Assembly (NCBI RefSeq): GCF_003334305.1 | Contig: NZ_QOWS01000003.1 | Strand: one strand, 5' to 3' | DNA length: 64,000 nucleotides | Source of the DNA: Escherichia coli | GTDB lineage: Bacteria; Pseudomonadota; Gammaproteobacteria; Enterobacterales; Enterobacteriaceae | Shown here: positions 1-64,000 of the stretch, in pieces | Position numbering within the stretch: position 1 is the stretch's first letter | Layout of the letters: each line of letters starts with the position of its first letter | Made by a program: the position numbers and the translations under genes | The notes under the pieces: model-generated | The model's database searches: none | Told to the model about the DNA's origin: nothing | The model's input: the letters and a program-made list of their open reading frames with translations, nothing else

Positions 1-698
1 ACGCCATCGGCATCCATTGGCGCAACGAACATCAGTGCGAAGTCCGGGTTTTCGCCCATTACTTGTGCCGAGCCGAAGCCAATCATGTTGTAGTGAGTCA
101 GCGCCGAGTTGGTGGCAACCACTTTCGCACCGCTAACGATAATCCCGGCGTCAGTCTCTTTTTCCAGCTTGATGTAAACGTCTTTCACTTTATCGGTCGG
201 CAAATGACGATCGATCGGTGGGTTAACAATCGCGTGGTTAAAGTAGAGGCCAGTTTCCTGAATACGGGTGTACCAGTTACGGGCGTTCTGCTCGAACTGA
301 CCGTAAAAGCCCGGATTCGCGCCCAGTGCGCAACCGAAAGCAGCTTTGTAGTCTGGGGTACGGCCCATCCAGCCATAGCTCAGGCGTGACCATTCAGCGA
401 TGGCGTCGCGTTGCTGGCGCAGGTCGTCGGCACTTTTCGCCACGCGGAAGAATTTATGGGTATAGCCGCCGCTGCCGGTGTCGGTGTTCCAACACAGAGA
501 GTCCTGCATCTCCGGTTTGTGCAGCGCGTCGTACAGTTGGGCAACAGACGCTGCCGCATTACGAAATGCCGGATGAGTGGTGACGTCTTTCACTCGCTCG
601 CCATAGATATAGATCTCGCGACCATCCTGCAGGCTTTTCAGATACTCTTCCCCGGTGAAAGGACGTTGGGTACTGGCGCGGAAATCTTCTGGTTTCAT
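1..698 (-). CDS. hpaB: 4-hydroxyphenylacetate 3-monooxygenase, oxygenase component (partial; N-terminal about 232 codons, gene continues beyond window start)
   Basis: Minus-strand translation from ATG at 698 gives MKPEDFRASTQRPFTGEEYLKSLQDGREIYIYGERVKD..., matching HpaB from memory; open to position 1; absent from ORF track because truncated by window edge. Confidence 0.85.
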   Translation of the reverse strand, partial: MKPEDFRASTQRPFTGEEYLKSLQDGREIYIYGERVKDVTTHPAFRNAAASVAQLYDALHKPEMQDSLCWNTDTGSGGYTHKFFRVAKSADDLRQQRDAIAEWSRLSYGWMGRTPDYKAAFGCALGANPGFYGQFEQNARNWYTRIQETGLYFNHAIVNPPIDRHLPTDKVKDVYIKLEKETDAGIIVSGAKVVATNSALTHYNMIGFGSAQVMGENPDFALMFVAPMDADG

Positions 699-948
699 GT
701 CGACCTCTACAGTATTAATCGGAATACGATTGTTAATTTTGTGTGTTGTTTTTGTTATTTAATTGAAGCTTGCAGGGGCGATTACGGGAAGACACTTTTG
801 GGACAATGGCTGGTACTTTTCAGGTCGGGTACGGTTTTGTGATCGAGGTCGCTTTTAGCGATTTTTAACGTTACTAAATCCCCTTGCTCCAGGCGGAGAA
901 AGGGGAATAGCAGGTGGTGCCTGGTTTCCCGTTAAGGCTAAGGGATTT

Positions 949-1839
949 TCACGTCACAGGTACTTTTTTGGCACGATAAGCACTGGGCGAGCAACCGACT
1001 AAGCGATTAAAAAAGCGCGCAAAATAAGCCGGATCTTTAAAACCGAGTTGCCAGGCAATATTGTTCACGGCGTTATCAGAAAACAGCAGCAGCCGCTTGG
1101 CTTCTCGTAGCTGCCTGTCGAAAATCAACCGTTTTGGCGGACGGTTGGCAAAGCGGCGGCAGATGTCCGTGAGTCGTGATTCGGTGATATGCAGTTCGTT
1201 AGCGTAATCCGGTACTGTCCAGTGCTGATGAAAATGGCTTTCAATCAGCATATTAAAACGCTGGAACAGTTTTAATTCTCCGCGCATCCCGCTGGCGGCA
1301 TGGTCGTCGAGTTTTGCATTACGCAGCAGTAGGGTGAACACTGCCTGTGCCAGTAGCGTCAGGGTGTGTTCCCGTCCAGGCAGTTGTTCCACCGATTCCC
1401 GCTCTATCAGTTGCCAATAGTGTTCCAGCGCCGCCAGTTCGTCGGGTTTATCTGCCAGTGACAGGCAAATCCCCGGCAGGCCGAAGGTTTCCCGAGTGCC
1501 TGGATAAAGAACTTCCAGCAGGGGCCAGATCAGATCTTCCCGTACCGTCAACACATGACCGTCGGCGTCAGACTCCGTAATAAACGCATGAGGTACTGAC
1601 GGTGGCGTCAGGACAAACAGGGGCGCTTCCACCGAGTAGCGATGATCGTCAAGCTGTAGCTCAATCTGTCCGCTATTGAGGAAATGCATCTGAAAGTACT
1701 GTTCGTGGCGATGTGGCAGCATATGGCGGCCAAAAAAGGCCGCCATGCGGGCGAACGACTGATAATGCACATCGTCCGTGCCCAGGCTTTCATCGTACTC
1801 TTTGCTGATATCAATATTGGCAATCTGACGGTCACACAT
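949..1839 (-). CDS. hpaA: AraC/XylS-family transcriptional activator of hpaBC
   Basis: 296-aa ORF; C-terminal AraC-type HTH (…ANELHITESRLTDICRRF…); position between hpaX and hpaB as in described hpa clusters. Confidence 0.85.
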   Translation of the reverse strand: MCDRQIANIDISKEYDESLGTDDVHYQSFARMAAFFGRHMLPHRHEQYFQMHFLNSGQIELQLDDHRYSVEAPLFVLTPPSVPHAFITESDADGHVLTVREDLIWPLLEVLYPGTRETFGLPGICLSLADKPDELAALEHYWQLIERESVEQLPGREHTLTLLAQAVFTLLLRNAKLDDHAASGMRGELKLFQRFNMLIESHFHQHWTVPDYANELHITESRLTDICRRFANRPPKRLIFDRQLREAKRLLLFSDNAVNNIAWQLGFKDPAYFARFFNRLVGCSPSAYRAKKVPVT

Positions 1840-1848
1840 CGTCGTTCC

Positions 1849-3225
1849 TTACGGGGTCGCTCGCGGACGGGAGGACTGCATTGGAATCGCCCAGATAATC
1901 CCCGCACCAATCACCAGCAGCGCGGCAACAAACCACAATCCACTGTTAAAGCTGCCGGTCAGATCTTTCAACCAGCCGATCATAAACGGACTTAACGCTG
2001 AACCAATGTTGCCAGTGGCGTTGATCACCGCAATACCGATCGCTCGTGCCCGCAGGCTGATGGACTGATCCGGTGTTGTCCAGAAAATCGCCATTGCGCT
2101 GAATGATCCGGTCGAAGCCATAATGATCCCCAGCATCTGGATCATGTTGTGATCAGTTGCCGAAGCCAGTAACCAACCTGCGGCAGCGAACAAATAAGGA
2201 AGGGCGGTGTGATGCCTTCGTTCCTGGCGGCGATCTGAGTGACGGCTCCAGTAGACCATCCCGAGAATGGTACAAATCTGCGGTACGGCGGCCAGCAGGC
2301 CGATGGTGATATTACTGCTGCCCTGATTAAAACTTTGCAGGATCTGCGGTGTCCAGATGCTGATCGCACTAAGTGTGTTGGTCAGGCAGAAATACGCCAG
2401 GGTATACATCATCACCACCGGAGTGAAGATCTCCCGCCACATACTGCGTTGTTGCATGGCGTGGTGGCTGATGGCTCCCTCTGGCTGAACCAGCGTCAGA
2501 CGATCGTTATCCATCATCTCTTGCAGGCATTTTTTGTCTTCTTTCGTCAGCCACTTAGCTTTGTCCGGTGAGTCATCAAGCCAGAACCACACCATGACGC
2601 CGAGTAATACCGACGGGAAGCCTTCCAGCAAAAACAGCCACTGCCAGCCTTTTAATGCCATTACGCCATCCAGCGACAAAATGTAGCCGGAAACGAGCGA
2701 TCCCAACGCTGTCGTTACCGGCATTGCAACCATAAACAAGGCGTTGGCACGGGCGCGGAAATAGGCCGGAAACCAGAAGGTTAAATACAGCAGAATGCCA
2801 GGCAGAAAGCCGGCTTCGGTAATGCCAACCAGTATACGCAGTACGTACAAGCTGGTGGGGCCAGTGGCAAACATGGTGGCAGTAGAGGCGATGCCCCAGA
2901 GCACCATGATGGTGGCGATCCAGCGCCGCGCACCGACAATACTCAGCATAATGTTGCTGGGAATGCCGAAGATGACATAAGCGGCATAGAACAGGGTGGT
3001 AGCGAGGCCAAACATGGTGGCGCTCAGACCGAGGTCGCGTCCCATCGTGAGTCCGGCAAAGCCGATGTTGATGCGATCAAGGAACGAGAAGATAAACAGC
3101 ACGAACAGAAAGACGATCAGGCGGCGAAATAGCTTCTTAATAACCGCCTGTTGTCCGGCAGTCAGCGCTTTATGCTGATTCGCCGGATCGATACTCTCCG
3201 GTATGGCAGGTGAGGTGTCGCTCAT
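1849..3225 (-). CDS. hpaX: 4-hydroxyphenylacetate permease, MFS transporter
   Basis: Multi-helix hydrophobic ORF; internal ATG at 3225 (MSDTSPAIPE…) gives about 458 aa with GAGGAAG ribosome-binding site upstream; ORF-track start is an upstream in-frame extension. Confidence 0.8.
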   Translation of the reverse strand: MSDTSPAIPESIDPANQHKALTAGQQAVIKKLFRRLIVFLFVLFIFSFLDRINIGFAGLTMGRDLGLSATMFGLATTLFYAAYVIFGIPSNIMLSIVGARRWIATIMVLWGIASTATMFATGPTSLYVLRILVGITEAGFLPGILLYLTFWFPAYFRARANALFMVAMPVTTALGSLVSGYILSLDGVMALKGWQWLFLLEGFPSVLLGVMVWFWLDDSPDKAKWLTKEDKKCLQEMMDNDRLTLVQPEGAISHHAMQQRSMWREIFTPVVMMYTLAYFCLTNTLSAISIWTPQILQSFNQGSSNITIGLLAAVPQICTILGMVYWSRHSDRRQERRHHTALPYLFAAAGWLLASATDHNMIQMLGIIMASTGSFSAMAIFWTTPDQSISLRARAIGIAVINATGNIGSALSPFMIGWLKDLTGSFNSGLWFVAALLVIGAGIIWAIPMQSSRPRATP

Positions 3226-3267
3226 TTTTCTTCCTCTAATGGGATTTTTGTAGGGTACGACAAGGTT

Positions 3268-3399
<132 letters not shown>

Positions 3400-3400
<1 letters not shown>

Positions 3401-4188
3401 TAATACACGCCGGGCTTCACGGCGGTGGCCTGCGCACCAAACCGTGCTGCCAGCGCTTCAGCGGCGCGGGCGAGCAGGGTGGTGTCAACGCCGACGGCGA
3501 CAAACAGCGCGCCCAGTTCCAGATAGCGTTTTGCCAGTTGCTCATTGGCGATCAGGATCCCCGGCGCTTTGCCCGCTTCGCGGATCTGCACGATCGCCTG
3601 CTCAATGGCGGCCTGTACTTCCGGGTGCTGCGGATTACCGGCATAACCCATATCGGCGCTCAGATCCGCCGGGCCGATAAACACGCCGTCGACCCCTTCC
3701 ACGTCCAGAATCTGCGGTAAGTTCTTCATTGCCTCACGCGTTTCGATCTGCACCAGCACGCACATTTGATCGTTGGCTTTTTGCAGGTAATCAGGAATGC
3801 GATTCCAGCGCGAGGCACGGGCCAGCGCACTGCCCACACCGCGAATACCGGCGGGGGGATAACGGGTGGCGCGTACCGCTTCACGGGCTTCGTCAGCGTT
3901 TTGAACCATCGGCACCAGTAAGGTTTGTGTGCCGACGTCCAGCAGTTGTTTGATTTGCACCGGATCGTTCCACGACGGACGTACTACCGGCTGGCTGGGG
4001 TAGGGCGCAATCGCCTGTAGCTGGGTGAGCACGGTTTGCACGTTATTCGGCGCGTGCTCACCGTCGATCAATAACCAGTCGAATCCTGCTCCGGCCAGTA
4101 ACTCTGCGCTGTAGCTGCTACTTAGCCCCAGCCATAATCCGATCTGCGGGCGGCCTGCTTTCAGCGCCGCTTTAAAACTGTTTTCCAT
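3400..4188 (-). CDS. hpaI: 2,4-dihydroxyhept-2-ene-1,7-dioate aldolase
   Basis: ATG at 4188 ([19 protein letters not shown]…) gives 262 aa; ORF-track start at 4329 is an upstream extension overlapping hpaH. Confidence 0.85.
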
Positions 4189-4198
4189 CGTTCTCTCC

Positions 4199-5002
4199 TT
4201 AAACAAAGCGGCAGCTAATGGAGCCCATGTTGCCGTAATCGACGTGGAAGGTGTCGCCCTTACGCGCCGGAACCGGGCGGGTGAACGAACCGCCGAGAAT
4301 GATTTGCCCGGCTTCCAGTTGTACGTCATACGGTGCGAGTTTGTTCGCCAGCCAGGCCACGCCGTTTGCCGGATGATTTAGCACGCCAGCGGCGACGCCG
4401 GTTTCTTCAATCACGCCATTGCGATACATCAGGGCGGAGATCCAACGCAGATCCAGTTCGTCTGGTTTGATCGGACGACCGCCGAGGATCACTCCGGCGT
4501 TGGCGGCGTTATCAGAAATGGTGTCGAACACTTTGCGCGGGCGCTGGGTTTCCGGATCGATGTTGTGGCAGCGAGCGTCGATCAGCTCCAGCGCCGGGAT
4601 CACGTAGTCCGTGGCGTTGTAGACGTCGAACAGCGTGCAGTTTGGCCCACGCAGCGGTTTTGCCAGCACGAAAGCCAGCTCCACTTCAATGCGCGGCACG
4701 ATAAAGCGATCGGTCGGGATATCGCTGCCATCGTGGAAGAACATGTCGTCCAGCAATGCACCGTAATCTGGTTCGCTGATTTGTGAGCTGGCCTGCATCG
4801 CTTTCGAGGTCAGACCGATTTTGTGGCCTTTCAGCGTACGGCCTTCGGCGATTTTCAGTCGAACCCATTCACGCTGCACCGCGTAAGCGTCTTCGATGGT
4901 GATCTCCGGGTAATCCAGGGAGATCGCGCGGATCTGTTCGCGCTGTTTTTCTGCCTGATCCAGACGCTGGGCGATCAGGGTGTGGGTGTGTTTATCGAAC
5001 AT
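4199..5002 (-). CDS. hpaH: 2-oxo-hept-3-ene-1,7-dioate hydratase
   Basis: 267 aa from [16 protein letters not shown]…; fumarylacetoacetate-hydrolase-like sequence; position in hpa operon. Confidence 0.85.
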
Positions 5003-5021
5003 AGCGATATCCTGTGGCATT

Positions 5022-5052
5022 GCCGGATGCGGCTGCGCCTTATCATCCGGCC
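5022..5052. repeat. REP-like palindromic unit inside the hpa operon
   Basis: GCCGGATGCGGCTGCGCCTTATCATCCGGCC between hpaF stop and hpaH start. Confidence 0.5.
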
Positions 5053-5069
5053 TGGAAGCTGGTGCAAAT

Positions 5070-5450
5070 TTATTTAAACAACGCGTGCACGTTGTTTTGT
5101 TTAAAATTCAGCGTCGGGTGCAGCTCTGCAATCTCAAATGAAAGCGCCAGGTAACGGCTCTCCATCAGTGAGGCGAAGTGCGTTTTAATCAGATCAAACA
5201 GCATTTCGCCCACTTCCTGACGGCTTTCCAGGCTGCGCCCGCTGCCGATTTTTAGCGTCATATGCACAAAGGCGTAATCGTGCTTGCCATCAGCCATTTG
5301 CCAGGTATCGATCCAGTGCGCCCGGCTACGTATTCCCCCAAGCGGAAAAATCCCCGTCGCCGCCAGTGCAGTGTTAACACTGGCAAACAGCTCAGGTAAG
5401 CGGGCTTCTTGACGAATATTTTCAGTACATTCCACGATAAAGTGCGGCAT
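5070..5450 (-). CDS. hpaF: 5-carboxymethyl-2-hydroxymuconate isomerase
   Basis: 126-aa [25 protein letters not shown]…. Confidence 0.85.
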
Positions 5451-5459
5451 GGTGGTTCC

Positions 5460-6311
5460 TTACGCGGGAAGCGGGAAAACAGCGTTAACCTGACCGGTGC
5501 CAGAGCTTGGGAATAGCTCGGTGATAAACTCCACCTTGCCGTCGTATTTATCCCAGCCGAGCATCCCCAGCAGCATCACCGTGTCGTGCATATTGCCTTC
5601 GCCGTAGCAGTAGTCGGCGTACTCCGGCAGCATATTGCAGAACTCTTTGAACTGGCCTTCGCGCCACAACTTCACCACGCGCTCGTCCATCTGGCGGTCG
5701 AACTCGCGGGTGTAGCTGTTCATCCCTTCTTCTGCACGCTGATCGTCAATAAAGCGGTGCGATAACGAACCGCTGGCAAGGACCGCCACGGTGCCGTCGT
5801 ACTGTTCGATCGCTTTCAGAATCGCTTCGCCCAGCTTGCGGCTGTCGGCAAAATCGTGAACCGTGCAGAAAGCCGAAATGGAGACCACTTTGAAGCGCTT
5901 GTCTTCATTCATGTAGCGCATCGGTACCAGCGTGCCGTATTCCAGTTTCAGGCTGGGAATGTTGTGCGCTTTTGCCCGCACGCCGAGCTTTAAGGCTTCA
6001 TCGGCAATTAGCTGCCCCAACTCCGGGTTGCCCTCGTAGTTGTAGGTCATGTCACGAATAAAATGCGGCAGCTCGTTGCTGGTGTAGACGCCTTCAAAAT
6101 GGTCTGCACAGTTGATGTGATAAGCACTGTTGACCAGCCAGTGGGTATCGAAAACGATAATGGTATCGACGCCCATTTCCCGGCAACGCTTGCTGATCTC
6201 TTTATGCCCGTCGATCGCACCCTGGCGGCAACCGTGGTTTTTCCCTGGCAGTTCAGAGAGATACATCGACGGTACGTGCGTGATCTTGGCGGCTAACGCT
6301 AACTTACCCAT
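5460..6311 (-). CDS. hpaD: 3,4-dihydroxyphenylacetate 2,3-dioxygenase (extradiol)
   Basis: 283-aa ORF; operon position. Confidence 0.85.
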   Translation of the reverse strand: MGKLALAAKITHVPSMYLSELPGKNHGCRQGAIDGHKEISKRCREMGVDTIIVFDTHWLVNSAYHINCADHFEGVYTSNELPHFIRDMTYNYEGNPELGQLIADEALKLGVRAKAHNIPSLKLEYGTLVPMRYMNEDKRFKVVSISAFCTVHDFADSRKLGEAILKAIEQYDGTVAVLASGSLSHRFIDDQRAEEGMNSYTREFDRQMDERVVKLWREGQFKEFCNMLPEYADYCYGEGNMHDTVMLLGMLGWDKYDGKVEFITELFPSSGTGQVNAVFPLPA

Positions 6312-6312
6312 A

Positions 6313-7779
6313 TCAGACTCCCCATTTCGGAATTGGATGGTCGCCCATGGAAATGCAGACGTTCTTCATTTCCGCGAACACTTCGAAGCTGTACTCACCG
6401 CCTTCACGTCCGGTGCCGGAGGCTTTTACGCCGCCAAACGGCTGGCGCAGGTCGCGGACGTTCTGGGTGTTGACGAACACCATGCCTGCTTCAATGCCAC
6501 GCGCCAGGCGTAACACTTTGCTGACATCCTGTGTCCAGATGTACGACGCGAGGCCGTACTCCACGTCGTTTGCCAGGCGTAAGCCTTCGGCTTCGTCTTT
6601 AAACGGCAGCAGGCAGGCGACCGGCCCGAAAATCTCTTCCTGGGCGACGCGCATACGGTTATCAACGTCTGCCAGCACCGTTGGGCGCAGGAAGTTGCCG
6701 CCTTTCAGGTGTGCAGGCAGGTCAGACGGTTTATCCGGGCCGCCCGCCAGCAGGGTTGCGCCTTCTTCAATGCCGAGACGGATATAGCCGGAGACTTTTT
6801 CCCAGTGTTGCTGGCTGATAAGCGCCCCAACCTGGGTATTTGGATCGTTCGGATCGCCCACGCGCAGACGGTTGGCGCGTTCGGCAAAGCGTTTAACGAA
6901 TTCCGGGTAGATGCTCTGCTGAATAAAGATGCGCGAACCGGCGGTGCAGCGTTCGCCGTTGATCGAGAAGATGGTGAACAGGGCGGCGTCCAGCGCGCGT
7001 TCAATATCAGCATCTTCAAAAATCAGCACCGGCGATTTACCGCCCAGTTCCATGGAGTATTTTTTCAGCCCGGCGTTTTTCATGATGTTGCGCCCGGTGG
7101 CGGTACCGCCGGTGAACGACACGGCACGCACGTCATGATGACGAACCAGCGCATCCCCTGCGGTTGCGCCGTAGCCCTGTACCACGTTCAGCACGCCTGC
7201 CGGAATACCGGCTTCCAGCGCCAGCTCACCCAGGCGGTCAGCGGTCAGCGGGGAGAGTTCCGACATCTTCAGCACCGCGGTATTGCCCAGCGCCAGACAC
7301 GGCGCGACCTTCCAGGTGGCGGTCATAAACGGCACGTTCCACGGCGATACCAGCGCACAAACGCCCACCGGCTGCACCAGCGTGTAGTTGAGCATCTTGT
7401 CGTCAACCGGATAGGTCTTGCCGTTCATCTGCTGGCAGACTTCCGCGAAAAATTCAAAGTTGTGAGAAGCGCGTGGGATCAACACATTTTTGGTCTGATG
7501 GATCGGCAGGCCCGTGTCCGCGGTTTCCATCGCGGCGATCTCCGGTACGTTCTGGTCGATCAGATCGCCCAGACGGCGCATCAGGCGCGCGCGCTCTTTC
7601 ATCGGCAGATTGGCCCATTTCGGGAACGCCTCTTTCGCTGCCGCTACCGCCTGATTGATCTCCGCTTCACCGCCGGAGGCCACATCCGCCAGCACTTCAC
7701 CCGTTGCCGGATTGGTAGTCTGGAAGTAGTCGTTACCTGCAACATTTTTACCGTTGATCCAATGATTTACTTTTTTCAT
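6313..7779 (-). CDS. hpaE: 5-carboxymethyl-2-hydroxymuconate semialdehyde dehydrogenase
   Basis: 488-aa ORF with aldehyde dehydrogenase hallmarks (…FTGGTATGRNIM…ELGGKSP…). Confidence 0.9.
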   Translation of the reverse strand: MKKVNHWINGKNVAGNDYFQTTNPATGEVLADVASGGEAEINQAVAAAKEAFPKWANLPMKERARLMRRLGDLIDQNVPEIAAMETADTGLPIHQTKNVLIPRASHNFEFFAEVCQQMNGKTYPVDDKMLNYTLVQPVGVCALVSPWNVPFMTATWKVAPCLALGNTAVLKMSELSPLTADRLGELALEAGIPAGVLNVVQGYGATAGDALVRHHDVRAVSFTGGTATGRNIMKNAGLKKYSMELGGKSPVLIFEDADIERALDAALFTIFSINGERCTAGSRIFIQQSIYPEFVKRFAERANRLRVGDPNDPNTQVGALISQQHWEKVSGYIRLGIEEGATLLAGGPDKPSDLPAHLKGGNFLRPTVLADVDNRMRVAQEEIFGPVACLLPFKDEAEGLRLANDVEYGLASYIWTQDVSKVLRLARGIEAGMVFVNTQNVRDLRQPFGGVKASGTGREGGEYSFEVFAEMKNVCISMGDHPIPKWGV

Positions 7780-9065
7780 TTCGCTGTTTCCTCACTCACA
7801 ATTCGGTTCACCAGGCGGCCCACGCCTTCTACTTCCACCACCACTTCATCGCCAGGCACCACGTCAGATAAGCCTTTTGGTGTGCCGGTGGCGATCATGT
7901 CGCCCGGATTCAGGGTCATAAATTCGCTTAAGTAGGCGATCAGGAAGGGCACGCTGAAGATCAGATCGGCGGTGGTGCCTTGCTGGCGTAACTCGCCGTT
8001 GACGAAGGTGCGAAGGGTCAGATTATGCGGGTCCGGGATCGCCTCTTTCGGCACGATGGTTGAAAGCATCGGCGTCAGTCCGTCGCGGCTTTTGACCCGC
8101 AGGTTAGGGCGGTAGTAGTTTTCCAGATAGTCGCGAATGGCGTAGTCGTTACACACGGTGTAGCCCGCGACATAATCCATGGCATCGGCTTCGCTGACGT
8201 TACGCGCCTGTTTGCCAATAACTACCACCAGCTCCGCTTCATAGTGCATGTATTCAATATTGTTTGGACGCACGGAGGTCTGGTTATCGCCAGTGAGGGT
8301 ATTTGGCGCTTTCAGGAACACCAGCGGTTCTTCCGGTGGCTTAAATTCCAGTTCGCTGGCGTGGTCGGCGTAGTTCAGGCCGAGGGCAAACAGCGTGCCG
8401 TGCGGGTGTGGCTGCGTTGGGAAGCTCTTGCGCGTGGTCACTTCACGTTCGTCCACTACCGGATTTTCCAGCGGCGGGAAACCTTCTGCGAGAACACGAA
8501 CGCGATCGCCTGGCTGTATTTCCACGCGCGCCTGTGGCGTGCCGAGCAGAATGGCATCGCCTGGATTCAGTGTGGCAAATTCGCTCAGGGCGCTCAGCAA
8601 CTGCGCGGCGTTACGTTGTAAATCGGCGGTATTCCAGTGATCGGCAGGACGCCCGTTGATCTCGGTATAGATGGTCAGATTATCGACATTGCTGAGAGCC
8701 ACGGTTTCGCCAATGGGGCAGAATCCATCACGACATTTTGCTTTGATTGCCGGGCGGTAAAAGCTCTCTTCCGGCAGGCTGACGTCGTTAGCCAGCGCAT
8801 ATCCGGCGATGTACTCTGCCGCATCTTCTTCACGTACTTTCGTCGCCGTTTTTCCCACAATCAGCGCAACAGTCGCACCGCTCAGTACCTTTTCACCCTG
8901 TGGAAAGGGAATCGGTTCACCGCAACCAATCACCGTATTGCGCGGTTTAATAAACCAGACCGCAGTTTTAGGCGGGGCTTTGTAGGGGGATTGCTGGAAC
9001 GCTTCCTGCCATGCATCAAGTTGGCTGCGATGGTTCAACGCTACGGCGAAGATAGTGCCTTTCAT
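7776..9065 (-). CDS. hpaG: bifunctional isomerase/decarboxylase of the homoprotocatechuate pathway
   Basis: 429 aa from MKGTIFAVALNH…; duplicated FAH-like halves; 4-nt overlap with hpaE. Confidence 0.85.
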   Translation of the reverse strand: MKGTIFAVALNHRSQLDAWQEAFQQSPYKAPPKTAVWFIKPRNTVIGCGEPIPFPQGEKVLSGATVALIVGKTATKVREEDAAEYIAGYALANDVSLPEESFYRPAIKAKCRDGFCPIGETVALSNVDNLTIYTEINGRPADHWNTADLQRNAAQLLSALSEFATLNPGDAILLGTPQARVEIQPGDRVRVLAEGFPPLENPVVDEREVTTRKSFPTQPHPHGTLFALGLNYADHASELEFKPPEEPLVFLKAPNTLTGDNQTSVRPNNIEYMHYEAELVVVIGKQARNVSEADAMDYVAGYTVCNDYAIRDYLENYYRPNLRVKSRDGLTPMLSTIVPKEAIPDPHNLTLRTFVNGELRQQGTTADLIFSVPFLIAYLSEFMTLNPGDMIATGTPKGLSDVVPGDEVVVEVEGVGRLVNRIVSEETAK

Positions 9066-9090
9066 TACCACTCCTCGGATTCGATCATTT

Positions 9091-9114
9091 TAATCATTAA
9101 TATGTTAATGATTA
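9091..9114. promoter_or_regulatory. Inverted repeat in hpaG leader; candidate HpaR operator
   Basis: TAATCATTAA-tatg-TTAATGATTA perfect 10-bp arms, 26 bp upstream of hpaG start in the divergent hpaG/hpaR region. Confidence 0.45.
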
Positions 9115-9336
9115 CTTTTATTCCCGATTGCGTAGTTTGGCAAAAGTAAGTGATGTAAATGTGATCTAATTAACAAACTATTTACATTTAAAGATAATAA
9201 AATATTAAATATCAGCAAGTTAACAAAACATGCTCAATTTTGATAAAATGAAGAATTGCAGGGGCAGCGCAGTCCCGGTAACGTGATGATTAACTGTTTC
9301 TATATTAATGATTTTGAATTTTTCAGGGGAAAGATA

Positions 9337-9783
9337 ATGCACGACTCTCTAACCATTGCGTTGCTCCAGGCGCGAGAAGCGGCGATGAGTTATTTTCGCC
9401 CAATCGTTAAACGGCATAATTTGACTGAGCAACAGTGGCGCATCGTGCGTATTCTGGCGGAAAGCCCATCAATGGATTTTCACGATCTGGCGTATCGCGC
9501 CTGCATTTTGCGCCCAAGCCTGACCGGGATCCTTACGCGGATGGAACGCGACGGTTTAGTGTTGCGATTAAAGCCGATCAATGATCAGCGGAAGCTCTAT
9601 ATCTCGCTAACCAAAGAGGGGCAGGCGCTGTATAACCGCGCTCAGACACAGATTGAAGAAGCCTATCGGCAGATTGAAGCTCAGTTTACTGCCGAGAAAA
9701 TGCAACAGTTAACCCATCTGTTAGAGGAATTTATTGCTCTGGGCAATTCCCGACAAGAAGACATCCCGGGCGATAATGAATAA
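9337..9783 (+). CDS. hpaR: MarR-family repressor of the hpa meta-cleavage operon
   Basis: 148 aa from MHDSLTIALLQAREAAMSYF…; GGGGAAAG ribosome-binding site; divergent from hpaG. Confidence 0.8.
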   Translation: MHDSLTIALLQAREAAMSYFRPIVKRHNLTEQQWRIVRILAESPSMDFHDLAYRACILRPSLTGILTRMERDGLVLRLKPINDQRKLYISLTKEGQALYNRAQTQIEEAYRQIEAQFTAEKMQQLTHLLEEFIALGNSRQEDIPGDNE

Positions 9784-9844
9784 CTTTTTAGTATCTGATA
9801 ACCAGCGCCTGGTTTTTCCATGGATGGCGGGTTACACCTTTTCA

Positions 9845-9871
9845 TAAAGTTTTTGCTTTCCAGGCCGAAAA
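9845..9871 (+). promoter_or_regulatory. Sigma-28 (FliA) type promoter for tsr
   Basis: TAAAGTTT-N11-GCCGAAAA matches the class-3 flagellar promoter consensus TAAAGTTT-N11-GCCGATAA, about 30 bp upstream of tsr ATG. Confidence 0.6.
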
Positions 9872-9901
9872 TCTTGCATCGGTCCACAGGAAAGAGAAAC
9901 C

Positions 9902-11566
9902 ATGTTAAAACGTATCAAGATCGTGACCAGCTTACTGCTGGTTTTGGCTGTTTTTGGCCTTTTACAACTGACATCAGGCGGTCTGTTCTTTAATGCCTTA
10001 AAGAATGACAAAGAAAATTTCACTGTTTTACAAACCATTCGCCAGCAGCAATCCACGCTGAATGGCAGCTGGGTCGCGTTGTTGCAGACGCGTAACACCC
10101 TCAACCGCGCGGGTATCCGCTACATGATGGATCAGAATAATATTGGTAGCGGTTCAACCGTTGCTGAGCTGATGCAGAGTGCCAGTATTTCGCTGAAACA
10201 GGCGGAAAAAAACTGGGCGGATTACGAAGCGTTGCCGCGTGACCCGCGTCAGAGCACCGCCGCAGCGGCAGAGATCAAACGTAATTACGATATTTATCAC
10301 AATGCGCTGGCGGAGCTGATCCAACTATTAGGGGCAGGCAAAATCAACGAGTTCTTTGATCAGCCGACCCAGGGATATCAGGACGGTTTCGAGAAGCAGT
10401 ATGTGGCTTACATGGAGCAAAACGATCGGCTCTATGATATCGCCGTCAGCGATAACAATGCCTCCTACAGCCAGGCTATGTGGATTCTGGTGGGCGTGAT
10501 GATCGTCGTACTGGCGGTCATCTTCGCCGTCTGGTTCGGTATTAAAGCCTCGCTGGTAGCGCCAATGAATCGCCTGATTGACAGCATTCGTCATATTGCA
10601 GGCGGCGATCTGGTGAAACCGATTGAGGTGGATGGCTCTAATGAGATGGGGCAACTGGCAGAGAGTTTGCGCCATATGCAGGGAGAGCTGATGCGTACCG
10701 TCGGTGATGTGCGCAACGGGGCCAATGCCATCTATAGCGGTGCCAGCGAAATCGCCACCGGCAATAACGATCTCTCTTCGCGCACCGAGCAACAGGCCGC
10801 TTCGCTGGAAGAGACGGCAGCCAGCATGGAGCAACTGACCGCAACGGTGAAGCAGAACGCCGAAAATGCGCGCCAGGCCAGCCATCTGGCGTTAAGTGCT
10901 TCTGAAACGGCGCAACGCGGCGGCAAAGTGGTGGATAACGTGGTGCAGACTATGCGCGATATCTCCACCAGTTCGCAGAAAATCGCCGATATTATCAGCG
11001 TAATTGACGGCATTGCCTTCCAGACCAATATTCTGGCTTTGAACGCGGCGGTTGAGGCTGCGCGTGCGGGTGAGCAAGGGCGCGGTTTTGCGGTGGTTGC
11101 GGGAGAAGTGCGTAATCTGGCCCAGCGTAGCGCCCAGGCGGCTCGTGAAATTAAAAGCCTGATTGAAGACTCGGTGGGGAAAGTGGATGTTGGCTCTACG
11201 CTGGTCGAAAGCGCCGGGGAAACAATGGCGGAGATTGTCAGTGCTGTGACCCGCGTGACGGACATTATGGGCGAAATAGCTTCTGCTTCTGATGAGCAGA
11301 GCCGTGGTATCGATCAGGTTGGCTTAGCGGTTGCTGAGATGGACCGGGTAACTCAACAGAACGCCGCGCTGGTGGAAGAATCTGCCGCCGCCGCCGCCGC
11401 GCTGGAAGAGCAGGCCAGTCGCCTGACCGAAGCTGTGGCAGTGTTCCGGATTCAGCAACAGCAGCAACAGCAGCGTGAAACATCGGCTGTGGTAAAAACC
11501 GTGACGCCAGCTACGCCGCGTAAAATGGCAGTGGCAGATAGCGGGGAGAACTGGGAAACGTTTTAA
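9902..11566 (+). CDS. tsr: methyl-accepting chemotaxis protein I (serine chemoreceptor)
   Basis: 554-aa ORF; HAMP and MCP signalling domains; C-terminal NWETF pentapeptide. Confidence 0.95.
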
Positions 11567-11577
11567 TCGCCATAAAA

Positions 11578-11607
11578 ATGCCCGATAAGCAAAATGTTAT
11601 CGGGCAT
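11578..11607. terminator. Hairpin between convergent tsr and lgoT
   Basis: ATGCCCGATAA…TTATCGGGCAT inverted repeat between the two stop codons. Confidence 0.55.
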
Positions 11608-11614
11608 AGGGAGA

Positions 11615-12976
11615 TTAATCTTTACGTGGGTCGTTGATCGGCTGACGAACCAGGAAGATGTACGCCAGTGCCCCCGCTGCGGTGACGCAACCGCAGATGA
11701 TTAGTGCCAGACGGAATGAGTGGGTGGTATCAACAATAAAACCAGTAATGATCGGCGCAAAAGAGGCGCAGATGAAGCTGGCAAAGTTCTGGATACTGCC
11801 CACCGACGCAGTCATGCGAGAAGCAACTGCGACGTGGATCAAGCCCCAGCAGGATGTTCCGGCAAAGTGAATACAGAACAGTGCCATGCCAATCAGCAGA
11901 ACCGCTGTCATGGATGTTGTCGCTTGCGGTACGACCAGCGTAAAGGCGGCAGAACAGAACATCCCGGCAATAATGCAGATCTTACGGCTTTTAATCGGAG
12001 CCATTCCCCCTTTGACCAGCCAGTCAGTAACGTAACCGTTGACCAGCATCCCGGCAGCCCCAAACAGGAAAGGGATAGCCGCCATCAACCCTGTGCTTTT
12101 TAAATCCAGGTTATAGGCTGTTTGCAGGTAACCAGGAAGCCAGGCCAGATACAGCCACGCAGTGTAGTTGATGCCACTGAATCCGAGCATCATTCCCCAC
12201 ATTGTGCGGTTACGGAACAGGCTGCGCCATTCGGCAAAACTGAGCGGATCTCGGCGGGCATTGACGCTACCTGCATTGAGATAAGCTTGTTCAACGGCAG
12301 TCAGTTCTACGTGCTCGCGGTTGCGATAGAGCATATACCAGCCAATGGCGAGAAAAATCCCCAGCACACCAATGGTAATAAACATCCCACGCCAGCCCAT
12401 CACCAGCATCATCGCCGCCAGAATCGGTGGGCTTACGGCAACGCCAATGGTAGAAGCTGCGTTGAAGAAGCCCATCGGGCGTCCGCGCTCTTTGATGTTG
12501 AACCAGTCGTTAATGACTTTTACGCCACATGGGTTCATCGGCGCTTCACCAATCCCCATACCGATACGCACCAACACGAACTGCGTAAAGCTGTGCACCA
12601 TGCCAGACATGGCCTGGAACAGTGACCAGAAGAACATCCCCAGTCCCAGCATCAGGCGTGGGCCTTTACGATCCAATAGTGGGCCGCAAGGAAGTTGCGC
12701 AATCCCGTAAGCGAGTGAAAACACGGAGAGCAAAGCGCCGATTTCGGTGGCACTTAATCCCAATTCTTCACGAATCGTTAAATTTGCTACCGACAGCGAA
12801 CTGCGGTCGAGATAATTGATTACCGCCGCAAAAAATAATAACAACATGGCGGTGGTTTGAATGCGTTTAATTCGGGTACTGCGTTGAACTAATCCATCTG
12901 GTGGCACGGGAATATCTGCCGACGAAGATGGAGTAAATGAAGAACGCGGATCGAGGGTGATATTTTCTTTTTCCAC
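11615..12976 (-). CDS. lgoT: L-galactonate:H+ symporter (MFS)
   Basis: 453-aa MFS ORF matching YjjL/LgoT from memory. Confidence 0.9.
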   Translation of the reverse strand: MEKENITLDPRSSFTPSSSADIPVPPDGLVQRSTRIKRIQTTAMLLLFFAAVINYLDRSSLSVANLTIREELGLSATEIGALLSVFSLAYGIAQLPCGPLLDRKGPRLMLGLGMFFWSLFQAMSGMVHSFTQFVLVRIGMGIGEAPMNPCGVKVINDWFNIKERGRPMGFFNAASTIGVAVSPPILAAMMLVMGWRGMFITIGVLGIFLAIGWYMLYRNREHVELTAVEQAYLNAGSVNARRDPLSFAEWRSLFRNRTMWGMMLGFSGINYTAWLYLAWLPGYLQTAYNLDLKSTGLMAAIPFLFGAAGMLVNGYVTDWLVKGGMAPIKSRKICIIAGMFCSAAFTLVVPQATTSMTAVLLIGMALFCIHFAGTSCWGLIHVAVASRMTASVGSIQNFASFICASFAPIITGFIVDTTHSFRLALIICGCVTAAGALAYIFLVRQPINDPRKD

Positions 12977-13190
12977 GCCGGACTCCTGTATTTATAATTT
13001 TAATTGTTTACGTAATTGTGAATTACGCAAGGTTGACATTAACGGCAGGTTAAAGTTTTAGGACTTTACTACCGCTCACAAAAAAATTTTTAGTCGACTG
13101 ATTGTGAGCATAGGTAAGCGGGAATTTCCCGGTATTTATCTTTTGATAAAACCGTGCACCCGCTAATAGTTTGCTGTTTTTAATCCGTAC

Positions 13191-14105
13191 TTAATGAGCA
13201 TAACGCGTGTTCTCATTAATGGATCGAATCATTGATTGTTTAGCTGAATTCAAATGGTTACGGAGCGCAAGGGTGGCATCAAGGTCACTGCGGCAAATCA
13301 GAGCGCTGAGAATGGTCATATGCTCATCGACGGCAATGATATTGCGCTGTTTAAGATCGCTTTCGTCCCATTGATAGTGAAAATGAAAGATGACTGAGAT
13401 GATCTCAAGCGATTGATCAAAAAAGATATTGTCGGCAGCTGAAAGCAGTAAGGAGTGAAAATCTCTGTCAAGTTGCGAGAACATGCGAAAGCTATTGCCG
13501 ATGTTGTCACGCAGTAGCCGATGACGTTCGAGCATGGTTTTCGCCTGCAGCCAGCGGGGATCATGATCAGGCAGGTTGAGAAAGTGCTGAAGTGAATGTG
13601 TTTCGAGCATTTCGCGTAGCTCAAACAGCTGCTCGGCGTAGGATTGATCGAATTGCTTCATGCTCCACTGGCCGCGTTTTTCGCTTTGAATAAGATTATA
13701 ACGGCCGAATTTTAAAAGATATTCTCTTACAACCACCGGGCTGACACCCGCGGCCCGAGCCAGTTGCAGTTCAGAAAAAGTTTCCCCAGGGCGTAACTGA
13801 CGCTGGTTTATCATCGTGAAAAAAGCCTGCTCAAACACTTTGTTTTGTTCACTCATTGAAGCGGTAGTACAGGCGAAACCGTCATCATGGTCAGGTTTAC
13901 GCGCAATAACATAGTCGTTTCCAACCTGCGTTAAGACGCCGCATTCGCGTAAGTGGCTGAGAATATGACGCACTGTTGTGCGGCTGATGTTGTACATTTC
14001 CGCCAGCGCACTTTGCGATGGAAGTGGGGAAGGGATATGACCCCGCGCCATATCATCAATGACCTGGTTAATCACATTGTGGCGTAAATTTTGTGAACGA
14101 CTCAT
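13191..14105 (-). CDS. lgoR: regulator of L-galactonate operon (GntR/FadR-like)
   Basis: 304-aa ORF with N-terminal winged HTH (…ALAEMYNISRTTVRHILSHL…). Confidence 0.9.
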   Translation of the reverse strand: MSRSQNLRHNVINQVIDDMARGHIPSPLPSQSALAEMYNISRTTVRHILSHLRECGVLTQVGNDYVIARKPDHDDGFACTTASMSEQNKVFEQAFFTMINQRQLRPGETFSELQLARAAGVSPVVVREYLLKFGRYNLIQSEKRGQWSMKQFDQSYAEQLFELREMLETHSLQHFLNLPDHDPRWLQAKTMLERHRLLRDNIGNSFRMFSQLDRDFHSLLLSAADNIFFDQSLEIISVIFHFHYQWDESDLKQRNIIAVDEHMTILSALICRSDLDATLALRNHLNSAKQSMIRSINENTRYAH

Positions 14106-14243
14106 ATTTTCCTCCTTGTGAGTCCATTAAAACCCGATTTAAAACATTTTTATGCGTGTGTTTTCACAAAACAGATTTTCCGTTCCGCTGCCATTTTTCA
14201 TTTTCATTGATATCTAAGGCAACAAAAAATGGAGAGCCGAATC

Positions 14244-15266
14244 ATGTCTACGATGAATGTTTTAATTTGCCAGCAGCCGAAAGAATTAGTCTGGAAACAA
14301 CGCGAGATACCTATTCCGGGTGACAATGAAGCATTAATAAAAATTAAGTCTGTCGGGATTTGCGGTACCGATATTCATGCCTGGGGTGGAAATCAACCAT
14401 TTTTTAGTTATCCACGTGTTTTAGGCCATGAAATATGTGGGGAGATTGTTGGGCTGGGTAAAAATATTGCTGATCTTAAAAATGGTCAGCAAGTTGCTGT
14501 GATCCCTTATGTTGCCTGTCAGCAATGCCCGGCGTGTAAAAGCGGGCGTACCAATTGCTGTGAAAAAATTTCAGTCATTGGCGTGCATCAGGATGGCGGT
14601 TTTAGTGAGTATTTGAGCGTGCCGGTGGCGAACATTTTGCCCGCAGACGGTATTGACCCGCAGGCGGCCGCATTGATTGAACCTTTCGCTATTAGCGCTC
14701 ATGCGGTGCGTCGCGCAGCCATTGCTCCCGGCGAGCAGGTGCTGGTGGTCGGGGCGGGGCCAATCGGTCTGGGCGCGGCGGCAATCGCTAAAACCGATGG
14801 CGCACAGGTGGTGGTGGCGGATACCAGTCCGGCGCGCCGTGAACATGTGGCAACGCGTCTGGAATTACCTTTACTGGACCCGTCAGCCGAAGATTTTGAC
14901 GCGCAGCTACGGGCGCAGTTTGGTGGTTCGCTGGCGCAGAAAGTGATCGACGCGACAGGTAATCAACATGCGATGAATAACACCGTGAATTTGATTCGTC
15001 ACGGCGGCACGGTGGTATTTGTCGGCCTGTTTAAAGGTGAGTTGCAGTTTTCCGATCCGGAATTCCATAAAAAAGAAACGACGATGATGGGCAGCCGCAA
15101 CGCCACGCCGGAAGATTTTGCTAAAGTCGGTCGACTGATGGCGGAAGGAAAAATCACTGCCGACATGATGTTAACCCATCGCTATCCGTTCGCCACGCTG
15201 GCAGAAACCTACGAGCGCGATGTGATTAACAATCGTGAGTTGATTAAGGGTGTAATTACTTTCTGA
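14244..15266 (+). CDS. lgoD: L-galactonate 5-dehydrogenase (zinc-type alcohol dehydrogenase family)
   Basis: 340 aa from MSTMNVLICQQ…; GHE…CGxC zinc motifs and Rossmann GxGxxG. Confidence 0.9.
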   Translation: MSTMNVLICQQPKELVWKQREIPIPGDNEALIKIKSVGICGTDIHAWGGNQPFFSYPRVLGHEICGEIVGLGKNIADLKNGQQVAVIPYVACQQCPACKSGRTNCCEKISVIGVHQDGGFSEYLSVPVANILPADGIDPQAAALIEPFAISAHAVRRAAIAPGEQVLVVGAGPIGLGAAAIAKTDGAQVVVADTSPARREHVATRLELPLLDPSAEDFDAQLRAQFGGSLAQKVIDATGNQHAMNNTVNLIRHGGTVVFVGLFKGELQFSDPEFHKKETTMMGSRNATPEDFAKVGRLMAEGKITADMMLTHRYPFATLAETYERDVINNRELIKGVITF

Positions 15267-15347
15267 TAAGGCGAGATTATTAAAGTTGCCATGCAGCGTC
15301 CGGGGAAGTGTTGGGCGCTGTTTTTTTTCTGTTTCTCAATGATGTTT

Positions 15348-15393
15348 TGTAGGCCGGAGAAGGTGTGTAGGTCGCACCTTATGCGACCTACAC
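15348..15393. repeat. REP-like palindromic element
   Basis: TGTAGGCCGGAGAAGGTGTGTAGGTCGCACCTTATGCGACCTACAC between lgoD and opgB. Confidence 0.6.
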
Positions 15394-15405
15394 ATCAGTC
15401 AGGAA

Positions 15406-17697
15406 TTACCCTTCACGTTCCACAACTTTAATTTCCACCATGCCGATCCCGAGCTTACGCGGCGAGTGTCCGAGGATATTCCCTTCGTTGGTTGAGACAG
15501 GTTCCGGCGGCACAATTACCAGTGTGTCGGCATCGGTTGGGTTATCGAAATGCAGTGTGGTGGTGGTCACTTCATTGCCCAGCACAAGAGTTTGTTCTTC
15601 ATTGCCTACGCGTACCGGAATAGGACGGCTGGCGTTATTGCCGTATGCTTTGGCGGTAATCACCAGGTCAAATTTCTTCGGCAGCGGATGCTTGTACTCG
15701 ATTTTTACTTCATCGCCCAGCTGCGCGTTGGACCAGCGGCCCCACGACTCTGGACGGGAAATCCCACTAAACTGTTTCACCTCTTCAGGCGCACCGGCGA
15801 CGTTGAAGATGAAACTGTCGGCTTTGTAGCGAATATCGTTATCAACAATTTTCAGCGTATCGACATTGCCTTTATAACGCGCCATGTCGATGACCGTATC
15901 TTTAAATGCCGTTTTGCCCTGCCATGTTGTTTTGTCAACATGCTGAACAATTTGCTGACCGCCAAGCTGCCCTTGCGAGACACACCAGTCGGTGGAGAGT
16001 GCCAGTTCCGGAGCCCAGAGTTGTGCCATCTTATAGCAACGGTCAACCCAGACGAAATTGTCGCGTGGAGCGAAATCGGCCAGCTGGAAACGCAGCGGTG
16101 CTGAGTATTCGCTTTCCGGCAGCGGTTCTACGCGCTTGTCTGAAACCCGCAACAGCAGCGGCAAACGGAAATGGCTACCCGAGAAGGCAATCATGTTTTT
16201 CTGCTGGTCGATAGTGAACTCTTTCATCTCTTTAGGGAATTTCCACAGGCGGATGATATCCGGCTTCCACGCCAATGTTTTCTCTTTGATATTGAGGAAG
16301 ATTTCCGACATCGACTGCCCGGATAAACTGCTACGACCAAGTCCGAGATAGTTATCGCCACCGAGAATGTCCAGCACCGTCGCGCCGTTATCCATCGTGT
16401 TACGCTTCACTGCCAGCGTCTCTTGCTGCGGCTTGTCGCCACGAATGACAAAAAACAGGTTATTGCGATCCTGCTTATTAAGGTATTTCCACGCCGTGTT
16501 GTTCATCGCTAAATGGTCAGAAGAGACGACGATGACGGTATCTTTAAACCACGGTGACGCTTTGATTTTGTTGATAAACGCCGCGATATTCTCCTGGCTG
16601 CAACTTACCGCGCTGAATGACTGGTTCGGCTTACCGTCAAAATCATATTTTTTGCGGTTACAGGTACGCGAGATAAAACCATCCGGGTGATGGGTATCGA
16701 CTGTCAGGGTAAACAGTGAGAATCGCTGACCTGAGCGGGAAAGCTCTTCAAACTTTTTCCACGCTTCATCGAGAACGGTATCGTCGTAGAATCCCCAGTC
16801 GTTGCGATAGTGCGGGTCGGCCACCACGCTTTTCAGCTCTTCTGAGCCGTATAAGTGGTCGAAGCCATGCGACTTCAGGAACACATCTTTACCGGCAAAA
16901 CGCAGATTCGCGCCCTGCACGAAATAGTTCTGATAACCCGAGTTTTTCAGGATATCGCCCAGACAGATGTTCTGCGGGAAGAAGCTGGAGACAGAGGCGG
17001 AGGCGTTGCCTTCAAAGGGGGCAAACAGCGGTATGCCGCACTGAGAAGCCACCATGCCCGCAATCGTGTAATCCGTTCCTGGCAGCTGCTGCGTGTGGCT
17101 GAAATCCAGGCCTTCATTTTTCAACGCGCCCAGTTCAGGCGTGAGATCCGGGAAAGCTTCGTTATCAAAATAGGTCCGCTCGAGACTTTCGCCGTAGATA
17201 TAAACCAGGTTGAGTTTCGGGTCAGGGATAGTTTTCGACGGCTCTTTATAATAAGCCGCAAAGTCCGGGTCGCCATCGCGTGACTGGGATTTCACCAGTT
17301 CCGTTATCTGACGAAATGCCGGGCTGGCGTCCACCGAACCCAGCGCCAGTAAGAGCGCCAGCAGGCTGTAACCAAAATGGTGCGGATGATGGCGACGACG
17401 GCGCAGGATCCAGCCCAGCGCACCGAACACCGCTGTCAGCCCCAGCACAATGCCGATACCCGGCAGGATGTATTTGCTGACGCCAGCACCGGTCAGGCTG
17501 TTGGTTAAGGTATAGAGAACCGCGTCGTTAATACCATCGCCAGTAAAATAGTCGCTGGCAAACAGGGTGATATTTAAAACGACAAATAGCCCCAGCACCG
17601 TTAATGTGGCTGCAAACCACCAGGTGTTACGTCCCGCTTTCCATGCGTAAATCAGCACAGAGGCGAGAAAAAGGGCGAAAGAGAGTAGTTCTGACAA
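15406..17697 (-). CDS. opgB: phosphoglycerol transferase I (osmoregulated periplasmic glucan biosynthesis)
   Basis: 763-aa ORF; N-terminal membrane helices plus sulfatase-like domain. Confidence 0.9.
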
Positions 17698-17950
17698 CGG
17701 GCGATCCTCACTAAACCGGGCCGTTTAGCCAACGTTTAAGCTTTTTGAGAAGCACAATGTAATGGCGTCGCCATATTGCTGCAATTCTAGTGTCAAAAAA
17801 ATGCGATGTTGTTAGGAATTAGTTTATAAACAGACTTTTTTGATCGCGGTCGCTTCCCGTGTAACAGGGGGAAAACCGTCCAGGAGCAGGGAAAAGGGCA
17901 GGAGAGAGCCGCGTCAGCCGGGTAACAGCTAAAACGCGGCGTTTCGCGGT

Positions 17951-18448
17951 TCAGGAAATGAAGTTCAGCCCCTGCTTTAACACCAGATCGCAGGCTTTGG
18001 TTTTCACCTTTTCTGCCAGCGGAGTCGTTCCGATGTTATCCAGATTGAGTTGCTGACCATCTTTGGTTTTCAGCAAACCCTGAATGCCGTCCAGATAGTT
18101 GGTGTCTTCTTTTTGCTCTTCACTGTTCAGGCCCAGCTTTTCCAGCATCTGGTTCTTGATGTTTTCGGCATCGGTTACCGAAGCCAGCTTTTGCTTCGCG
18201 CAGTATTGCAGAATGCCTGCGGCATTGTTCATGTTATCTGCGCTTAAGGCCTGGTTTCCGCTGCTAAGCAAGTTAGTTAATGACGCGAGCGACCAACCGC
18301 CTTCCTGTGTCGTACTGTTTTGGTTGCCAAGTTCGCTGGCGGCGCTGGAGAGCGCATCTTTCCAGGACGCAGCATGCACCCCGGTGGAAATTAATGCGCT
18401 GGCGGCAATGGCACAGCACAGAAGATGTTTAACAGTTTTCATCATCAT
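17951..18448 (-). CDS. yjjA: DUF2501-family secreted protein
   Basis: 165-aa ORF with signal peptide (MMMKTVKHLLCCAIAASALISTGVHA); conserved position next to dnaC. Confidence 0.8.
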   Translation of the reverse strand: MMMKTVKHLLCCAIAASALISTGVHAASWKDALSSAASELGNQNSTTQEGGWSLASLTNLLSSGNQALSADNMNNAAGILQYCAKQKLASVTDAENIKNQMLEKLGLNSEEQKEDTNYLDGIQGLLKTKDGQQLNLDNIGTTPLAEKVKTKACDLVLKQGLNFIS

Positions 18449-18493
18449 TACTCAAGGTGGAATTGTGTCGGAGTATACCGCCAGAAACGGGGA

Positions 18494-19231
18494 TTAATAC
18501 TCTTTACCTGTTACCCGGCTACGGTAGCTATCCCAGTTGAAGATCACCCACAAACTGTTACCCAGGCGCATACGGTCCATCACGCGTTCGCCCAGCAACT
18601 TGGTCATCTCTTCCATATTACTGTTGGTCAGCATCCCGGTTGGGCGTTTGGAAGAAGAGCGGCGATCGACGATCTGGTTGATGATCACTTTTTCGTATTT
18701 CGATTCGGTCTGCACGCCGATCTCATCGATCACCAGCAGATCAACGTTGCTCAGATCGTTAAGCAGTTGTTCTTCACTGGTACCGCTATTCCTGAAGGTA
18801 TCTTTCATCGCCGACATAATATCGGCCACGGTGATGATCAATACGGATTTACCGCGTAGCAGCAGCTCGTTGCAGATTGCCGCCGCCAGATGGTTTTTGC
18901 CGGTTCCTGGCTTACCAGAAAAGATAAAGCTGGCGATGTTGCCGTCAAACTCTTCGACATACTGGCGCGCTTTGCTTAACGCATTCATCTGCCCTTCACA
19001 CTCAACGCGATAGTTCTCAAAGGAGCAGTTCTGATGCAGTGGACGAATACCGGAGCGGTTAAAGGTGCGCTGCATTTTCATCGCCCGATTTTCACGTTCG
19101 AGAGCGGCGGAGCGGATCGCCCCTTGTTCTTTTTGCCAGGCCAGTAGTTCTTCACCCGTTTTGAATGCGGGTTTGATATGGGCAGGCATCATTTTTTGCA
19201 GGCGTTGCATCAGGTCGCCAACGTTTTTCAT
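18494..19231 (-). CDS. dnaC: DNA replication protein DnaC (helicase loader)
   Basis: 245 aa with Walker A GKPGTGKNHLAAAI. Confidence 0.95.
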   Translation of the reverse strand: MKNVGDLMQRLQKMMPAHIKPAFKTGEELLAWQKEQGAIRSAALERENRAMKMQRTFNRSGIRPLHQNCSFENYRVECEGQMNALSKARQYVEEFDGNIASFIFSGKPGTGKNHLAAAICNELLLRGKSVLIITVADIMSAMKDTFRNSGTSEEQLLNDLSNVDLLVIDEIGVQTESKYEKVIINQIVDRRSSSKRPTGMLTNSNMEEMTKLLGERVMDRMRLGNSLWVIFNWDSYRSRVTGKEY

Positions 19232-19233
19232 CG

Positions 19234-19773
19234 TTACCCTCTGAATCCTGGTGGAATTTGGCTGTCAGGTTCACTGACCGTATTCACATCTCGTTTCGGC
19301 AGTCCGCCGTTGCTGGCACGACCGATTTGCAGGCTGCGCGCCAGTTTTTGTTGCCACTGTACATGGTGAAAGACTTTACCTTCCGCCTGCCAGTAGGCAA
19401 TGAATGAGGTCAGTTCTTCGGTGGTCACCGGCTCTCTTAGCGCCACGCCCCATAGCGCCGCCAGGCGGATAAAGTCGGCATCGGGTTGCCAGTCCGGATA
19501 CATGGCGAATTTCCCCATGGGTACAGCAACGGGAGCAGCTTGCGGTTCCTGATAGAGTTGATCGTCCAGAGCGACATCGCTTCCCGGACGCGCCAGCTTT
19601 TCTTCCAGCGCCAGCAGTTCAGCCAGGCGTGCAGGCGTGACGGCATAAAACGCCGGGGCATTGTTAGCAAATACGGCAACCACACCGCCTTCAGCTTTTG
19701 CCAGAACGGTTTGGTGATCGTGTACCAGGGCGTCAATACCAACGACGTCCGGGGTCAAAACTCTGGAAGACAT
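19234..19773 (-). CDS. dnaT: primosomal protein DnaT
   Basis: 179 aa from [17 protein letters not shown]…; immediately upstream of dnaC. Confidence 0.9.
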
Positions 19774-19880
19774 ACTGTTTCTCAAATATGGAACGATGAA
19801 CGAGAAGGGAGATAACTTTTATAGTAACACACGGAGGAGAGGTGGCTGTCTCTCATCCGCGTGCTTTAAGCGAGGCAATT

Positions 19881-20354
19881 TTATACGCGAGGGCGCTTGC
19901 GGTACAACCATAATCCAGGAATGGAAAGACCGATGGATAACGCACCAACAATCGATGAAGCTGTAAGAAAGTTGGTTAACAGGGTAATCATCAACGGTTC
20001 GCTGTAACCTAACTGGCTGATTTTTACCGCCGAAATCATTGCGGTATAAGCCGATATGCCCGGGAACATAGGGATAACGGCCGCCACGGTAAACACTTTC
20101 GGATGCGCCAGATACCAGCGCGACCATTGAATACCAATGGTGCCGACCAGCATAGAAGCCATAAAGGTTGACCACTCAATATTCAGCCCGCTGGTCATTA
20201 AGATCATTCGTGAACCATGACCAATCGCGCCAAGCAGCGCACACCAGCGTAATGCCCGAACGGGAACGTTGAACACCATCGCAAAGCCGACCGCTGGAAT
20301 GGCGGCGAGGATCATATCCTGCGCCAATGCAAACAGAAACTCGATCACACCCAT
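19881..20354 (-). CDS. yjjB: inner-membrane protein of ThrE-family exporter pair
   Basis: 157 aa from [12 protein letters not shown]…; overlaps yjjP stop by 10 nt. Confidence 0.85.
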
Positions 20355-21115
20355 CCGCGTAGCCCCCAAATCGTCAGTGCCATCACCACGCCGACGCAGG
20401 TAGCCAGTGTCAGCAGACTGGCGATCGCCCAGCGTGCCAGTCCGGTATTGATGTGGCCTTTAAACATATCGGCGACGGCATTTATCAACGGAAATCCCGG
20501 CACCAGCAGCAGAACGCTGGCGGCCATCGCAATGGTGGGTGTATTGCTGAAGGTGGGAAGTTGCAAAAGCAAACCGGAAATAGTGGTGGCGGCGAAAGCG
20601 GTGAGGCAAAAGTTGATCTGTGGATGAAGATGACGTTGTGCCAGTAGCTGGCGGATATACATCGCGGCCGTACTGGCAAAGAAGGTGATGACGGCACCAT
20701 CCCAGCCACCTTTATTGAGTTTACAGAAACAGGCGCAGGAAAGGCCAACCATTAAGGCTACCAGCCATCTTGGGTAACGTAATGGCTGAATTTGGCTAAA
20801 TCGTTTCTCTACGCCTTTGTAATCCAGCAGATGGTGCTCCGCCAGAATCACAATGTGCTGGACTTCAGTCACCACATGCATATTAATGCCGCGATCGTGA
20901 TTTTTACGTGTCGATGTCAGGCATTGCCCATCTTTAATGGTTGTCAGCACTATGGCGTTCGAAGAGATAGAACTTTCAACGCTGTCCATTCCCAGCGCCC
21001 GACCCAGTCGTGAGGAAAGCTCATCAACCAACGCGCTTTCCGCACCATGTTGCAGAAGAAATAATCCACACTGGATACAAAGCCGTGTTACGGCTCGCTG
21101 TTGCTCAGTTTGCAT
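20345..21115 (-). CDS. yjjP: inner-membrane protein, DUF1212/ThrE family
   Basis: 256 aa from [12 protein letters not shown]…; ORF-track start at 21178 is an upstream extension. Confidence 0.8.
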
Positions 21116-21733
21116 AACTCGCCCTTTGTCATAGACGTGCTGCGTATTGTTCAGATAATGAGAATCCATTTGTATCATGAAGCACGGTTGTTTTGCGGTA
21201 GGTTAAGATCAAAATTGCGCTGATTAATCCTGGTTATCGGGACAAGCTCGGTGATAAAAAGCGAATTATCTCTCGCCGCAAACAAACTATCACATGAATA
21301 TTATCACTATAATGAATTTATTGTTTGGCCTTTACGAATTAGGATAATAGATAACCGGGCACGTTTTTTAATGTTAACAAGTTAAAACCATCAGATTTCA
21401 TTGAATAAATATTGGTTGTGTGATTTTTCATTCTGCGGGAAGGGATATCATTTAATTATAAATTAAATGAATGTGATTTCTGTTTTTCATTAAGTATTCC
21501 TAACAACTTAATGTAGATATTTTAAATGTCTCCAGGCTATTTCACCAGGTTATCATTTGATGCTAACCTTCTGACACATGCAGTGGAGTTGTTGTGCAGC
21601 AGGAGTATGCTGATATGAAAGTGAATGCTAAGGATAATTTATTCGCTTAATCTATTAATTTGCTGGAAACATTTAAGGAATGAATATCCTGAATAAACCA
21701 TCATGATTTTTAGACAGTGGATGTGGAGGAAAT
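21116..21733. promoter_or_regulatory. AT-rich divergent control region between yjjP and yjjQ-bglJ
   Basis: 618 bp strongly AT-rich with many A/T tracts; the yjjQ-bglJ locus is a known H-NS-silenced, LeuO-activated locus. Confidence 0.6.
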
Positions 21734-22459
21734 ATGTTGCCAGGATGCTGCAAAAATGGAATTGTTATCAGTAAAATACCTGTTATGCAAGCAGGGTTAA
21801 AAGAGGTCATGAGGACTCACTTCCCTGAATATGAAATAATATCCAGCGCCTCTGCGGAGGACCTTACCTTATTACAATTACGTCGTTCCGGATTAGTCAT
21901 TGCTGATTTAGCCGGTGAAAGTGAAGATCCTCGTTCTGTTTGTGAACATTATTATTCTTTAATCTCACAATATCGGGAAATTCACTGGGTTTTCATGGTG
22001 TCACGCTCCTGGTATTCCCAGGCAGTAGAATTGCTCATGTGCCCTACGGCGACGTTATTGTCTGATGTTGAACCCATTGAGAATCTGGTCAAGACCGTAC
22101 GTTCCGGCAATACGCACGCAGAGCGTATCAGCGCCATGCTGACCTCTCCGGCAATGAATGAAACTCATGATTTTAGCTATCGCTCCGTCATTCTCACTCT
22201 TTCAGAGCGCAAGGTACTGCGGCTATTAGGTAAAGGATGGGGCATCAACCAGATAGCTTCGTTGCTTAAGAAAAGTAATAAAACTATCAGCGCCCAAAAA
22301 AACAGTGCGATGCGTCGACTGGCAATTCACAGCAACGCTGAAATGTATGCATGGATAAATAGCGCGCAGGGTGCAAGAGAACTTAACTTGCCTTCTGTTT
22401 ATGGAGATGCCGCAGAATGGAACACAGCCGAATTAAGAAGAGAAATGTCGCACTCATAG
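21734..22459 (+). CDS. yjjQ: LuxR/FixJ-type transcriptional regulator
   Basis: 241-aa ORF with C-terminal LuxR HTH (…[23 protein letters not shown]…). Confidence 0.9.
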
Positions 22460-23094
22460 AAAAATGCGTCATGAGCAGTATCGGTATTGAGAGTTTATTC
22501 AGAAAGTTTGCGGGTAACCCTTATAAGCTCCATACCTATACCAGTCAGGAGTCATTTCAGGATGCCATGTCGCGGATCTCATTTGCGGCGGTCATTTTTT
22601 CTTTTTCTGCCATGAGAAGTGAGCGCAGAGAGGGATTATCTTGCCTGACTGAACTGGCGATTAAGTTTCCGCGTACCCGGCGTTTAGTTATTGCGGATGA
22701 TGATATTGAAGCTCGGCTGATTGGTTCATTGTCGCCATCACCGCTGGACGGTGTATTAAGTAAAGCGTCAACGCTGGAGATTTTTCATCAGGAACTCTTT
22801 TTGTCATTAAATGGTGTACGTCAGGCGACCGACCGACTGAACAATCAGTGGTACATTAACCAAAGCCGGACGCTAAGCCCGACGGAGAGAGAAATATTGC
22901 GCTTTATGTCGCGTGGCTACTCAATGACACAAATTGCCGAGCAGCTTAAACGCAATATCAAAACGATCCGTGCACATAAATTTAATGTGATGTCGAAACT
23001 GGGCGTCAGTTCTGATGCAGGGTTGTTGGAGGCCGCAGATATTCTGTTATGTATGCGGCATTGCGAAGCAAGTAATGTGTTGCATCCCTATTAA
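22417..23094 (+). CDS. bglJ: LuxR-type transcriptional activator of bgl
   Basis: 225-aa ORF; start overlaps yjjQ 3-prime end by 43 nt; C-terminal LuxR HTH. Confidence 0.9.
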
Positions 23095-23131
23095 TCCGCA
23101 TGATGCCGGGTTTACTTCCCCGGCAGTGCTT

Positions 23132-23920
23132 TCATTTCAGCGTACAATCGCCACATTGCTGCACATCCGGTAAGCGATAACGCTGGCAGCAGGTCCGGCG
23201 CACCAGCAGGCCGTCGCGTAGCACCACGGTACGCCAGAGTGGATTATCTTCACCGGTAGTAAGCGTTTTCTCAAAAAAGAGGGCATGGCGCAGCGATTCA
23301 ACCGTCGCCTCGCCGAGCAGTTGCTTCATCTCAGTAAGATACCAGTTGATCAAATAACCGGTATTACTCCAGATAAGTTTGCCGTTGATCTCTCCGGTCG
23401 CTTCTAGTGCCTGCACAACCGGAACCAGCGCCTGGCTGATTAACCTTTCCATTCGCTGCTGCGGCGAATGTGGTGTTGCGTTTTTATCTTCACACACATC
23501 GACCCAGAAACAGGCGGCACGGCCGGTTTCGTGAAACTCAGCATGGAAATGTTCCGGCGACACATCTAATGCCTTTTCCTGCGTCAGTAGCGCCAGCATT
23601 AATGGTGGCACCATCAGGCCGATATACCATTGTGCCCATAGTGAGATCAGCGGTTTGTTCTCGCGGATCATCGTTGGTTGGTTGCGATAGATATGATCGG
23701 AATAGACCGCGAGTAGAGAACTTAGCGCATTCGGTGATGACCATTGCGCCAGCGTCATGGCGTTAAGCGGAGCGGGTTCATCCAGGCGGATAAACTCCAG
23801 CAAATGTTCACGATGTTCGGCGATCGTCGCACGTACGGCTTGTGCAAGCCCAGCATCCTGTGGCTGGAGATGCGTTCGCCAGATAACATCTTCATAGAGC
23901 GGTGCGGAACGATAGGCCAT
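23132..23920 (-). CDS. fhuF: ferric-siderophore reductase (2Fe-2S)
   Basis: 262-aa ORF ending in C-C-x10-C-x2-C cysteine cluster. Confidence 0.9.
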   Translation of the reverse strand: MAYRSAPLYEDVIWRTHLQPQDAGLAQAVRATIAEHREHLLEFIRLDEPAPLNAMTLAQWSSPNALSSLLAVYSDHIYRNQPTMIRENKPLISLWAQWYIGLMVPPLMLALLTQEKALDVSPEHFHAEFHETGRAACFWVDVCEDKNATPHSPQQRMERLISQALVPVVQALEATGEINGKLIWSNTGYLINWYLTEMKQLLGEATVESLRHALFFEKTLTTGEDNPLWRTVVLRDGLLVRRTCCQRYRLPDVQQCGDCTLK

Positions 23921-23939
23921 AATCGGGATAGTAATCTAA

Positions 23940-24045
23940 ATGATAATGATTGCTAATCCTAGCGATAGGTTTACCCGATAGCAAGGGATTTCTCTGGCTT
24001 GCAAATGATAAAAATTATCATATGATATTGGTTTTCATTATCAAT
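23940..24045. promoter_or_regulatory. Fur boxes in divergent fhuF/yjjZ promoter region
   Basis: GATAATGATTGCTAATC (23942-23958) and AATGATAAAAATTATCAT (24004-24021) resemble the Fur consensus GATAATGATAATCATTATC. Confidence 0.6.
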
Positions 24046-24060
24046 GAAAGAGATGAAACC

Positions 24061-24297
24061 ATGTTGCAACGTACGCTGGGCAGTGGCTGGGGAGTGTTGC
24101 TGCCAGGATTGCTGATTGCAGGGCTGATGTATGCGGATTTATCACCGGATCAGTGGCGGATTGTCATTCTGATGGGATTAGTATTGACGTCGGTGATGCT
24201 GTATCACAAACAGTTACGGCATTACGTTTTGCTACCATCGTGCCTGGCGCTTATTGCTGCCATCATGCTGATGATAATGAATTTGAATCAGGGATGA
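24061..24297 (+). CDS. yjjZ: small membrane protein
   Basis: 78 aa from MLQRTLGSGWGVLLPGLLIAGL…; ORF-track start is an upstream extension. Confidence 0.75.
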   Translation: MLQRTLGSGWGVLLPGLLIAGLMYADLSPDQWRIVILMGLVLTSVMLYHKQLRHYVLLPSCLALIAAIMLMIMNLNQG

Positions 24298-24335
24298 AAA
24301 ATCAAGGAAGAAACAAGAAAGGAAGTAAAGATAAT

Positions 24336-24422
24336 TGGTGCGAGGGGGGGGACTTGAACCCCCACGTCCGTAAGGACACTAACACCTGAAGCTAGCGCGT
24401 CTACCAATTCCGCCACCTTCGC
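24336..24422 (-). tRNA. leuV: tRNA-Leu (anticodon CAG)
   Basis: Reverse complement reads GCGAAGGTGGCGGAATTGGTAGACGCGCTAGCTTCAGGTGTTAGTGTCCTTACGGACGTGGGGGTTCAAGTCCCCCCCCTCGCACCA, 87 nt with long variable arm and encoded CCA. Confidence 0.92.
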
Positions 24423-24463
24423 ATACCATCAATTCTTAAAAAGAATTGCTACCACGGAGGCGC

Positions 24464-24491
24464 ATTCTAGTGGTTTTCAGCTTTTCGTCAA
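24464..24491 (-). promoter_or_regulatory. Sigma-70 promoter for tRNA-Leu
   Basis: On minus strand TTGACG-N16-TAGAAT followed by GC-rich discriminator GCGCCTCC, with A/T-rich UP-like sequence upstream; typical stringently controlled stable-RNA promoter. Confidence 0.6.
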
Positions 24492-24547
24492 TAGTTAATT
24501 ATCGCCGGAGGTGTAATTGCTGGAAAAATGTCCATCAGGAAACTAGC

Positions 24548-24710
<163 letters not shown>

Positions 24711-24722
24711 TCGGCGGGATAC

Positions 24723-25754
24723 TTAACCTTTCTTCGCCTGGCGGGTCATAATGGCGCGATACACCTTGAAGCGCCCGGTTTGCGCGATAACTTCATGGAA
24801 GCCAAATGTCTCATCCAGCACGTCCGGGTAAGGCAGGAAGGCGTTCGCTACAATTCGCAGCTCGCCGCCGCTATTAAGATGACGCACCGCGCCGCGAATC
24901 AGCGTTTGCGCCGCATCCAGGCTGGTTTGCATCCCATCGTGGAACGGCGGGTTGGAGATGATCATATCAAAACGACCTTTCACCTCGGAAAAGACGTTGC
25001 TGGCAAAGACTTCACCTTCAACACAGTTGGCCGCAAGTGTTGCGCGGCTGGCTTCTACCGCTGGCGCAGAGACATCGCACAAGGTGAGACGAATTTTCGG
25101 CGAATGGCGCGCAAAGGCAACTGAAAGCACCCCCGCGCCACAGCCGACATCCAGCACTTTACCTTTCGTGTGCGGAGTTAACGTCGAGAGCAGCAACTGG
25201 CTACCGACATCCAGACCGTCGCGGCTAAACACGCCAGGCAGCGTTTTGACCGTCAGGCCATCGACGCTGTATTCGCCCCAGAATTTATCGGCATCAAATA
25301 CCGGCTGTTTTTCCAGACGACCAAAATAGAGGCCACAGCGACGAGCGCTGTCGACTTTATTCAACGGCGCATAATCTGCCAGCATCTGCTCGGCGCTGCG
25401 CACGCCGCTGCGGTTCTCGCCAACGACAAAAATATCCGTCCCCACCGGCAGCAGAGAAAGTAAATTCATCAACTGGAACTGGGCTTCCGGTTTGTTCTTC
25501 GGCCAGTAGTAAATCAGCGTATCGCAATCTGCGACGTCATCCGCCGTGGCGACCAGACTGAAACGGGCGTTATCCCCCATCTGGCGGCTTAATACCTGCC
25601 AGTGGTGGAATTGCTGGGTATGAGCACGGCTGGCCGCGGTATCTAAACGCGCGGGCAGGTCATCCTGTAAGTCTCCGGCAAACAGAATACGGCTTTGTTC
25701 GAAATCATCACTGTGACGCAGCAAGACTTCACTTGCCGGGGTAAATGCAGACAT
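24723..25754 (-). CDS. rsmC: 16S rRNA (guanine1207-N2)-methyltransferase
   Basis: 343-aa ORF with SAM-binding motif (…[12 protein letters not shown]…NPPFH…). Confidence 0.9.
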
Positions 25755-25856
25755 GGAATGCTCCTCAATTGATACTGGCGGCGATTATAGCCATATGTTG
25801 GCGCGGTATCGACGAATTTGCTATATTTGCGCCCCTGACAACAGGAGCGATTCGCT

Positions 25857-26270
25857 ATGACATCCCGACGAGACTGGCAGTTACAGCAACTGGGCATTAC
25901 CCAGTGGTCGCTGCGTCGCCCTGGCGCGTTGCAGGGGGAGATTGCCATTGCGATCCCGGCACACGTCCGTCTGGTGATGGTGGCAAACGATCTTCCCGCC
26001 CTGACTGATCCTTTAGTGAGCGATGTTCTGCGCGCATTAACCGTCAGCCCCGACCAGGTGCTGCAACTGACGCCAGAAAAAATCGCGATGCTGCCGCAAG
26101 GCAGTCGCTGCAACAGCTGGCGGTTGGGTACTGACGAACCGCTATCACTGGAAGGCGCTCAGGTGGCATCACCGGCGCTCACCGATTTACGGGCAAACCC
26201 AACGGCACGCGCCGCGTTATGGCAACAAATTTGCACATATGAACACGATTTCTTCCCTCGAAACGACTGA
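25857..26270 (+). CDS. holD: DNA polymerase III psi subunit
   Basis: 137-aa ORF MTSRRDWQLQQLGITQWSLRRP…. Confidence 0.9.
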   Translation: MTSRRDWQLQQLGITQWSLRRPGALQGEIAIAIPAHVRLVMVANDLPALTDPLVSDVLRALTVSPDQVLQLTPEKIAMLPQGSRCNSWRLGTDEPLSLEGAQVASPALTDLRANPTARAALWQQICTYEHDFFPRND

Positions 26271-26685
26271 TTTACCGGCGGCTTACCACATTGAACAACG
26301 CGCCCACGCCTTTCCGTGGAGTGAAAAAACCTTTGCCAGCAACCAGGGCGAGCGTTATCTCAACTTTCAGTTAACGCAAAACGGCAAAATGGCGGCGTTT
26401 GCGATTACGCAAGTGGTGCTGGATGAAGCTACATTGTTCAATATTGCGGTCGATCCTGACTATCAGCGTCAGGGATTGGGAAGGGCGCTGCTGGAACATC
26501 TGATCGACGAACTGGAAAAACGCGGCGTGGCGACACTATGGCTGGAAGTCCGTGCTTCAAACGCTGCCGCCATTGCCCTGTACGAAAGTTTAGGCTTTAA
26601 CGAGGCGACGATTCGCCGCAATTACTACCCCACCACGGACGGTCGCGAAGACGCCATCATCATGGCGTTGCCAATCAGTATGTAA
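26239..26685 (+). CDS. rimI: ribosomal protein S18 alanine N-acetyltransferase (GNAT)
   Basis: 148-aa GNAT ORF overlapping holD 3-prime end by 32 nt. Confidence 0.9.
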
Positions 26686-26699
26686 GACAAGGTGGAATA

Positions 26700-27377
26700 A
26701 TGAAGTGGGACTGGATTTTCTTTGATGCCGATGAAACGCTGTTTACCTTTGACTCATTCACCGGCCTGCAGCGGATGTTTCTTGATTACAGCGTCACCTT
26801 TACCGCTGAAGATTTTCAGGACTATCAGGCCGTTAACAAGCCACTGTGGGTGGATTATCAAAACGGCGCGATCACTTCATTACAGCTTCAGCACGGGCGT
26901 TTTGAGAGCTGGGCCGAACGGCTGAAAGTTGAAGCAGGCTTGCTTAACGATGCCTTTATTAATGCGATGGCGGAAATCTGCACGCCGCTGCCGGGCGCGG
27001 TTTCTCTGCTTAACGCCATTCGTGGCAACGCCAAAATCGGCATCATCACCAACGGCTTTAGCGCCTTGCAGCAAGTGCGTCTGGAACGCACGGGCCTGCG
27101 TGATTACTTCGATTTGCTGGTGATTTCCGAAGAAGTTGGCGTTGCCAAACCGAATAAGAAAATTTTCGATTATGCGCTGGAACAGGCGGGCAATCCTGAC
27201 CGTTCACGCGTGCTGATGGTTGGCGACACTGCCGAGTCCGATATTCTCGGTGGCATCAACGCCGGGCTTGCGACCTGCTGGCTGAATGCGCACCATCGCG
27301 AGCAACCAGAAGGCATCGCGCCCACCTGGACCGTTTCTTCGTTGCACGAACTGGAGCAGCTCCTGTGTAAACACTGA
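26700..27377 (+). CDS. yjjG: pyrimidine 5-prime-nucleotidase, HAD family
   Basis: 225-aa ORF with HAD motif I (FFDADETL). Confidence 0.9.
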
Positions 27378-27467
27378 TTGCCTCCCCCCCGTTGATGGGT
27401 AAAATAGCCGCAATTTTTCGTTTTCAACAAGCGCGGCGCGATGCCGCTTACTCAAGAAGAAAGAATT

Positions 27468-29057
27468 ATGACGTTGTCTCCTTATTTGCAAGAGGTGGCG
27501 AAGCGCCGCACTTTTGCCATTATTTCTCACCCGGATGCCGGTAAGACTACCATCACCGAGAAGGTGCTGCTGTTCGGACAGGCCATTCAGACCGCCGGTA
27601 CAGTAAAAGGCCGTGGTTCCAACCAGCACGCTAAGTCGGACTGGATGGAGATGGAAAAGCAGCGTGGGATCTCCATTACTACGTCTGTGATGCAGTTTCC
27701 GTATCACGATTGCCTGGTTAACCTGCTCGACACCCCGGGGCACGAAGACTTCTCGGAAGATACCTATCGTACCCTGACGGCGGTGGACTGCTGCCTGATG
27801 GTTATCGACGCTGCAAAAGGTGTTGAAGATCGTACCCGTAAGCTGATGGAAGTTACCCGTCTGCGCGACACGCCGATCCTCACCTTTATGAACAAACTTG
27901 ACCGTGATATCCGCGACCCGATGGAACTGCTCGATGAAGTTGAGAACGAGCTGAAAATCGGCTGCGCACCGATCACATGGCCGATTGGCTGCGGCAAGCT
28001 GTTTAAAGGCGTTTACCACCTTTATAAAGACGAAACCTATCTCTATCAGAGCGGTAAAGGCCACACGATTCAGGAAGTCCGTATTGTTAAAGGGCTGAAT
28101 AACCCGGATCTCGACGCTGCGGTTGGTGAAGATCTGGCACAGCAGCTACGTGACGAACTGGAACTGGTGAAAGGCGCGTCTAACGAGTTCGACAAAGAAC
28201 TGTTCCTTGCGGGCGAAATCACTCCGGTATTCTTCGGTACTGCGCTGGGTAACTTCGGTGTTGATCATATGCTGGATGGCCTGGTGGAGTGGGCTCCTGC
28301 GCCGATGCCGCGTCAGACTGATACCCGTACCGTAGAGGCGAGCGAAGACAAATTTACCGGCTTCGTATTTAAAATTCAGGCCAACATGGACCCGAAACAC
28401 CGCGACCGCGTGGCGTTTATGCGCGTAGTATCCGGTAAATATGAAAAAGGCATGAAGCTGCGCCAGGTGCGTACTGCGAAAGATGTGGTTATCTCCGACG
28501 CGCTGACCTTTATGGCGGGCGACCGTTCGCACGTTGAAGAAGCGTATCCGGGCGATATCCTCGGCCTGCACAACCACGGCACTATTCAGATCGGCGACAC
28601 CTTTACCCAGGGTGAGATGATGAAGTTCACCGGTATTCCGAACTTCGCACCAGAACTGTTCCGTCGTATCCGCCTGAAAGATCCGCTGAAGCAAAAACAG
28701 CTGCTCAAAGGGCTGGTACAGCTTTCCGAAGAGGGCGCGGTGCAGGTGTTCCGTCCGATCTCCAACAACGATTTGATCGTTGGTGCTGTTGGTGTGCTGC
28801 AGTTTGATGTGGTGGTATCGCGCCTGAAGAGCGAATACAACGTTGAAGCAGTATATGAATCAGTCAACGTTGCCACTGCCCGCTGGGTAGAATGTGCGGA
28901 CGCGAAGAAATTCGAAGAGTTCAAGCGTAAGAACGAAAGCCAACTGGCGCTTGATGGCGGCGATAACCTCGCTTACATCGCTACCAGCATGGTCAACCTG
29001 CGCCTGGCGCAGGAACGTTATCCCGACGTTCAGTTCCACCAGACCCGCGAGCATTAA
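27468..29057 (+). CDS. prfC: peptide chain release factor 3 (GTPase)
   Basis: 529 aa from [28 protein letters not shown]…; G-domain motifs. Confidence 0.95.
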
Positions 29058-29449
29058 TTCTTGCCTCCAGGGCGCGGTAGCCGCTGCGCCCTGTCAATTT
29101 CCCTTCCTTATTAGCCGCTTACGGAATGTTCTTAAAACATTCACTTTTGCTTATGTTTTCGCTGATATCCCGAGCGGTTTCAAAATTGTGAACTATATTT
29201 AACAAAGTAATGACATTTCTGACGGCGTTAAATACCGTTCAATGCGTAGATATCAGTATCTAAAGCCGTCGATTGTCATTCTACCGATATTAATAACTGA
29301 TTCAGAGGCTGTAATGGTCGTTATTCATCACCCATCGCTTTTGTGATGGCGACCATTGACTTCTGTAGAGGGTGAAGTCTCTCCCTATTCAGCAATGCAA
29401 CCTCGTGTTGCCAGGCTCAAATTACGAGCAAACATACAGGAATAAATCG

Positions 29450-30055
29450 ATGACTATGACAAGACTGAAGATTTCGAAAACTCTGCTGGCTGTAATGTTG
29501 ACCTCTGCCGTCGCGACCGGCTCTGCCTACGCGGAAAACAACGCACAGACTACCAATGAAAGCGCAGGGCAAAAAGTCGATAGCTCTATGAATAAAGTCG
29601 GTAATTTCATGGATGACAGCGCCATCACCGCGAAAGTGAAGGCGGCGCTGGTGGATCATGACAACATCAAGAGCACCGATATCTCTGTCAAAACCGATCA
29701 AAAAGTCGTGACCCTGAGCGGTTTCGTTGAAAGCCAGGCTCAGGCCGAAGAGGCAGTGAAAGTGGCGAAAGGCGTTGAAGGGGTGACCTCTGTCAGCGAC
29801 AAACTGCACGTTCGCGACGCTAAAGAAGGCTCGGTGAAGGGCTACGCGGGTGACACCGCCACCACCAGTGAAATCAAAGCCAAACTGCTGGCGGACGATA
29901 TCGTCCCTTCCCGTCATGTGAAAGTTGAAACCACCGACGGCGTGGTTCAGCTCTCCGGTACCGTCGATTCCCAGGCACAGAGCGACCGTGCTGAAAGTAT
30001 CGCCAAAGCGGTAGATGGTGTGAAAAGCGTTAAAAATGATCTGAAAACTAAGTAA
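29450..30055 (+). CDS. osmY: osmotically inducible periplasmic protein, two BON domains
   Basis: 201 aa from [28 protein letters not shown] (signal peptide); AGGA ribosome-binding site. Confidence 0.9.
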
Positions 30056-30070
30056 TTCGTCGTAATTCGT

Positions 30071-30092
30071 CCTCCCGAACTTTGTCGGGAGG
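30071..30092 (+). terminator. Hairpin downstream of osmY
   Basis: CCTCCCGA…TCGGGAGG inverted repeat just after osmY stop; no clear T-run. Confidence 0.4.
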
Positions 30093-30181
30093 CGCGATGT
30101 GCACCACACTAAAAATATCGCATTGAGTGATTTTCACGCTCATATCAAGCGGTGACATTAACTATGGTAAAGGAGACGCTT

Positions 30182-30343
30182 ATGTTTCGTTGGGGCATCA
30201 TATTTCTGGTTATCGCGTTAATCGCCGCCGCACTTGGGTTTGGTGGTCTGGCCGGTACCGCTGCAGGCGCAGCTAAAATTGTCTTTGTCGTCGGGATTAT
30301 TCTGTTCCTGGTGAGTTTGTTCATGGGCCGAAAACGACCCTAG
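30182..30343 (+). CDS. ytjA: small membrane protein, DUF1328 family
   Basis: 53 aa from [22 protein letters not shown]…; AAGGAGA ribosome-binding site. Confidence 0.8.
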
Positions 30344-30373
30344 ATTTCAGACCATTAAGAAAATTTTATCCAA

Positions 30374-30405
30374 AGCCAGTCCAGCGGACTGGCTTTTGCG
30401 GTTTT
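30374..30405 (+). terminator. Rho-independent terminator after ytjA
   Basis: AGCCAGTCC-agc-GGACTGGCT stem followed by TTTTGCGGTTTT. Confidence 0.6.
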
Positions 30406-30464
30406 AGCGAATAATAAATTGCGTTACTTTGTCATTCTTTCACAACAAAAACAGGAAGGCAGAG

Positions 30465-31538
30465 GTGGGGCAGCGAATACCTGTAACGCTTGGTAATATT
30501 GCGCCGTTGTCGCTAAGGCCGTTCCAGCCTGGACGAATAGCTCTGGTGTGCGAAGGCGGCGGACAGCGTGGAATTTTCACGGCTGGCGTGCTGGATGAGT
30601 TTATGCGCGCGCAGTTTAATCCTTTCGATCTTTATCTCGGCACATCTGCCGGGGCGCAGAACCTCTCGGCGTATATCTGCAATCAGCCCGGTTACGCGCG
30701 CAAAGTCATCATGCGCTATACCACAAAACGCGAATTTTTCGATCCATTGCGCTTTGTCCGTGGAGGAAATCTTATCGATCTCGACTGGCTGGTGGAGGCC
30801 ACCGCAAGTCAGATGCCGTTGCAAATGGATACCGCCGCGCGGTTGTTTGACAGCGGCAAATCGTTTTATATGTGCGCCTGTCGTCAGGATGACTACGCGC
30901 CGAATTACTTTTTACCAACCAAACAAAACTGGCTGGATGTGATTCGCGCCTCCAGTGCGATACCTGGCTTTTATCGTAGCGGAGTGTCGCTGGAAGGCAT
31001 TAACTACCTGGATGGCGGGATCAGTGATGCGATTCCGGTTAAAGAGGCGGCAAGGCAGGGCGCTAAAACGTTGGTCGTCATCCGCACTGTGCCGTCACAA
31101 ATGTACTACACGCCGCAGTGGTTCAAACGCATGGAACGCTGGCTGGGTGACAGTAGCCTGCAGCCGCTGGTCAATCTGGTGCAGCATCATGAAACCAGCT
31201 ATCGTGACATTCAGCAATTTATTGAGAAACCACCGGGCAAGCTGCGGATATTCGAAATTTATCCACCGAAGCCATTACATAGTATCGCGCTTGGCAGTCG
31301 GATTCCGGCGCTGCGTGAAGACTATAAACTTGGGCGTTTATGCGGTCGTTATTTCCTCGCCACGGTTGGCAAGCTATTAACTGAAAAAGCGCCGCTTACC
31401 CGCCATCTGGTGCCAGTGGTGACGCCGGAATCGATCGTTATTCCGCCTGCGCCAGTCGCCAACGATACGCTGGTTGCCGAAGTGAGCGATGCTCCGCAGG
31501 CGAACGACCCGACATTTAACAATGAGGATCTGGCTTGA
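30465..31538 (+). CDS. yjjU: patatin-like phospholipase family protein
   Basis: 357 aa from GTG (MGQRIPVTLGN…); GGxR oxyanion motif and GTSAG serine lipase motif. Confidence 0.85.
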   Translation: MGQRIPVTLGNIAPLSLRPFQPGRIALVCEGGGQRGIFTAGVLDEFMRAQFNPFDLYLGTSAGAQNLSAYICNQPGYARKVIMRYTTKREFFDPLRFVRGGNLIDLDWLVEATASQMPLQMDTAARLFDSGKSFYMCACRQDDYAPNYFLPTKQNWLDVIRASSAIPGFYRSGVSLEGINYLDGGISDAIPVKEAARQGAKTLVVIRTVPSQMYYTPQWFKRMERWLGDSSLQPLVNLVQHHETSYRDIQQFIEKPPGKLRIFEIYPPKPLHSIALGSRIPALREDYKLGRLCGRYFLATVGKLLTEKAPLTRHLVPVVTPESIVIPPAPVANDTLVAEVSDAPQANDPTFNNEDLA

Positions 31539-32317
31539 TTTGCCGTTTTATCGATACCCACTGCCATTTTGATTTCCCGCCGTTTAGTGGCGATGAAGAG
31601 GCCAGCCTGCAACGCGCGGCACAAGCGGGCGTAGGCAAGATCATTGTTCCGGCGACAGAGGCGGAAAATTTTGCCCGCGTGCAGGCGTTAGCGGAAAAAT
31701 ATCAACCGCTTTATGCCGCATTGGGGTTGCATCCGGGGATGTTGGAAAAACATAGCGATGTGTCTCTTGATCAGCTACAGCAGGCGCTGGAAAGGCGTCC
31801 GGCGAAGGTGGTGGCGGTGGGGGAGATCGGTCTGGATCTCTTCGGCGACGATCCGCAATTTGAGAGGCAGCAGTGGTTACTCGACGAACAGCTGAAACTG
31901 GCGAAACGCTACGATCTGCCGGTGATCCTTCATTCCCGGCGCACACACGACAAACTGGCGATGCATCTTAAACGCCACGATTTATCGCGCACTGGCGTGG
32001 TTCACGGTTTTTCCGGCAGCCTGCAACAGGCCGAACGGTTTGTACAGCTGGGCTACAAAATCGGCGTAGGCGGTACTATCACCTATCCACGCGCCAGTAA
32101 AACCCGCGATGTCATCGCAAAATTACCGCTGGCATCGTTGTTGCTGGAAACCGACGCGCCGGATATGCCGCTCAATGGTTTTCAGGGGCAGGCTAACCGC
32201 CCGGAACAGGCCGCCCGGGTATTTGCCGTGCTGTGCGAGTTGCGCTCGGAACCGGCGGATGAGATTGCCGAAGTGTTGCTTAATAATACGTATGCGGTGT
32301 TTAGCGTTAGTGGGTAG
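31535..32317 (+). CDS. yjjV: TatD-family metal-dependent DNase/hydrolase
   Basis: 260-aa ORF with TTG start overlapping yjjU stop; DTHCH motif. Confidence 0.85.
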   Translation: MICRFIDTHCHFDFPPFSGDEEASLQRAAQAGVGKIIVPATEAENFARVQALAEKYQPLYAALGLHPGMLEKHSDVSLDQLQQALERRPAKVVAVGEIGLDLFGDDPQFERQQWLLDEQLKLAKRYDLPVILHSRRTHDKLAMHLKRHDLSRTGVVHGFSGSLQQAERFVQLGYKIGVGGTITYPRASKTRDVIAKLPLASLLLETDAPDMPLNGFQGQANRPEQAARVFAVLCELRSEPADEIAEVLLNNTYAVFSVSG

Positions 32318-32321
32318 TTTG

Positions 32322-32430
32322 CCCTTCGTAGGCAGCATCCGGCAGTCGGCGCATAATGCCTGATGCGACGCTTGTCGCGTCTTATCATGCCTACAGGTTT
32401 GTGCCGAACCGTAGGCCGTATCCGGCATGT
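32322..32430. repeat. BIME: REP units
   Basis: GCCTGATGCGACGCTTGTCGCGTCTTATCATGCCTAC flanked by two CGTAGGC…ATCCGGCA units between yjjV and yjjW. Confidence 0.75.
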
Positions 32431-44044: not shown

Positions 44045-45277
44045 ATGTCGTCATTTGATTACCTGAAAACTGCCATCAAGCAACAGGGCTGCACGCTACA
44101 GCAGGTAGCTGATGCCAGCGGTATGACCAAAGGGTATTTAAGCCAGTTACTGAATGCCAAAATTAAAAGCCCCAGCGCGCAAAAGCTGGAGGCGTTGCAC
44201 CGTTTTTTGGGGCTTGAATTTCCCCGACAGAAGAAAACCATTGGTGTCGTATTCGGTAAGTTCTACCCGCTGCATACCGGACATATCTACCTTATCCAGC
44301 GCGCCTGTAGCCAGGTTGACGAGCTGCATATCATTATGGGTTTTGACGATACCCGCGACCGCGCGTTGTTTGAAGACAGCGCCATGTCGCAGCAGCCCAC
44401 GGTGCCGGATCGTCTGCGCTGGTTATTACAAACTTTTAAATATCAGAAAAATATTCGCATTCATGCTTTCAACGAAGAGGGCATGGAGCCGTATCCGCAC
44501 GGCTGGGATGTGTGGAGCAACGGCATCAAAAAGTTTATGGCTGAAAAGGGGATTCAGCCGGACCTGATCTACACCTCGGAAGAAGCCGATGCGCCACAGT
44601 ATATGGAACATCTGGGGATCGATACGGTGCTGGTCGATCCGAAACGTACCTTTATGAGTATCAGCGGTGCGCAGATCCGCGAAAACCCGTTCCGCTACTG
44701 GGAATATATTCCTACGGAAGTGAAGCCGTTCTTTGTACGTACCGTGGCGATCCTTGGTGGCGAGTCGAGCGGTAAATCCACCCTGGTAAACAAACTTGCC
44801 AATATCTTCAATACCACCAGTGCGTGGGAATATGGTCGCGATTATGTCTTTTCACACCTCGGCGGTGATGAGATCGCATTGCAGTATTCCGATTACGATA
44901 AAATCGCGCTGGGCCACGCACAATACATTGATTTTGCAGTGAAATATGCCAATAAAGTGGCGTTTATTGACACTGATTTTGTCACTACCCAGGCGTTCTG
45001 CAAAAAGTACGAAGGGCGTGAGCATCCGTTCGTACAGGCGTTGATTGATGAATACCGTTTCGATCTGGTGATCCTGCTGGAGAACAACACGCCGTGGGTG
45101 GCGGATGGTTTACGCAGCCTCGGCAGTTCGGTGGATCGCAAAGAGTTCCAGAACTTGCTGGTGGAGATGCTGGAAGAGAACAATATCGAATTCGTGCGGG
45201 TTGAAGAGGACGATTATGACAGCCGTTTCCTGCGCTGCGTGGAGCTGGTGCGGGAGATGATGGGGGAGCAGAGATAA
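44045..45277 (+). CDS. nadR: trifunctional NAD biosynthesis/regulator protein NadR
   Basis: 410 aa from MSSFDYLKTAIKQQGCTLQQVADASGMTKGYLSQ…. Confidence 0.95.
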   Translation: MSSFDYLKTAIKQQGCTLQQVADASGMTKGYLSQLLNAKIKSPSAQKLEALHRFLGLEFPRQKKTIGVVFGKFYPLHTGHIYLIQRACSQVDELHIIMGFDDTRDRALFEDSAMSQQPTVPDRLRWLLQTFKYQKNIRIHAFNEEGMEPYPHGWDVWSNGIKKFMAEKGIQPDLIYTSEEADAPQYMEHLGIDTVLVDPKRTFMSISGAQIRENPFRYWEYIPTEVKPFFVRTVAILGGESSGKSTLVNKLANIFNTTSAWEYGRDYVFSHLGGDEIALQYSDYDKIALGHAQYIDFAVKYANKVAFIDTDFVTTQAFCKKYEGREHPFVQALIDEYRFDLVILLENNTPWVADGLRSLGSSVDRKEFQNLLVEMLEENNIEFVRVEEDDYDSRFLRCVELVREMMGEQR

Positions 45278-45419
45278 CCGCGATGAAACGGCTCAAAGGC
45301 GAGGTATAAAATAAGTTTTTTGATGAGTTGAAAACCTCTCTGGAAGAGGCTGTCGAGATTAAACAAGGTTTAAAAGAATCAGCACGGGTGACCCGCTACG
45401 AATTTGCGGATACTAAGGC

Positions 45420-45578
45420 TGTTGTAGGCCGGAAAAGGCGTTCACGCCGTATCCGGCATTCGGTGCTCAATGCCTGATGCGACGCTTACCGCGTCTTATC
45501 AGGCCTGGAGATTCACAACGTATTGAAATTTCTTGGTTTGTAGGCCGGATAAGGCGTTCACGCCGCATCCGGCATTTT
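45420..45578. repeat. BIME: three REP units
   Basis: TGTAGGCCGGAAAAGGCGTTCACGCCGTATCCGGCA, GCCTGATGCGACGCTTACCGCGTCTTATCAGGCC, GTAGGCCGGATAAGGCGTTCACGCCGCATCCGGCA between nadR and ettA. Confidence 0.8.
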
Positions 45579-45583
45579 ACGCA

Positions 45584-47251
45584 TTACTTCGCAATACGCT
45601 TGTACTTGATACGCTTCGGCTCCAGTGCGTCTGCGCCCAGCGTGCGTTTCTTGTACTCTTCGTACTCAGTAAAGTTACCTTCGAAGAACTCAACTTTACC
45701 TTCATCCTGGTAGTCCAGGATGTGCGTGGCGATACGGTCGAGGAACCAACGGTCGTGCGAGATAACCATCGCACAGCCCGGGAACTCCAGCAGGGCGTTT
45801 TCCAGCGCGCGCAGGGTTTCGATATCCAGGTCGTTGGTTGGTTCGTCGAGCAGCAGCATGTTGCCGCCAACCTGCAGCAGCTTCGCCAGATGCAGACGAC
45901 CGCGCTCACCACCGGAAAGTTCACCAACGCGTTTACCCTGATCAACCCCTTTAAAGTTAAAGCGGCCAACGTAGGCGCGGCTTGGCATCTCGGTGTTGCC
46001 GATCTTCATAATATCCAGCCCGCCGGAAACTTCTTCCCAAACGGTTTTGCTGTTATCCATTGAGTCACGGAACTGATCAACCGATGCCAGTTTCACCGTT
46101 TCACCTAAAGTGATGGTGCCGCTGTCCGGCTGTTCCTGACCAGAGATCATACGGAACAGGGTCGATTTACCCGCGCCGTTCGGACCGATGATCCCGACGA
46201 TTGCCCCTTTCGGGATCGAGAAGCTCAGGTCATCAATCAGCAGGCGATCACCGTAGGATTTACGCAGGTTGCTGACTTCCAGCACTTTATCGCCCAGACG
46301 CGGTCCAGGTGGAATAAACAGTTCGTTGGTTTCGTTACGTTTCTGATATTCGGTGCTGTTCAGCTCTTCAAAGCGTGCCAGACGTGCTTTACCTTTCGAC
46401 TGGCGGCCTTTAGTTCCCTGACGTACCCACTCCAGCTCTTTCTCGATCGACTTACGACGCGCCGCTTCTTGTGAAGCTTCCTGCGCCAGGCGCTGATCTT
46501 TCTGCTCCAGCCAGGAGGAGTAGTTGCCTTCCCACGGAATACCTTCACCGCGGTCAAGTTCGAGGATCCAGCCTGCAACGTTATCGAGGAAGTAACGGTC
46601 GTGAGTAATCGCCACAACGGTGCCTTCGAAGTCGTGCAGGAAGCGTTCCAGCCAGGCCACGGATTCGGCATCCAGGTGGTTGGTCGGTTCGTCGAGCAGC
46701 AGCATGTCTGGTTTTTCCAGAAGCAGGCGGCACAACGCCACGCGACGACGCTCACCACCGGAGAGGTTAGCGATTTTCGCGTCCCAATCTGGCAGACGCA
46801 GCGCATCCGCCGCACGCTCCAGCTGTACGTTCAGGTTATGACCGTCGTGAGCCTGAATGATCTCTTCCAGACGGCCTTGTTCAGCGGCCAGCTTGTCAAA
46901 ATCGGCATCCGGATCGGCGTACAGCGCATACACTTCATCCAGGCGTTTCAGGGCGTTAACCACTTCAGAAACCGCTTCTTCAATGGACTCACGCACGGTG
47001 TGTTCCGGGTTCAGCTGCGGTTCCTGCGGCAGGTAACCAATCTTGATGTCTGGCTGCGGACGCGCTTCACCTTCGATGTCTTTATCAATGCCCGCCATAA
47101 TGCGCAGCAGGGTAGACTTACCCGCGCCGTTCAGACCCAGGACACCAATTTTTGCCCCAGGGAAGAAACTCAGAGAGATGTTTTTCAAAATATGACGTTT
47201 CGGCGGAACAACTTTGCCGACACGATGCATGGTATAAACGAATTGAGCCAC
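45584..47251 (-). CDS. ettA: energy-dependent translational throttle protein (ABC-F ATPase)
   Basis: 555-aa ORF with two ABC cassettes. Confidence 0.95.
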   Translation of the reverse strand: MAQFVYTMHRVGKVVPPKRHILKNISLSFFPGAKIGVLGLNGAGKSTLLRIMAGIDKDIEGEARPQPDIKIGYLPQEPQLNPEHTVRESIEEAVSEVVNALKRLDEVYALYADPDADFDKLAAEQGRLEEIIQAHDGHNLNVQLERAADALRLPDWDAKIANLSGGERRRVALCRLLLEKPDMLLLDEPTNHLDAESVAWLERFLHDFEGTVVAITHDRYFLDNVAGWILELDRGEGIPWEGNYSSWLEQKDQRLAQEASQEAARRKSIEKELEWVRQGTKGRQSKGKARLARFEELNSTEYQKRNETNELFIPPGPRLGDKVLEVSNLRKSYGDRLLIDDLSFSIPKGAIVGIIGPNGAGKSTLFRMISGQEQPDSGTITLGETVKLASVDQFRDSMDNSKTVWEEVSGGLDIMKIGNTEMPSRAYVGRFNFKGVDQGKRVGELSGGERGRLHLAKLLQVGGNMLLLDEPTNDLDIETLRALENALLEFPGCAMVISHDRWFLDRIATHILDYQDEGKVEFFEGNFTEYEEYKKRTLGADALEPKRIKYKRIAK

Positions 47252-47461
47252 GTTGGACTTCGCCTCTATGTTTATCGTGATGATGAGTTTTCAAAGGCGA
47301 AGTGTAGCCTTTTTCCCCGCCTAATCCCAGTTGGTCGATCACCTTCGCAGTAAAAGTAAAAAAGTGTCCGTAACGTGGCGTAAACGGCAATGACTGGTTA
47401 GCATAAATCTATTACGCGGCATGACGCTGCATTGATGTATTTACACTTAGAGGATGCGCTT

Positions 47462-49399
47462 GTGGAAAAAGCCAAACAAGTTACCTGGCGGCTGTTGGCT
47501 GCCGGTGTCTGTCTGCTGACGGTCAGCAGCGTGGCGCGAGCCGACTCACTGGATGAGCAGCGTAGCCGTTACGCGCAAATCAAGCAGGCCTGGGATAATC
47601 GACAAATGGATGTGGTCGAACAAATGATGCCTGGACTGAAGGATTATCCGCTTTATCCCTACCTGGAATACCGCCAGATCACCGATGATCTGATGAATCA
47701 ACCGGCGGTGACGGTCACTAACTTTGTTCGCGCTAACCCCACGCTTCCTCCCGCTCGCACGCTGCAATCTCGTTTCGTCAATGAACTGGCGCGGCGTGAA
47801 GACTGGCGTGGCTTGTTAGCCTTTAGCCCGGAAAAGCCCGGAACTACCGAAGCGCAATGTAATTACTACTATGCGAAATGGAACACCGGGCAGAGTGAAG
47901 AAGCCTGGCAAGGGGCGAAAGAGCTGTGGCTAACCGGCAAGAGCCAGCCTAACGCCTGTGACAAGTTATTTAGCGTCTGGCGTGCGTCAGGTAAACAAGA
48001 TCCGCTGGCGTATTTAGAGCGTATCCGTCTGGCGATGAAAGCGGGTAACACTGGCCTGGTAACAGTGCTGGCAGGGCAGATGCCTGCCGATTACCAGACT
48101 ATCGCCTCGGCAATCATTTCACTGGCGAACAACCCTAATACGGTACTGACCTTCGCGCGTACAACCGGAGCGACCGATTTTACCCGTCAAATGGCAGCGG
48201 TGGCGTTTGCCAGTGTGGCGCGGCAGGATGCTGAAAATGCACGGCTGATGATCCCGTCGCTTGCCCAGGCGCAGCAGCTTAATGAAGATCAGATTCAGGA
48301 GCTGCGCGATATCCTCGCCTGGCGTTTGATGGGCAACGATGTCACCGACGAGCAGGCGAAATGGCGCGATGACGCCATTATGCGCTCGCAATCCACGTCG
48401 TTGATTGAACGCCGTGTGCGAATGGCACTTGGCACCGGCGATCGTCGCGGCCTGAATACCTGGCTGGCGCGTCTGCCGATGGAAGCAAAAGAGAAAGATG
48501 AATGGCGTTACTGGCAGGCGGATTTATTGCTGGAACGCGGACGTGAAGCTGAAGCGAAAGAGATTTTGCATCAACTCATGCAACAGCGTGGTTTCTACCC
48601 GATGGTTGCAGCACAACGCATCGGAGAAGAGTATGAGCTGAAGATTGATAAAGCGCCGCAGAATGTTGACAGCGCCCTGACTCAGGGGCCGGAGATGGCG
48701 CGCGTGCGCGAGTTGATGTACTGGAATCTCGATAACACCGCGCGTAGCGAGTGGGCCAATCTGGTGAAGAGCAAGTCAAAAACAGAGCAGGCTCAACTGG
48801 CGCGGTATGCTTTCAACAACCAATGGTGGGATCTTAGCGTTCAGGCAACGATCGCCGGGAAGCTATGGGATCATCTGGAAGAGCGATTCCCGCTGGCTTA
48901 CAACGATCTTTTCAAACGCTACACCAGCGGTAAGGAGATCCCGCAAAGCTATGCGATGGCGATTGCCCGTCAGGAGAGCGCCTGGAATCCAAAAGTGAAA
49001 TCACCGGTAGGGGCCAGCGGCCTGATGCAGATTATGCCTGGTACAGCGACCCATACGGTGAAGATGTTCTCTATTCCCGGTTATAGTAGCCCTGGGCAAT
49101 TGCTGGATCCGGAAACGAATATCAACATTGGCACCAGTTATCTGCAATATGTTTATCAGCAGTTTGGCAATAACCGTATTTTCTCCTCAGCAGCTTATAA
49201 CGCCGGACCAGGGCGGGTGCGAACCTGGCTTGGCAACAGCGCCGGGCGTATCGACGCAGTGGCATTTGTCGAGAGTATTCCGTTCTCCGAGACGCGCGGT
49301 TATGTGAAGAACGTGCTGGCTTATGACGCTTACTACCGCTATTTCATGGGGGATAAACCGACGTTGATGAGCGCCACGGAATGGGGACGTCGTTACTGA
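47462..49399 (+). CDS. slt: soluble lytic murein transglycosylase
   Basis: 645 aa from GTG (EKAKQVTWRLLAAGVCLLTVSSVARA signal peptide); C-terminal lysozyme-like domain. Confidence 0.95.
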   Translation: MEKAKQVTWRLLAAGVCLLTVSSVARADSLDEQRSRYAQIKQAWDNRQMDVVEQMMPGLKDYPLYPYLEYRQITDDLMNQPAVTVTNFVRANPTLPPARTLQSRFVNELARREDWRGLLAFSPEKPGTTEAQCNYYYAKWNTGQSEEAWQGAKELWLTGKSQPNACDKLFSVWRASGKQDPLAYLERIRLAMKAGNTGLVTVLAGQMPADYQTIASAIISLANNPNTVLTFARTTGATDFTRQMAAVAFASVARQDAENARLMIPSLAQAQQLNEDQIQELRDILAWRLMGNDVTDEQAKWRDDAIMRSQSTSLIERRVRMALGTGDRRGLNTWLARLPMEAKEKDEWRYWQADLLLERGREAEAKEILHQLMQQRGFYPMVAAQRIGEEYELKIDKAPQNVDSALTQGPEMARVRELMYWNLDNTARSEWANLVKSKSKTEQAQLARYAFNNQWWDLSVQATIAGKLWDHLEERFPLAYNDLFKRYTSGKEIPQSYAMAIARQESAWNPKVKSPVGASGLMQIMPGTATHTVKMFSIPGYSSPGQLLDPETNINIGTSYLQYVYQQFGNNRIFSSAAYNAGPGRVRTWLGNSAGRIDAVAFVESIPFSETRGYVKNVLAYDAYYRYFMGDKPTLMSATEWGRRY

Positions 49400-49423
49400 T
49401 CCGCACGTTTATGATATGCTATC

Positions 49424-49441
49424 GTACTCTTTAGCGAGTAC
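49424..49441 (+). promoter_or_regulatory. TrpR operator in trpR promoter (autoregulation)
   Basis: GTACTCTTTAGCGAGTAC imperfect palindrome resembling the trp operator half-sites, about 50 bp upstream of trpR ATG. Confidence 0.6.
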
Positions 49442-49473
49442 AACCGGGGGAGGCATTTTGCTTCCCCCGCTAA

Positions 49474-49815
<342 letters not shown>

Positions 49816-49817
49816 TT

Positions 49818-50433
<616 letters not shown>

Positions 50434-50472
50434 TCAGAAAATTAACGTTACAGCAGTATACGGAAAAAAAGC

Positions 50473-51120
50473 ATGTTACAGGTATACCTAGTCCGCCACG
50501 GTGAAACGCAGTGGAACGCCGAGCGACGTATTCAGGGCCAGTCTGACAGCCCGCTGACCGCCAAAGGTGAGCAACAGGCGATGCAGGTGGCAACCCGTGC
50601 CAAAGAGCTTGGCATTACGCATATCATCAGTAGCGATTTAGGACGCACCCGGCGTACGGCGGAAATCATCGCCCAGGCCTGCGGCTGTGACATCATCTTT
50701 GATTCTCGCCTGCGTGAATTAAACATGGGTGTGCTGGAAAAAAGACATATCGATTCTCTGACCGAAGAAGAAGAGAACTGGCGTCGGCAGCTGGTCAATG
50801 GCACCGTTGACGGGCGTATTCCTGAAGGCGAGTCAATGCAGGAGCTCAGCGATCGCGTCAATGCGGCACTGGAATCTTGCCGGGACTTACCGCAGGGAAG
50901 CCGACCGCTGCTGGTGAGCCATGGTATTGCACTGGGATGTCTGGTGAGTACGATTCTCGGATTACCAGCATGGGCAGAGCGCCGCTTACGTCTGCGTAAC
51001 TGTTCTATTTCGCGCGTGGATTATCAGGAAAGCCTGTGGCTGGCGTCTGGCTGGGTTGTTGAAACCGCAGGGGACATCTCACATCTGGACGCCCCTGCAT
51101 TAGATGAGTTGCAGCGTTAA
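50473..51120 (+). CDS. gpmB: probable phosphoglycerate mutase GpmB (histidine phosphatase family)
   Basis: 215-aa ORF with RHGE catalytic motif (MLQVYLVRHGETQWN…). Confidence 0.9.
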   Translation: MLQVYLVRHGETQWNAERRIQGQSDSPLTAKGEQQAMQVATRAKELGITHIISSDLGRTRRTAEIIAQACGCDIIFDSRLRELNMGVLEKRHIDSLTEEEENWRRQLVNGTVDGRIPEGESMQELSDRVNAALESCRDLPQGSRPLLVSHGIALGCLVSTILGLPAWAERRLRLRNCSISRVDYQESLWLASGWVVETAGDISHLDAPALDELQR

Positions 51121-51986
51121 CGACGGATCGGAATCAGCAGTTCACAGCGCAGATTAATTGGGCGATCTCCCGCTTTGGCATCTTCTGCCGGGTAGTATCG
51201 CTCAATATCCTGACCTTTACGGCGCGTCAGATTGAGCATTGGCATGCACGTTCCGTATACCGTCAGGATAAACTCCTGCACGCCGGTTCCCAGACCTTCA
51301 TAGGTAAACATCACATATTCGCCGCCCTGCAGCATCACCGGATGCCCCGTCAGTACATAGCCATCTGCCTGATCCTGGGCTAACGCGGTGGTATAGAATA
51401 CTTCTTGTTCGTCGTCTTTATCCTGACTCGGACGCGTTTCATTCAGGCCGTAGAGCACTGGCGGAATGGTCGGCGCGTTGCCGAGAAAATCGTGCCAGAA
51501 CTGATAACGCATTTCATGGCGGAAATCAGAGATTTGCTCCAGCGAACAGGAGTAGCTCTGGGTAACACCAATCAGCGGCGTATCTTCCAGGGTGACAAAT
51601 TTGTGCTCTGGCATAGTGAATTCACCCAGACGTAGCGGCGGGCGAATACCAAAGGCGCTCCATTCAGGAGAACGGCGGTAAAGTGCAGGAGTCTGGGCAA
51701 ACTGCTTCTTGAATGCGCGGGTAAATGTCTGTTGAGAGTCGAAGCGGTATTGCAGCGCGATGTCCAGAATCGGACGCGCAGTCAGGCGTAGTGCGACCGC
51801 CGATTTCGACAAACGACGAGCACGAATATACGCGCCAATAGCATGGCCAGTGACATCTTTAAACATTCTCTGTAAGTGCCACTTGGAATAACCTGCTTTC
51901 GCCGCTACATTGTCGAGCGACAGGGGCTGATCCAGATGACCTTCCAGCCAGATTAAAAGGTCGCGAATAATGCCGGCCTGATCCAT
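51117..51986 (-). CDS. rob: right origin-binding protein, AraC/XylS family regulator
   Basis: 289-aa ORF with N-terminal AraC double HTH (MDQAGIIRDLLIWLEGHLDQPLSLDNVAAKAGYSKWHLQRMFK…). Confidence 0.95.
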   Translation of the reverse strand: MDQAGIIRDLLIWLEGHLDQPLSLDNVAAKAGYSKWHLQRMFKDVTGHAIGAYIRARRLSKSAVALRLTARPILDIALQYRFDSQQTFTRAFKKQFAQTPALYRRSPEWSAFGIRPPLRLGEFTMPEHKFVTLEDTPLIGVTQSYSCSLEQISDFRHEMRYQFWHDFLGNAPTIPPVLYGLNETRPSQDKDDEQEVFYTTALAQDQADGYVLTGHPVMLQGGEYVMFTYEGLGTGVQEFILTVYGTCMPMLNLTRRKGQDIERYYPAEDAKAGDRPINLRCELLIPIRR

Positions 51987-52196
51987 AAAATATCCTCATC
52001 CTTTCAACAACGAGCACCTGACATCAGGTAATTGGATAATAGCATTTTTTGCTGTTTTAGCATTCAGTGTTTTTTTCTTAGTAGAGTATGTTTTAGGGCT
52101 TGACGGAAATAAAAGTATTGAGATTTTGTTCTTAATCAATATGTTATTTACCGTGACGAACTAATTGCTCGTGTAATAGATAAAAATGGTAACAAT

Positions 52197-52670
52197 ATGA
52201 AATACAAGCATTTGATCCTGTCTTTAAGCCTGATAATGCTGGGGCCATTGGCTCATGCAGAAGAGATTGGTTCGGTCGACACCGTATTTAAAATGATCGG
52301 CCCGGATCACAAAATTGTTGTGGAAGCCTTTGACGATCCCGATGTGAAAAATGTCACCTGTTATGTGAGCCGGGCGAAAACCGGGGGTATTAAAGGGGGA
52401 TTGGGCCTGGCGGAAGATACCTCCGATGCGGCCATTTCTTGTCAGCAAGTCGGGCCGATTGAACTGTCGGATCGTATTAAAAACGGCAAAGCTCAGGGCG
52501 AGGTAGTATTCAAAAAACGTACGTCCCTGGTCTTTAAGTCGTTACAGGTCGTGCGCTTTTATGATGCTAAACGCAACGCGCTCGCTTATCTGGCTTACTC
52601 CGACAAAGTTGTAGAAGGTTCGCCGAAAAACGCGATTAGCGCGGTTCCTGTCATGCCGTGGCGGCAATAA
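52197..52670 (+). CDS. creA: CreA family periplasmic protein
   Basis: 157-aa ORF with signal peptide; first gene of creABCD. Confidence 0.9.
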
Positions 52671-52682
52671 CAGAGGCGATTT

Positions 52683-53372
52683 ATGCAACGGGAAACGGTC
52701 TGGTTAGTGGAAGATGAGCAAGGGATAGCCGACACGCTGGTCTACATGTTGCAGCAGGAAGGTTTTGCCGTCGAGGTCTTTGAGCGAGGCTTGCCGGTGC
52801 TGGATAAAGCTCGCCAGCTGGTTCCCGACGTCATGATTCTCGACGTTGGTTTGCCTGATATCAGCGGCTTTGAATTGTGCCGCCAGTTACTGGCGCTCCA
52901 TCCGGCGTTACCTGTACTGTTCCTGACGGCCCGAAGTGAAGAGGTCGATCGCCTGCTTGGGCTGGAAATTGGCGCTGACGACTATGTGGCTAAACCGTTT
53001 TCACCCCGCGAAGTGTGCGCCAGGGTGCGCACCTTACTGCGTCGGGTGAAGAAGTTCTCGTCGCCGTCTCCCGTCATCCGTATTGGTCATTTTGAATTGA
53101 ATGAACCCGCGGCGCAGATCAGCTGGTTTGACACGCCATTAACGCTGACGCGGTATGAGTTTTTATTGCTGAAGACGTTACTCAAGTCGCCAGGCCGCGT
53201 CTGGTCCCGCCAGCAACTGATGGATAGCGTGTGGGAAGATGCGCAGGACACCTATGATCGCACCGTTGATACCCACATTAAAACGTTGCGTGCCAAGCTG
53301 CGCGCCATCAATCCCGATCTTTCACCGATTAATACTCATCGCGGCATGGGATATAGCCTGAGGGGCCTGTAA
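52683..53372 (+). CDS. creB: two-component response regulator (OmpR family)
   Basis: 229-aa ORF with receiver aspartate region and winged-helix C-terminus. Confidence 0.95.
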   Translation: MQRETVWLVEDEQGIADTLVYMLQQEGFAVEVFERGLPVLDKARQLVPDVMILDVGLPDISGFELCRQLLALHPALPVLFLTARSEEVDRLLGLEIGADDYVAKPFSPREVCARVRTLLRRVKKFSSPSPVIRIGHFELNEPAAQISWFDTPLTLTRYEFLLLKTLLKSPGRVWSRQQLMDSVWEDAQDTYDRTVDTHIKTLRAKLRAINPDLSPINTHRGMGYSLRGL

Positions 53373-54796
53373 TGCGTATCGGCATGCGGTTGCTGCTGGG
53401 CTATTTTTTACTGGTGGCGGTGGCGGCCTGGTTCGTACTGGCTATTTTTGTCAAAGAAGTTAAACCGGGCGTGCGAAGAGCAACGGAGGGGACGTTGATC
53501 GACACCGCAACGTTGCTGGCGGAGCTGGCGCGTCCCGATTTGCTCTCTGGGGACCCAACGCATGGGCAACTGGCGCAGGCGTTTAATCAGCTACAACATC
53601 GCCCGTTTCGCGCCAATATCGGTGGCATTAACAAAGTGCGCAATGAATATCATGTCTATATGACCGATTCGCAGGGTAAAGTATTGTTCGATTCGGCAAA
53701 TAAAGCCGTTGGGCAGGATTATTCGCGCTGGAATGACGTCTGGCTAACGTTGCGTGGTCAGTATGGTGCGCGCAGCACGTTGCAAAATCCTGCCGATCCC
53801 GAAAGTTCGGTGATGTATGTTGCCGCGCCGATTATGGACGGCTCGCGGCTTATTGGCGTTTTGAGCGTAGGCAAACCGAACGCGGCGATGGCTCCGGTCA
53901 TTAAACGCAGCGAGCGGCGAATTTTATGGGCCAGCGCCATTTTGTTGGGGATCGCACTGGTGATTGGCGCAGGCATGGTTTGGTGGATCAACCGCTCCAT
54001 TGCCCGGCTCACTCGCTATGCTGATTCCGTCACTGACAATAAGCCCGTTCCTCTTCCCGATCTCGGTAGTAGCGAGCTGCGTAAACTCGCGCAGGCGCTG
54101 GAAAGTATGCGCGTGAAGCTGGAAGGGAAAAACTATATTGAGCAGTATGTTTATGCGTTAACCCATGAGCTAAAAAGCCCACTGGCGGCGATTCGTGGCG
54201 CGGCGGAAATTTTACGCGAAGGTCCGCCGCCTGAAGTAGTGGCTCGTTTTACTGACAACATTCTGACGCAAAATGCGCGAATGCAGGCACTGGTGGAAAC
54301 GTTACTACGCCAGGCAAGACTGGAGAATCGTCAGGAAGTCGTTCTGACTGTTGTTGATGTGGCGGCATTATTTCGCCGCGTCAGCGAAGCGCGCACCGTG
54401 CAGTTGGCAGAAAAAAACATCACTCTACATGTTATGCCCACTGAGGTTAATGTTGCTGCTGAACCGGCGTTACTGGAGCAGGCGCTGGGGAATTTACTGG
54501 ATAACGCCATCGATTTTACCCCCGAGAGCGGTCGCATAACGCTAAGCGCCGAAGTGGATCAGGAACACGTCGCCCTTAAGGTGCTGGATACCGGTAGTGG
54601 TATTCCTGACTACGCGCTGTCACGTATTTTTGAACGCTTTTACTCTTTGCCGCGTGCAAATGGGCAAAAAAGCAGCGGTCTGGGGTTGGCGTTCGTCAGT
54701 GAGGTCGCCCGTTTGTTTAACGGCGAAGTCACGCTGCGCAACGTGCAGGAAGGTGGCGTGCTGGCCTCGCTTCGACTTCACCGTCACTTCACATAG
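53372..54796 (+). CDS. creC: two-component sensor histidine kinase
   Basis: 474-aa ORF with H-box (YALTHELKSPLAAIRG) and ATPase G-boxes. Confidence 0.95.
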   Translation: MRIGMRLLLGYFLLVAVAAWFVLAIFVKEVKPGVRRATEGTLIDTATLLAELARPDLLSGDPTHGQLAQAFNQLQHRPFRANIGGINKVRNEYHVYMTDSQGKVLFDSANKAVGQDYSRWNDVWLTLRGQYGARSTLQNPADPESSVMYVAAPIMDGSRLIGVLSVGKPNAAMAPVIKRSERRILWASAILLGIALVIGAGMVWWINRSIARLTRYADSVTDNKPVPLPDLGSSELRKLAQALESMRVKLEGKNYIEQYVYALTHELKSPLAAIRGAAEILREGPPPEVVARFTDNILTQNARMQALVETLLRQARLENRQEVVLTVVDVAALFRRVSEARTVQLAEKNITLHVMPTEVNVAAEPALLEQALGNLLDNAIDFTPESGRITLSAEVDQEHVALKVLDTGSGIPDYALSRIFERFYSLPRANGQKSSGLGLAFVSEVARLFNGEVTLRNVQEGGVLASLRLHRHFT

Positions 54797-54853
54797 CTTC
54801 AAATTCTTCCCACATAGCCTTCGTATCCTGCTGCCATTGCAAAGGAGAAGACT

Positions 54854-56206
54854 ATGTTGAAATCCCCCCTGTTCTGGAAAATGACCACCTTGTTTGGTGC
54901 AGTATTGCTGTTGTTGATTCCGATAATGCTGATTCGGCAAGTGATTGTCGAACGTGCCGATTACCGTAGCGATGTGGAAGATGCGATTCGCCAAAGTACC
55001 AGCGGGCCGCAAAAACTCGTTGGGCCGCTTATCGCTATTCCTGTGACCGAGCTTTATACGGTGCAGGAAGAGGATAAAACCGTGGAGCGGAAACGAAGTT
55101 TTATCCATTTTTGGTTACCTGAGTCATTGATGGTTGATGGCAATCAGAACGTGGAAGAACGCAAGATAGGGATTTATACCGGTCAGGTCTGGCACAGTGA
55201 TTTAACGCTAAAAGCCGATTTCGATGTTTCGCGTCTTAGCGAGCTCAACGCGCCAAATATCATCTTAGGCAAGCCCTTTATTGTGATTAGCGTCGGGGAT
55301 GCGCGTGGTATTGGTGTGGTGAAAGCGCCTGAAGTTAACGGAACGGCACTGACCATTGAACCCGGTACCGGGTTAGAGCAAGGCGGGCAGGGCGTGCATA
55401 TCCCTTTACCCGAAGGGGACTGGCGGAAGCAGAACCTGAAGCTGAATATGGCCCTGAATTTAAGCGGTACCGGCGATCTTTCTGTGGTGCCTGCCGGGCG
55501 TAATAGCGAAATGACCTTAACCAGCAACTGGCCGCATCCCAGTTTTTTAGGTGATTTTTTGCCAGCCAAACGGGAAGTTAGCGAGTCAGGTTTTCAGGCG
55601 CAATGGCAAAGCAGCTGGTTTGCTAATAATCTCGGTGAGCGTTTTGCTTCAGGCAATGATACCGGCTGGGAAAACTTCCCCGCGTTTAGCGTCGCAGTGA
55701 CGACGCCAGCCGATCAATACCAAATAACGGACCGGGCGACTAAGTACGCCATTCTGCTGATTGCACTGACTTTTATGGCGTTCTTTGTTTTTGAAACGCT
55801 CACCGCGCAACGTTTACACCCAATGCAATATTTGCTGGTGGGGCTTTCATTGGTGATGTTTTATTTGCTCTTGCTGGCGCTTTCTGAACATATCGGTTTT
55901 ACCGTGGCATGGATAATCGCCAGTCTGATTGGGGCGTTAATGAACGGTATTTATTTGCAGGCGGTATTGAAAGGCTGGCGCAACAGCATGTTGTTTACCC
56001 TCGCGCTGTTGTTGCTGGATGGTGTGATGTGGGGACTGCTCAACTCTGCCGATAGCGCGCTGTTGTTGGGAACCAGTGTGCTGGTGGTGGCGCTGGCCGG
56101 CATGATGTTTGTGACTCGTAATATCGACTGGTATGCGTTTTCACTGCCGAAAATGAAAGCCAGTAAAGAAGTTACAATGGACGATCAATTACGTATCTGG
56201 AAATAA
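54854..56206 (+). CDS. creD: inner membrane protein CreD
   Basis: 450-aa polytopic membrane ORF. Confidence 0.9.
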   Translation: MLKSPLFWKMTTLFGAVLLLLIPIMLIRQVIVERADYRSDVEDAIRQSTSGPQKLVGPLIAIPVTELYTVQEEDKTVERKRSFIHFWLPESLMVDGNQNVEERKIGIYTGQVWHSDLTLKADFDVSRLSELNAPNIILGKPFIVISVGDARGIGVVKAPEVNGTALTIEPGTGLEQGGQGVHIPLPEGDWRKQNLKLNMALNLSGTGDLSVVPAGRNSEMTLTSNWPHPSFLGDFLPAKREVSESGFQAQWQSSWFANNLGERFASGNDTGWENFPAFSVAVTTPADQYQITDRATKYAILLIALTFMAFFVFETLTAQRLHPMQYLLVGLSLVMFYLLLLALSEHIGFTVAWIIASLIGALMNGIYLQAVLKGWRNSMLFTLALLLLDGVMWGLLNSADSALLLGTSVLVVALAGMMFVTRNIDWYAFSLPKMKASKEVTMDDQLRIWK

Positions 56207-56212
56207 GGTTGA

Positions 56213-56248
56213 AAAATAAAAACGGCGCTAAAAAGCGCCGTTTTTTTT
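56213..56248. terminator. Bidirectional rho-independent terminator between creD and arcA
   Basis: A-run, ACGGCGCT-aaaa-AGCGCCGT stem, T8 run. Confidence 0.85.
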
Positions 56249-56265
56249 GACGGTGGTAAAGCCGA

Positions 56266-56982
56266 TTAATCTTCCAGATCACCACAGAAGCGATAACCTT
56301 CACCGTGGATGGTGGCGATGATTTCCGGCGTATCCGGCGTAGATTCGAAATGTTTACGAATACGGCGGATCGTCACGTCTACAGTACGGTCGTGTGGTTT
56401 CAGCTCACGGCCGGTCATTTTCTTCAGCAGTTCAGCACGAGACTGAATTTTGCCTGGGTTTTCACAGAAGTGAAGCATGGCGCGGAACTCGCTGCGCGGC
56501 AGCTTGTACTGCTCGCCATCAGGGCCGATCAACGAACGGCTGTTGATGTCCAGTTCCCAACCATTGAACTTGTAGCTTTCAACGCTACGACGTTCTTCGC
56601 TGACAGTACCCAGATTCATGGTACGGGACAGCAGGTTGCGTGCACGAATCGTCAGTTCACGCGGGTTGAACGGTTTGGTGATGTAGTCATCTGCACCGAT
56701 TTCGAGGCCGAGAATTTTATCGACTTCGTTGTCACGGCCAGTCAGGAACATCAACGCAACATTCGCCTGCTCGCGCAGTTCACGCGCTAACAGAAGACCG
56801 TTCTTACCCGGCAGATTGATATCCATGATCACCAGGTTGATGTCATATTCAGAGAGGATCTGATGCATTTCCGCGCCATCTGTCGCTTCGAAAACATCAT
56901 AGCCTTCCGCTTCGAAAATACTTTTCAACGTGTTGCGTGTTACCAACTCGTCTTCAACGATAAGAATGTGCGGGGTCTGCAT
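56266..56982 (-). CDS. arcA: aerobic respiration control response regulator
   Basis: 238-aa [46 protein letters not shown]…. Confidence 0.95.
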
Positions 56983-57077
56983 GTTTGCTACCTAAATTGC
57001 CAACTAAATCGAAACAGGAAGTACAAAAGTCCCTGACCTGCCTGATGCATGCTGCAAATTAACATGATCGGCGTAAC

Positions 57078-57218
57078 ATGACTAAAGTACGTAATTGCGT
57101 TCTTGATGCACTTTCCATCAACGTCAACAACATCATTAGCTTGGTCGTGGGTACTTTCCCTCAGGACCCGACAGTGTCAAAAACGGCTGTCATCCTAACC
57201 ATTTTAACAGCAACATAA
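57078..57218 (+). CDS. yjjY: small protein YjjY
   Basis: 46-aa ORF MTKVRNCVLDALSINVNNIISLVVGTFPQDPTVSKTAVILTILTAT matching K-12 YjjY from memory; below ORF-track cutoff. Confidence 0.65.
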   Translation: MTKVRNCVLDALSINVNNIISLVVGTFPQDPTVSKTAVILTILTAT

Positions 57219-57259
57219 CAGGCTAAGAGGGGCCGGACACCCAATAAAACTACGCTTCG

Positions 57260-57273
57260 TTGACATATATCAA
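57260..57273. promoter_or_regulatory. FNR/CRP-type palindrome in arcA upstream region
   Basis: TTGAC-atat-ATCAA (9 of 10 match to FNR consensus TTGAT-N4-ATCAA); arcA is known to be FNR-activated. Confidence 0.45.
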
Positions 57274-57617
57274 GTTCAATTGTAGCACGTTAACAGTTTG
57301 ATGAAATCATCGTATCTAAATGCTAGCTTTCGTCACATTATTTTAATAATCCAACTAGTTGCATCATACAACTAATAAACGTGGTGAATCCAATTGTCGA
57401 GATTTATTTTTTATAAAATTATCCTAAGTAAACAGAAGGATATGTAGCATTTTTTAACAATTCAACCGTTAGTACAGTCAGGAAATAGTTTAGCCTTTTT
57501 TAAGCTAAGTAAAGGGCTTTTTCTGCGACTTACGTTAAGAATTTGTAAATTCGCACCGCGTAATAAGTTGACAGTGATCACCCTGTTCGCGGTTATTTGG
57601 TCAAGAAGAGTGGCAAT

Positions 57618-58304
57618 ATGCGTATAACGATTATTCTGGTCGCACCCGCCAGAGCAGAAAATATTGGGGCAGCGGCGCGGGCAATGAAAACGATGGGTTT
57701 TAGCGAACTGCGGATTGTCGATAGTCAAGCGCACCTGGAGCCAGCCACCCGCTGGGTCGCACATGGATCTGGTGATATTATTGATAATATTAAAGTTTTC
57801 CCGACGCTGGCTGAATCGTTACACGATGTCGATTTCACTGTCGCCACCACTGCGCGCAGTCGGGCGAAATATCATTACTACGCCACGCCAGTAGAACTGG
57901 TGCCGCTGTTAGAGGAAAAATCTTCATGGATGAGCCATGCCGCGCTGGTGTTTGGTCGCGAAGATTCCGGGCTGACTAACGAAGAGTTAGCGTTGGCTGA
58001 CGTTCTTACTGGTGTGCCGATGGTGGCGGATTATCCTTCGCTCAATCTGGGGCAGGCGGTGATGGTCTATTGCTATCAATTAGCAACATTAATACAACAA
58101 CCGGCGAAAAGTGACACAACGGCAGACCAACATCAACTGCAAGCTTTACGCGAACGAGTCATGGCATTGCTGACGACTCTGGCAGTGGCAGATGACATAA
58201 AACTGGTCGACTGGTTACAACAACGCCTGGGGCTTTTAGAGCAACGAGACACGGCAATGTTGCACCGTTTGCTGCATGATATTGAAAAAAATATCACCAA
58301 ATAA
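57618..58304 (+). CDS. yjtD: SpoU/TrmH-family RNA methyltransferase
   Basis: 228 aa from MRITIILVAPARAENIGAAARAMKTMGFSELRIVDS…. Confidence 0.9.
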   Translation: MRITIILVAPARAENIGAAARAMKTMGFSELRIVDSQAHLEPATRWVAHGSGDIIDNIKVFPTLAESLHDVDFTVATTARSRAKYHYYATPVELVPLLEEKSSWMSHAALVFGREDSGLTNEELALADVLTGVPMVADYPSLNLGQAVMVYCYQLATLIQQPAKSDTTADQHQLQALRERVMALLTTLAVADDIKLVDWLQQRLGLLEQRDTAMLHRLLHDIEKNITK

Positions 58305-58434
58305 AAAACGCCTTAGTAAGTATTTTTCAGCTTTTCATTCTGACTGCAACGGGCAATATGTCTCTGTGTGGATTAAAAAAAGAGTGTCTGATAGCAGCTT
58401 CTGAACTGGTTACCTGCCGTGAGTAAATTAAAAT

Positions 58435-58480
58435 TTTATTGACTTAGGTCACTAAATACTTTAACCAATATAGGCATAGC
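58435..58480 (+). promoter_or_regulatory. thr operon promoter region
   Basis: TTGACT -35-like hexamer at 58439 within A/T-rich sequence upstream of thrL; exact -10 not resolved by eye. Confidence 0.5.
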
Positions 58481-58514
58481 GCACAGACAGATAAAAATTA
58501 CAGAGTACACAACA

Positions 58515-58583
<69 letters not shown>

Positions 58584-58605
58584 CGCGTACAGGAAACACA
58601 GAAAA

Positions 58606-58638
58606 AAGCCCGCACCTGACAGTGCGGGCTTTTTTTTC
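58606..58638 (+). terminator. thr attenuator (rho-independent terminator)
   Basis: AAGCCCGCAC-ctgacagt-GCGGGCTTTTTTTT between thrL and thrA. Confidence 0.9.
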
Positions 58639-58663
58639 GACCAAAGGTAACGAGGTAACAACC

Positions 58664-61126
58664 ATGCGAGTGTTGAAGTTCGGCGGTACATCAGTGGCAA
58701 ATGCAGAACGTTTTCTGCGTGTTGCCGATATTCTGGAAAGCAATGCCAGGCAGGGGCAGGTGGCCACCGTCCTCTCTGCCCCCGCCAAAATCACCAACCA
58801 CCTGGTGGCGATGATTGAAAAAACCATTAGCGGCCAGGATGCTTTACCCAATATCAGCGATGCCGAACGTATTTTTGCCGAACTTTTGACGGGACTCGCC
58901 GCCGCCCAGCCGGGGTTCCCGCTGGCGCAATTGAAAACTTTCGTCGATCAGGAATTTGCCCAAATAAAACATGTCCTGCATGGCATTAGTTTGTTGGGGC
59001 AGTGCCCGGATAGCATCAACGCTGCGCTGATTTGCCGTGGCGAGAAAATGTCGATCGCCATTATGGCCGGCGTGTTAGAAGCGCGTGGTCACAACGTTAC
59101 CGTTATCGATCCGGTCGAAAAACTGCTGGCAGTGGGGCATTACCTCGAATCTACCGTCGATATTGCTGAGTCCACCCGCCGTATTGCGGCAAGCCGCATT
59201 CCGGCTGATCACATGGTGTTGATGGCAGGTTTCACCGCCGGTAATGAAAAAGGCGAACTGGTGGTACTTGGACGCAACGGTTCCGACTACTCCGCGGCGG
59301 TGCTGGCTGCCTGTTTACGCGCCGATTGTTGCGAGATTTGGACGGACGTTGACGGGGTCTATACCTGCGACCCGCGTCAGGTGCCCGATGCGAGGTTGTT
59401 GAAGTCGATGTCCTACCAGGAAGCGATGGAGCTTTCCTACTTCGGCGCTAAAGTTCTTCACCCCCGCACCATTACCCCCATCGCCCAGTTCCAGATCCCT
59501 TGCCTGATTAAAAATACCGGAAATCCTCAAGCACCAGGTACGCTCATTGGTGCCAGTCGTGATGAAGACGAATTACCGGTCAAGGGCATTTCCAATCTGA
59601 ATAACATGGCAATGTTCAGCGTTTCCGGCCCGGGGATGAAAGGAATGGTCGGCATGGCGGCGCGCGTCTTTGCCGCGATGTCACGCGCCCGTATTTCCGT
59701 GGTGCTGATTACGCAATCATCTTCCGAATACAGTATCAGTTTCTGCGTTCCGCAAAGCGACTGTGTGCGGGCTGAACGGGCAATGCAGGAAGAGTTCTAC
59801 CTGGAACTGAAAGAAGGCTTACTGGAGCCGCTGGCGGTGACGGAACGGCTGGCCATTATCTCGGTGGTAGGTGATGGTATGCGCACCTTGCGTGGGATCT
59901 CGGCGAAATTCTTTGCCGCGCTGGCCCGCGCCAATATCAACATTGTCGCCATTGCTCAGGGATCTTCTGAACGCTCAATCTCTGTCGTGGTAAATAACGA
60001 TGATGCGACCACTGGCGTGCGCGTTACTCATCAGATGCTGTTCAATACCGATCAGGTTATCGAAGTGTTTGTGATTGGCGTCGGTGGCGTTGGCGGTGCG
60101 CTGCTGGAGCAACTGAAGCGTCAACAAAGCTGGCTGAAGAATAAACATATCGACTTACGTGTCTGCGGTGTTGCCAACTCGAAGGCACTGCTCACCAATG
60201 TGCATGGCCTAAATCTGGAAAACTGGCAGGAAGAACTGGCGCAAGCCAAAGAGCCGTTTAATCTCGGGCGCTTAATTCGCCTCGTGAAAGAATATCATCT
60301 GCTGAACCCGGTCATTGTTGACTGCACCTCCAGCCAGGCAGTGGCGGATCAATATGCCGACTTCTTGCGCGAAGGTTTCCACGTTGTCACGCCGAACAAA
60401 AAGGCCAACACCTCGTCGATGGATTACTACCATCTGTTGCGTCATGCGGCGGAAAAATCGCGGCGTAAATTCCTCTATGACACCAACGTTGGGGCTGGAT
60501 TACCGGTTATTGAGAACCTGCAAAATCTGCTCAATGCTGGTGATGAATTGATGAAGTTCTCCGGCATTCTTTCAGGTTCGCTTTCTTATATCTTCGGCAA
60601 GTTAGACGAAGGCATGAGTTTCTCCGAGGCGACTACTCTGGCGCGGGAAATGGGTTATACCGAACCGGATCCGCGAGATGATCTTTCTGGTATGGATGTA
60701 GCGCGTAAGCTATTGATTCTCGCTCGTGAAACGGGACGTGAACTGGAGCTGGCGGATATTGAAATTGAACCTGTGCTGCCCGCAGAGTTTAACGCTGAGG
60801 GTGATGTTGCCGCTTTTATGGCGAATCTGTCACAGCTCGACGATCTCTTTGCCGCGCGCGTGGCGAAGGCCCGTGATGAAGGAAAAGTTTTGCGCTATGT
60901 TGGCAATATTGATGAAGATGGTGCCTGCCGCGTGAAGATTGCCGAAGTGGATGGTAATGATCCGCTGTTCAAAGTGAAAAATGGCGAAAACGCCCTGGCC
61001 TTTTATAGCCACTATTATCAGCCGCTGCCGTTGGTGCTGCGCGGATATGGTGCGGGCAATGACGTTACAGCTGCCGGTGTCTTTGCCGATCTGCTACGTA
61101 CCCTCTCATGGAAGTTAGGAGTCTGA
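58664..61126 (+). CDS. thrA: bifunctional aspartokinase I / homoserine dehydrogenase I
   Basis: 820 aa from [47 protein letters not shown]…; ORF-track start 58622 is an upstream extension through the attenuator. Confidence 0.97.
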
Positions 61127-61127
61127 C

Positions 61128-62060
61128 ATGGTTAAAGTTTATGCCCCGGCTTCCAGTGCCAATATGAGCGTCGGGTTTGATGTGCTCGGGGCGGCGGTGA
61201 CACCTGTTGATGGTGCATTGCTCGGAGATGTAGTCACGGTTGAGGCGGCAGAGACATTCAGTCTCAACAACCTCGGACGCTTTGCCGATAAGCTGCCGTC
61301 AGAACCACGGGAAAATATCGTTTATCAGTGCTGGGAGCGTTTTTGCCAGGAGCTTGGCAAGCAAATTCCAGTGGCGATGACTCTGGAAAAGAATATGCCA
61401 ATCGGTTCGGGCTTAGGCTCCAGCGCCTGTTCGGTGGTCGCGGCGCTGATGGCGATGAATGAACACTGTGGCAAGCCGCTTAATGACACTCGTTTGCTGG
61501 CTTTGATGGGCGAGCTGGAAGGACGTATCTCCGGCAGCATTCATTACGACAACGTGGCACCGTGTTTTCTTGGTGGTATGCAGTTGATGATCGAAGAAAA
61601 CGACATCATCAGCCAGCAAGTGCCAGGGTTTGATGAGTGGCTGTGGGTGCTGGCGTATCCGGGGATTAAAGTCTCGACGGCAGAAGCCAGGGCTATTTTA
61701 CCGGCGCAGTATCGCCGCCAGGATTGCATTGCGCACGGGCGACATCTGGCTGGCTTCATTCACGCCTGCTATTCCCGTCAGCCTGAGCTTGCCGCGAAGC
61801 TGATGAAAGATGTTATCGCTGAACCCTACCGTGAACGGTTACTGCCTGGCTTCCGGCAGGCGCGGCAGGCGGTCGCGGAAATCGGCGCGGTAGCGAGCGG
61901 TATCTCCGGCTCCGGCCCGACCTTGTTCGCTCTATGTGACAAGCCGGATACCGCCCAGCGCGTTGCCGACTGGTTGGGTAAGAACTACCTGCAAAATCAG
62001 GAAGGTTTTGTTCATATTTGCCGGCTGGATACGGCGGGCGCACGAGTACTGGAAAACTAA
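61128..62060 (+). CDS. thrB: homoserine kinase
   Basis: 310-aa GHMP kinase [27 protein letters not shown]…. Confidence 0.97.
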
Positions 62061-63347
62061 ATGAAACTCTACAATCTGAAAGATCACAACGAGCAGGTCA
62101 GCTTTGCGCAAGCCGTAACCCAGGGGTTGGGCAAAAATCAGGGGCTGTTTTTTCCGCATGACCTGCCGGAATTCAGCCTGACTGAAATTGATGAGATGCT
62201 GAAGCTGGATTTTGTCACCCGCAGTGCGAAGATCCTCTCGGCGTTTATTGGTGATGAAATCCCGCAGGAAATCCTGGAAGAGCGCGTGCGCGCGGCGTTT
62301 GCCTTCCCGGCTTCGGTCGCCAATGTTGAAAGCGATGTCGGTTGTCTGGAATTGTTCCACGGGCCAACGCTGGCATTTAAAGATTTCGGCGGTCGCTTTA
62401 TGGCACAAATGCTGACCCATATTGCGGGCGATAAGCCAGTGACCATTCTGACCGCGACCTCCGGTGATACCGGAGCGGCAGTGGCTCATGCTTTCTACGG
62501 TTTACCGAATGTGAAAGTGGTTATCCTCTATCCACGAGGCAAAATCAGTCCACTGCAAGAAAAACTGTTCTGTACATTGGGCGGCAATATCGAAACTGTT
62601 GCCATCGACGGCGATTTCGATGCCTGTCAGGCGCTGGTGAAGCAGGCGTTTGATGATGAAGAGCTGAAAGTGGCGCTGGGGTTAAACTCAGCTAACTCGA
62701 TTAACATCAGCCGTTTGCTGGCGCAGATTTGCTACTACTTTGAAGCAGTTGCGCAGCTGCCGCAGGAAGCGCGCAACCAGCTGGTTGTCTCGGTGCCAAG
62801 CGGAAACTTCGGCGATTTGACGGCGGGTCTGCTGGCGAAGTCACTCGGTCTGCCGGTGAAACGTTTTATTGCTGCGACCAACGTGAACGATACCGTGCCA
62901 CGTTTCCTGCACGACGGTCAGTGGTCACCCAAAGCGACTCAGGCGACGTTATCCAACGCGATGGACGTGAGTCAGCCGAACAACTGGCCGCGTGTGGAAG
63001 AGTTGTTCCGCCGCAAAATCTGGCAACTGAAAGAGCTGGGTTATGCAGCCGTGGATGATGAAACCACGCAACAGACAATGCGTGAGTTAAAAGAACTGGG
63101 CTACACCTCGGAGCCGCACGCTGCCGTAGCGTATCGTGCGCTGCGTGACCAGTTGAATCCAGGCGAATATGGCTTGTTCCTCGGCACCGCGCATCCGGCG
63201 AAATTTAAAGAGAGCGTGGAAGCGATTCTCGGTGAAACGTTGGATCTGCCAAAAGAGCTGGCAGAACGTGCTGATTTACCCTTGCTTTCACATAATCTGC
63301 CCGCCGATTTTGCTGCGTTGCGTAAATTGATGATGAATCATCAGTAA
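62061..63347 (+). CDS. thrC: threonine synthase
   Basis: 428-aa ORF MKLYNLKDHNEQVSFAQAVTQGLGKNQGLFFP… with PLP lysine motif FHGPTLAFKD. Confidence 0.97.
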   Translation: MKLYNLKDHNEQVSFAQAVTQGLGKNQGLFFPHDLPEFSLTEIDEMLKLDFVTRSAKILSAFIGDEIPQEILEERVRAAFAFPASVANVESDVGCLELFHGPTLAFKDFGGRFMAQMLTHIAGDKPVTILTATSGDTGAAVAHAFYGLPNVKVVILYPRGKISPLQEKLFCTLGGNIETVAIDGDFDACQALVKQAFDDEELKVALGLNSANSINISRLLAQICYYFEAVAQLPQEARNQLVVSVPSGNFGDLTAGLLAKSLGLPVKRFIAATNVNDTVPRFLHDGQWSPKATQATLSNAMDVSQPNNWPRVEELFRRKIWQLKELGYAAVDDETTQQTMRELKELGYTSEPHAAVAYRALRDQLNPGEYGLFLGTAHPAKFKESVEAILGETLDLPKELAERADLPLLSHNLPADFAALRKLMMNHQ

Positions 63348-63370
63348 AATCTATTCATTATCTCAATCAG

Positions 63371-63403
63371 GCCGGGTTTGCTTTTATGCAGCCCGGCTTT
63401 TTT
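63371..63403 (+). terminator. Rho-independent terminator after thrC
   Basis: GCCGGG…CCCGGC stem followed by TTTTTT. Confidence 0.7.
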
Positions 63404-63560
63404 ATGAAGAAATTATGGAGAAAAACGACAGGGAAAAAGGAGAAATTCTCAATAAATGCGGTAACTTAGAGATTAGGATTGCGGAGAATAACAACCGTCG
63501 TTCTCATCGCGTAATCTCCGGATATCGACCCATAACGGGCAATGATAAAAGGAGTAACCT

Positions 63561-63857
63561 GTGAAAAAGATGCAATCTATCGTACTCGCACTTTCCCTGG
63601 TTCTGGTCGCTCCCATGGCAGCACAGGCTGCGGAAATTACGTTAGTCCCGTCAGTAAAATTACAGATAGGCGATCGTGATAATCGTGGCTATTACTGGGA
63701 TGGAGGTCACTGGCGCGACCACGGCTGGTGGAAACAACATTATGAATGGCGAGGCAATCGCTGGCACCCACACGGACCGCCGCCACCGCCGCGCCACCAT
63801 AAGAAAGCTCCTCATGATCATCACGGCGGTCATGGTCCAGGCAAACATCACCGCTAA
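63561..63857 (+). CDS. yaaX: DUF2502-family secreted His/Pro-rich small protein
   Basis: 98-aa ORF with signal peptide [23 protein letters not shown] and His-rich C-terminus. Confidence 0.8.
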
Positions 63858-63890
63858 ATGACAAATGCCGGGTAACAATCCGGCATTCAG

Positions 63891-64000
<110 letters not shown>

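Follow-up and report, generated by a model that had tools for sequence, protein, structure and literature searches.

The hpa cluster beside tsr in Escherichia coli: probably an ancestral block, variably lost and exchanged, and not a mobile island

Introduction

How did a catabolic gene cluster that is missing from Escherichia coli K-12 come to adjoin the chemoreceptor gene tsr in other strains: was it inserted there, or was it lost elsewhere? The locus opens the stretch of E. coli DNA analyzed here (the window; 64,000 nucleotides of contig NZ_QOWS01000003.1, assembly GCF_003334305.1), and its hpa genes have long been known for growth on 3- and 4-hydroxyphenylacetate. HpaX imports either compound, and HpaB and HpaC together hydroxylate it to homoprotocatechuate. 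HpaD performs extradiol ring cleavage, after which HpaE, HpaF, HpaG, HpaH and HpaI take the cleavage product to pyruvate and succinic semialdehyde, the HpaI aldolase delivering these two products in the last step. Control is exerted by HpaA, which activates hpaBC, and by HpaR, which represses hpaGEDFHI via a divergent AT-rich promoter region. The hpa genes of E. coli W (ATCC 11105), equivalent to hpc of E. coli C, were reportedly described by Prieto, Diaz and Garcia in 1996 and by Diaz et al. in 2001.

In published descriptions the cluster comprises eleven genes over ~11.1 kb, present in B, C and W and missing from K-12 (PMC7201708, PMC3032704, PMC3446290). Neither what the cluster is nor its distribution among these strains is new, both having been textbook matter since the 1990s. 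What is gained here is a description of the block as a probable ancestral enterobacterial segment, the mapping of its edges to the promoter elements of btsT and tsr, give or take a few nucleotides, a multi-allelic view of the site, and a homologous-recombination tract distinguishing B from K-12. These are useful for annotation and for the locus as a strain marker, and leave understanding of the system unchanged.

Identity and Extent of the Cluster

Window positions 1–9783 are the hpa (homoprotocatechuate meta-cleavage) cluster, adjoining tsr: the classical cluster of E. coli B, C and W. Positions 1–14000 are 100% identical to E. coli strain A7 (NZ_CP028767.1), from which the RefSeq gene names were taken. 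The original prediction had assigned the first 9.8 kb to hpa, which the A7 annotation and profile matches bear out: each of the nine complete Hpa proteins passes the curated cut-off of the NCBIfam equivalog model specific to it, and the reading frames in the window are all intact. It had also counted eleven hpa genes in the window. Ten are present, with hpaB cut by the window edge, and the eleventh, hpaC, lies outside, ~0.9 kb left of window position 1 by the A7 RefSeq annotation. The whole block in A7 spans ~11.3 kb.

The gene order hpaC-B-A-X-I-H-F-D-E-G on one strand, with hpaR divergent, is found across the window (ten genes) and A7 (hpaC), as it is in REL606, and the chromosomal site between btsT (yjiY) and tsr is shared by A7 and REL606. 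The expected presence in B, C and W holds as well: REL606, a B strain, carries btsT-hpaCBAXIHFDEG-hpaR-tsr in the same place, and W and C are documented in published accounts (PMC3032704, PMC7201708). Genes, order, orientation and site all agree with the W, C and B clusters, from which the window shows no essential difference.

Genes and Regulatory Regions

From hpaB to hpaG, all genes lie on the minus strand of the window. The 5′ part of hpaB, the oxygenase component of 4-hydroxyphenylacetate 3-monooxygenase, occupies 1–698 (codons 1–232 of 520), is named in A7 RefSeq and matches positions 1–231 of the TIGR02310 HpaB-2 profile (E = 1e-148). A 250-nt non-coding gap between annotated genes follows at 699–948, also read on the minus strand, which we take to contain the putative HpaA-activated hpaBC promoter, a role drawn from E. 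coli W work by Prieto and Garcia. Next come hpaA (949–1839; RefSeq), encoding the AraC/XylS-type activator of hpaBC (TIGR02297 equivalog, 390 bits against a cut-off of 275), and hpaX (1849–3225), encoding the MFS permease for 4-hydroxyphenylacetate (TIGR02332 equivalog, 892 against 615).

Between hpaX and hpaI, a pair of REP units at 3284–3380 (direct-repeat family D4, two 45-nt copies; strong fold, z = -6.5) separates the window from REL606, in which the spacer is shorter. Multiple matches to this REP region occur in every E. coli genome.

The meta-cleavage genes continue with hpaI, the 4-hydroxy-2-oxoheptanedioate aldolase gene (3400–4188; TIGR02311 equivalog, 434 bits against a cut-off of 369), hpaH, for 2-oxo-hept-4-ene-1,7-dioate hydratase (4199–5002; TIGR02312 equivalog, 465 against 352), and hpaF, for 5-carboxymethyl-2-hydroxymuconate isomerase (5070–5450; NF011605 equivalog, 264 against 215). 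The latter sits within a sharply bounded dimorphic cassette (5003–5470) whose two alleles are ~82% identical, and the window carries one of these two common alleles. Beyond it lie hpaD, for 3,4-dihydroxyphenylacetate 2,3-dioxygenase (5460–6311; TIGR02298 equivalog, 547 against 316), hpaE, for 5-carboxymethyl-2-hydroxymuconate semialdehyde dehydrogenase (6313–7779; TIGR02299 equivalog, 739 against 638), and hpaG, for a fused bifunctional isomerase/decarboxylase (7776–9065; NF011750 equivalog, 979 against 811), which heads the hpaGEDFHI operon.

An AT-rich divergent promoter region (9066–9336) parts hpaG from hpaR; its GC falls to 0.43–0.48, and promoter-like hexamers occur on both strands at 9170–9249. 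It contains a perfect palindrome, AATCATTAA-N4-TTAATGATT, at 9092–9113, and a related copy at 9290–9313 (repeat family D17). Both are candidate HpaR operators, presumably corresponding to the published ones. On the plus strand, hpaR (9337–9783) encodes the MarR-type repressor of the meta-cleavage operon (TIGR02337 equivalog, 201 bits against a cut-off of 121).

Edges of the Block and the Junction with tsr

Alignment of the window to MG1655 by blastn leaves 1–9840 unmatched save for REP repeats at ~3313–3398, in keeping with the predicted absence from K-12, and colinear homology begins at 9841. The right end had been placed at the hpaR stop. DNA missing from K-12 in fact runs on through a 57-nt tail on the plus strand (9784–9840), ending 4 nt upstream of the -35 element of the tsr sigma-28 promoter; the predicted spacing of 60 bp between hpaR and that promoter was right, at 61 nt from the hpaR stop to the -35 element. 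The sigma-28 (FliA) promoter itself, on the plus strand at 9845–9871, comprises TAAAGTTT (9845–9852), 11 nt and GCCGAAAA (9864–9871), and is core sequence outside the block. The K-12, O157:H7 and Escherichia sp. E1V33 alleles all keep it and have otherwise unrelated DNA upstream. The alleles all rejoin common sequence 1–4 nt before TAAAGTTT, and on the left they do so just past a TGTGAT-N4-ATCACA motif.

That the junction is an assembly or chimera artefact, the block not being contiguous with tsr, can hardly be entertained: we found nothing in its favor, and it is refuted by REL606 and by ~2,071 other complete genomes with hpaR directly upstream of tsr, which equally uphold the predicted contiguity.

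The same junction raises the question of whether catabolism might be coupled to the Tsr chemoreceptor, either through hpaR transcription reading into tsr or through an upstream allele altering tsr regulation. The two genes lie on the same strand, 118 nt apart (tsr, 9902–11566, plus strand; RefSeq, A7). From the hpaR stop to the tsr promoter, terminator prediction gave no site, nor is there a convincing intrinsic terminator, the fold of 9781–9845 being no better than that of shuffled sequence (z = -0.34). Tsr has moreover been reported to sense 3,4-dihydroxymandelate, a close analog of the HpaBC product homoprotocatechuate (PMC6194112). Nevertheless, every allele supplies tsr with a complete sigma-28 promoter of its own, ~60% of genomes have tsr without hpa, and Klebsiella has hpa without tsr. 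We regard such coupling as very improbable, and its specific form, in which HpaR-controlled, homoprotocatechuate-responsive transcription into tsr would give sigma-28-independent tsr expression, as equally far-fetched. Were it true, aromatic-acid catabolism would be linked to chemotaxis in ~38% of E. coli genomes.

Signs of Mobility and Atypical Composition

An accessory block beside a core gene invites the explanation of a metabolic island gained by horizontal transfer, which an ancestor of the A/B1/C-type lineages would have received in a K-12-like btsT-tsr spacer. We consider this unlikely, although several observations do speak for it, composition among them. GC is 0.555 in hpa against 0.533 in core genes and GC3 is 0.652 against 0.590 (Mann-Whitney p = 0.008), while the pooled hpa codon-usage distance, at 0.53, was reached by none of 500 random core-gene pools (mean 0.27, sd 0.06), a small shift. 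The GC and codon comparison proposed with the original prediction thus returned only a mild signal (GC3 0.65 against 0.59). This mild atypicality could be a trace of foreign origin, and as such counts against an ancestral reading. In Erwinia and Pantoea, moreover, related hpa clusters are found on large plasmids.

Variable presence within the species and mildly atypical composition are features that the block shares with integrase- and tRNA-associated genomic islands; it differs from them in having no integrase, tRNA target, direct repeats or mobility genes. The A7 annotation shows no integrase, recombinase or transposase in the btsT-tsr interval or its flanks, and all ORFs of the block are accounted for by hpa genes. 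There is no tRNA within the 30 kb around the block, and the nearest tRNA-Leu is 14.5 kb from it. No direct or inverted repeat pair links the two block edges, and neither edge has an IS. The predicted lack of an integrase, tRNA or direct-repeat boundary therefore stands, and weighs against the insertion of an island.

Plasmid carriage within E. coli gave a similar picture in the one plasmid-filed record whose context was read, NZ_AP023206.1: yjiA-yjiX-btsT, tsr and lgoT-lgoR-lgoD surround its hpa genes, and these core genes identify the record as a piece of chromosome. There are three other E. coli hpa records filed as plasmids, two of them 4.8 Mb and 1.2 Mb long.

Relatives in Klebsiella and Divergent Escherichia

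Outgroup synteny was read in one genus, Klebsiella, from a record filed as a plasmid whose content looks chromosomal. The K. pneumoniae order is yjiA-yjiX-btsT-(2 genes)-hpaCBAXIHFDE-G-hpaR-(D-aminoacylase cluster)-lgoT-lgoR-lgoD. As in the window, the cluster keeps its gene order and lies downstream of yjiA-yjiX-btsT and upstream of lgoT-lgoR-lgoD. The differences are that the hpaG function is split into two genes, that two additional genes intervene between btsT and hpaC, that hpaR is followed by a D-aminoacylase/RidA/symporter/RpiR cluster and two GNAT genes, and that tsr is lacking. Nucleotide identity between E. coli and Klebsiella is 72–88% for the hpa genes and 75–88% for the flanking yjiA, yjiX, btsT, lgoT, lgoR and lgoD, so that hpa is as diverged as its surroundings, which tells against a recently arrived island.

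Closer relatives point the same way. The divergent Escherichia SCPM-O-B-8794, ~93% identical here, also has hpaE-hpaG-hpaR-tsr, meaning that a genome ~7% diverged shares the junction, another point against the island. In Escherichia sp. E1V33, a D-aminoacylase/RidA/symporter/RpiR cluster, the same as that found after hpaR in Klebsiella, immediately precedes the tsr -35 element. In Salmonella, hpa occupies a different chromosomal location, which we counted against the reading of the present position as ancestral.

Alleles Across E. coli

Allele counts were taken over 5,426 complete E. coli genomes. The hpa allele is found in 2,020–2,072 of them (~38%), a K-12-like short spacer in 2,752 and an O157:H7-type orphan ORF in 360. 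The ~62% without hpa are among the points in favor of the island. So are published data on avian pathogenic strains, in which phylogroups A, B1 and C carry hpaB whereas B2 and G lack it (PMC12444784), a distribution that would equally follow from one gain within a single part of the species tree. The K-12-type spacer holds ~88–133 bp of filler of its own, with no match in hpa-positive chromosomes, Klebsiella or E1V33, and it occurs in divergent E. coli at ~94% identity. Its unique sequence and these ~94% copies indicate that the "empty" allele is old and no simple deletion product, an age that again suits the island.

The divergence of the hpa genes, by contrast, does not. Within E. coli it is 0.2–3%, like that of the flanks: most hpa genes are 97–99.8% identical in nucleotide sequence between carriers, and the flanks 98–100%. 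REL606 and K-12 are 99.94% identical over the 19 kb right of the site, with 7 of 10 mismatches in the first ~700 bp of tsr, and only 98.3% identical to its left. To judge from this alignment, the difference between B and K-12 at the site is seated in a homologous-recombination tract.

Origin of the Block

The original prediction implied that a K-12-like chromosome had received an insertion, whose "insertion boundaries" were to be defined. This is not supported, given that the K-12 site is not empty, that Klebsiella is syntenic and that divergence equals that of the flanks. Taken together, the K-12 filler, the Klebsiella position and the flank-like divergence are better fitted by ancestral presence followed by loss or replacement than by recent gain. 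The evidence points to vertical descent and homologous recombination over an island, and we think it probable that hpa is not a mobile island but a block of ancestral origin, which lineages have variably lost or had replaced and which strains exchange by homologous recombination.

On this account of ancestry with variable loss, hpa would have held its position already in the common ancestor of Escherichia and Klebsiella, the ~11.3-kb block filling the space from the btsT regulatory region to the tsr sigma-28 promoter. Many E. coli lineages would then have lost or replaced it, giving rise to K-12-like and O157:H7-like alleles among others, and homologous recombination in the flanking core genes may have carried alternative alleles from strain to strain. 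The edges coincide exactly with the btsT CRP-like site and with the tsr -35 element, likely because a deletion or replacement reaching further destroys a neighbor's promoter and is selected against.

Strain Background and Other Variable Segments

The predicted non-K-12 background is sustained both by the absence of the cluster from K-12 and by the pac gene near yjiA, in which A7 and E. coli W are alike, A7 having the W-type pac that replaces hsd/mrr (PMC3032704). That hpa is the only accessory block in the window is correct in so far as no other block >0.3 kb is missing from K-12, but other segments also vary: 39545–39831 occupies the place of the 1.33-kb hipH gene in K-12, and the lgoT segment is likewise dimorphic in the species. 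Next to the block, btsT is frameshifted in A7.

Gene content of the hpa cluster

The hpa cluster lying between btsT and tsr is an already known, ordinary feature of E. coli. Positions 1-14000 of the window match the chromosome of strain A7, from orangutan faeces (NZ_CP028767.1, 648383-662382), at 100% identity, and the remainder is likewise identical with the one exception of tRNA-Leu copy number, so the RefSeq annotation of A7 can be transferred onto the window. On the minus strand, this annotation places the first 232 of the 520 codons of hpaB (1-698), followed by hpaA (949-1839), hpaX (1849-3225), hpaI (3400-4188), hpaH (4199-5002), hpaF (5070-5450), hpaD (5460-6311), hpaE (6313-7779) and hpaG (7776-9065); on the plus strand lie hpaR (9337-9783) and tsr (9902-11566). 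Long ORFs called mechanically match these coordinates. All complete Hpa products score above the curated cut-off of their own NCBIfam equivalog models, and the hpaB fragment aligns with the first 231 positions of the NCBIfam HpaB-2 model. Equivalog-level matches and A7 annotation thus bear out the original prediction that 1-9783 is hpa DNA, but not its count of eleven genes: ten are present, and the eleventh, hpaC, lies left of position 1 in A7, eleven being the number for the whole cluster.

Beyond hpaC, A7 continues with btsT (frameshifted), yjiX and yjiA, and then a gene for penicillin G acylase. This region spans 226-6213 of L001, the A7 locus reaching left of the window. In K-12, mrr and hsdR take the place that the acylase gene has beside yjiA; E. 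coli W is described with the same arrangement as A7.

The established biochemistry assigns uptake to HpaX, hydroxylation to homoprotocatechuate to HpaBC, and extradiol cleavage to HpaD, with HpaE, F, G, H and I leading on to pyruvate and succinic semialdehyde. HpaA activates hpaBC, and HpaR represses hpaGEDFHI.

Edges of the block

Whole-window blastn against MG1655 returned no match over 1-9840 apart from REP repeats at ~3313-3398, confirming that the cluster is absent from K-12; the inference of a non-K-12 background was correct. Colinear K-12 homology begins at 9841, by both blastn and alignment. Since the sigma-28 promoter of tsr comprises TAAAGTTT (9845-9852), an 11-nt spacer and GCCGAAAA (9864-9871), the block stops 4 nt short of the -35 element. 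The hpaR stop is 61 nt from that element, in agreement with the predicted distance. On the tsr side, common sequence reaches back to 1-4 nt before TAAAGTTT in every allele, including that of Escherichia sp. E1V33, where the upstream DNA is unrelated. The left edge falls outside the window: common sequence extends from btsT up to a CRP-like palindrome, TGTGAT-N4-ATCACA, directly after which A7 has a strong hpaC terminator hairpin (z = -3.8). The entire block is ~11.3 kb (L001 6565-17840).

Signs of mobility were sought at several levels. No integrase or transposase is annotated within the block in A7, no tRNA lies in the 30 kb around it, no repeats joining its two edges were found, and no known Rfam RNA family occurs within 1-9840. 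The predicted lack of an integrase, tRNA or direct-repeat boundary therefore stands.

Two repeat elements were seen in this region. In the btsT 5' UTR of A7, left of the window, there is a 130-bp insertion (L001 6229-6358) that resembles an ERIC/IRU element and has the core GTGAATCCCCGGGAGCTT. It is missing from the K-12, O157 and VTB96959v alleles. The btsT-hpaC spacing is 393 bp in A7 and in the four other hpa+ loci measured (WG5, STEC 2013C_3963, A3176 and REL606), consistent with the insertion being present in those four too. Within the block, two REP units (3284-3380) with a strong fold (z = -6.5) lie between hpaX and hpaI; these account for ~20 extra matches per genome in whole-block searches. 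The hpaX-hpaI spacer is shorter in REL606, at 123 nt versus 174 nt.

Alleles at the btsT-tsr site

In a set of 5,426 complete E. coli genomes, the hpa allele was counted in 2,020 when 80% or more of the 11.3-kb block was required, in 2,072 by presence of hpaF, and in ~2,071 by hpaR adjoining tsr. A K-12-type btsT-tsr spacer was found in 2,752 genomes. A third allele (360 genomes: O157:H7, O55:H7 and a few others) carries between btsT and tsr ~0.8 kb of low-GC DNA that includes an orphan 180-aa ORF, at L012 9174-9716 in the O157:H7 strain NE92. This ORF matches nothing in NCBIfam, and its only PADLOC hit, to an orphan methyltransferase, is weak (E = 9e-4). E. coli B, represented by REL606, has the order btsT-hpaCBAXIHFDEG-hpaR-tsr. 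Among avian pathogenic strains, hpaB is reported from phylogroups A, B1 and C and as lacking in B2 and G (PMC12444784).

Four E. coli records labeled as plasmids also contain hpa. In the one read in context, yjiA-yjiX-btsT, tsr and lgoT-lgoR-lgoD surround the cluster, identifying it as chromosomal DNA; two of the remaining three span 4.8 Mb and 1.2 Mb.

Insertion or loss

The original prediction implied insertion of hpa into a K-12-like chromosome, a framing that is not supported, because the K-12 allele is not empty and Klebsiella is syntenic. The K-12 allele has its own filler of ~88-133 bp, which has no relative in hpa+ loci and recurs in divergent E. coli at ~94% identity; neither state is thus a simple insertion into, or deletion from, the other. 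When the origin of the filler was sought, no significant similarity emerged to the hpa+ locus, the hpaR-tsr spacer, the O157 allele, E1V33 or the intergenic regions of Klebsiella: its best match spans 10 nt, a length reached in 45 of 1,000 shuffles.

Klebsiella pneumoniae shares the large-scale gene order of the E. coli locus. There, yjiA-yjiX-btsT is followed by two genes, hpaC-B-A-X-I-H-F-D-E-G (hpaG split) and hpaR, then by a D-aminoacylase/RidA/symporter/RpiR cluster, two GNAT genes and lgoT-lgoR-lgoD. This synteny was taken from a plasmid-collection record with chromosomal-looking content, from the sole outgroup genus examined. Nucleotide identity between E. coli and Klebsiella is 72-88% for the hpa genes and 75-88% for the flanking yjiA, yjiX, btsT, lgoT, lgoR and lgoD. 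The D-aminoacylase-type cluster is found immediately after hpaR in Klebsiella (L018 1464-9863) and immediately before the tsr -35 element in Escherichia sp. E1V33 (L011 1-9411); it is absent from E. coli. Besides the D-aminoacylase itself, it encodes RidA, an Ldh-family oxidoreductase, an amino-acid deaminase or aldolase, a sodium:solute symporter and an RpiR regulator. SCPM-O-B-8794, ~7% diverged from the window, has hpaE-hpaG-hpaR-tsr. A scan of species-representative genomes with a degenerate Tsr N-terminus pattern, which was too strict, returned two loci. Between E. coli carriers, the hpa genes other than hpaF are 97-99.8% identical, and the flanks 98-100%.

Klebsiella synteny, the other Escherichia genomes and this flank-like divergence favor an ancestral hpa block. 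These comparisons suggest an ancestral order of btsT-hpa-(D-aminoacylase cluster)-tsr-lgoT, from which E. coli would have lost the D-aminoacylase cluster, hpa being later lost or replaced in many E. coli lineages. Composition provides mild counter-evidence to an ancestral block: GC3 is 0.652 in hpa versus 0.590, and the codon-usage distance of hpa lies beyond all 500 random core-gene pools drawn from the window.

What looks like a degraded hpaR in the btsT-tsr interval of BS-04 (L005 6036-6736, 84% identity) was set aside as proof of deletion. Its 728 nt contain 65 gaps, G residues are systematically lost and homopolymers are noisy, against flanks 98-100% identical; the segment is probably local assembly noise rather than a true pseudogene.

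Probable exchange between strains

REL606, which carries hpa, is closely related to K-12, which does not. Across the 19 kb right of the site the two show 99.94% identity, with 7 of the 10 differences within the first ~700 bp of tsr, while on the left, from btsT to hsdR, identity is only 98.3%. Such a contrast marks a homologous-recombination tract that, by these alignments, ends inside tsr and appears to extend leftwards into the region of the restriction genes. This tract would have carried the exchange of hpa and spacer alleles.

Together with the hpaH-hpaF spacer, hpaF forms a sharply bounded cassette (5003-5470) with two alleles ~82% identical, in contrast to the remainder of the cluster. 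Of the carriers, 1,085 genomes have the window type and 987 the other. Identity to the hpaF of Klebsiella is ~80% for either allele, which makes it probable that one of them came in from another enterobacterium.

Regulation and the tsr junction

The hpaG-hpaR region (9066-9336) is AT-rich, with promoter-like hexamers on both strands. It holds a perfect palindrome (9092-9113) and a related copy (9290-9313), both candidate HpaR operators. Consensus scans for promoters and terminators over 600-10000 gave counts no higher than in shuffled sequence and are used descriptively only.

Neither consensus scan nor folding revealed a convincing terminator after hpaR, and Tsr has been reported to sense 3,4-dihydroxymandelate (PMC6194112), which together make it conceivable that read-through from hpaR couples hpa to tsr. 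We consider this highly improbable, given that the promoter of tsr is retained across all alleles and that tsr occurs without hpa in most genomes, just as hpa occurs without tsr in Klebsiella.

Other differences in the window

A single tRNA-Leu gene (24339-24422) stands where A7, REL606 and K-12 carry leuV-leuP-leuQ as a tandem triplet. This makes the window 236 bp shorter than A7, to which it is otherwise identical, and reflects either a real collapse via recombination between tandem copies or an assembly collapse. Besides the hpa block, a second difference from K-12 lies between deoD and lplA: at the position of the 1.33-kb toxin-kinase gene hipH (yjjJ) of K-12, the window has 287 bp (39545-39831) for which the A7 annotation gives a helix-turn-helix pseudogene interrupted by an internal stop. 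Between yjjV and yjjW (32332-32421), the number of ~100-bp repeat units is unlike that in K-12, which has extra copies. Three REP-derived matches to the Rfam family naRNA4 (RF02564) fall at 24562-24644, 45427-45505 and 49823-49900. Lastly, lgoT-lgoR (11615-14105) is dimorphic in the species, and the window carries the K-12 form; the alternative (loci L004 and L006) has a three-gene TRAP transporter and a Na+/H+ antiporter instead of lgoT, with lgoR ~80% and lgoD ~92% identical.

Follow-up and report, generated by a model that had tools for sequence, protein, structure and literature searches.

A palindromic sequence in the short spacer between hpaF and hpaH of Escherichia coli raises the question of what kind of element it is, and of whether it affects the expression of the operon in which it is embedded. 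We addressed this question in a 64-kb stretch of E. coli DNA (hereafter the window, with positions counted from its first nucleotide), and took gene coordinates from the RefSeq annotation of strain 2013C-3181 (NZ_CP027312.1), whose genome is 100% identical to the window over positions 4600-5500.

The hpaF-hpaH spacer and its operon

According to this annotation, the hpaF-hpaH intergenic spacer occupies 67 bp of the minus strand (5003-5069) within the hpaGEDFHI operon. Upstream of it, on the same strand, lie hpaG (7776-9065), hpaE (6313-7779), hpaD (5460-6311) and hpaF (5070-5450, stop codon at 5070-5072), which encodes 5-carboxymethyl-2-hydroxymuconate isomerase and is present in the window as the allele that we call A. 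Downstream, again on the minus strand, are hpaH (4199-5002, ATG at 5000-5002), which encodes 2-oxo-hept-4-ene-1,7-dioate hydratase, and hpaI (3400-4188, stop codon at 3400-3402), beyond which the cluster continues in NZ_CP027312.1 with hpaX, hpaA and hpaBC. An earlier note on this DNA had placed a REP-like unit in a 67-bp hpaH-hpaF spacer, and the interval 5003-5069 is indeed exactly the spacer, with one Y-type REP inside it. The note had also put this unit inside a polycistronic operon, a placement that is correct for the hpaGEDFHI meta-cleavage operon.

The genes hpaGEDFHI have been described as a single, HpaR-repressed meta operon (PMC7180172). When we scanned the operon strand between 3000 and 9400, the sole promoter-like site was located upstream of hpaG (9223-9194), which fits the single HpaR-repressed hpaGEDFHI operon of the literature, and in the hpaF-hpaH spacer and its surroundings the scan yielded neither terminator-like nor promoter-like sites on the minus strand. 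A Shine-Dalgarno sequence for hpaH, AGGA (5010-5013, minus strand), lies 7 nt upstream of the hpaH ATG and 8 nt downstream of the hairpin described below. It is unpaired in the predicted fold and is not sequestered by the REP hairpin, and the sequence ACAGGA before the hpaH ATG is retained in most hpaF-hpaH spacers of the Enterobacteriaceae.

The spacer contains a single, slightly decayed REP unit

Read on the operon strand, the spacer has the sequence TAA-ATTTGCACCAGCTTCCAG-GCCGGATGATAAGGCGCAGCCGCATCCGGC-AATGCCACAGGATATCGCT-ATG. A single Y-type REP unit was located in it by nhmmer, by a match to the Y consensus and by a pattern scan (minus strand, 5018-5055, or 5021-5055 in the census of the window), with the operon-strand sequence CCAG-GCCGGATGATAAGGCGCAGCCGCATCCGGC-AATG. 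This unit is extragenic, as it lies wholly inside the 67-bp gap between the annotated hpaF and hpaH genes, and its two arms, GCCGGATG (5022-5029) and CATCCGGC (5044-5051), are inverted repeats of each other over 8 bp with no mismatch. The predicted hairpin (5022-5051, minus strand; -16.9 kcal/mol) consists of an 8-bp lower stem, an internal loop, a 3-bp upper stem and a 3-nt loop. When folded as an isolated 43-nt sequence, it had a z score of -1.84, with 6 of 200 shuffled sequences being equally stable, and in a 96-nt context the fold was not unusually stable (z = +0.41).

The unit shares with the Y-type REPs of E. coli (consensus TGCCGGATGCGGCGTGAACGCCTTATCCGGCCTAC in the Bachellier nomenclature; PMC3333891) an extragenic location, an imperfect GCCGGATG...CATCCGGC palindrome with an internal mismatch loop, and membership of a multi-copy family. 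Its left arm matched the Y consensus at 13 of 13 nt by BLAST. Relative to that consensus, however, it has CCAG instead of GTAG, a 3-nt insertion, a shorter upper stem (GGC/GCC) and a GCA loop. A nhmmer profile made from all 15 REP units in the window, including the focal one, scored it at 20.3 bits (E = 3.1e-5), which places it among the weakest, as the other 14 units scored 24-40 bits with the same profile; the best non-REP matches to the profile had E values of about 0.2-0.3. We regard it as virtually certain that the element in the spacer is a REP by identity.

The most conspicuous departure from the family is the CCAG at 5052-5055 (minus strand), which stands in place of the conserved GTAG and reads CTGG rather than CTAC on the plus strand. 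At this position CTAC was found in 12 of the 15 units of the window, CTGG in the focal unit and in the one at 45471-45508, and CTTG in the one at 63891-63927, and the 3-nt insertion (GAT/ATC) was absent from all 14 other units. Since the two other units that lack GTAG nevertheless score well, the focal unit is a degenerate member of the family rather than a non-member. Binding by TnpA_REP requires both GTAG and the stem mismatch (PMC3333891), and with CCAG in this position the focal REP has therefore probably ceased to be a substrate of TnpA_REP. The focal element is thus an ordinary, slightly decayed REP, of a kind that is already known.

No Rfam family reached its gathering threshold at the focal site; the REP325-derived family naRNA4 (RF02564) matched positions 4993-5052 with 16.6 bits (E = 1), as against a gathering score of 59.5. 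We rejected the status of a BIME for the window element, since it comprises only one REP unit and lacks an inverted pair with a linker. A second palindrome, AAACAACG/CGTTGTTT, located at 5076-5097 in the 3' end of hpaF, was also considered and was rejected as a conserved RNA structure, as it is a product of the conserved peptide NNVHALF, and synonymous changes freely break its pairing in other genera. REPs have reportedly been noted before in the hpa cluster of E. coli W. Our full-text search of the literature, the original hpa/hpc papers (Prieto 1996, Diaz 2001) excepted, found no mention of the hpaF-hpaH REP.

Because it is a GC-rich hairpin between two genes, the palindrome might be thought to act as an intrinsic terminator that ends the hpaGEDF transcript, or to conceal a promoter from which hpaHI is transcribed. 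However, the sequence after the hairpin is AAUGCCACAGGAUAUCGCU, in which there is no U-tract, and the hairpin is for this reason not an intrinsic terminator; neither a terminator nor a promoter was found there on the minus strand in our scan, and hpaGEDFHI is described as a single operon. We consider either function to be extremely improbable.

Two forms of the spacer occur in E. coli

The hpaF-hpaH junction was present in 2,072 of 5,426 complete E. coli genomes. With a 73-nt probe that recognizes only the spacer of the window, 1,083 of these 2,072 genomes were found to have the single-REP form, and with a probe for an alternative spacer, the other 989 were found to have a two-REP BIME, so that the two forms (1,083 + 989) account for every one of the hpa-positive genomes. 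The alternative spacer, which is found in strains 673 and HS among others, is 110 bp in length and is a true BIME, with the sequence TAG-CGCGCAGATT-GCCCGGTGGCGCTGCGCTTACCGGGC-CTAC-AAAACCCCAAACCGTACACC-GTAG-GCCGGATAAGGCGCAGCCGCATCCGGC-AATGCC.... Its right-hand REP and all of the sequence 3' of this REP (GATAAGGCGCAGCCGCATCCGGCAATGCCACAGGATATCGCT-ATG) are identical to those of the single-REP form, whereas the window spacer lacks the left unit (GCCCGGTGGCGCTGCGCTTACCGGGCCTAC), the linker and the GTAG, and has in their stead 18 unrelated nucleotides (ATTTGCACCAGCTTCCAG).

These comparisons point to the window REP as what survives, namely the right-hand unit, of a BIME with two REPs, the form found at this junction in the other hpa-positive E. 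coli and in related genera; this origin is part of the overall explanation that we favor, and that we think on balance to be right. Absence of the palindrome from closely related hpa clusters, which the earlier note had named among what would count against its own reading, is not what we observed, as the right-hand REP was found in all 2,072 genomes (2,072/2,072) and also in Pseudocitrobacter, Citrobacter and Klebsiella.

The two spacer forms differ in the distance between the hpaF stop codon and the first hairpin, which bears on a possible effect of the REP on translation. According to Liang 2015, as cited in PMC12306157, a REP located less than 16 nt after a stop codon reduces translation of the upstream gene, and in this manner a REP hairpin near the hpaF stop codon might stall the terminating ribosome and lower the output of HpaF. 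This would agree with the BIME form, in which the first hairpin begins 10 nt past the hpaF stop codon, and with the REP after hpaI in the window, which begins 1 nt past the hpaI stop codon. In the window form of the hpaF-hpaH spacer, however, the first base to be paired (5051) comes 18 nt after the hpaF stop codon (5070-5072), a distance outside this damping range of less than 16 nt, and within 15 nt of the stop codon there is just the unpaired CCAG. We therefore consider it very unlikely that the window REP acts as a translational damper of hpaF.

The REP state of the spacer is linked to two hpaF alleles

When the window was aligned with strain 673 and identity was followed along the hpa cluster, it was 97-100% except at 4950-5506, where it dropped to 72-85%. 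The divergent segment, of roughly 0.33 kb, begins in the 9-nt gap between hpaD and hpaF and stops some 45 nt short of the stop codon of hpaF; we refer to the hpaF of the window as allele A and to that of strain 673 as allele B. The two alleles have a nucleotide identity of 81.7%, with a dS of 0.87 and a dN/dS of 0.107, and their HpaF proteins are 84% identical (16% of residues differ). The corresponding values between the window and strain 673 were 98.1% identity, dS 0.09 and dN/dS 0.017 for hpaD, and 97.1% identity, dS 0.13 and dN/dS 0.000 for hpaH. The dS between the hpaF alleles is that of a divergence between genera, and their dN/dS matches the values obtained for hpaF between genera (0.08-0.10), so that both are apparently functional and subject to purifying selection.

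The nearest grouping of allele B is with Pseudocitrobacter, at a nucleotide identity of about 93%, and the flanking genes group in the same way. For allele A, all sequences sampled from the GTDB species representatives were only about 80% identical, and no donor was found among these; the best protein match to allele A HpaF outside E. coli was 88%. BL21 carries allele A, and the structure of the isomerase CHMI in PDB entry 1OTG, which we take to derive from HpcD of E. coli C, is that of allele B. As a separate observation, HpaH and HpaD of Pseudocitrobacter have 99-99.6% protein identity to those of E. coli, compared with about 91-97% in the other Enterobacteriaceae genera sampled, and this near-identity suggests that the hpa clusters of E. 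coli and Pseudocitrobacter have a recent common origin or have been exchanged.

When spacer form and hpaF allele were considered together, allele A occurred with the single REP in 1,081-1,083 genomes and allele B with the BIME in 985, and four genomes had the recombinant combination of allele A with the BIME. The linkage between REP state and hpaF allele is thus nearly complete. What is mildly new here is confined to the even split of E. coli between one and two REPs and to its close association with two hpaF alleles that differ as much as those of separate genera. Such linkage might be read as evidence that REP state and hpaF allele are one co-inherited cassette, in an approximately 52:48 dimorphism, in which the REP indel serves as a natural expression switch that compensates for functional differences between the HpaF alleles. 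If this were true, the BIME hairpin, 10 nt past the hpaF stop codon, would damp translation, and the single REP, at 18 nt, would be outside the damping range. We think it quite unlikely that the locus works in this way.

The same linkage can be taken to suggest that REP and BIME elements at this site act mainly on DNA, as a hot spot of recombination, rearrangement and insertion that shapes the evolution of the hpa cluster, as REP state is almost perfectly linked to the divergent hpaF segment of roughly 0.33 kb. Two individual genomes would agree with such a role. In strain 47-1826, the hpa cluster breaks off where the left REP has its 3' edge (GGGCCT), which a large deletion has fused to GGCCTA in hypT, and the junction is one base away from the CC|TAC site, the sequence that TnpA_REP cuts in vitro. 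In the O157:H16 strain 98-3133, an IS30 is located about 15 nt before the hpaF stop codon. However, the deletion and the insertion were each seen in one genome of about 2,072, and about 45 nt that the two alleles share lie between the divergent part of hpaF and the spacer, so that the REP is not demonstrably the crossover point. The 47-1826 junction moreover lacks one base that a clean CC|TA join would have, and on this ground we rejected clean cleavage by TnpA_REP as the origin of the deletion. A role at the level of DNA would in any case be compatible with one in RNA. We regard a mainly DNA-level role as unlikely, and the two genomes as anecdotes that are consistent with the known role of REPs as target sites for rearrangements and insertion sequences. 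With respect to gene content, all of the DNA from hypT to the left REP, hpaH included, is missing from 47-1826, and the IS30 of 98-3133 adjoins the REP, truncates hpaF and splits the operon.

The hpaF-hpaH junction in other genera

We compared the junction across genera in a set of 80 loci found with HpaF, using those spacers in which hpaH directly follows hpaF. Spacer length ranged from 8 to 970 nt. Pluralibacter, Yokenella and Enterobacteriaceae LSJC7 had empty spacers of 8-11 nt. The same BIME architecture as in E. coli, at times with extra tandem right-hand units, was present in Citrobacter, Klebsiella, Pseudocitrobacter and Pseudenterobacter. A different long palindromic repeat (CCCTCTCCC...GGGAGAGGG...; GTCCCCTCTCCC...GGGAGAGGGTTAGGGTGAGGGG...) occupied the spacer in Leclercia, Kluyvera and several Enterobacter, often in tandem and in up to about four copies; a comparison of the Leclercia repeat with Rfam gave no match above threshold, with only generic, sub-threshold matches to miRNA hairpins. 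Two spacers stood out in other respects. That of Citrobacter sp. NCU1, at 970 nt, was far longer than in any other genus sampled, and in that of Enterobacter genomosp. O each of the first two copies of the repeat was followed by a further occurrence of the ~25 nt with which hpaF ends (GGACAACGTGCA(C/T)GCGTTGTTTAAGTAA).

The occurrence of empty spacers, BIMEs or other repeats at one and the same junction argues that the element is dispensable and that no specific function of it is conserved. The hpaF-hpaH junction is, to judge from these comparisons, a permissive and repeatedly colonized site, at which the operon requires no particular element.

This hypervariability of the spacer, with lengths of 8-970 nt across genera and no element at all in several of them, is also in accord with the view that the REP is a neutral or selfish passenger, a relic of REP/BIME proliferation in a permissive site that has no measurable effect on hpa expression and is kept by linkage and by lack of counter-selection. 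The 1,083 to 989 split of E. coli between one and two units agrees with this view, as do the loss from the focal unit of the GTAG needed for TnpA_REP binding and the published effects of REPs, which are strongly context dependent and often absent. Against it, palindromic repeats of different families repeatedly occupy this same junction in many genera, REPs between tandem genes go on average with upstream-biased expression, and an mRNA hairpin of -16.9 kcal/mol is likely to affect 3' exonucleases somewhat. We consider a purely neutral passenger to be a serious possibility, if on the whole an improbable one.

REP and BIME density in the window

A census of the REPs of the window was taken in two ways that were in agreement, with the consensus sequences of Y, Z1 and Z2 as BLAST queries and with the nhmmer profile. 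The window contains eight canonical REP/BIME loci, with a total of 15 full units and one partial unit, and in addition one degenerate remnant. The BIME of the hpaI-hpaX spacer (3273-3399) has two full units and one partial, degenerate unit, and is followed by the focal single unit between hpaF and hpaH (5021-5055). BIMEs of three units each were found between rsmC and tRNA-Leu (24559-24701) and between the convergent genes ettA and nadR (45424-45574), and BIMEs of two units each between the adjacent same-strand genes deoC and deoA (35867-35942), which we take to be part of the deoCABD operon, and between the convergent genes yjjX and trpR (49820-49903). Single Z2 REPs were located between the convergent genes yjjW and yjjV (32357-32394) and downstream of thrC (63892-63925). 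The degenerate remnant, GTAGGCCGGAGAAGG... then GTAGGTCGCA...TGCGACCTAC, lies between opgB and lgoD (15349-15395); a palindrome after tsr (11580-11605) was examined and is not a REP.

Several of these loci have features of their own. The hpaI-hpaX spacer varies by strain, being 174 bp in the window and in strain 673 and 123 bp in BL21, and the stem of the REP unit next to hpaI begins 1 nt after the hpaI stop codon (3366-3402), well inside the damping range of less than 16 nt (PMC12306157). The gathering score of naRNA4 (RF02564) was passed by the three BIMEs at rsmC/tRNA-Leu (24562-24644), ettA/nadR (45427-45505) and yjjX/trpR (49823-49900), with 70-77 bits; this family in effect models a Z2-Y pair of REPs. 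Beside the first of these three, the window has one tRNA-Leu gene within 24335-24645, as against three in strain 2013C-3181, and an IS621 (of the IS110 family) that lies next to the REP cluster in 2013C-3181 is absent from the window. The window thus belongs to another strain, its complete identity to 2013C-3181 at hpa notwithstanding. IS621 is known to target REPs.

The earlier note had counted at least nine REP/BIME clusters in the window and had called their density high. Eight canonical loci were confirmed by BLAST and nhmmer, and a ninth is reached only by a generous count that includes the remnant at 15349-15395. From the approximately 600 REP units at 355 annotated loci of K-12, a mean of 4.9 loci and 8.3 units is predicted per 64 kb, so that the window has about 1.6 times the mean number of loci, and the Poisson probability of eight or more loci is 0.12. 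However, six 50-kb control segments taken around NZ_CP027312.1 and searched with the same profile had 0, 0, 0, 1, 3 and 7 loci (19 units in 300 kb in total), and since loci are so strongly clumped, at 0-7 per 50 kb, the Poisson test of REP density misleads. A 2026 preprint describes an excess of REPs close to the origin and a deficit close to the terminus, which fits the density of a window that spans hpa to thr. The window is thus at the dense end, as had been claimed, but the claim was overstated, as one of the six controls was equally dense; the REP density is real, and is not remarkable. The further statement that REPs generate spurious open reading frames held up well, as frames of at least 40 codons for amino acids cross eight of the nine loci, an example being an 84-aa frame on the plus strand at 4823-5077. 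RefSeq coding sequences were absent from both of the spacers that we inspected, the focal one and that of hpaI-hpaX.

A proposed role for the REP in hpaGEDFHI mRNA

The reading that we favor is that the focal element is an ordinary Y-type REP that would be co-transcribed as a hairpin, which would modestly protect the upstream mRNA and attenuate read-through, and which the pathway does not need. Transcription from the HpaR-controlled promoter upstream of hpaG would put the REP into the hpaGEDFHI mRNA, where, past the stop codon of hpaF and ahead of the ribosome-binding site of hpaH, it is predicted to form a GC-rich hairpin (-16.9 kcal/mol). This hairpin would impede 3'-to-5' exonucleases, so that the upstream hpaGEDF segment would persist longer, and a partial, factor-dependent attenuation of read-through into hpaHI may add to this effect. 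Protection and attenuation would together result in upstream-biased expression, to an extent that we expect to be small and local.

This model draws on what is known of REPs elsewhere. In K-12, 146 of 355 REP loci lie between tandem genes, and tandem pairs with a REP have upstream-biased expression, with a median log2 ratio of 0.96 versus -0.09 in controls (bioRxiv 10.64898/2026.03.23.713779). The REP325 element has been reported to be both a stabilizer and a partly Rho-dependent attenuator (bioRxiv 10.64898/2026.03.23.713779), a dual action that we adopted as our model. Like the hpa element, REP325 lies between tandem genes, which in its case are those of the co-transcribed yjdM-yjdN operon and in that of hpa are predicted to be co-transcribed; in contrast to the hpa element, REP325 has 12 palindromic units and measured effects, whereas the hpa element has one unit and an effect that would follow by analogy. 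The BIME between deoC and deoA resembles the hpa REP in its location between adjacent same-strand genes of a catabolic cluster, but it consists of a pair of canonical units in which GTAG is retained, and on the transcribed strand its fold is far more stable (-45.7 kcal/mol, z = -6.3). The classic example of a REP that stabilizes mRNA is reportedly that of malE-malF, for which direct half-life evidence is said to have been obtained by Newbury and colleagues in 1987. This system is like hpa in that the REP lies within an operon and follows an upstream gene whose expression is higher, and differs from hpa in having two REPs rather than one.

Other evidence argues against the proposed role. The focal unit is among the weakest of the window (20.3 bits), with a single hairpin and a z score of -1.84. 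The effects of REPs spread widely, and various REPs placed after a reporter gave no stabilization (bioRxiv 10.64898/2026.03.23.713779). Having been selected by elimination and by analogy, a stabilizing and attenuating role would seem to be the most likely one, and we hold the statement as a whole, that of an ordinary, modestly protective and attenuating REP which is not needed by the pathway, to be somewhat more probable than its negation. Taken by itself, the claim that the REP has a measurable regulatory effect at the hpa locus falls a little short of being probable on the strength of these analogies.

Implications for the hpa operon of E. coli

The element matters little in itself, as REPs between the tandem genes of an operon are a textbook feature of E. 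coli, and the hpa copy is without unusual property. The kind of REP is already known, and the role that the earlier note had suggested for it, as an mRNA stabilizer or polarity modulator, is a standard, documented one for REPs between tandem genes that, by analogy, is plausible here. Given the variation of the junction, the REP is dispensable for the hpa pathway. For annotation, open reading frames that cross these palindromes are to be ignored. For the engineering and comparison of hpa clusters, such as those of BL21, W and C, strains differ at this junction both in the number of REPs and in the hpaF allele. The natural pair of one-REP and two-REP spacers is a ready test case for the effect of REP copy number, and of distance from the stop codon, on the output of an operon.

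Follow-up and report, generated by a model that had tools for sequence, protein, structure and literature searches.

The serine chemoreceptor gene tsr of Escherichia coli carries two short in-frame tandem repeats, one encoding a glutamine tract at the start of the C-terminal tether and the other an alanine tract in methylation helix MH2, and we propose that both change copy number by replication slippage. The window (the whole 64-kb stretch of DNA that was analysed) carries the commonest allele of both repeats, and K-12 carries the shortest glutamine allele. Our reading, which includes near-neutrality of the glutamine changes and probable impairment by the alanine changes, is held at a probability of about 75%. 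The identity of tsr is unchanged, and the finding is a modest, well-defined polymorphism and not a new system.

The tsr gene and its two repeats

The features on which the analysis rests are as follows.

9902..11566, + strand: coding sequence of tsr (serine chemoreceptor, MCP-I), 554 aa followed by a stop codon; from the open reading frame, near-identity to K-12 Tsr, RefSeq naming and Pfam
11378..11380, + strand: codon E493, which we take to be adaptation (methylation) site 4; from the reading frame
11384..11401, + strand: (GCC)5+GCG, a triplet repeat whose length seldom varies, encoding six alanines (A495-A500) in methylation helix MH2; from the frame and Tandem Repeats Finder
11405..11407, + strand: codon E502, which we take to be adaptation site 5; from the reading frame
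11450..11548, + strand: I517 to E549, the C-terminal tether, which has 33 residues in the window allele; from the counting convention of PMC10561060 and the conservation boundary
11453..11473, + strand: glutamine tract Q518-Q524, (CAGCAACAG)x2+CAG, a length-variable 9-nt tandem repeat; from the frame, Tandem Repeats Finder and the allele census
11549..11563, + strand: NWETF pentapeptide, where CheR and CheB dock; from the translation, with the role as given in PMC4692393 and PMC7390727

Translation of the open reading frame gave a protein of 554 aa ending in NWETF, in agreement with the length claimed by the initial annotation of this DNA. Precomputed Pfam matches of identical proteins place TarH (PF02203), HAMP (PF00672) and MCPsignal (PF00015) in that order, with NWETF following in the translation, and the genes that match the window's tsr are annotated as tsr by RefSeq. 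The initial annotation had also given K-12 Tsr as a 551-aa protein with fewer glutamines, and correctly so: Tsr of K-12 strain MC1061 has 551 aa and four glutamines, and is 99% identical to the window protein over all residues outside the glutamine tract. The K-12 tail shown in PMC10561060 likewise ends in NWETF. When full-length Tsr was searched against the protein database, the 120 matches listed were all from E. coli, at 97-100% identity.

Positions 11453-11473 read CAG CAA CAG CAG CAA CAG CAG in frame, and the seven consecutive glutamines previously described for this run were thereby confirmed as Q518-Q524. The repeat had been typed as (CAG/CAA)7; the mixture of codons stands, but a single triplet as the slipping unit does not, since the steps between alleles are mainly of 9 nt (three glutamines). 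Tandem Repeats Finder likewise gave as its best solution the 9-nt unit CAGCAACAG in 2.4 copies at 100% match, with 78% match for a triplet run. The glutamine run and the (GCC)5 run are each present a single time in the 64-kb window, whereas 100 dinucleotide-preserving shuffles contained neither, and the window holds no other perfect triplet run of at least five copies besides the (GCC)5.

Tether length was counted as in PMC10561060, with I517 as the first residue and 30 aa in K-12. Published work sets the last conserved position at residue 517 (PMC4692393), and in our alignment A3 of 38 sequences conservation ends after F515. Between the end of the conserved helix and the xWxxF pentapeptide lie 33 non-conserved residues, within the expected range of ~30-35. 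The glutamine tract was therefore rightly assigned to the C-terminal linker, as it lies in the non-conserved tether beyond residue 517; it had also been put just upstream of NWETF, and instead makes up the opening stretch of the tether, with 25 residues between it and the pentapeptide.

An alternative is that the tract forms a helical extension of MH2, in which case each added unit would move the tether anchor along the HAMP domain by ~0.45 nm and would not lengthen a random coil. Glutamine runs placed after a helix can take up helical structure themselves, and the AlphaFold2 monomer model (38 sequences) draws a single helix over residues 393-527, through the tract. Since pLDDT is below 50 from residue 514 onward, we gave this helix no weight. 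The equivalent chemoreceptor C-terminal segment was reportedly found to be unstructured in the EPR work of Bartelli and Hazelbauer in 2011, as later papers cite it, and Tar is without the glutamine tract. With conserved positions also ending at residue 517 (PMC4692393), we consider a helical extension very doubtful and treat the tract as part of a probably disordered tether.

The (GCC)5 run occupies 11384-11398 and is followed by GCG, so that six alanines are encoded and not five. The initial annotation had read this run as AAAAA, beginning at 11385 and lying about 60 nt before the glutamine tract; the GCC run is indeed there, ending 54 nt before the glutamine tract, but the start was one base off the codon frame and one alanine was missed. 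Tandem Repeats Finder reports a period of 3 in 5.7 copies with 100% match. The run had been placed in the linker, whereas it encodes the alanine tract of MH2, which is flanked by adaptation sites 4 and 5 and has been described as conserved (PMC9282233, PMC11571029). In the window this segment reads SAAAAAAL, with 13 residues from QQN487 to LEEQ501; all 74 related receptors compared, which come from other Enterobacterales, have the same spacing of 13 residues, making tract length invariant in that set, and E502 is invariant in alignment A3.

Glutamine-length alleles across E. coli

We examined 5,383 complete E. coli genomes carrying tsr. Most counts were derived from BLAST identity bands and match spans, and 30 loci were read base by base. 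The collection is skewed to clinical, outbreak and laboratory strains, and the frequencies given here thus describe the database and not natural populations. Four alleles were found, consisting of one, two, three and four units of (CAGCAACAG)n+CAG:

4 glutamines, tether of 30 residues: 1,211 genomes (22%), K-12 included
7 glutamines, tether of 33 residues: 4,097 genomes, window included
10 glutamines, tether of 36 residues: 72 genomes
13 glutamines, tether of 39 residues: 3 genomes

The number of glutamines therefore differs among E. coli strains, as opposed to the identical seven-glutamine tract in all sequences that would have spoken against a variable repeat. CAA interruptions were in phase at all 30 loci read directly. 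No complete genome had fewer than four glutamines, and a designed one-glutamine query was likewise without a match; alleles of 5, 8, 9, 11 or 12 glutamines were absent from the complete genomes, with designed queries for 5 and 9 included in the search, and a six-glutamine allele was absent on flanks identical to those of the window, to which this exclusion applies. One exception to whole-unit steps was found outside the complete-genome set, a nine-glutamine allele with an extra CAGCAG.

Length was uniform within clones. All sampled O157:H7 genomes have seven glutamines and all sampled K-12 derivatives four, while ten are present in the four listed HS assemblies and in three assemblies of strain 8178. 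The three 13-glutamine genomes share RefSeq protein WP_000919582.1 and come from a dog (country unrecorded), a sheep from Mexico and a person from South Korea; Z1323HEC0355 is one carrier of this allele. An informal look at the sampled rows showed no association of glutamine allele with host or niche.

We also considered whether tsr might be a phase-variable contingency locus and rejected this, as the sampled clones are uniform in length and there is no on/off frameshift or change in promoter spacing. The uniformity of clones indicates that the glutamine repeat is not a fast switch.

Alanine-length alleles

The suggestion that the (GCC)5 run is prone to slippage was supported by the detection of alanine-length alleles in 33 complete genomes, with 4 (n=12), 5 (n=16), 7 (n=1) and 8 (n=4) alanines. 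Six loci were read directly; the four-alanine allele was identified instead by exact 62-nt matches and exact protein look-ups. Carriers include UTAK-1, AR_0013 and HM670 with five alanines, and 19-5 and JNEC-KY176 with eight. At least 29 of the 33 variants lie on an uninterrupted GCC run, as compared with ~49% of all genomes (binomial P ~3e-6). The proteins of UTAK-1 (five alanines), the window (six) and JNEC-KY176 (eight) are otherwise identical, and their genes differ at 0-1 nt in 1,626 nt. All length changes seen, at this repeat and at the glutamine tract, are multiples of 3 nt inside the open reading frame, and the variant proteins are full length.

In public assemblies the alanine-variant proteins occur on 25 to 678 contigs, indicating that they are inherited alleles and not sequencing errors. 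The upper figure belongs to the five-alanine protein, and argues for its being tolerated, at the least, by one successful clone.

Origin of the length variation

Some assemblies built from long reads alone are prone to errors at short GC-rich repeats, and the extra glutamines or odd alanine counts might in principle be errors of sequencing or assembly; WP_000919582.1, the 13-glutamine protein, was missing as an exact match from the wider protein collection. Against this, the seven-glutamine sequence recurs in about 4,097 complete genomes, and several independent complete genomes match the window's first 24 kb over the whole of that length at a rounded identity of 100.0% (strain A7 having the top bit score), so that the assembly artefact against which the initial annotation had advised a check is rejected. 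The recurrence of variant proteins on many contigs from many sources, and the separate origins of the 13-glutamine genomes, point the same way. Error has next to no probability as a general explanation and is effectively refuted for the main alleles.

A more serious competitor is that every length allele has a single origin, or a few at most, and owes its spread over different backgrounds to homologous recombination within tsr, the repeats being no more mutable than ordinary sequence. We built a tsr tree with the glutamine tract removed, and the length states were scattered over it, requiring 11 changes on 25 tips compared with a mean of 13.2 for shuffled labels, in a sample made deliberately rich in rare alleles. 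Part of this scatter may reflect recombination of a few original alleles instead of repeated slippage, because GCT at codon 496, 63 nt upstream of the tract, is shared by all sampled 10- and 13-glutamine alleles (11/11, versus 2/14 of the shorter alleles). Left and right flanking haplotypes are moreover mosaic, as in strain HS, which combines the left flank of PapRG-04-4 with the right flank of K-12.

Several observations are nevertheless poorly accommodated by recombination. Both repeats change in exact whole-unit steps. Glutamine number differs between genes that are otherwise only 2-5 nt apart across their whole length, such as BEN2908 (four) and CUVET19-970 (seven), with 2 differences in 1,644 nt, or Es_ST80 (ten) and RM14723 (13), with 5 nt differences. 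The five- and eight-alanine variants occur on tsr genes otherwise identical to that of the window, and alanine variants are strongly enriched on uninterrupted runs. We regard an origin of the alleles by recombination without heightened mutability as unlikely, but as deserving more weight than any other alternative considered here.

Replication slippage is thus the mechanism that we infer from these alleles, step sizes, frequencies and backgrounds. At the glutamine tract strand slippage would add or remove whole 9-nt units, and at the alanine tract slippage by one or two GCC codons would occur at low frequency. The pattern is that of a coding variable-number tandem repeat (VNTR): units stand head to tail, allele differences are of whole units with the exception of the nine-glutamine allele, lengths differ on identical or nearly identical genes and variants are fewer on interrupted runs, while recombination may explain part of the glutamine pattern.

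Predicted effect of glutamine length

The glutamine repeat would lie at the start of a disordered tether carrying NWETF, the peptide on which CheR and CheB dock. Because such a tether would be an unstructured chain, the gain or loss of three residues should be tolerated; changes by one unit would make little difference to how far the tethered enzymes reach, and the polymorphism can on this ground be read as close to neutral. For Tar, the dependence of CheR position on tether length has been put at 0.128 nm per residue (PMC10561060). When this dependence is extrapolated to Tsr, each three-glutamine unit is predicted to lower the density of CheR at the receptor's own sites by ~20-25%.

Tether length in other species was examined with a degenerate DNA pattern for ENWETF-stop, using one genome per species and at least 120 stretches. 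Among the matches listed, which for Escherichia other than E. coli comprised E. albertii and did not include Salmonella, Tsr orthologues from 14 other species had tethers of 32-35 residues (one of 48) with a mode of 33, and in none of them was there a run of three or more glutamines. The ancestral state was taken from two sources, E. albertii, where the gene is a pseudogene, and Citrobacter.

The repeat could alternatively be maintained because its length adjusts the reach of CheR and CheB to their own and neighbouring receptors, with different lengths selected in different lineages. In Tar, chains of 22, 29, 34 and 46 aa shift CheR positioning and adaptation measurably (PMC10561060); natural strains retain four length classes, and several tsr backgrounds carry the four-glutamine one. 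On the other hand, clones are uniform and give no sign of rapid switching, the effect predicted per step is small, the sampled rows show no visible association with host or niche on informal inspection, and a single length prevails among the alleles, the same 33 residues that are the mode of the orthologues. This spectrum looks like the outcome of weak stabilising selection and mutation and not of diversifying selection. Adaptive tuning, which had been raised when the repeats were first noticed, was accordingly not borne out by the uniform clonal groups and small predicted effect, and we judge it improbable. Near-neutrality is the reading that we favour, with glutamine length probably held loosely near 33 residues.

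Predicted effect of alanine length

A change of one or two residues in the alanine tract would shift the register of distal MH2 relative to the segment that bears the adaptation sites. Given such a register shift, alleles of altered alanine length are probably impaired and short-lived, though some clones carry them. Alternatively, the alleles with 4, 5, 7 or 8 alanines may be working receptors with a register-shifted MH2 cap, or may constitute a switch, slow and reversible, by which slippage lowers serine sensing in a lineage and raises it again. We consider this a long shot, but if true, natural register-shift mutants would be at hand to test the packing-transition model of Tsr at the 'dynamic junction'. 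Natural indels of one or two residues in a conserved alanine tract, modelled as the hinge between cap and adaptation sites, provide ready test cases.

Implications for the K-12 reference receptor

Studies of bacterial chemoreceptor signalling and adaptation use K-12 Tsr as their reference molecule, yet the 30-residue tether of this protein is the shortest natural one and a minority allele. The usual E. coli tether of 33 residues matches the mode of the sampled orthologues in other genera, and rare strains reach 39. As the Tsr tether of K-12 is shorter than that of most E. coli, quantitative models of adaptation fitted to K-12 may not hold for the typical strain. The Tsr tether has been argued to be shorter than that of Tar because the methylation sites lie closer (PMC10561060), an argument built on the K-12 allele alone.

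Comparison with known systems

The window's glutamine tract is the start of exactly the linker and NWETF tether studied in Tar and Tsr by the Hazelbauer and Parkinson laboratories, and treated as a tethered particle in the model of PMC10561060. Published work concerns the 30-residue tether of K-12 Tsr and engineered Tar, whereas here natural alleles of 30, 33, 36 and 39 residues are described. Similarly, (GCC)5+GCG encodes the same MH2 alanine tract that lies at the cap/sites 'dynamic junction' (36H-class; Flack and Parkinson, PMC9282233, PMC11571029). The literature treats this tract as conserved, with no known register shift between cap and adaptation segment, in contrast to the rare natural alleles of 4, 5, 7 and 8 alanines found here.

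The tsr repeats resemble the coding VNTRs used for MLVA typing of bacteria in having short intragenic units, whole-unit differences between strains and stability within clones, but differ in having very few copies (one to four 9-nt units; four to eight triplets) and little diversity. In the open-access literature we found no earlier report of the tsr repeats as a typing locus or of variation in either. The contingency loci of Haemophilus, Neisseria and Campylobacter also involve strand slippage in simple repeats, as proposed for tsr, and this is in principle reversible in both. Contingency loci, however, have long tracts and switch on and off frequently within clones by frameshift or promoter spacing, whereas the tsr tracts are short and in frame and clones are uniform. 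Finally, tsr mixes CAG and CAA codons for a pure glutamine run in the same manner as eukaryotic CAA-interrupted CAG polyglutamine tracts, in which the CAA interruptions limit single-triplet slippage. In tsr the tract is very short, there is no context of aggregation or disease, and the interruptions are periodic; they thus create a 9-nt higher-order unit, which would itself be the slipping unit.

The tsr gene and its repeats

Within the window, the tsr gene encodes a chemoreceptor that, one short tract aside, shares 99% identity with the Tsr of K-12 strain MC1061, and the matching gene carries the RefSeq annotation tsr in every genome examined. The sequence and its translation bear out both repeats that the initial annotation had read in this gene, but its alanine run contains six alanines rather than five and starts one base away from where it had been placed.

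Features of tsr in the window
9902-11566, plus strand: tsr ORF, 554 residues by translation, C-terminal end NWETF
11384-11401, plus strand: alanine tract, (GCC)5 GCG, six alanines, A495-A500
11453-11473, plus strand: glutamine tract, CAG CAA CAG CAG CAA CAG CAG, Q518-Q524

Both runs are unique within the window and absent from all 100 shuffles. Tandem Repeats Finder described the glutamine tract best as 2.4 copies of the 9-nt unit CAGCAACAG (100% match), the triplet reading scoring lower with a 78% match. Conservation in the Tsr kinase-control domain ends at residue 517 (PMC4692393), and the tether is counted from I517, its K-12 form being printed as a 30-residue chain (PMC10561060). This places the glutamine tract at the beginning of the tether, with NWETF 25 residues further on and not adjoining; in the AlphaFold2 model, whose pLDDT is below 50 from residue 514 onward, it is confidently neither helix nor coil. 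The alanine run makes up the 'alanine tract' that lies between adaptation sites 4 and 5 in methylation helix MH2 and is conserved in 36H-class receptors (PMC9282233, PMC11571029). Thus, of the two repeats originally assigned to the linker, only the glutamine tract belongs there.

Other repeats were seen in the window. An inverted repeat (ATGCCCGATAA / TTATCGGGCAT) at 11578-11607, between the converging tsr and lgoT genes, is probably a transcription terminator common to both. A 52-nt unit in about two copies at 3266-3380, containing GCCGGATGCG...CTTATCCGGCC, resembles the REP/BIME intergenic palindromes. At 58526-58563 an ACC/ATT-rich codon repeat directly precedes a long ORF that resembles thrA; on that reading the repeat would belong to the leader peptide region of the thr operon. 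This leader is a known attenuator, and its presence would mean that the window crosses the point at which the E. coli map conventionally begins.

Glutamine-length alleles in E. coli

A 183-nt query found a match spanning 183, 174 or 201 nt in 5,383 of 5,426 complete E. coli genomes. The other 43 genomes gave no match to the tsr 3' end, and three tsr matches fall on records labelled plasmid. Allele queries were designed with flanks of 25 nt, a layout in which a 9-nt gap shifts a match to another identity band.

Glutamine-length alleles in complete E. coli genomes
4 Gln: 1,211 genomes
7 Gln: 4,097 genomes
10 Gln: 72 genomes
13 Gln: 3 genomes

The window carries the modal 7-Gln allele and K-12 derivatives have four glutamines, fewer than the window, as the initial annotation had stated; its proposal that the length varies among E. 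coli also holds, the tract not being an identical run of seven in every genome. A 1-Gln query matched exactly the 1,211 4-Gln genomes and nothing shorter. Designed queries found no 5-, 8-, 9-, 11- or 12-Gln allele among the 5,383 genomes, and no 6-Gln allele with flanks identical to those of the window. In the 30 loci examined base by base the tract is (CAGCAACAG)n+CAG, with n from 1 to 4, giving a Tsr of 551, 554, 557 or 560 residues when the alanine tract has six codons. The one exception is strain MIN9 (O176:H45, locus L023), in which a Gln-to-His point change produces QQQQQHQ. A 9-Gln allele does occur on 14 contigs of the wider protein collection (P0126); in Logan assembly SRR23972359 (L151:1752-1778) it reads CAG CAA CAG CAG CAG CAG CAA CAG CAG, the 7-Gln tract plus CAGCAG, and therefore 6-nt steps occur too.

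We propose that strand slippage alters the length of both runs. In the glutamine tract the steps would almost always be of 9 nt, the higher-order unit, since regularly spaced CAA codons disrupt the triplet register. The glutamine repeat remains slippage-prone as first suggested, but single-triplet steps are an inexact description of it.

Clonal stability and history of the glutamine alleles

Glutamine number is uniform within clones: seven in all sampled O157:H7 genomes, four in all sampled K-12 derivatives, and ten both in the four HS assemblies listed and in three from strain 8178. We considered and rejected a phase-variable locus, the tract being stable within clones.

A neighbour-joining tree was built from 25 tsr genes with the tract taken out (1,644 nt, 68 informative sites), in a sample enriched for rare alleles. 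The length states are scattered across it: they require 11 changes, where shuffled labels average 13.2. The tsr genes of BEN2908 (4 Gln) and CUVET19-970 (7 Gln) are 2 nt apart, and those of Es_ST80 (10 Gln) and RM14723 (13 Gln) 5 nt apart. Alanine codon 496 (window 11387-11389), 63 nt upstream of the glutamine tract, is GCT instead of GCC in all 11 sampled 10-/13-Gln alleles (L001, L003-L012) and in two of 14 sampled 4-/7-Gln alleles (EDL933 and K-12). This link may be due to chance or to common descent followed by recombination. As the sampled long alleles all carry GCT-496 and the haplotypes flanking the tract are mosaic, recombination probably spreads some alleles, beside repeated slippage.

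The gene neighbourhood also varies. Downstream of tsr (window 11567-12976) strains alternate between lgoT/lgoR (window, K-12, EDL933) and a TRAP transporter permease pair (LF82, BEN2908, O26:H11), and upstream some strains have hpaR while others lack it. Repeat alleles were found with both downstream contexts (loci L001-L024, L145-L150).

The tether in other species and the effect of its length

An ENWETF-stop pattern scan of one genome per species returned at least 120 stretches. Among the matches listed, 14 are full-length Tsr orthologues (at least 78% identity), with tethers of 32-35 residues and one of 48 (mode 33); none of these 14 has a run of three or more glutamines. The tether starts IQQEQQR both in Citrobacter sp. 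R56 and in the type strain of E. albertii, NBRC 107761, and in the latter it is 33 residues long. The tsr of this E. albertii strain (L025:5709-5969) is a pseudogene with stops and an internal deletion that fuses early periplasmic sequence to the final ~45 codons, leaving the tail AVAVFHIQQEQQRQCEASAVVK...ENWETF. Among the species sampled, the pure glutamine repeat appears confined to E. coli; the 7-Gln allele retains the typical tether length, and the K-12 allele looks to be a derived contraction. Re-expansion from one unit should be rare, because only a 3-nt repeat is left.

CheR position depends linearly on tether length, by 0.128 nm per residue in Tar (PMC10561060). Roughly extrapolated to Tsr with the translated-Gaussian model of that study, this Tar value predicts that, relative to the 4-Gln allele, CheR density at the receptor's own sites falls to about 0.79 with 7 glutamines, 0.63 with 10 and 0.49 with 13. 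Effects of glutamine length are thus expected to be small and graded, and the polymorphism therefore reads as near-neutral around a preferred length of 33. The suggestion that the repeats 'tune' the tether is not supported here: clones are uniform and the predicted effect per step is small.

Alanine-length variants

Designed queries on the complete genomes detected four alanines in 12 genomes, five in 16, seven in one, eight in four, and nine or more in none; six variant loci were examined directly. The 7-Ala genome is ETEC1703 (L148:343-2001), whose tsr is broken by a nonsense codon at position 301, carries a pseudogene annotation and lies 1 nt from the intact 6-Ala genes of 1916D6 and E2. 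In at least 29 of the 33 variants the GCC run is uninterrupted and the flanks match those of the window exactly, a background found in about 49% of all genomes (binomial P about 3e-6); the K-12 tract is interrupted (GCC GCT GCC GCC GCC GCG). Here slippage would proceed by one or two GCC triplets, and only on uninterrupted runs. The proteins of UTAK-1 (5 Ala), the window (6) and JNEC-KY176 (8) are otherwise identical, their genes 0-1 nt apart in 1,626 nt.

By exact-sequence look-up, 5-Ala proteins recur on 678, 424 and 159 contigs, 4-Ala proteins on 76 and 130, and 8-Ala proteins on 45 and 25, and other combinations exist too (7 Ala with 7 Gln, 5 Ala with 4 Gln). Since variant proteins recur on many contigs, the length variants are inherited alleles and not errors. 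Larger in-frame duplications are found in two rare E. coli Tsr variants (P0014 and P0078): in one, 16 residues are repeated in the HAMP region (570 aa), and in the other, 14 residues, or two full heptads, are repeated in helix MH1 across adaptation site E304 (568 aa).

A change of one or two alanines would shift the register of the cap against the adaptation segment, a shift not described in the alanine-tract literature (PMC9282233, PMC11571029). Because of this shift, impaired or biased signalling and purifying selection would be expected, which fits the low frequency of the variants (0.6%) and the invariance between species: all 74 related receptors compared from other Enterobacterales have the same spacing across the segment, and their tracts mostly use mixed alanine codons. 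A change in length is at least tolerated, since some carrier clones are large.

Significance

The reference receptor, K-12 Tsr, carries the shortest tether allele and a minority one, and the argument tying the 'shorter' tether of Tsr to its methylation-site positions (PMC10561060) is based on that allele alone. For the alanine tract, alleles predicted to shift the register occur in nature. We found no prior description of glutamine or alanine length polymorphism in tsr in the open-access literature searched. The tsr gene itself is well known, as are its tether and its alanine tract, and in-frame repeat polymorphism driven by slippage is a familiar kind of variation.

Follow-up and report, generated by a model that had tools for sequence, protein, structure and literature searches.

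The reading that best explains the region as a whole, and one that we regard as very probable, is a silenced divergent spacer next to a co-transcribed pair of genes, yjjQ and bglJ, with bglJ starting inside yjjQ at ATG 22417 on a Shine-Dalgarno sequence of its own. The divergent promoters of the 618-bp AT-rich spacer between yjjP and yjjQ would be kept silent by H-NS (with StpA) and could be derepressed by LeuO, and yjjQ and bglJ would be transcribed together from the spacer promoter. Translation of bglJ would begin at ATG 22417 using UAUGGAGA, which is written into the yjjQ codons Tyr-Gly-Asp, and initiation there would be mainly independent of yjjQ translation, any coupling being modest. For the operon status, and for repression by H-NS and activation by LeuO, we rely on the literature and not on this analysis; the locus, its H-NS/LeuO control and its operon structure are already published, and the overlap is already annotated in RefSeq. 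The new content is modest: comparative and structure-model evidence that confirms the start of a 225-amino-acid BglJ and that of a 256-amino-acid YjjP, and a discrepancy between this BglJ and the 207-position NCBI model of the family.

The region is the chromosomal yjjP / yjjQ-bglJ locus of E. coli and lies in a 64-kb stretch of DNA, here denoted the window. Positions 20300-23200 are 100% identical to E. coli strain A7 and 98.6% identical, over 2.9 kb, to K-12 RV308. Of 5,426 complete E. coli genomes, 5,425 contain the yjjP / yjjQ-bglJ region, and in 5,076 of 5,421 E. coli genomes the yjjQ/bglJ junction has an identity of 99% or more. RefSeq annotation of A7, whose coordinates equal those of the window up to ~24.4 kb, gives yjjB, yjjP (minus strand), yjjQ (plus), bglJ (plus) and fhuF (minus), and the layout of K-12 RV308 is the same; the order is dnaC-dnaT-yjjB-yjjP, then yjjQ-bglJ, then fhuF. 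The open reading frames of the window and their start and stop codons agree with this annotation. A sequence-only reading of this DNA had given a 618-bp spacer, a 43-nt out-of-frame overlap and a bglJ start at 22417, and all three numbers match the open reading frames as well as the RefSeq records of A7 and RV308. The locus is the one described in K-12 (Stratmann 2008): its genes, their order, the spacer and the overlap are all the same, and only strain-level SNPs set it apart. The features referred to below are the following.

20345-21115, minus strand: yjjP coding sequence, 256 amino acids, ThrE-family membrane protein, divergent from yjjQ (open reading frame and RefSeq).
21116-21733, no strand: yjjP-yjjQ spacer, 618 bp, AT-rich divergent control region, GC 0.34.
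21116-21265 (approximate), no strand: local patch of 11-bp AA/TT periodicity at the yjjP end of the spacer, possible intrinsic bend.
21462-21490, minus strand: predicted sigma-70 promoter of yjjP, ATGAAA-17-TTTAAT, a string from PMC3946193 with a unique match in the window.
21610-21638, plus strand: predicted sigma-70 promoter of yjjQ-bglJ, CTGATA-17-GATAAT, from a promoter scan and identical to the prediction in PMC3946193.
21723-21727, plus strand: yjjQ Shine-Dalgarno sequence GGAGG, invariant in 13 species, anti-Shine-Dalgarno duplex -9.3 kcal/mol.
21734-22459, plus strand: yjjQ coding sequence, 241 amino acids (open reading frame and RefSeq).
22400-22407, plus strand: bglJ Shine-Dalgarno sequence UAUGGAGA, inside the yjjQ codons Tyr-Gly-Asp/Glu, invariant in 26 loci.
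22417-23094, plus strand: bglJ coding sequence, 225 amino acids, start ATG 22417, receiver-like domain and GerE helix-turn-helix (HTH).
22417-22459, plus strand: yjjQ/bglJ coding overlap, 43 nt, bglJ frame offset by 2.
22471-22473, plus strand: internal Met19 ATG of bglJ, ~11-12 nt 3' of the yjjQ stop, an alternative start judged not to be the main start.
23098-23129, plus strand: likely operon terminator between bglJ and the convergent fhuF, a stable hairpin with a U-rich stretch behind it.

The start of bglJ was examined by comparing 26 orthologous yjjQ/bglJ junctions from several species. The bglJ open frame has no start codon ahead of ATG 22417, and both this ATG and the Met19 ATG at 22471 are present in 26 of 26 loci. 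The length of the overlap differs among these loci: 43 nt for Escherichia, 40 nt for both Citrobacter and Intestinirhabdus, 52 nt for S. arizonae. Across BglJ codons 10-18 all nine third positions vary among the 26 loci, but of the 18 first and second positions only three do (Fisher p = 4.7e-5); the 11 nt not shared with yjjQ again show, in the bglJ frame, 4/4 variable third positions against 2/7 first and second ones. This codon-position pattern indicates that translation in the bglJ frame begins upstream of Asn10. At the protein level the peptide NVAL[IVL]EKC is invariant in the 26 loci while being encoded by several different synonymous codons; translated in the yjjQ frame, these nucleotides give residue changes (M/T, S/L, H/R/L, S/L/W), and the last ~5 YjjQ residues vary non-synonymously between species.

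The nucleotides in front of ATG 22417 are conserved beyond what the yjjQ frame shows elsewhere in the same stretch. Nine of the 11 yjjQ third-codon positions in 22384-22416 vary, and the two that are invariant (22402 and 22405) both fall inside UAUGGAGA. The A of ATG 22417, where a change would be silent in yjjQ (GAA/GAG), does not vary in the 26 loci either. Pairing with the anti-Shine-Dalgarno sequence amounts to -6.4 kcal/mol for ATG 22417 versus +0.2 for Met19; the distance from the Shine-Dalgarno sequence to the ATG, 9-10 nt, is rather long. Taken together with the structure model described below, the comparative evidence and the Shine-Dalgarno sequence back a bglJ start inside yjjQ, as the sequence-only reading had placed it, and indicate that the annotated internal start at ATG 22417 is right, for a predicted BglJ of 225 amino acids. 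A literature search for bglJ together with ribosome profiling or start-site mapping returned no such paper.

The same comparison suggests how the overlap may have arisen. The last ~14 residues of YjjQ would be an unconstrained tail, and the overlap would exist because this tail runs on to the first stop in its frame. That stop (TAG) would be fixed by BglJ codons Ile/Val14-Glu15; in S. arizonae codon 14 is GTC, the TAG is lost and yjjQ extends to a TGA overlapping the Met19 codon. Over the 3' part of the coding overlap, selection would act on the BglJ frame, residues 9-14 probably forming β1 of the receiver-like domain. Most bacterial same-strand overlaps measure 1 or 4 nt, a geometry tied to termination-reinitiation coupling. 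The same-strand overlaps in the 50 kb examined measure 4, 10, 43, 32, 4 and 29 nt, so that the yjjQ/bglJ overlap is the longest of them and yet no outlier: in holD/rimI (32 nt) and yjjW/yjjI (29 nt), in the same window, the downstream gene likewise begins, in a different frame, tens of nt before the upstream gene ends.

Both proteins carry a LuxR-type HTH (Pfam GerE, PF00196), at residues 152-203 of BglJ (2.4e-12) and at residues 153-206 of YjjQ (1.1e-07), in keeping with the earlier description of the two as a LuxR-family pair. Searches of BglJ by sequence only (phmmer against the PDB, and Pfam) detected the HTH alone and no receiver-like domain, and therefore the receiver-like domain had to be sought in a structure model. 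The AlphaFold model, built on 24 orthologues, is of moderate confidence (pLDDT 74.8, with lower values for residues 1-4 and 17-21). It predicts a (βα)5 domain whose first strand, β1, spans residues 9-14, and places the HTH after this domain. Its strands (E) and helices (H) are E9-14, H24-30, E36-41, H44-51 and E58-62 in the first half, and H67-83, E88-93, H96-105, E112-115 and H120-132 in the second. The best PDB matches of the model are full-length RcsB (E 4.9e-10, 213 aligned columns, TM 0.67-0.75). The closest known proteins are RcsB and its auxiliary partners of the FixJ/NarL (LuxR) type, RcsA and BglJ itself: BglJ combines a GerE HTH with a receiver-like N-terminus, and the model superposes on full-length RcsB. 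BglJ is, however, only ~21% identical to RcsB and reportedly lacks the phospho-acceptor Asp, a residue that receivers have at the end of β3 (PMC3950696). The predicted fold agrees with the literature, in which the N-terminal domain of BglJ is described as receiver-related and an alignment suggests the absence of that Asp (PMC3950696).

The sequence-only reading had held that the overlap implies translational coupling or internal initiation. Of these two, internal initiation at the gene's own Shine-Dalgarno sequence is favoured by our data, and coupling, which may occur, is not indicated, no masking structure being found. Under an obligatory form of coupling, bglJ would be translated only together with yjjQ, either by unmasking of its ribosome-binding site or by ribosomes scanning back 43 nt from the yjjQ stop at 22459. 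Such a dependence would fit the presence of yjjQ and bglJ in one operon and the retention of the overlap in kind (40, 43 and 52 nt) over ~35% protein divergence, and ribosomes that have terminated are able to start again at start codons close by, upstream or downstream, as in the scanning model attributed to Adhin and van Duin (1990). The RNA of the junction argues otherwise. As a single sequence, the 121-nt junction folds less stably than its shuffles (z = +1.55), the consensus fold over 18 species reaches only -3.2 kcal/mol with compensatory pairs at 1/17, and the mean unpaired probability of the region from the bglJ Shine-Dalgarno sequence to the ATG is about average. No stable or conserved RNA structure therefore covers the bglJ ribosome-binding site with its Shine-Dalgarno sequence and ATG, and coupling by structure unmasking is unsupported. 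The geometry of termination-reinitiation is likewise absent, the yjjQ stop lying 43 nt downstream of the bglJ ATG (40-52 nt in relatives) in place of the usual 1-4 nt, and bglJ keeps a selected Shine-Dalgarno sequence of its own. In addition, functional BglJ is made from plasmids that carry bglJ only and from an allele with a miniTn10 insertion upstream of bglJ (PMC3950696), which argues against obligatory coupling and is compatible with some coupling, the ribosome-binding sites of these constructs not being detailed. Weighing these points, we consider obligatory coupling unlikely, and mainly independent initiation at ATG 22417 the better description of bglJ translation.

A second alternative is that BglJ starts at Met19 (22471), in which case there would be no true coding overlap and the annotated start would be an artefact. 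Several observations lend themselves to this reading: the Met19 ATG is invariant in the 26 loci; in S. arizonae the yjjQ stop overlaps it as TGATG, the classic coupling geometry; the 207 positions of the NCBIfam BglJ model NF008548 align to residues 19-225, so that the model was built on the Met19 start; and PGAP calls a BglJ of 207 amino acids in a strain where IS911 splits the yjjQ/bglJ junction. The nine codons upstream of Met19, on the other hand, show strict period-3 substitution in the bglJ frame, even outside yjjQ, and the NVAL[IVL]EKC peptide that they include is invariant. Met19 has no Shine-Dalgarno sequence (the +0.2 kcal/mol given above), a protein starting there would lose β1 of the receiver-like sheet, and its conservation can be explained simply as that of an internal residue. 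We regard a Met19 start as very improbable.

Dual initiation at 22417 and 22471, with full-length BglJ accompanied by a β1-less isoform fed by ribosomes that terminate yjjQ, is equally improbable: both ATGs are invariant and the distance from the yjjQ stop to Met19 is a constant 11 nt in 25 of 26 loci, with the TGATG overlap in S. arizonae, but this constancy follows automatically from protein-level conservation of codons 15-18, Met19 again has no Shine-Dalgarno sequence, a truncated receiver-like domain would, judging from the model, be unlikely to fold, and the literature search gave no experimental hint of it. If dual initiation were true, a BglJ variant would be tied to YjjQ output through reinitiation.

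With a start at ATG 22417, NF008548, with its 207 positions and Met19 start, is inconsistent with a BglJ of 225 amino acids and could propagate truncated calls. The BglJ-RcsB and LeuO feedback circuit controls bgl, leuO and other loci, and the exact N-terminus of BglJ matters for the building of constructs. Beyond such housekeeping the significance is small, the locus being ordinary and already known.

Upstream of yjjQ, the spacer has a GC content of 0.341, compared with 0.524 on average over the window (sd 0.043 among 618-bp windows). Nowhere in the 64 kb does a stretch of this size have a lower GC; equally low values are reached in only 0.3% of 618-bp windows, all of which overlap the spacer. 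The AT-richness is real and not due to chance, and the AT-content profile upholds what had been noted from the letters. The GC contents of yjjQ (0.448) and bglJ (0.454) are both under the window average as well. A long AT-rich spacer between yjjP and yjjQ is kept in relatives, namely other Escherichia species, the Citrobacter freundii group and Salmonella arizonae, where it measures 438-704 bp with a GC of 0.33-0.41 versus ~0.47-0.52 for the locus. During adaptation of E. coli to the gut of mice the spacer is a recurrent target of IS insertion (PMC5094792; PMC7064181).

The length of 618 bp depends on the 256-amino-acid start of yjjP. An alternative, longer yjjP open reading frame exists in E. 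coli, starting at ATG 21178 and encoding 277 amino acids, which would shorten the spacer to 555 bp. The start at 21115 (ATGCAAAC...) is conserved among relatives. Several Citrobacter species carry in-frame stops within the extension of the 277-amino-acid form, and Escherichia sp. E1V33 has a frameshift there; the 618-bp figure therefore stands. Stratmann 2008 reportedly counts an intergenic region of 555 bp, a number that would fit the 277-amino-acid open reading frame.

The silencing of the locus by H-NS, which the sequence-only reading had deduced from the AT-rich spacer, agrees with published work. For the yjjQ-bglJ operon, H-NS acts as repressor and LeuO as activator (PMC5025477, citing Stratmann, Madhusudan and Schnetz 2008, J Bacteriol 190:926), and both kinds of control are stated for yjjQ-bglJ and the divergent yjjP (PMC5025477; PMC3950696; PMC2646131). 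The bglJ gene is H-NS-repressed, with expression of the operon expected in a Δhns stpA background (PMC3950696), and it is silent under laboratory conditions (PMC2646131). Moreover, the RpoD genomic SELEX table of Shimada et al. flags 'HNS' in the yjjP/yjjQ spacer (PMC3946193). The bgl operon and leuO resemble this locus in having AT-rich regulatory DNA, in being silent in the laboratory and in being derepressed in hns stpA, and all three belong to the same LeuO/BglJ-RcsB feedback circuit; unlike bgl and leuO, the yjjQ-bglJ locus has divergent promoters and encodes the regulators themselves.

The same SELEX table lists predicted promoters for both directions, ATGAAA-17-TTTAAT for yjjP and CTGATA-17-GATAAT for yjjQ-bglJ (PMC3946193). 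In our alignment the predicted -10 of yjjQ sits in a block, AAGGATAA, that is conserved across genera. A generic sigma-70 scan of the DNA returned 8 sites versus 5.7 +/- 2.7 in shuffles, which is no enrichment, and we report only the site that coincides with the PMC3946193 prediction and the conserved block (21610-21638).

Phased A/T tracts had also been named as a sign of H-NS silencing, and this part of the claim is borne out only weakly, for one stretch of the spacer. Taken over its full length, the spacer has an AA/TT spectral power (10-11.5 bp band) that 236 of 1000 dinucleotide-preserving shuffles reach, which is not significant, and it holds 9 A/T runs of at least 4, fewer than the shuffles (11.4 +/- 2.4). 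In a sliding-window test, the periodicity of the 150-bp patch beside yjjP (21116-21265) was matched by 1 of 300 shuffled spacers. Among the 150-bp windows of the 64 kb this patch ranks within the top 0.1% (0.06-0.7% depending on window size), and a patch as strong is present in 2-10% of 618-bp blocks. Phasing of the spacer is local and modest at best; as evidence the phased tracts are weak, and the conclusion of H-NS silencing does not need them. The 10-mer TCGATAAATT, which we take to be the published high-affinity motif of H-NS, matches the spacer twice with at most 2 mismatches versus 2.0 matches expected from shuffles, a count that equals the expectation from composition and is uninformative.

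An Rfam scan of 20900-23300 on both strands (E <= 1) gave no match, and hence no known RNA element in the spacer or the junction. At the downstream end of the operon, the hairpin at 23098-23129 folds with -17.8 kcal/mol (z = -3.4), a stability equalled in 1 of 200 shuffles, and this hairpin is likely a terminator of the yjjQ-bglJ operon, a plausible role given its U-rich stretch and its position ahead of the convergent fhuF.

The NCBIfam model NF008548, denoted 'DNA-binding transcriptional activator BglJ', comprises 207 positions, of which the first corresponds to Met19, and covers BglJ residues 19-225 (window 22471-23094). The Met19 start of this model conflicts with the 225-amino-acid RefSeq coding sequence and with the comparative evidence, which favors the upstream start. 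In E. coli 19KM2326N, an IS911 element is located exactly at the yjjQ/bglJ junction (2575-3844 of the comparison locus), and at this split junction PGAP calls a 207-amino-acid BglJ starting at Met19. Two other long overlaps lie near yjjQ/bglJ in the window:

26475-26506, same-strand overlap of holD and rimI, 32 nt
33501-33529, same-strand overlap of yjjW and yjjI, 29 nt

Two versions of the yjjP ORF were compared. The 277-amino-acid version, starting at ATG 21178, is not conserved; in Citrobacter and in Escherichia sp. E1V33, its extension (21116-21178) contains stop codons in frame or is frameshifted. Because the extension is interrupted in these relatives, the true yjjP start is that of the 256-amino-acid version, at 21115.

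During evolution of E. coli in the mouse gut, the yjjP/yjjQ spacer (window 21116-21733) is a repeated, adaptive target of insertion sequences, for example IS2, with yjjP expression ~2 fold higher (PMC5094792; PMC7064181). In addition, we observed that in E. coli PS3Tanimalfeces2 an IS1 (2280-3029 of the comparison locus) has taken the place of the entire spacer, of yjjQ and of the 5' portion of bglJ. The bglJ gene of this strain, lacking its N-terminus, is annotated as a pseudogene.

Amino acid identity between the E. coli window and Citrobacter is ~62-74% for yjjQ and bglJ, compared with ~90% for the flanking yjjP and ~75-80% for fhuF (L007-L026, comparison loci from other genomes). Across these loci yjjQ and bglJ diverge much faster than their flanking genes. 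The layout of the locus varies as well. In the Citrobacter amalonaticus/sedlakii group and in Intestinirhabdus (L012, L021 and L023-L026, ~440-3050), a yjjP-yjjQ gap of ~2.6 kb with ordinary GC content stands in place of the AT-rich spacer of 0.4-0.7 kb; therefore, one or more extra genes have presumably been inserted between yjjP and yjjQ. The C. freundii group carries ~2.2 kb of additional DNA between bglJ and fhuF.

A low-coverage contig of 436 bp labelled Streptomyces sp. DH24 (L027) encodes BglJ residues 113-225 with 100% identity, and this fragment is almost certainly E. coli contamination within the Streptomyces assembly.

The window carries one copy of tRNA-Leu(CAG) (24336-24422), whereas the otherwise identical strain A7 carries three in tandem (24336-24658). 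Either two of the tandem copies have genuinely been lost, or the repeat collapsed during assembly. The rsmC gene is located at 24723-25754 in the window and at 24959-25990 in A7, that is, 236 nt earlier in the window.

What the first reader, a model, noticed from the sequence alone, without database searches (positions are those of the whole stretch)
23940..24045. Two Fur-box-like sites in the divergent fhuF/yjjZ promoter
GATAATGATTGCTAATC lies 22 bp upstream of fhuF and AATGATAAAAATTATCAT about 40 bp upstream of yjjZ. Both closely match the Fur consensus, consistent with iron-dependent repression of both genes.
Basis: partly seen in the sequence, partly recalled or inferred. Interest (0 to 1): 0.15.

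Follow-up and report, generated by a model that had tools for sequence, protein, structure and literature searches.

The report
Known Fur operators of fhuF and yjjZ
The two sequences are real binding sites for the iron-sensing repressor Fur, lying between the E. coli genes fhuF and yjjZ, and they were already footprinted, seen in ChIP-exo and tied to iron-dependent repression of both genes, so this is textbook regulation.

Summary

I built a 19-bp Fur matrix from 18 other E. coli K-12 sites. Its four best hits in the whole 64-kb window all fall in this spacer:
- centre 24013: 23.1 bits
- centre 24030: 20.1 bits
- centre 23948: 18.9 bits
- centre 24036: 15.6 bits

Shuffled sequence does not reproduce this.

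The region is already characterised:
- Chen et al. 2007 footprinted a low-affinity Fur region (window 23914-23967) and a high-affinity one (23997-24049).
- ChIP-exo places Fur at 24013-24028.
- yjjZ tops the conserved Fur regulon table, and fhuF belongs to it.

These cover the yjjZ -10 element and transcription start.

The comparative work adds one point. In 80 species the proximal box always accompanies fhuF. The distal cluster accompanies yjjZ, even in Citrobacter, where another gene separates the two. These are therefore two separate operators, not a shared one.

Verdict: observation confirmed, interpretation supported, already known, low interest.

The parts
23132..23920 (-). fhuF coding sequence (262 aa, siderophore-iron reductase)
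   Evidence: ORF; RefSeq annotation of identical DNA.
23939..23957 (.). fhuF-proximal Fur box AATGATAATGATTGCTAAT (centre 23948, 18.9 bits).
   Evidence: Matrix scan. Inside the published low-affinity footprint. Present in 80 of 80 species loci.
23933..23951 (.). Weaker overlapping Fur box, shifted by 6 bp (centre 23942, 9.3 bits)
   Evidence: It matches the 9.3-bit second site of the weak cluster in Chen 2007. The TAGATT extension is conserved across genera.
23914..23967 (.). Published low-affinity Fur DNase I footprint 'fhuF2' (K-12 4603680-4603733)
   Evidence: Chen 2007 Table 3. Coordinate offset verified through the fhuF and yjjZ start codons.
23950..23951 (-). fhuF transcription starts (K-12 4603716/4603717)
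   Evidence: Chen 2007, Figure 5 legend, mapped to the window.
23956..23961 (-). fhuF -10 hexamer, TAGGAT here and TATGAT in K-12
   Evidence: Inferred from the published start site and the sequence. At least 90% conserved in 80 species.
23979..23984 (-). fhuF -35 hexamer TTGCTA, 17-bp spacer
   Evidence: Inferred from the sequence. The TTGC core is at least 90% conserved in 80 species.
23999..24004 (+). yjjZ -35 hexamer TTGCAA
   Evidence: Promoter scan. The same sigma-70 promoter is described in PMC10301672.
24004..24022 (.). Fur box AATGATAAAAATTATCATA (centre 24013, 23.1 bits). It fills the spacer between the yjjZ -35 and -10 elements (-30 to -12).
   Evidence: The centre equals Chen 2007's strongest site, 4603779 at 22.3 bits. 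The ChIP-exo peak at 4603779-4603794 overlaps it.
24021..24026 (+). yjjZ -10 hexamer TATGAT
   Evidence: and PMC10301672. Invariant in the 10 divergent loci and in 2 of the 4 Citrobacter loci; it is TATGCT in C. koseri.
24021..24039 (.). Fur box TATGATATTGGTTTTCATT (centre 24030, 20.1 bits; 22.4 in K-12). It covers the yjjZ -10 element and start site.
   Evidence: It is the best-conserved yjjZ box across Escherichia, Leclercia, Silvania and Citrobacter.
24027..24045 (.). Fur box ATTGGTTTTCATTATCAAT (centre 24036, 15.6 bits; 19.7 in K-12), overlapping the previous box with a 6-bp shift
   Evidence: The classical-consensus match at 24024-24042 has 3 mismatches.
23997..24049 (.). Published high-affinity Fur DNase I footprint 'fhuF1' (K-12 4603763-4603815)
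   Evidence: Chen 2007 Table 3.
24034..24034 (+). yjjZ transcription start (K-12 v3 4,605,777). The base is T here and A in K-12 and all relatives examined.
   Evidence: PMC10301672, mapped through the yjjZ ATG. SNP seen.
24061..24297 (+). yjjZ coding sequence (78 aa, DUF1435, PF07256)
   Evidence: Annotation; Pfam family of homologues.

Best explanation
The 140-bp spacer holds two back-to-back sigma-70 promoters whose start sites are 83 bp apart. Each has its own Fur operator.

When iron is plentiful, Fe2+-Fur dimers bind a tight cluster of three overlapping boxes (centres 24013, 24030, 24036). These boxes occupy the spacer, the -10 element and the start site of the yjjZ promoter, so RNA polymerase is excluded and yjjZ is silent.

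Fur also binds, more weakly, a box pair (centres 23948, 23942) that runs from the edge of the fhuF -10 element across its start site, and so represses fhuF. When iron is scarce Fur leaves and both genes are transcribed.

Shown here: the matrix scores, their significance, and the fact that each operator travels with its own gene across genera.

Inferred: the mechanism is promoter occlusion, judged from the positions of the boxes relative to the promoter elements.
For: Sequence and scores:
- The four top matrix hits of the 64-kb window are all in this spacer, at 23.1, 20.1, 18.9 and 15.6 bits. The matrix was built from 18 other K-12 sites.
- Chance is excluded by the shuffles.

Published experiments:
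- Chen 2007 found a high-affinity footprint at window 23997-24049 and a low-affinity one at 23914-23967. It also gives fhuF starts at 23951/23950 and published site strengths of 22.3, 20.8 and 16.1 bits (strong cluster) and 14.6 and 9.3 bits (weak cluster).
- The yjjZ start lies at window 24034. Its promoter is silent in wild type, active in a fur deletion mutant and active in vitro (PMC10301672).
- A ChIP-exo peak in iron-replete cells maps to 24013-24028. yjjZ is listed first of the 36-gene core Fur regulon, and fhuF is a member (PMC10164565).
- yjjZ is in the direct Fur regulon of strain CFT073 and is iron-repressed in Salmonella.

- The proximal box is present in 80 of 80 Enterobacteriaceae species loci.
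- The distal cluster is present in 10 of 10 loci where yjjZ is the divergent neighbour, and in 0 of 70 loci where it is not.
- In Citrobacter a GGDEF gene separates the two genes by about 1.4 kb. The cluster stays at -48/-31/-25 from the yjjZ ATG, and the single box stays at -33/-37 from the fhuF ATG.
Against: Nothing contradicts Fur repression.

Open points:
- Chen 2007 labelled both footprints as belonging to the fhuF promoter. In E. coli the distal cluster lies only about 65 bp from the proximal box, so it may help fhuF repression; that is not excluded.
- This strain carries T instead of A at 24034, which lowers two of the yjjZ boxes by 2.3 and 4.1 bits. No experiment has used this allele.
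- OxyR is also reported to bind the fhuF control region and may repress the gene, so Fur is not the only regulator there.
- The flattened ChIP-exo table for MG1655 puts the fhuF label on a row with coordinates about 10 kb away. Only the W3110 sheet clearly assigns one peak to both genes.
Confidence: 0.95

Rival explanations
1. One shared operator: the strong distal cluster is the main operator for both genes, as in other divergent iron-regulated promoters, and the proximal site is only an accessory.
For: Chen 2007 assigned both footprints to the fhuF promoter, and the distal one has the higher affinity. The two regions are close in E. coli, with centres 65 bp apart. Fur is known to extend along DNA at higher concentration.
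Against: The distal cluster lies at -47 to -94 from the fhuF start, upstream of its -35 element. In 70 species fhuF has only the proximal box and no distal cluster. In Citrobacter the cluster stays with yjjZ, 1.4 kb from fhuF. The proximal box is the best-conserved stretch of the fhuF upstream region.
Confidence: 0.1
2. Chance resemblance: the spacer is AT-rich promoter DNA that looks like the AT-rich Fur motif without being bound.
For: The spacer is 67% A+T. Fur-like hits of 8-15 bits do occur elsewhere in the window in AT-rich or coding DNA.
Against: Shuffles of the spacer with its own composition reach 18.9 bits in only 0.4% of trials and never give four hits of 15 bits or more. The boxes are conserved across genera while the flanks diverge.
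Confidence: 0.01
3. The boxes mainly serve another regulator, such as OxyR at fhuF, and Fur binding is secondary.
For: OxyR is reported to bind the fhuF control region and may repress fhuF. The spacer of the fhuF promoter holds a conserved CTATAG-type element next to the box.
Against: fur deletion alone derepresses both genes strongly in nine strains. The conserved bases are those of the Fur matrix. OxyR control would add to Fur control, not replace it.
Confidence: 0.03

Closest known systems
The fhuF/yjjZ Fur sites of E. coli K-12 (footprints fhuF1 and fhuF2 of Chen et al. 2007; the Fur sites that PMC10301672 cites from EcoCyc at the yjjZ promoter)
   Same: The box centres and relative strengths from my matrix reproduce the published ones.
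   Different: There are four single-base differences in the spacer: 23959 (fhuF -10 is TAGGAT instead of TATGAT), 23992, 24034 (yjjZ start base and two Fur boxes) and 24059.
Divergent Fur-controlled promoter pairs of the enterobactin cluster (fepA-fes, fepB-entC, fepD-entS)
   Same: Two divergent iron-repressed genes separated by a short spacer that carries clustered, overlapping Fur boxes (Chen 2007 Table 3; own knowledge of the fep/ent literature).
   Different: Here the two promoters are back to back, each with its own operator. The comparative data show that the operators separate cleanly when the genes are separated. How operators are arranged in the fep/ent pairs was not examined here.
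Classical 19-bp Fur box GATAATGATAATCATTATC, and its 9-1-9 reading
   Same: Site 2 matches 15/19 and the third box 16/19. All boxes fit the 9-1-9 matrix, and the boxes within each cluster are spaced 6 bp apart as in other Fur arrays.
   Different: Site 1 matches only 12/19 in the classical register: one perfect half-site and one degenerate half-site.

Membership tests
Fur operator (Fur box) | Sequence scores within the range of proven Fur sites under a Fur weight matrix | tested here: met
   Scores are 23.1, 20.1 and 18.9 bits, against a leave-one-out range of 18.2-27.8 for the 18 training sites. The fourth box, at 15.6 bits, falls below that range. The matrix excludes this locus.
Fur operator (Fur box) | More matches than chance gives, allowing for local AT-richness | tested here: met
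   window shuffles have a mean maximum of 13.4 bits. In spacer shuffles P(max >= 18.9) is 0.004, and 0 of 20,000 give four hits of 15 bits or more.
Fur operator (Fur box) | Position overlapping core promoter elements or the transcription start | tested here: met
   Published starts map to 23951/23950 and 24034. The boxes cover -6 to +13 of fhuF and -30 to +12 of yjjZ.
Fur operator (Fur box) | Direct binding of Fur protein to the DNA | not testable with these tools
Published DNase I footprints and gel shift on K-12 DNA (PMC2189734). The allele with T at 24034 has not been tested.
Fur operator (Fur box) | Occupancy in cells, and Fur- or iron-dependent expression of the adjacent genes | not testable with these tools
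   Published ChIP-exo peak and fur-deletion RNA-seq in nine strains (PMC10164565). A fur-deletion and in vitro start-site study (PMC10301672).
Fur operator (Fur box) | Conservation in orthologous promoters | tested here: met
   The proximal box is in 80 of 80 species. The yjjZ cluster is in 10 of 10 divergent loci and in 4 of 4 Citrobacter loci.
Single shared operator of a divergent promoter pair | One binding region that serves both promoters and stays with both genes | tested here: not met
   There are two separate footprints. The two regions segregate with their own genes when a GGDEF gene lies between them. 70 species have fhuF with the proximal box only.

The most novel reading that the evidence does not exclude
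The rare T at 24034 may change yjjZ regulation. Only 14 of 5,425 complete E. coli genomes are identical to the window across 23994-24074, and the base is A in every relative examined. The change alters the initiating base of the yjjZ transcript and weakens the two Fur boxes over the start site by 2.3 and 4.1 bits. This lineage may therefore express yjjZ differently or repress it less tightly.

A second possibility is that in Escherichia the nearby yjjZ cluster also strengthens repression of fhuF, whose own box is weaker here (18.9 bits) than in most genera (21.5 bits).
Probability: 0.12. Interest if true: 0.2.

Novelty: already known. Interest (0 to 1): 0.07.

Why it matters
It matters little beyond correct annotation. 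fhuF, whose promoter is the reporter in the classical Fur titration assay, and yjjZ, listed first in the conserved E. coli Fur regulon table, are standard examples of iron repression. The useful addition here is a clean comparative argument: the footprint historically called 'fhuF1' is really the yjjZ operator, and the weaker 'fhuF2' is the operator that fhuF carries in every genus. That could tidy database assignments, but it changes no concept.

Tried and rejected
A consensus count is too blunt here, so I replaced it with a matrix.
- The supplement of Chen 2007 that holds the site sequences is not held. I rebuilt a training set from the table's centre coordinates instead. My first v2-to-v3 coordinate offsets were off by 1-2 bp in two blocks. 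I corrected them block by block (+777, +1976, +1978, +1977), not site by site.
- The OxyR paper that footprinted fhuF (Zheng et al. 2001) could not be retrieved, so the OxyR site is not placed.
- A strong promoter-like match on the minus strand, TTGATA-16-TATGAT at 24044-24017, was considered as a second fhuF promoter under the distal cluster. I rejected it as a conserved element because its -35 hexamer varies even within Escherichia and is absent in Leclercia and Silvania. It probably arises from the palindromic Fur boxes.
- I tested whether fhuF's weaker box in E. coli is compensated by the nearby yjjZ cluster. Leclercia and Silvania also have yjjZ adjacent yet keep the stronger 21.5-bit box, so there is no clear pattern.

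Full report
**Observation**

The window around 23940-24045 is the 140-bp spacer between fhuF (23132-23920, minus strand, 262 aa) and yjjZ (24061-24297, plus strand, 78 aa, DUF1435). The stretch 23100-24320 is 100% identical to several complete E. coli chromosomes in which these genes are annotated.

The second, AATGATAAAAATTATCAT, lies at 24004-24021, with 39 nt between it and the yjjZ ATG. The coordinates and distances are therefore right.

**Matrix test**

The site list of Chen et al. 2007 is not held. I therefore took the centre coordinates of 18 strong K-12 Fur sites from their Table 4, leaving out fhuF. I fetched each from NC_000913.3, corrected the version offset block by block, and built a symmetrised 19-bp matrix. 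Its consensus is AATGATAATCATTATCATT. Leave-one-out scores of the training sites run from 18.2 to 27.8 bits.

The four best hits in the 64,000-base window all lie in this spacer:

| Centre | Span | Score (bits) | Note |
|---|---|---|---|

A fifth box at centre 23942 scores 9.3 bits. A matrix built from only the nine footprinted or gel-shifted sites keeps the first three places, with 24036 fifth and all five spacer boxes still scoring positive.

Chance does not explain this. In 200 dinucleotide-preserving shuffles of the window the maximum averaged 13.4 bits. In 20,000 shuffles of the AT-rich spacer alone, 18.9 bits was reached in 0.4% of trials, and four hits of 15 bits or more were never seen.

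The classical 19-mer consensus is a poorer tool here. With up to three mismatches it finds only 24024-24042 on the minus strand. Site 2 matches it 15/19 and site 1 only 12/19.

**What is already published**

The spacer differs from K-12 at four bases: 23959, 23992, 24034 and 24059.

Chen et al. 2007 (PMC2189734) predicted two clusters in this region with their own information-theory model, at 22.3, 20.8 and 16.1 bits and at 14.6 and 9.3 bits. They then footprinted the region with DNase I:
- A high-affinity region at K-12 4603763-4603815, which is window 23997-24049.
- A low-affinity region at 4603680-4603733, which is window 23914-23967.

Their strongest site, 4603779, is window 24013, exactly my top hit. 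They give the fhuF transcription starts as 4603717/4603716, which is window 23951/23950. I verified the coordinate mapping through both start codons.

The ChIP-exo tables of Gao et al. 2023 (PMC10164565) list a Fur peak in iron-replete MG1655 at 4603779-4603794, which is window 24013-24028. The W3110 sheet assigns one peak to both fhuF and yjjZ. In the flattened MG1655 sheet the fhuF label sits on a row with distant coordinates, so I do not lean on that row. In the same study yjjZ is listed first of the 36-gene core Fur regulon (log2 change in fur deletion mutants of 5.5-11.3 in nine strains), and fhuF is a member (2.0-8.5).

The ROSE study (PMC10301672) places the yjjZ start at 4,605,777, which is window 24034. 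Its sigma-70 promoter (TTGCAA...TATGAT) is silent in wild type, active in a fur deletion mutant and active in vitro. yjjZ is also in the direct Fur regulon of the uropathogen CFT073 and is iron-repressed in Salmonella.

**Anatomy**

Combining the published starts with the sequence gives the following layout.

- **fhuF promoter.** The -35 element is TTGCTA (23984-23979), followed by a 17-bp spacer, the -10 element TAGGAT (23961-23956) and the start at 23951/23950. The proximal box (23939-23957) runs from the edge of the -10 element across the start, about -6 to +13. The weaker box extends further downstream.
- **yjjZ promoter.** The -35 element is TTGCAA (23999-24004), the -10 element is TATGAT (24021-24026), and the start is at 24034. 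The three distal boxes sit at -21, -4 and +3 relative to the start, so between them they cover the spacer, the -10 element and the start.

The two starts are 83 bp apart and the promoters are back to back. Both arrangements are classic promoter occlusion. That step is an inference from position.

**Comparative test**

A scan of one genome per species with FhuF returned 80 Enterobacteriaceae loci.

The proximal box is present in all 80, at 15-25 bits and 26-38 bp upstream of the ATG. Its half AATCATTATCATT and the following TAGATT are nearly invariant, and the -35 TTGC core and the -10 TAGGAT are at least 90% conserved.

A yjjZ homologue lies divergently next to fhuF in only 10 loci: four Escherichia, four Leclercia and two Silvania. 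The distal cluster is present in exactly those 10 and in none of the other 70.

Citrobacter provides a natural experiment. A GGDEF gene sits between fhuF and yjjZ, putting them about 1.4 kb apart. The three-box cluster remains at -48, -31 and -25 from the yjjZ ATG, the same offsets as in E. coli. A single box remains at -33 or -37 from the fhuF ATG.

So there are two separate operators. The footprint historically named fhuF1 is the yjjZ operator. Whether it also helps repress fhuF in E. coli, where it lies only about 65 bp away, is not excluded.

**Strain-specific detail**

The base at 24034 is T in the window. It is A in K-12, in an O145 strain that otherwise matches over that stretch, and in all ten divergent relatives. 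Only 14 of 5,425 complete E. coli genomes are identical to the window across 23994-24074.

This base is the published yjjZ start, and it lies in two Fur boxes, which drop from 22.4 to 20.1 bits and from 19.7 to 15.6 bits. The strongest box is untouched, so any effect is likely small. It is untested.

At 23959 the window has the family-wide TAGGAT. K-12's TATGAT is the derived form.

**Verdict**

This is an already known, well-characterised regulatory region, so interest is low.

Noticed in passing
window 24034: T here; A in K-12, in an O145 strain and in all ten Escherichia, Leclercia and Silvania relatives. Only 14 of 5,425 complete E. coli genomes match the window exactly over 23994-24074. 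The base is the published yjjZ transcription start and lies in two Fur boxes, which lose 2.3 and 4.1 bits.
   Followed up: partly
window 23959: C here makes the fhuF -10 hexamer TAGGAT; K-12 has A, giving TATGAT. TAGGAT is the form conserved in at least 90% of 80 species, so the K-12 laboratory reference carries the derived hexamer, which is closer to consensus.
   Followed up: partly
window 24336-24422: There is only one tRNA-Leu(CAG) between yjjZ and rsmC. K-12-like strains, including one otherwise identical over fhuF-yjjZ, carry three tandem copies, so the window is 236 bp shorter. A few complete genomes share the single-copy form.
   Followed up: partly
window 24270-24288: Fur-matrix hit GATGATAATGAATTTGAAT (14.7-16.0 bits) inside the last codons of yjjZ, just upstream of the tRNA-Leu gene. 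No evidence of binding was sought.
   Followed up: no
window 1227-1245, 9101-9119 and 9301-9319: Weaker Fur-matrix hits: 14.9 bits inside hpaA, and 11.6-14 bits in or beside the hpaR-hpaG spacer. These stretches are annotated hpa (4-hydroxyphenylacetate) genes and occur in only about 2,000 of 5,426 complete E. coli genomes.
   Followed up: partly
window 23962-23978, and the aligned fhuF promoter spacer in L025-L100: The spacer between the fhuF -35 and -10 elements carries a conserved element (consensus TATCTATAG[C/T]TAGG in most genera). It is a candidate for the OxyR site reported at fhuF. The paper with that footprint could not be retrieved.
   Followed up: no
L101-L104 (Citrobacter), about 1170-2250 and 1948-1959: A GGDEF-domain gene lies between fhuF and yjjZ in Citrobacter. 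In two of the loci it contains internal Fur-matrix hits of 14.9 and 17.3 bits.
   Followed up: no
window 24017-24044, minus strand: Promoter-like match TTGATA-16-TATGAT (10 of 12) pointing towards fhuF, inside the yjjZ Fur cluster. Its -35 element is not conserved outside part of Escherichia. It is probably a by-product of the palindromic Fur boxes.
   Followed up: partly

What the first reader, a model, noticed from the sequence alone, without database searches (positions are those of the whole stretch)
24298..24530. Single tRNA-Leu(CAG) where K-12 has three tandem copies
Only one 87-nt tRNA-Leu gene lies between yjjZ and rsmC, with its own TTGACG-N16-TAGAAT promoter and GC-rich discriminator. 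From memory, K-12 carries three tandem copies (leuQ, leuP, leuV) at this locus. This could be a real copy-number contraction by recombination between identical repeats, or an assembly collapse of identical tandem units.
Basis: partly seen in the sequence, partly recalled or inferred. Interest (0 to 1): 0.35.

Follow-up and report, generated by a model that had tools for sequence, protein, structure and literature searches.

The report
One-copy variant of leuQPV tRNA operon
This E. coli carries one tRNA-Leu(CAG) gene where K-12 has three in a row; the same one-copy form is in about 8% of finished E. coli genomes, including O157:H7, so it is an ordinary, recurrent copy-number variant.

Summary
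One 87-nt tRNA-Leu(CAG) gene lies at 24336-24422 (-) between yjjZ and rsmC. It has a TTGACG-16-TAGAAT promoter and a GCGCCTCC discriminator. K-12 MG1655 has three tandem copies at this locus. The window equals the K-12 operon minus 236 bp: it keeps the leuQ 5' flank, one gene identical to leuQ and leuV, and the leuV 3' flank. Recombination or slippage between identical 87-bp direct repeats would give exactly this.

The variant is neither rare nor new. Of 5426 complete E. coli genomes, 425 (7.8%) carry the one-copy junction, about 37 have two copies and about 4964 have three. Three closed genomes match the window 100% over 2 kb with one copy. At least 60 non-O157 closed genomes share the identical 207-bp junction. 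The one-copy state sits on at least five different flank haplotypes, including a K-12 laboratory derivative, so contraction looks recurrent.

Three copies behind the same promoter occur in 69 of 79 informative Enterobacterales species loci, so three is ancestral. Assembly collapse cannot be formally excluded without reads, but it is unlikely. The expected effect is a lower supply of the major CUG-decoding tRNA at fast growth. Interest is low.

The parts
24336..24422 (-). The single tRNA-Leu(CAG) gene, 87 nt. It is identical to K-12 leuQ and leuV. K-12 leuP differs at position 48 (C to T).
   Evidence: ARAGORN; Rfam RF00005, 48.5 bits; base-by-base comparison with K-12.
24464..24491 (-). Sigma-70 promoter: -35 TTGACG at 24491-24486, a 16-nt spacer, -10 TAGAAT at 24469-24464. 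It is identical to the promoter upstream of K-12 leuQ.
   Evidence: Promoter scan, 10 of 12. The alignment is invariant with K-12 from -35 to the tRNA. The same -35/-10/discriminator precedes tandem Leu(CAG) genes in many Enterobacterales.
24456..24463 (-). GC-rich discriminator GCGCCTCC between the -10 hexamer and the start site. This is the hallmark of stringently controlled stable-RNA promoters (established knowledge; control was not tested here).
   Evidence: Read directly from the sequence.
24423..24455 (-). 5' leader, removed by RNase P. The position of the transcription start is inferred, not mapped.
   Evidence: 41 nt lie between the -10 hexamer and the tRNA 5' end. RNase P processing of this operon is described in PMC2190699.
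24298..24335 (-). 3' trailer, beginning CCA-AUUAUC, identical to the trailer of K-12 leuV. It is unstructured; the region has no intrinsic terminator.
   Evidence: Alignment; zero terminator-like sites; PMC2190699 lists the leuV trailer as CCAAUUAUC and describes an unstructured Rho-dependent terminator.
24061..24297 (+). yjjZ (DUF1435, 78 aa), convergent with the tRNA gene. It is the left boundary of the locus.
   Evidence: Coordinates transferred from the STW0522-31 annotation, which is 100% identical here; ORF list.
24723..25754 (-). rsmC (16S rRNA m2G1207 methyltransferase, 343 aa), upstream of the tRNA promoter. It is the right boundary of the locus.
   Evidence: ORF list; annotation of matching genomes.
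24545..24720 (.). REP/BIME repeat cluster between rsmC and the tRNA promoter. The window has one 33-nt REP unit more than K-12: the intergenic distance is 300 nt against 267.
   Evidence: Alignment gap of 33 columns; intergenic lengths; Rfam naRNA4 match at 24562-24644, 70.3 bits.

Best explanation
This is the leuQPV tRNA operon of E. coli, contracted from three tandem tRNA-Leu(CAG) genes to one. The contraction is a real, inherited, 236-bp deletion. It arose by unequal homologous recombination or replication slippage between the identical 87-bp gene copies. What remains is a complete monocistronic unit: the strong, stringently controlled promoter, the leader, one gene, and the leuV trailer with its Rho-dependent termination region. 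It should still be transcribed and matured, with RNase P at the 5' end and exonucleases at the 3' end. It contributes one gene dose instead of three, so the genome is left with two tRNA-Leu(CAG) genes instead of four.

Shown here: the anatomy, the exact deletion product, the population frequency, the occurrence on several flank haplotypes, and the ancestral three-copy state. Inferred: the recombination mechanism, expression of the remaining gene, and the phenotypic effect. That effect would be less tRNA-Leu(CAG) at fast growth, costly in rich media and neutral or beneficial in poor media.
For: - **Anatomy.** There is one tRNA-Leu(CAG) gene, and K-12 has three at the same place. The alignment shows the window's upstream side identical to the leuQ upstream region and its downstream side identical to the leuV downstream region, with 236 bp missing. 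The remaining gene is identical to leuQ and leuV.
- **Frequency.** 425 of 5426 complete E. coli genomes carry the one-copy junction. The spacer-junction queries find 4985 and 4980 genomes, which implies about 4964 three-copy and about 37 two-copy genomes.
- **Closest genomes.** Three closed genomes are 100% identical to the window over 2 kb with one tRNA-Leu, including the extra REP unit, and at least 11 more at 99.4-99.5% also have one. The best 25-kb matches have spans that fit one copy.
- **Recurrence.** The one-copy state sits on at least five flank haplotypes. One is ME8067, whose flanks are identical to three-copy K-12 (0 mismatches in 900). An intermediate two-copy form, MJ-T, has the STW0522-31 left flank, which is 1 mismatch in 900 from the window. 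TUM2820 (two copies) and NissleGFP_pZE21 (one copy) have identical flanks.
- **Ancestral state.** Three tandem genes follow the same promoter in 69 of 79 informative Enterobacterales species loci, including E. albertii.
- **Function.** No intrinsic terminator is present, as published for this operon (PMC2190699). A strain with leuVPQ deleted was built and grown, so it is viable; across the tRNA deletions tested, redundancy was beneficial in rich media and costly under nutrient limitation (PMC9981150).
Against: - No reads are available, so depth over the tRNA in this particular assembly is untested.
- The endpoints of the deletion lie inside identical sequence and cannot be mapped. RecA-dependent recombination and replication slippage therefore cannot be told apart.
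- The window is at most 99.6% identical to any complete genome over 25 kb, so no closed genome of exactly this strain was compared.
- A few of the 'complete' one-copy records, such as the laboratory derivatives, could themselves be assembly errors.
- Expression and tRNA level were not measured.
Confidence: 0.93

Rival explanations
1. Assembly collapse: the strain really has three (or two) tandem copies, and the assembler threaded through the repeat once and dropped the two short spacers.
For: The three units are nearly identical and the spacers are only 28 and 34 nt, so a low-k de Bruijn assembly could lose them. No reads could be examined. One species representative with a single copy, E. whittamii, is a draft at about 9x coverage, which shows such cases cannot be judged from sequence alone.
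Against: The identical one-copy haplotype, including a linked extra REP unit, is present in three independently finished genomes at 100% over 2 kb. It is also present in at least 60 non-O157 finished genomes at the 207-bp junction. By inference, the 87-bp gene is shorter than ordinary reads and the spacers are unique, so collapse is mechanically unlikely. The contig also runs straight through a sequence that is repeated elsewhere in the genome (a second copy exists in relatives). That means the assembler resolved 87-bp repeats, and it would then also have resolved the array.
Confidence: 0.05
2. One copy is the ancestral state, and K-12 and most E. coli expanded the array to three.
For: Tandem arrays can grow by the same unequal recombination that shrinks them. 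Single copies exist in a few other species: Winslowiella iniecta, Xenorhabdus japonica and the E. whittamii draft.
Against: Three tandem Leu(CAG) genes follow the same promoter in 69 of 79 informative species loci across Enterobacterales, including E. albertii, Citrobacter, Klebsiella, Enterobacter, Pantoea, Erwinia and Dickeya. About 91% of complete E. coli genomes have both spacers. The K-12 derivative ME8067 has one copy on flanks identical to three-copy K-12.
Confidence: 0.02
3. The contraction arose de novo in this isolate, for example during laboratory passage, and was not inherited from a one-copy lineage.
For: De novo contraction appears to happen. ME8067 (K-12 background) has one copy, and NissleGFP_pZE21 has one where TUM2820, with identical flanks, has two.
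Against: The window's 2-kb haplotype is identical to three unrelated-source closed genomes that already have one copy. Its nearest relatives at 99.4-99.6% also have one. Inheritance is therefore the simpler account.
Confidence: 0.05

Closest known systems
leuQ-leuP-leuV (leuQPV) operon of E. coli K-12
   Same: Same chromosomal position between yjjZ and rsmC. The promoter, discriminator and leader are identical, the 3' trailer is identical, and the remaining gene is identical to leuQ and leuV. Neither has an intrinsic terminator, as published.
   Different: One gene instead of three. Both intergenic spacers and the leuP allele (T at position 48) are absent. One extra REP unit lies upstream.
One-copy leu locus of E. 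coli O157:H7 (e.g. strain 86-24; many closed genomes)
   Same: A single tRNA-Leu(CAG) between yjjZ and rsmC, with the same junctions.
   Different: A different flank haplotype: 22 mismatches in 900 nt on the left flank, and 189 nt instead of 300 nt between the tRNA and rsmC. It is most likely an independent contraction. O157 records show three genome-wide matches to the 207-nt query, whereas the window-like genomes show two.
Other tandem tRNA arrays with variable copy number in E. coli (e.g. glyVXY)
   Same: Identical tandem tRNA genes whose number differs between strains. McDonald et al. 2015 note arrays of three or four identical gly tRNA genes across E. coli (PMC4539685).
   Different: A different tRNA and a different locus. 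That paper, as far as the text search showed, does not discuss the Leu(CAG) array.
Engineered leuVPQ deletion in E. coli (Raval et al. 2023)
   Same: Reduces the Leu(CAG) gene dose at the same locus and gives the expected direction of the phenotype (PMC9981150).
   Different: The engineered strain removes all three genes. The natural variant keeps one, together with its promoter.

Membership tests
tRNA-Leu(CAG) gene (leuQ/leuV allele) | Cloverleaf with anticodon CAG and the long variable arm of a class II tRNA, 87 nt with encoded CCA | tested here: met
   ARAGORN calls tRNA-Leu (cag), 87 nt. Rfam tRNA model, 48.5 bits against a gathering score of 29. The sequence ends in CCA.
tRNA-Leu(CAG) gene (leuQ/leuV allele) | Sequence identity to the characterised K-12 genes | tested here: met
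   87 of 87 identical to leuQ and to leuV; one difference from leuP.
leuQPV operon (orthologous locus) | Position between yjjZ and rsmC, transcribed towards yjjZ | tested here: met
   Annotated K-12 and STW0522-31 regions; ORFs in the window.
leuQPV operon (orthologous locus) | The operon's own promoter (TTGACG-16-TAGAAT with discriminator GCGCCTCC) and leader | tested here: met
   Invariant with K-12 from upstream of -35 to the tRNA; promoter scan.
leuQPV operon (orthologous locus) | Three tandem genes separated by 28-nt and 34-nt spacers | tested here: not met
   One gene and no spacer. It is therefore a contracted allele of the operon, not the canonical three-gene form.
leuQPV operon (orthologous locus) | Unstructured trailer with Rho-dependent termination | tested here: inconclusive
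   The trailer is identical to that of leuV and no intrinsic terminator is found, which fits PMC2190699. Rho dependence itself cannot be tested in silico.
Assembly-collapse artefact | Excess read depth over the collapsed unit; reads containing the missing spacers | not testable with these tools
   No reads are available.
Assembly-collapse artefact | The collapsed form is absent from finished genomes of close relatives | tested here: not met
   The one-copy form is present in the closest finished genomes and in 425 of 5426 overall.

The most novel reading that the evidence does not exclude
The leuQPV array may be a recurrently contracting locus whose one-copy allele is favoured by selection in some lineages, such as O157:H7 and a cluster of commensal, animal and environmental strains to which this window belongs. 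The benefit would come in slow-growth or nutrient-poor niches, as the nutrient-dependent cost of tRNA redundancy measured in the laboratory would predict. On this reading it is not a neutral deletion. The evidence shows recurrence on at least five haplotypes and fixation in whole clades, but it says nothing about selection.
Probability: 0.2. Interest if true: 0.35.

Novelty: already known. Interest (0 to 1): 0.1.

Why it matters
It matters little for discovery. The one-copy allele is already present, and annotated, in hundreds of public finished genomes, and variation in tRNA gene copy number in E. coli is documented.

It has modest practical value in three ways:
- It is a reminder not to treat K-12's tRNA gene count as the species norm. 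Codon-adaptation or tAI calculations for such strains should use 2, not 4, Leu(CAG) genes.
- The locus is a simple natural marker of recombination between short direct repeats.
- The natural 1-, 2- and 3-copy series could be used to test ideas about the cost and benefit of tRNA redundancy.

Tried and rejected
- **Intrinsic terminator.** I looked for one after the tRNA and found none. This is not a defect: the K-12 operon is described as ending in an unstructured Rho-dependent terminator.
- **One copy as the ancestral state.** Rejected on the outgroup survey.
- **The one-copy state as a single clade marker.** Rejected, because it occurs on at least five flank haplotypes, including K-12's own.
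- **Withers et al. 2006 (RNA 12:933).** I tried to read it for an earlier description of this variant, but it is not held by DOI or by PMC id.
- **McDonald et al. 2015.** Its text has no hit for CAG or CUG, and 'Leu' matches only an author's name. I therefore found no paper that explicitly describes the contraction.
- **'NissleGFP_pZE21'.** The locus in this record does not resemble other listed genomes except TUM2820 and CEA212U. I therefore do not claim it shows a contraction within the Nissle lineage, only a one-copy versus two-copy difference on identical flanks.
- **Limits of the counts.** The figures for two-copy and three-copy genomes are derived arithmetically from three separate searches. 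They assume every multi-copy genome carries at least one recognisable K-12-type spacer.

Full report
**What is there**

ARAGORN finds a single tRNA gene in the whole 64-kb window: tRNA-Leu with anticodon CAG at 24336-24422 on the minus strand, 87 nt. Rfam's tRNA model agrees, with 48.5 bits against a gathering score of 29. On the same strand, 41 nt upstream of the mature 5' end, lies TTGACG-16 nt-TAGAAT at 24491..24464. It matches 10 of 12 consensus positions, the joint best promoter-like site in the region. GCGCCTCC follows it directly. The gene sits between yjjZ (24061-24297, +) and rsmC (24723-25754, -). A REP/BIME cluster lies between the promoter and rsmC and also matches Rfam naRNA4. No intrinsic terminator follows the tRNA.

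**Comparison with K-12**

The annotated K-12 MG1655 record has three tRNA-Leu genes between yjjZ and rsmC. In the alignment, everything from upstream of the -35 hexamer to the tRNA 5' end is identical to the region upstream of the first K-12 gene, leuQ. Everything after the CCA end is identical to the region downstream of the last K-12 gene, leuV. K-12 has 236 extra bases in between.

A base-by-base check shows that the window's gene is identical to leuQ and to leuV. K-12 leuP differs at position 48 (C to T). The two K-12 spacers are 28 and 34 nt. The window is therefore exactly what a crossover or slippage between leuQ and leuV anywhere within the 87-nt repeat would leave. For the same reason the endpoints cannot be mapped.

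**How common it is**

A 207-nt query, made of the tRNA plus 60 nt on each side, can be covered to 80% or more only by a one-copy locus. Multi-copy genomes reach 71%, as the listed rows show. It is so covered in 425 of 5426 complete RefSeq E. coli genomes.

Queries centred on the two K-12 spacers are covered in 4985 and 4980 genomes. Since 5001 genomes lack the one-copy junction, this implies about 4964 genomes with both spacers (three or more copies) and about 37 with only one spacer (two copies).

Many of the one-copy genomes are O157:H7. At least 60 others, from humans, baboons, dogs, cattle, goats, poultry and wastewater, have a junction 100% identical to the window. Each of them shows two genome-wide matches to the query, not four.

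**Is it real in this lineage?**

Over 2 kb centred on the locus, three finished genomes (STW0522-31, IZSBS22, KD0845) are 100% identical to the window and are annotated with one tRNA-Leu. At least eleven more at 99.4-99.5% also have one. The O111 group at 99.3-99.4% has three, and MJ-T has two. Over 25 kb the best matches, at 99.5-99.6%, have record spans that fit one copy. SMBL, C311, PapRG-06-3, STW0522-31 and IZSBS22 are annotated with one, and BEC1-S17-ESBL-07 is annotated with one.

The window also shares a linked feature with the 100% matches, as checked directly in STW0522-31.

I add one inference. The 87-nt gene is shorter than ordinary reads and the spacers are unique. The contig also passes through a sequence that has a second copy elsewhere in related genomes. 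An assembler that resolved that repeat would have resolved the array too. Without reads, collapse keeps a small residual probability, which I put at about 5%.

**Direction and recurrence**

I scanned one genome per species (GTDB representatives) for the promoter core TTGACG-N16-TAGAATGCGCCTCC. ARAGORN on the downstream sequence gives 79 loci that have enough downstream sequence and at least one Leu(CAG) gene:

| Tandem Leu(CAG) genes | Loci | Species |
|---|---|---|
| Three | 69 | E. albertii, the E. coli representative, Citrobacter, Klebsiella, Raoultella, Enterobacter, Kosakonia, Pantoea, Erwinia, Dickeya and others |
| Two | 7 | five Xenorhabdus species, one Erwinia persicina, one Pluralibacter MAG |
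| One | 3 | Winslowiella iniecta, Xenorhabdus japonica, a low-coverage E. whittamii draft |

. Three copies is therefore the old state and one copy is derived.

Within E. coli, the one-copy state sits on at least five different flank haplotypes:

| Flank haplotype | Mismatches per 900 nt against the window |
|---|---|
| Window / STW0522-31 type | 0-1 |
| NissleGFP_pZE21 | 12 |
| HS30-1 | 17 |
| O157:H7 86-24 | 22 |
| ME8067 (laboratory strain) | 38 |

ME8067's flanks, and its fhuF, yjjZ and rsmC protein accessions, are identical to those of three-copy K-12 MG1655. MJ-T has the STW0522-31 left flank (1 mismatch in 900 from the window) but two copies, and it retains the 28-nt spacer. TUM2820 (two copies) and NissleGFP_pZE21 (one copy) have identical flanks. 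The simplest reading is repeated, stepwise contraction at a locus prone to repeat recombination. A minority of these records could be assembly errors.

**How it works**

From established knowledge and the cited papers, not tested here:
- A promoter with a GC-rich discriminator is typical of stable-RNA promoters under growth-rate and stringent control.
- In K-12 the operon transcript is separated and matured at its 5' ends by RNase P.
- It ends in an unstructured Rho-dependent terminator that is trimmed by PNPase and RNase II. The leuV trailer is listed as CCAAUUAUC, which is the window's trailer (PMC2190699).

All of these elements are intact here, so the single gene should be expressed and processed normally, as a monocistronic precursor.

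The consequence is one of dosage. Window-like genomes have two Leu(CAG) genes rather than four, for the tRNA that reads CUG, one of the most abundant codons in E. coli (bioRxiv 10.1101/355404). Raval et al. built and grew a strain with leuVPQ deleted. Across the tRNA deletions they tested, redundancy was beneficial when nutrients were plentiful and costly under limitation, and the remaining copies did not compensate (PMC9981150). A preprint on range-expanding E. coli also reports indels in leuP, leuV, leuQ and leuT associated with larger colonies. Whether the natural one-copy allele is neutral or selected is open.

**Comparison with what is known, and verdict**

This is a contracted allele of the leuQPV operon. 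It meets every membership feature of the locus (position, promoter, leader, trailer, gene sequence) except the number of genes. The same allele is already deposited and annotated in hundreds of finished genomes, including O157:H7 strains. Variation in tandem tRNA gene number among E. coli strains is a documented phenomenon (PMC4539685; PMC7661048).

I found no paper that explicitly describes this particular contraction, and the most likely source, Withers et al. 2006, was not available. Even so, the finding is ordinary.

Noticed in passing
window 24545-24720 (Rfam hit 24562-24644, +): A REP/BIME cluster lies between rsmC and the tRNA promoter and matches Rfam naRNA4 (70.3 bits). The window has one 33-nt REP unit more than K-12. 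The rsmC-tRNA interval varies between strains: 300, 290, 267, 197 and 189 nt.
   Followed up: partly
L001 2008-2094 (K-12 leuP): In K-12 the middle gene, leuP, differs from leuQ and leuV by one base in the variable arm (position 48, T instead of C). In the two-copy strain MJ-T both genes carry C, so that array has lost the leuP allele.
   Followed up: partly
O157:H7 records, e.g. NZ_CP017249.1 (L123 is the leu locus): O157:H7 genomes show three genome-wide matches to the 207-nt tRNA query, although they have only one copy at this locus. Window-like one-copy genomes show two. I did not find where or what the third match is (an extra Leu(CAG) gene, or a tRNA fragment at an integration site).
   Followed up: no
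L083 (Escherichia whittamii Sa2BVA5, NZ_JACSQI010000001.1): The species representative of E. whittamii also shows a single Leu(CAG) gene behind a promoter with the same spacer as in E. coli. The assembly is a short-read draft at about 9x coverage, so this could be real or a collapse.
   Followed up: no
L018, L040, L065, L075, L098, L120 (Xenorhabdus species): Xenorhabdus species carry two tandem Leu(CAG) genes behind the conserved promoter, and X. japonica carries one. Copy number at this operon therefore also differs between genera of Enterobacterales.
   Followed up: partly
L125 (E. coli ME8067, NZ_CP028703.1 854004-856610): A K-12-background laboratory strain, with flanks and neighbouring protein accessions identical to MG1655, is deposited with one Leu(CAG) gene at this locus. 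This is either a contraction during laboratory history or an error in that assembly.
   Followed up: partly
PMC2190699, Table 1, against L001: The paper lists the 3' trailers as leuQ CCAAACGAG and leuP CCAAAAACC. In the K-12 record the promoter-proximal gene is followed by AAAACC and the middle gene by AACGAG, so the two labels appear to be swapped relative to gene order. This does not affect the conclusion.
   Followed up: no
L067, L073, L101, L122 (Pseudomonas / Pseudomonadales): The same -35/-10/discriminator pattern also precedes a tRNA-Val(GAC) gene in Pseudomonas-type genomes. It also occurs, without a nearby tRNA call, at contig ends in Ferrimonas, Marinobacter and Pontibacterium, possibly at rRNA or tRNA operon promoters.
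   Followed up: no

Follow-up and report, generated by a model that had tools for sequence, protein, structure and literature searches.

The spacer between nadR and ettA in the 64,000-nucleotide stretch of Escherichia coli DNA analysed here (the window) very probably holds the non-functional relic of a two-gene type II toxin-antitoxin (TA) cassette that once stood between these two genes. On the window chromosome, the ORF listing and RefSeq give the gene order radA, nadR (44045-45277, plus strand; coordinates transferred from the RefSeq annotation of the identical strain 504838), a 306-bp spacer, ettA (45584-47251, minus strand, convergent with nadR) and slt. The 3' remnant of a HigB2-like (RelE/ParE-family) toxin gene (45281-45309, plus strand) and a pseudogene fragment of the antitoxin gene nadS (codons 1-37/38 of 94; 45311-45421, plus strand) both lie inside this spacer. 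The relic is already known insofar as the RefSeq annotation marks it as a pseudogene and the intact module was described in a 2020 paper; with the site flagged and the module catalogued, the value as a discovery is small.

The sequence-only reading had reported an open frame from 45310 to 45420, and its translation, NKFFDELKTSLEEAVEIKQGLKESARVTRYEFADTKA, is exactly as written there. The frame was also correctly said to continue into REP sequence, where it reads VVGRKRRSRRIRHSVLNA up to a stop codon at 45475-45477; the whole of 45283-45477 translates as MKRLKGEV, a stop, NKFFDELKTSLEEAVEIKQGLKESARVTRYEFADTKAVVGRKRRSRRIRHSVLNA and a second stop. Against the NCBIfam NadS profile (NF041265) the 37-aa peptide scores 56.4 bits (E=2.7e-15), the match covering positions 2-37 of the 94 in the profile; NadS is a HigA2-like antitoxin with an Xre-type helix-turn-helix (HTH) domain, in line with the HigA-like (Xre-family) antitoxin proposed earlier. 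This score lies below the curated cut-off of 60 bits, while intact NadS of strain N50 scores 182.6 bits; the window fragment is a piece of a NadS family member, not itself a member. Because HTH_3 occupies residues 35-79 of the intact protein, the fragment corresponds to the segment preceding the HTH, and the C-terminal Xre-type domain is missing from the window, with codons 39-94 gone. At the nucleotide level the fragment is 93.9% identical to the 5' part of nadS in strain N50, where the gene is intact at this locus, and its placement relative to nadR, the toxin tail and ettA is the same, as expected of an orthologue at the same chromosomal site. Similarity to nadS breaks off at about 45421-45423 (codon 37-38), at the start of REP copy 1. 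In a 100% identical sequence, RefSeq places a 'NadS family protein' pseudogene at 45328-45423, described as 'incomplete; missing C-terminus'.

Allele comparison showed how the 5' end of the gene was altered. The former start codon (45311-45313, plus strand) has changed from ATG to ATA, and a run of seven T residues in the intact gene is reduced to six (T6; 45316-45321, plus strand), so that the old start is now out of frame with what follows it in the fragment and the window holds no intact nadS reading frame with a start codon. The earlier statement that the frame has no ATG is thus right for the fragment itself, whose ancestral ATG is now ATA; an in-frame ATG does exist at 45283, but it belongs to the toxin tail. 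Since one T of the T7 run is missing, the 'NK' of the peptide reported earlier does not represent ancestral codons, and the intact gene reads M-S-F-F at this place. A TTG-initiated ORF of 49 aa (45328-45477) is still open in the window.

The toxin-gene tail had been overlooked in the sequence-only reading, as had the ATG-to-ATA change and the 1-nt deletion. Positions 45281-45309 are the last eight toxin codons (MKRLKGEV) and the TAA stop (45307-45309), where the intact gene ends in ...TKLLKGEI and a stop. The remnant aligns to the end of the N50 toxin gene, ...ACGAAACTGCTCAAAGGCGAGATATAA (window GATGAAACGGCTCAAAGGCGAGGTATAA against N50 GACGAAACTGCTCAAAGGCGAGATATAA), and carries a GGCGAG Shine-Dalgarno-like motif preceding nadS. 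About 385 bp are absent after the nadR stop, comprising the upstream palindromes and toxin codons 1 to ~101, and the deletion junction is identical in every toxin-less allele examined. Of a HigB2-like toxin gene directly upstream of the antitoxin, the window therefore keeps the last eight codons and stop only.

An intact gene with a neighbouring RelE/HigB-like toxin had been predicted to occupy this site in other genomes, and it was found in other E. coli, for example strain N50. Between nadR and ettA, N50 encodes a RelE/ParE-family toxin gene (111 codons with the stop), a 1-nt gap and nadS, whose 94-aa product is MSFFDELKTSLEEAVEIKQGLKEPARVTRYEIADVKAIREQLNVSQSEMAKALGTSVDTIKSWESKRRNPTGLAAKVLATIKENPAFFRELASH. 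The intact cassette spans ~700 bp and consists of palindromes and a promoter region, the 110-aa toxin, the 1-nt gap and nadS. Among solved structures, the E. coli toxin (WP_000513550.1) is homologous to Vibrio cholerae HigB-2 (5JA8/8A0X, E about 8e-17), and it matches the Pfam RelE family (PF06296, E=5.9e-10); intact NadS comes closest to the antitoxin HigA-2 (5JAA, E=2.2e-6), with the alignment covering the HTH part. The intact cassettes of E. coli, Hafnia and Leclercia have in common a pair of TGTAC-N3/4-GTAC palindromes ahead of the toxin gene (positions 1673-1712 of E. coli locus L002, and the same columns in Hafnia locus L016 and Leclercia locus L018). The homology between genera starts at these palindromes and stops at the nadS stop codon. 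They are candidate NadS operators; in the window they are missing, the region being deleted.

Relatives of NadS with 85-91% identity are found across Enterobacterales. In Hafnia the toxin-nadS pair is flanked by udp-like and tal-like genes, in Leclercia its neighbours are an azoR-like gene and the paa gene cluster, and it is also carried by Col-type mobilizable plasmids of 4-5 kb (138 plasmids at 80-90% identity). As the same cassette occupies unrelated sites, plasmids and other genera, its link to nadR is Escherichia-specific and positional only. Pectobacterium has an orphan nadS of full length, its product 87% identical to that of E. coli, inserted between the cas3 and cse1 genes of a type I-E CRISPR-Cas system (4001-4285 in both L019 and L020), and tblastn detected no toxin at this cas3-cse1 locus. 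A degenerate DNA scan of species-representative genomes returned six loci only and no other Escherichia species. A locus whose NadS protein one source labels E. fergusonii was considered as an outgroup and set aside because its flanks, at 95-96.6% to the window, are as close as those of B2 E. coli.

The toxin is likewise truncated, frameshifted or absent in other taxa in which nadS is intact at ~88% identity (loci L023, L028 and L017). In L028 (1492-1820) both toxin halves survive, frameshifted, and in L023 (2286-2393) the surviving piece is the 3' end abutting the nadS start, as in E. coli. Taken together, L023 and E. coli suggest that the toxin tail is retained because it holds the nadS ribosome-binding site.

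The intact E. coli pair resembles V. cholerae HigB2-HigA2 in gene order, with the toxin first, and in antitoxin layout, with an N-terminal segment of ~35 residues followed by an Xre HTH. In HigA2, the disordered N-terminus (residues 1-37) folds on the toxin (PMC5416850, PMC8438204), residues 3-22 suffice to neutralise it (PMC5416850), and the C-terminal HTH dimer binds DNA (PMC5416850, PMC8438204). The pre-HTH segment of NadS (residues 1-34) corresponds to the disordered region of HigA2 (residues 1-37) in position and length. A phmmer search of NadS residues 1-40 against the PDB gave no HigA2 match at E<=10; the correspondence is therefore architectural, by position and partner homology only. 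The E. coli pair is thus likened to HigB2-HigA2 by sequence and layout, whereas the window keeps only relics of such a pair. Against the NadS family at the E. coli nadR-ettA site, the fragment is the orthologous 5' third at the same locus and with the same upstream junction, but it has 37-38 of 94 codons, no start codon, a frameshift and no HTH domain.

The earlier proposal that a TA-type antitoxin gene had decayed through disruption by a BIME is supported by the intact alleles and by the REP junction. REP copy 1 (45422-45460) adjoins the fragment in place of the remaining nadS. Copy 2 (45466-45510) is an imperfect palindrome of the other REP type, and copy 3 (45538-45576), which forms a direct repeat with copy 1 (95% identity), lies just 3' of the ettA stop. 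The Rfam model for REP-derived naRNA4 matches 45427-45505 with 76.9 bits. Owing to the REPs, a 551-nt query over the spacer finds 36 places in the median E. coli genome. The cluster thus has the properties of a REP/BIME: imperfect palindromes of ~35-40 nt, alternating types, many copies per genome and an intergenic position. With three REPs of two types between convergent genes and its naRNA4 matches, it is like other E. coli BIME/REP clusters, but differs from them in standing where the 3' two-thirds of nadS would otherwise lie. Full-length alleles carry a single REP-like hairpin after nadS, whose right arm is that of REP copy 3. IS1397 targets REP palindromic units, and in strains CLSC36 and B1 an IS3 element of the IS1397 family lies directly after an intact nadS, at the REP-like hairpin (L007, 2010-3275; L034, 698-763).

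The anatomy of decay was worked out by aligning the window to 17 other alleles. N50 and BH100 carry the full TA allele; in BH100, the annotation treats nadR beside the intact pair as a pseudogene, noting an internal stop (L035, 1-304). In N32, CLSC36 and B1 the toxin is deleted at the same junction and nadS is intact at 94 aa. K-12 and O157 are REP-truncated but keep the ATG and the T7 run, giving a 55-aa ORF, MSFFDELKTSLEEAVEIKQGLKKPARVTRHEIEDAKAVVDRKRCSRRIRHSVLNA, while the window, Nissle and FDAARGOS_943 are REP-truncated with ATA and T6. The nadS start codon is ATG in N50, K-12 and O157, TTG in N32, CLSC36 and M12, and ATA in the window, Nissle, FDAARGOS_943 and MLI106K3. Other lineages have lost 10 nt within the fragment, differ in their downstream junctions or retain nothing of the cassette. 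The AR_0089 type (about 674 genomes) has no trace of nadS or toxin and no REP copy 1; REP copy 2, the linker and REP copy 3 remain (L006, 429-548). The NadR and EttA proteins of AR_0089 are identical to those of the full-cassette strain N50, and the full allele lacks REP copy 2 and the linker. Because intermediate alleles exist in other strains, the steps and their order are shown: deletion of the toxin, then replacement by REP sequence (the K-12 state), then loss of the start codon and frameshift (the window state).

A census of 5426 complete E. coli genomes, counting genomes in a biased collection rather than independent events, placed these alleles in the population. Toxin DNA is present in 673 of the 5426 (~12%), as the intact pair at nadR-ettA, and at megablast-level similarity none was found in these 5426 genomes beyond the 673. 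The 3' part of nadS is present in 730, the genomes with intact nadS between nadR and ettA, and its 5' region in 4752, 1277 of them at >=99% identity to the window. From these counts, about 74% of genomes carry a truncated relic and about 12% (~674) carry nothing. A 48-mer diagnostic of the ATA and T6 changes was found in 2496 genomes (up to about 46%; 1893 exact matches), and a K-12-type 76-mer matched exactly in 1329.

The cassette of the window's lineage was thus lost in three steps. In the first, a deletion of ~385 bp took away the promoter with the operators, together with toxin codons 1 to ~101, sparing the last toxin codons, which hold the nadS ribosome-binding site. In the second, the three-REP BIME replaced nadS codons 39-94 and the 3' spacer, and in the third the start codon changed from ATG to ATA and one T was lost. 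The end state has no toxin, no promoter of its own, no start codon and no DNA-binding domain, and is frameshifted. The window allele is best read as inert, since it lacks the promoter and operators, start codon, HTH and frame, and since toxin DNA at megablast-level similarity was found nowhere but in the 673 toxin-bearing genomes. As for the ancestral function, the homology to HigBA2 of V. cholerae predicts that the toxin acts as an mRNA endonuclease dependent on the ribosome, that the N-terminal ~35 residues of NadS neutralise it, and that the C-terminal HTH dimer represses the operon. A literature search found no toxicity or neutralisation experiment for the E. coli toxin-NadS pair.

Selection on the remnant was assessed over 36 shared codons, each sequence being compared with N50 nadS. 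In the remnants, 5-6 nonsynonymous changes stand against 2 synonymous ones (pN/pS 0.72-0.86); for the intact orthologues (Hafnia, Leclercia, Pectobacterium, Buttiauxella, Xenorhabdus and Kosakonia) pN/pS is 0.12-0.15. The remnant ratio fits lost constraint, the counts being small. The seven substitutions between the window and N50 are confined to codons 21-38, leaving codons 3-20 untouched, a skew with P about 0.003 under uniformity in a post hoc test. The population queries agree with the skew, the 5' part of the fragment varying less. The unchanged codons 3-20 could hint at possible residual constraint. Other remnants do vary in codons 3-20 (S10F, A14T, the 10-nt deletion).

This pattern bears on the alternative that the remnant continues to yield an 'anti-addiction' peptide, free-standing and able to neutralise plasmid-borne HigB2-family toxins, starting at the TTG at 45328 (49 aa) in the window and as the 55-aa ATG ORF in K-12. 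Residues 3-22 of HigA2 neutralise alone (PMC5416850) and the remnant covers the equivalent positions, with codons 3-20 the same in the window and K-12 alleles; moreover, small mobilizable plasmids that circulate in Enterobacteriaceae carry cognate toxin-nadS pairs. A reporter-transposon screen published in 2025 reported that the K-12 'nadS' ORF is translated, and discusses small proteins co-conserved with nadR (PMC12350097). The 55-aa ORF is annotated by PGAP as a pseudogene in some genomes and as a real protein (WP_000007440.1) in others, including some O157. The truncated alleles are therefore not all silent. The ORF of that screen is, however, the ATG and T7 allele, not the window allele, which has no ATG and is frameshifted. 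The TTG at 45328 has no Shine-Dalgarno at usable distance, and a start there drops helix residues 1-6. The cassette promoter and operators are deleted, the pN/pS of about 0.7-0.9 speaks against a maintained peptide, and other lineages carry 10-nt deletions or have lost the remnant totally, with about 674 genomes traceless. In addition, the plasmid toxins (WP_001715142.1 is one such homologue) are only about 70-84% identical, making cross-neutralisation putative, and the NadS N-terminus has no detectable similarity to that of HigA2. A peptide of this kind is accordingly considered improbable; if it did exist, it would be a minimal chromosomal 'anti-addiction' device made of an antitoxin disordered region and a REP-encoded tail.

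A second alternative is that the cassette was inserted as an islet only in pathogenic (B2-type) strains and that the window holds an unrelated spacer. A 2020 study of adherent-invasive E. coli (AIEC) catalogued the intact module as parE-3/yiaG-2 ('TA30') between nadR and ettA in AIEC NRG857c and uropathogenic (UPEC) CFT073, and described the 307-bp nadR-ettA spacer of K-12 and HS as 'lacking these TA genes' (PMC7232551). This parE-3/yiaG-2 pair is the same module at the same site as the intact E. coli cassette described here, although that study calls the toxin ParE-like whereas it matches HigB-2/RelE in the present analysis. The mobility of the cassette in other taxa would also suit an islet. 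Against it, the window and K-12 keep, correctly ordered and at ~94% nucleotide identity, the last eight toxin codons with their stop, the gap of 1 nt and 37-38 codons of nadS, so that only loss from a full cassette explains the spacer. The alignments of the window and K-12 with intact alleles refute the islet reading, to which almost no credence is given. Spacers of the K-12 type, treated in that study as being without the module, are like the window spacer its remnants, and the account in PMC7232551 is to be corrected in that K-12-like strains lost the TA module stepwise and traceably rather than simply lacking it.

That the frame is open by chance in AT-rich spacer and resembles antitoxins by coincidence, as its shortness, absent start codon and place beside repeats might suggest, has a negligible probability and is ruled out by the NCBIfam match (E=2.7e-15) and the intact orthologues at the same locus. 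An RNA gene was also considered and dropped: 45270-45425 folds no better than shuffled sequences (z=0.39), and the Rfam matches are to naRNA4 only. A promoter scan gave one weak sigma-70-like match (9 of 12) at 45283-45312, which was judged uninformative.

With the relic of a TA cassette as the preferred reading, the locus offers a clean textbook series of TA decay, the toxin being lost first and the antitoxin later. It also defines the K-12 'nadS' small protein, which the 2025 screen presented as the product of a new gene (PMC12350097), as a truncated antitoxin head fused to REP-encoded residues; in MG1655 the 55-aa ORF consists of 37 NadS residues and 18 REP-encoded ones (L003, 1662-1829; the O157 counterpart is L012, 450-617).

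Two further strains keep only the nadR side of the locus. In MLI106K3 the nadR-side relic is followed by DUF1471, SRPBCC and SDR genes instead of ettA (L008, 1899-3261), and in Trp01 by an HTH pseudogene and creA (L014); these junctions are rearrangements or engineered deletions.
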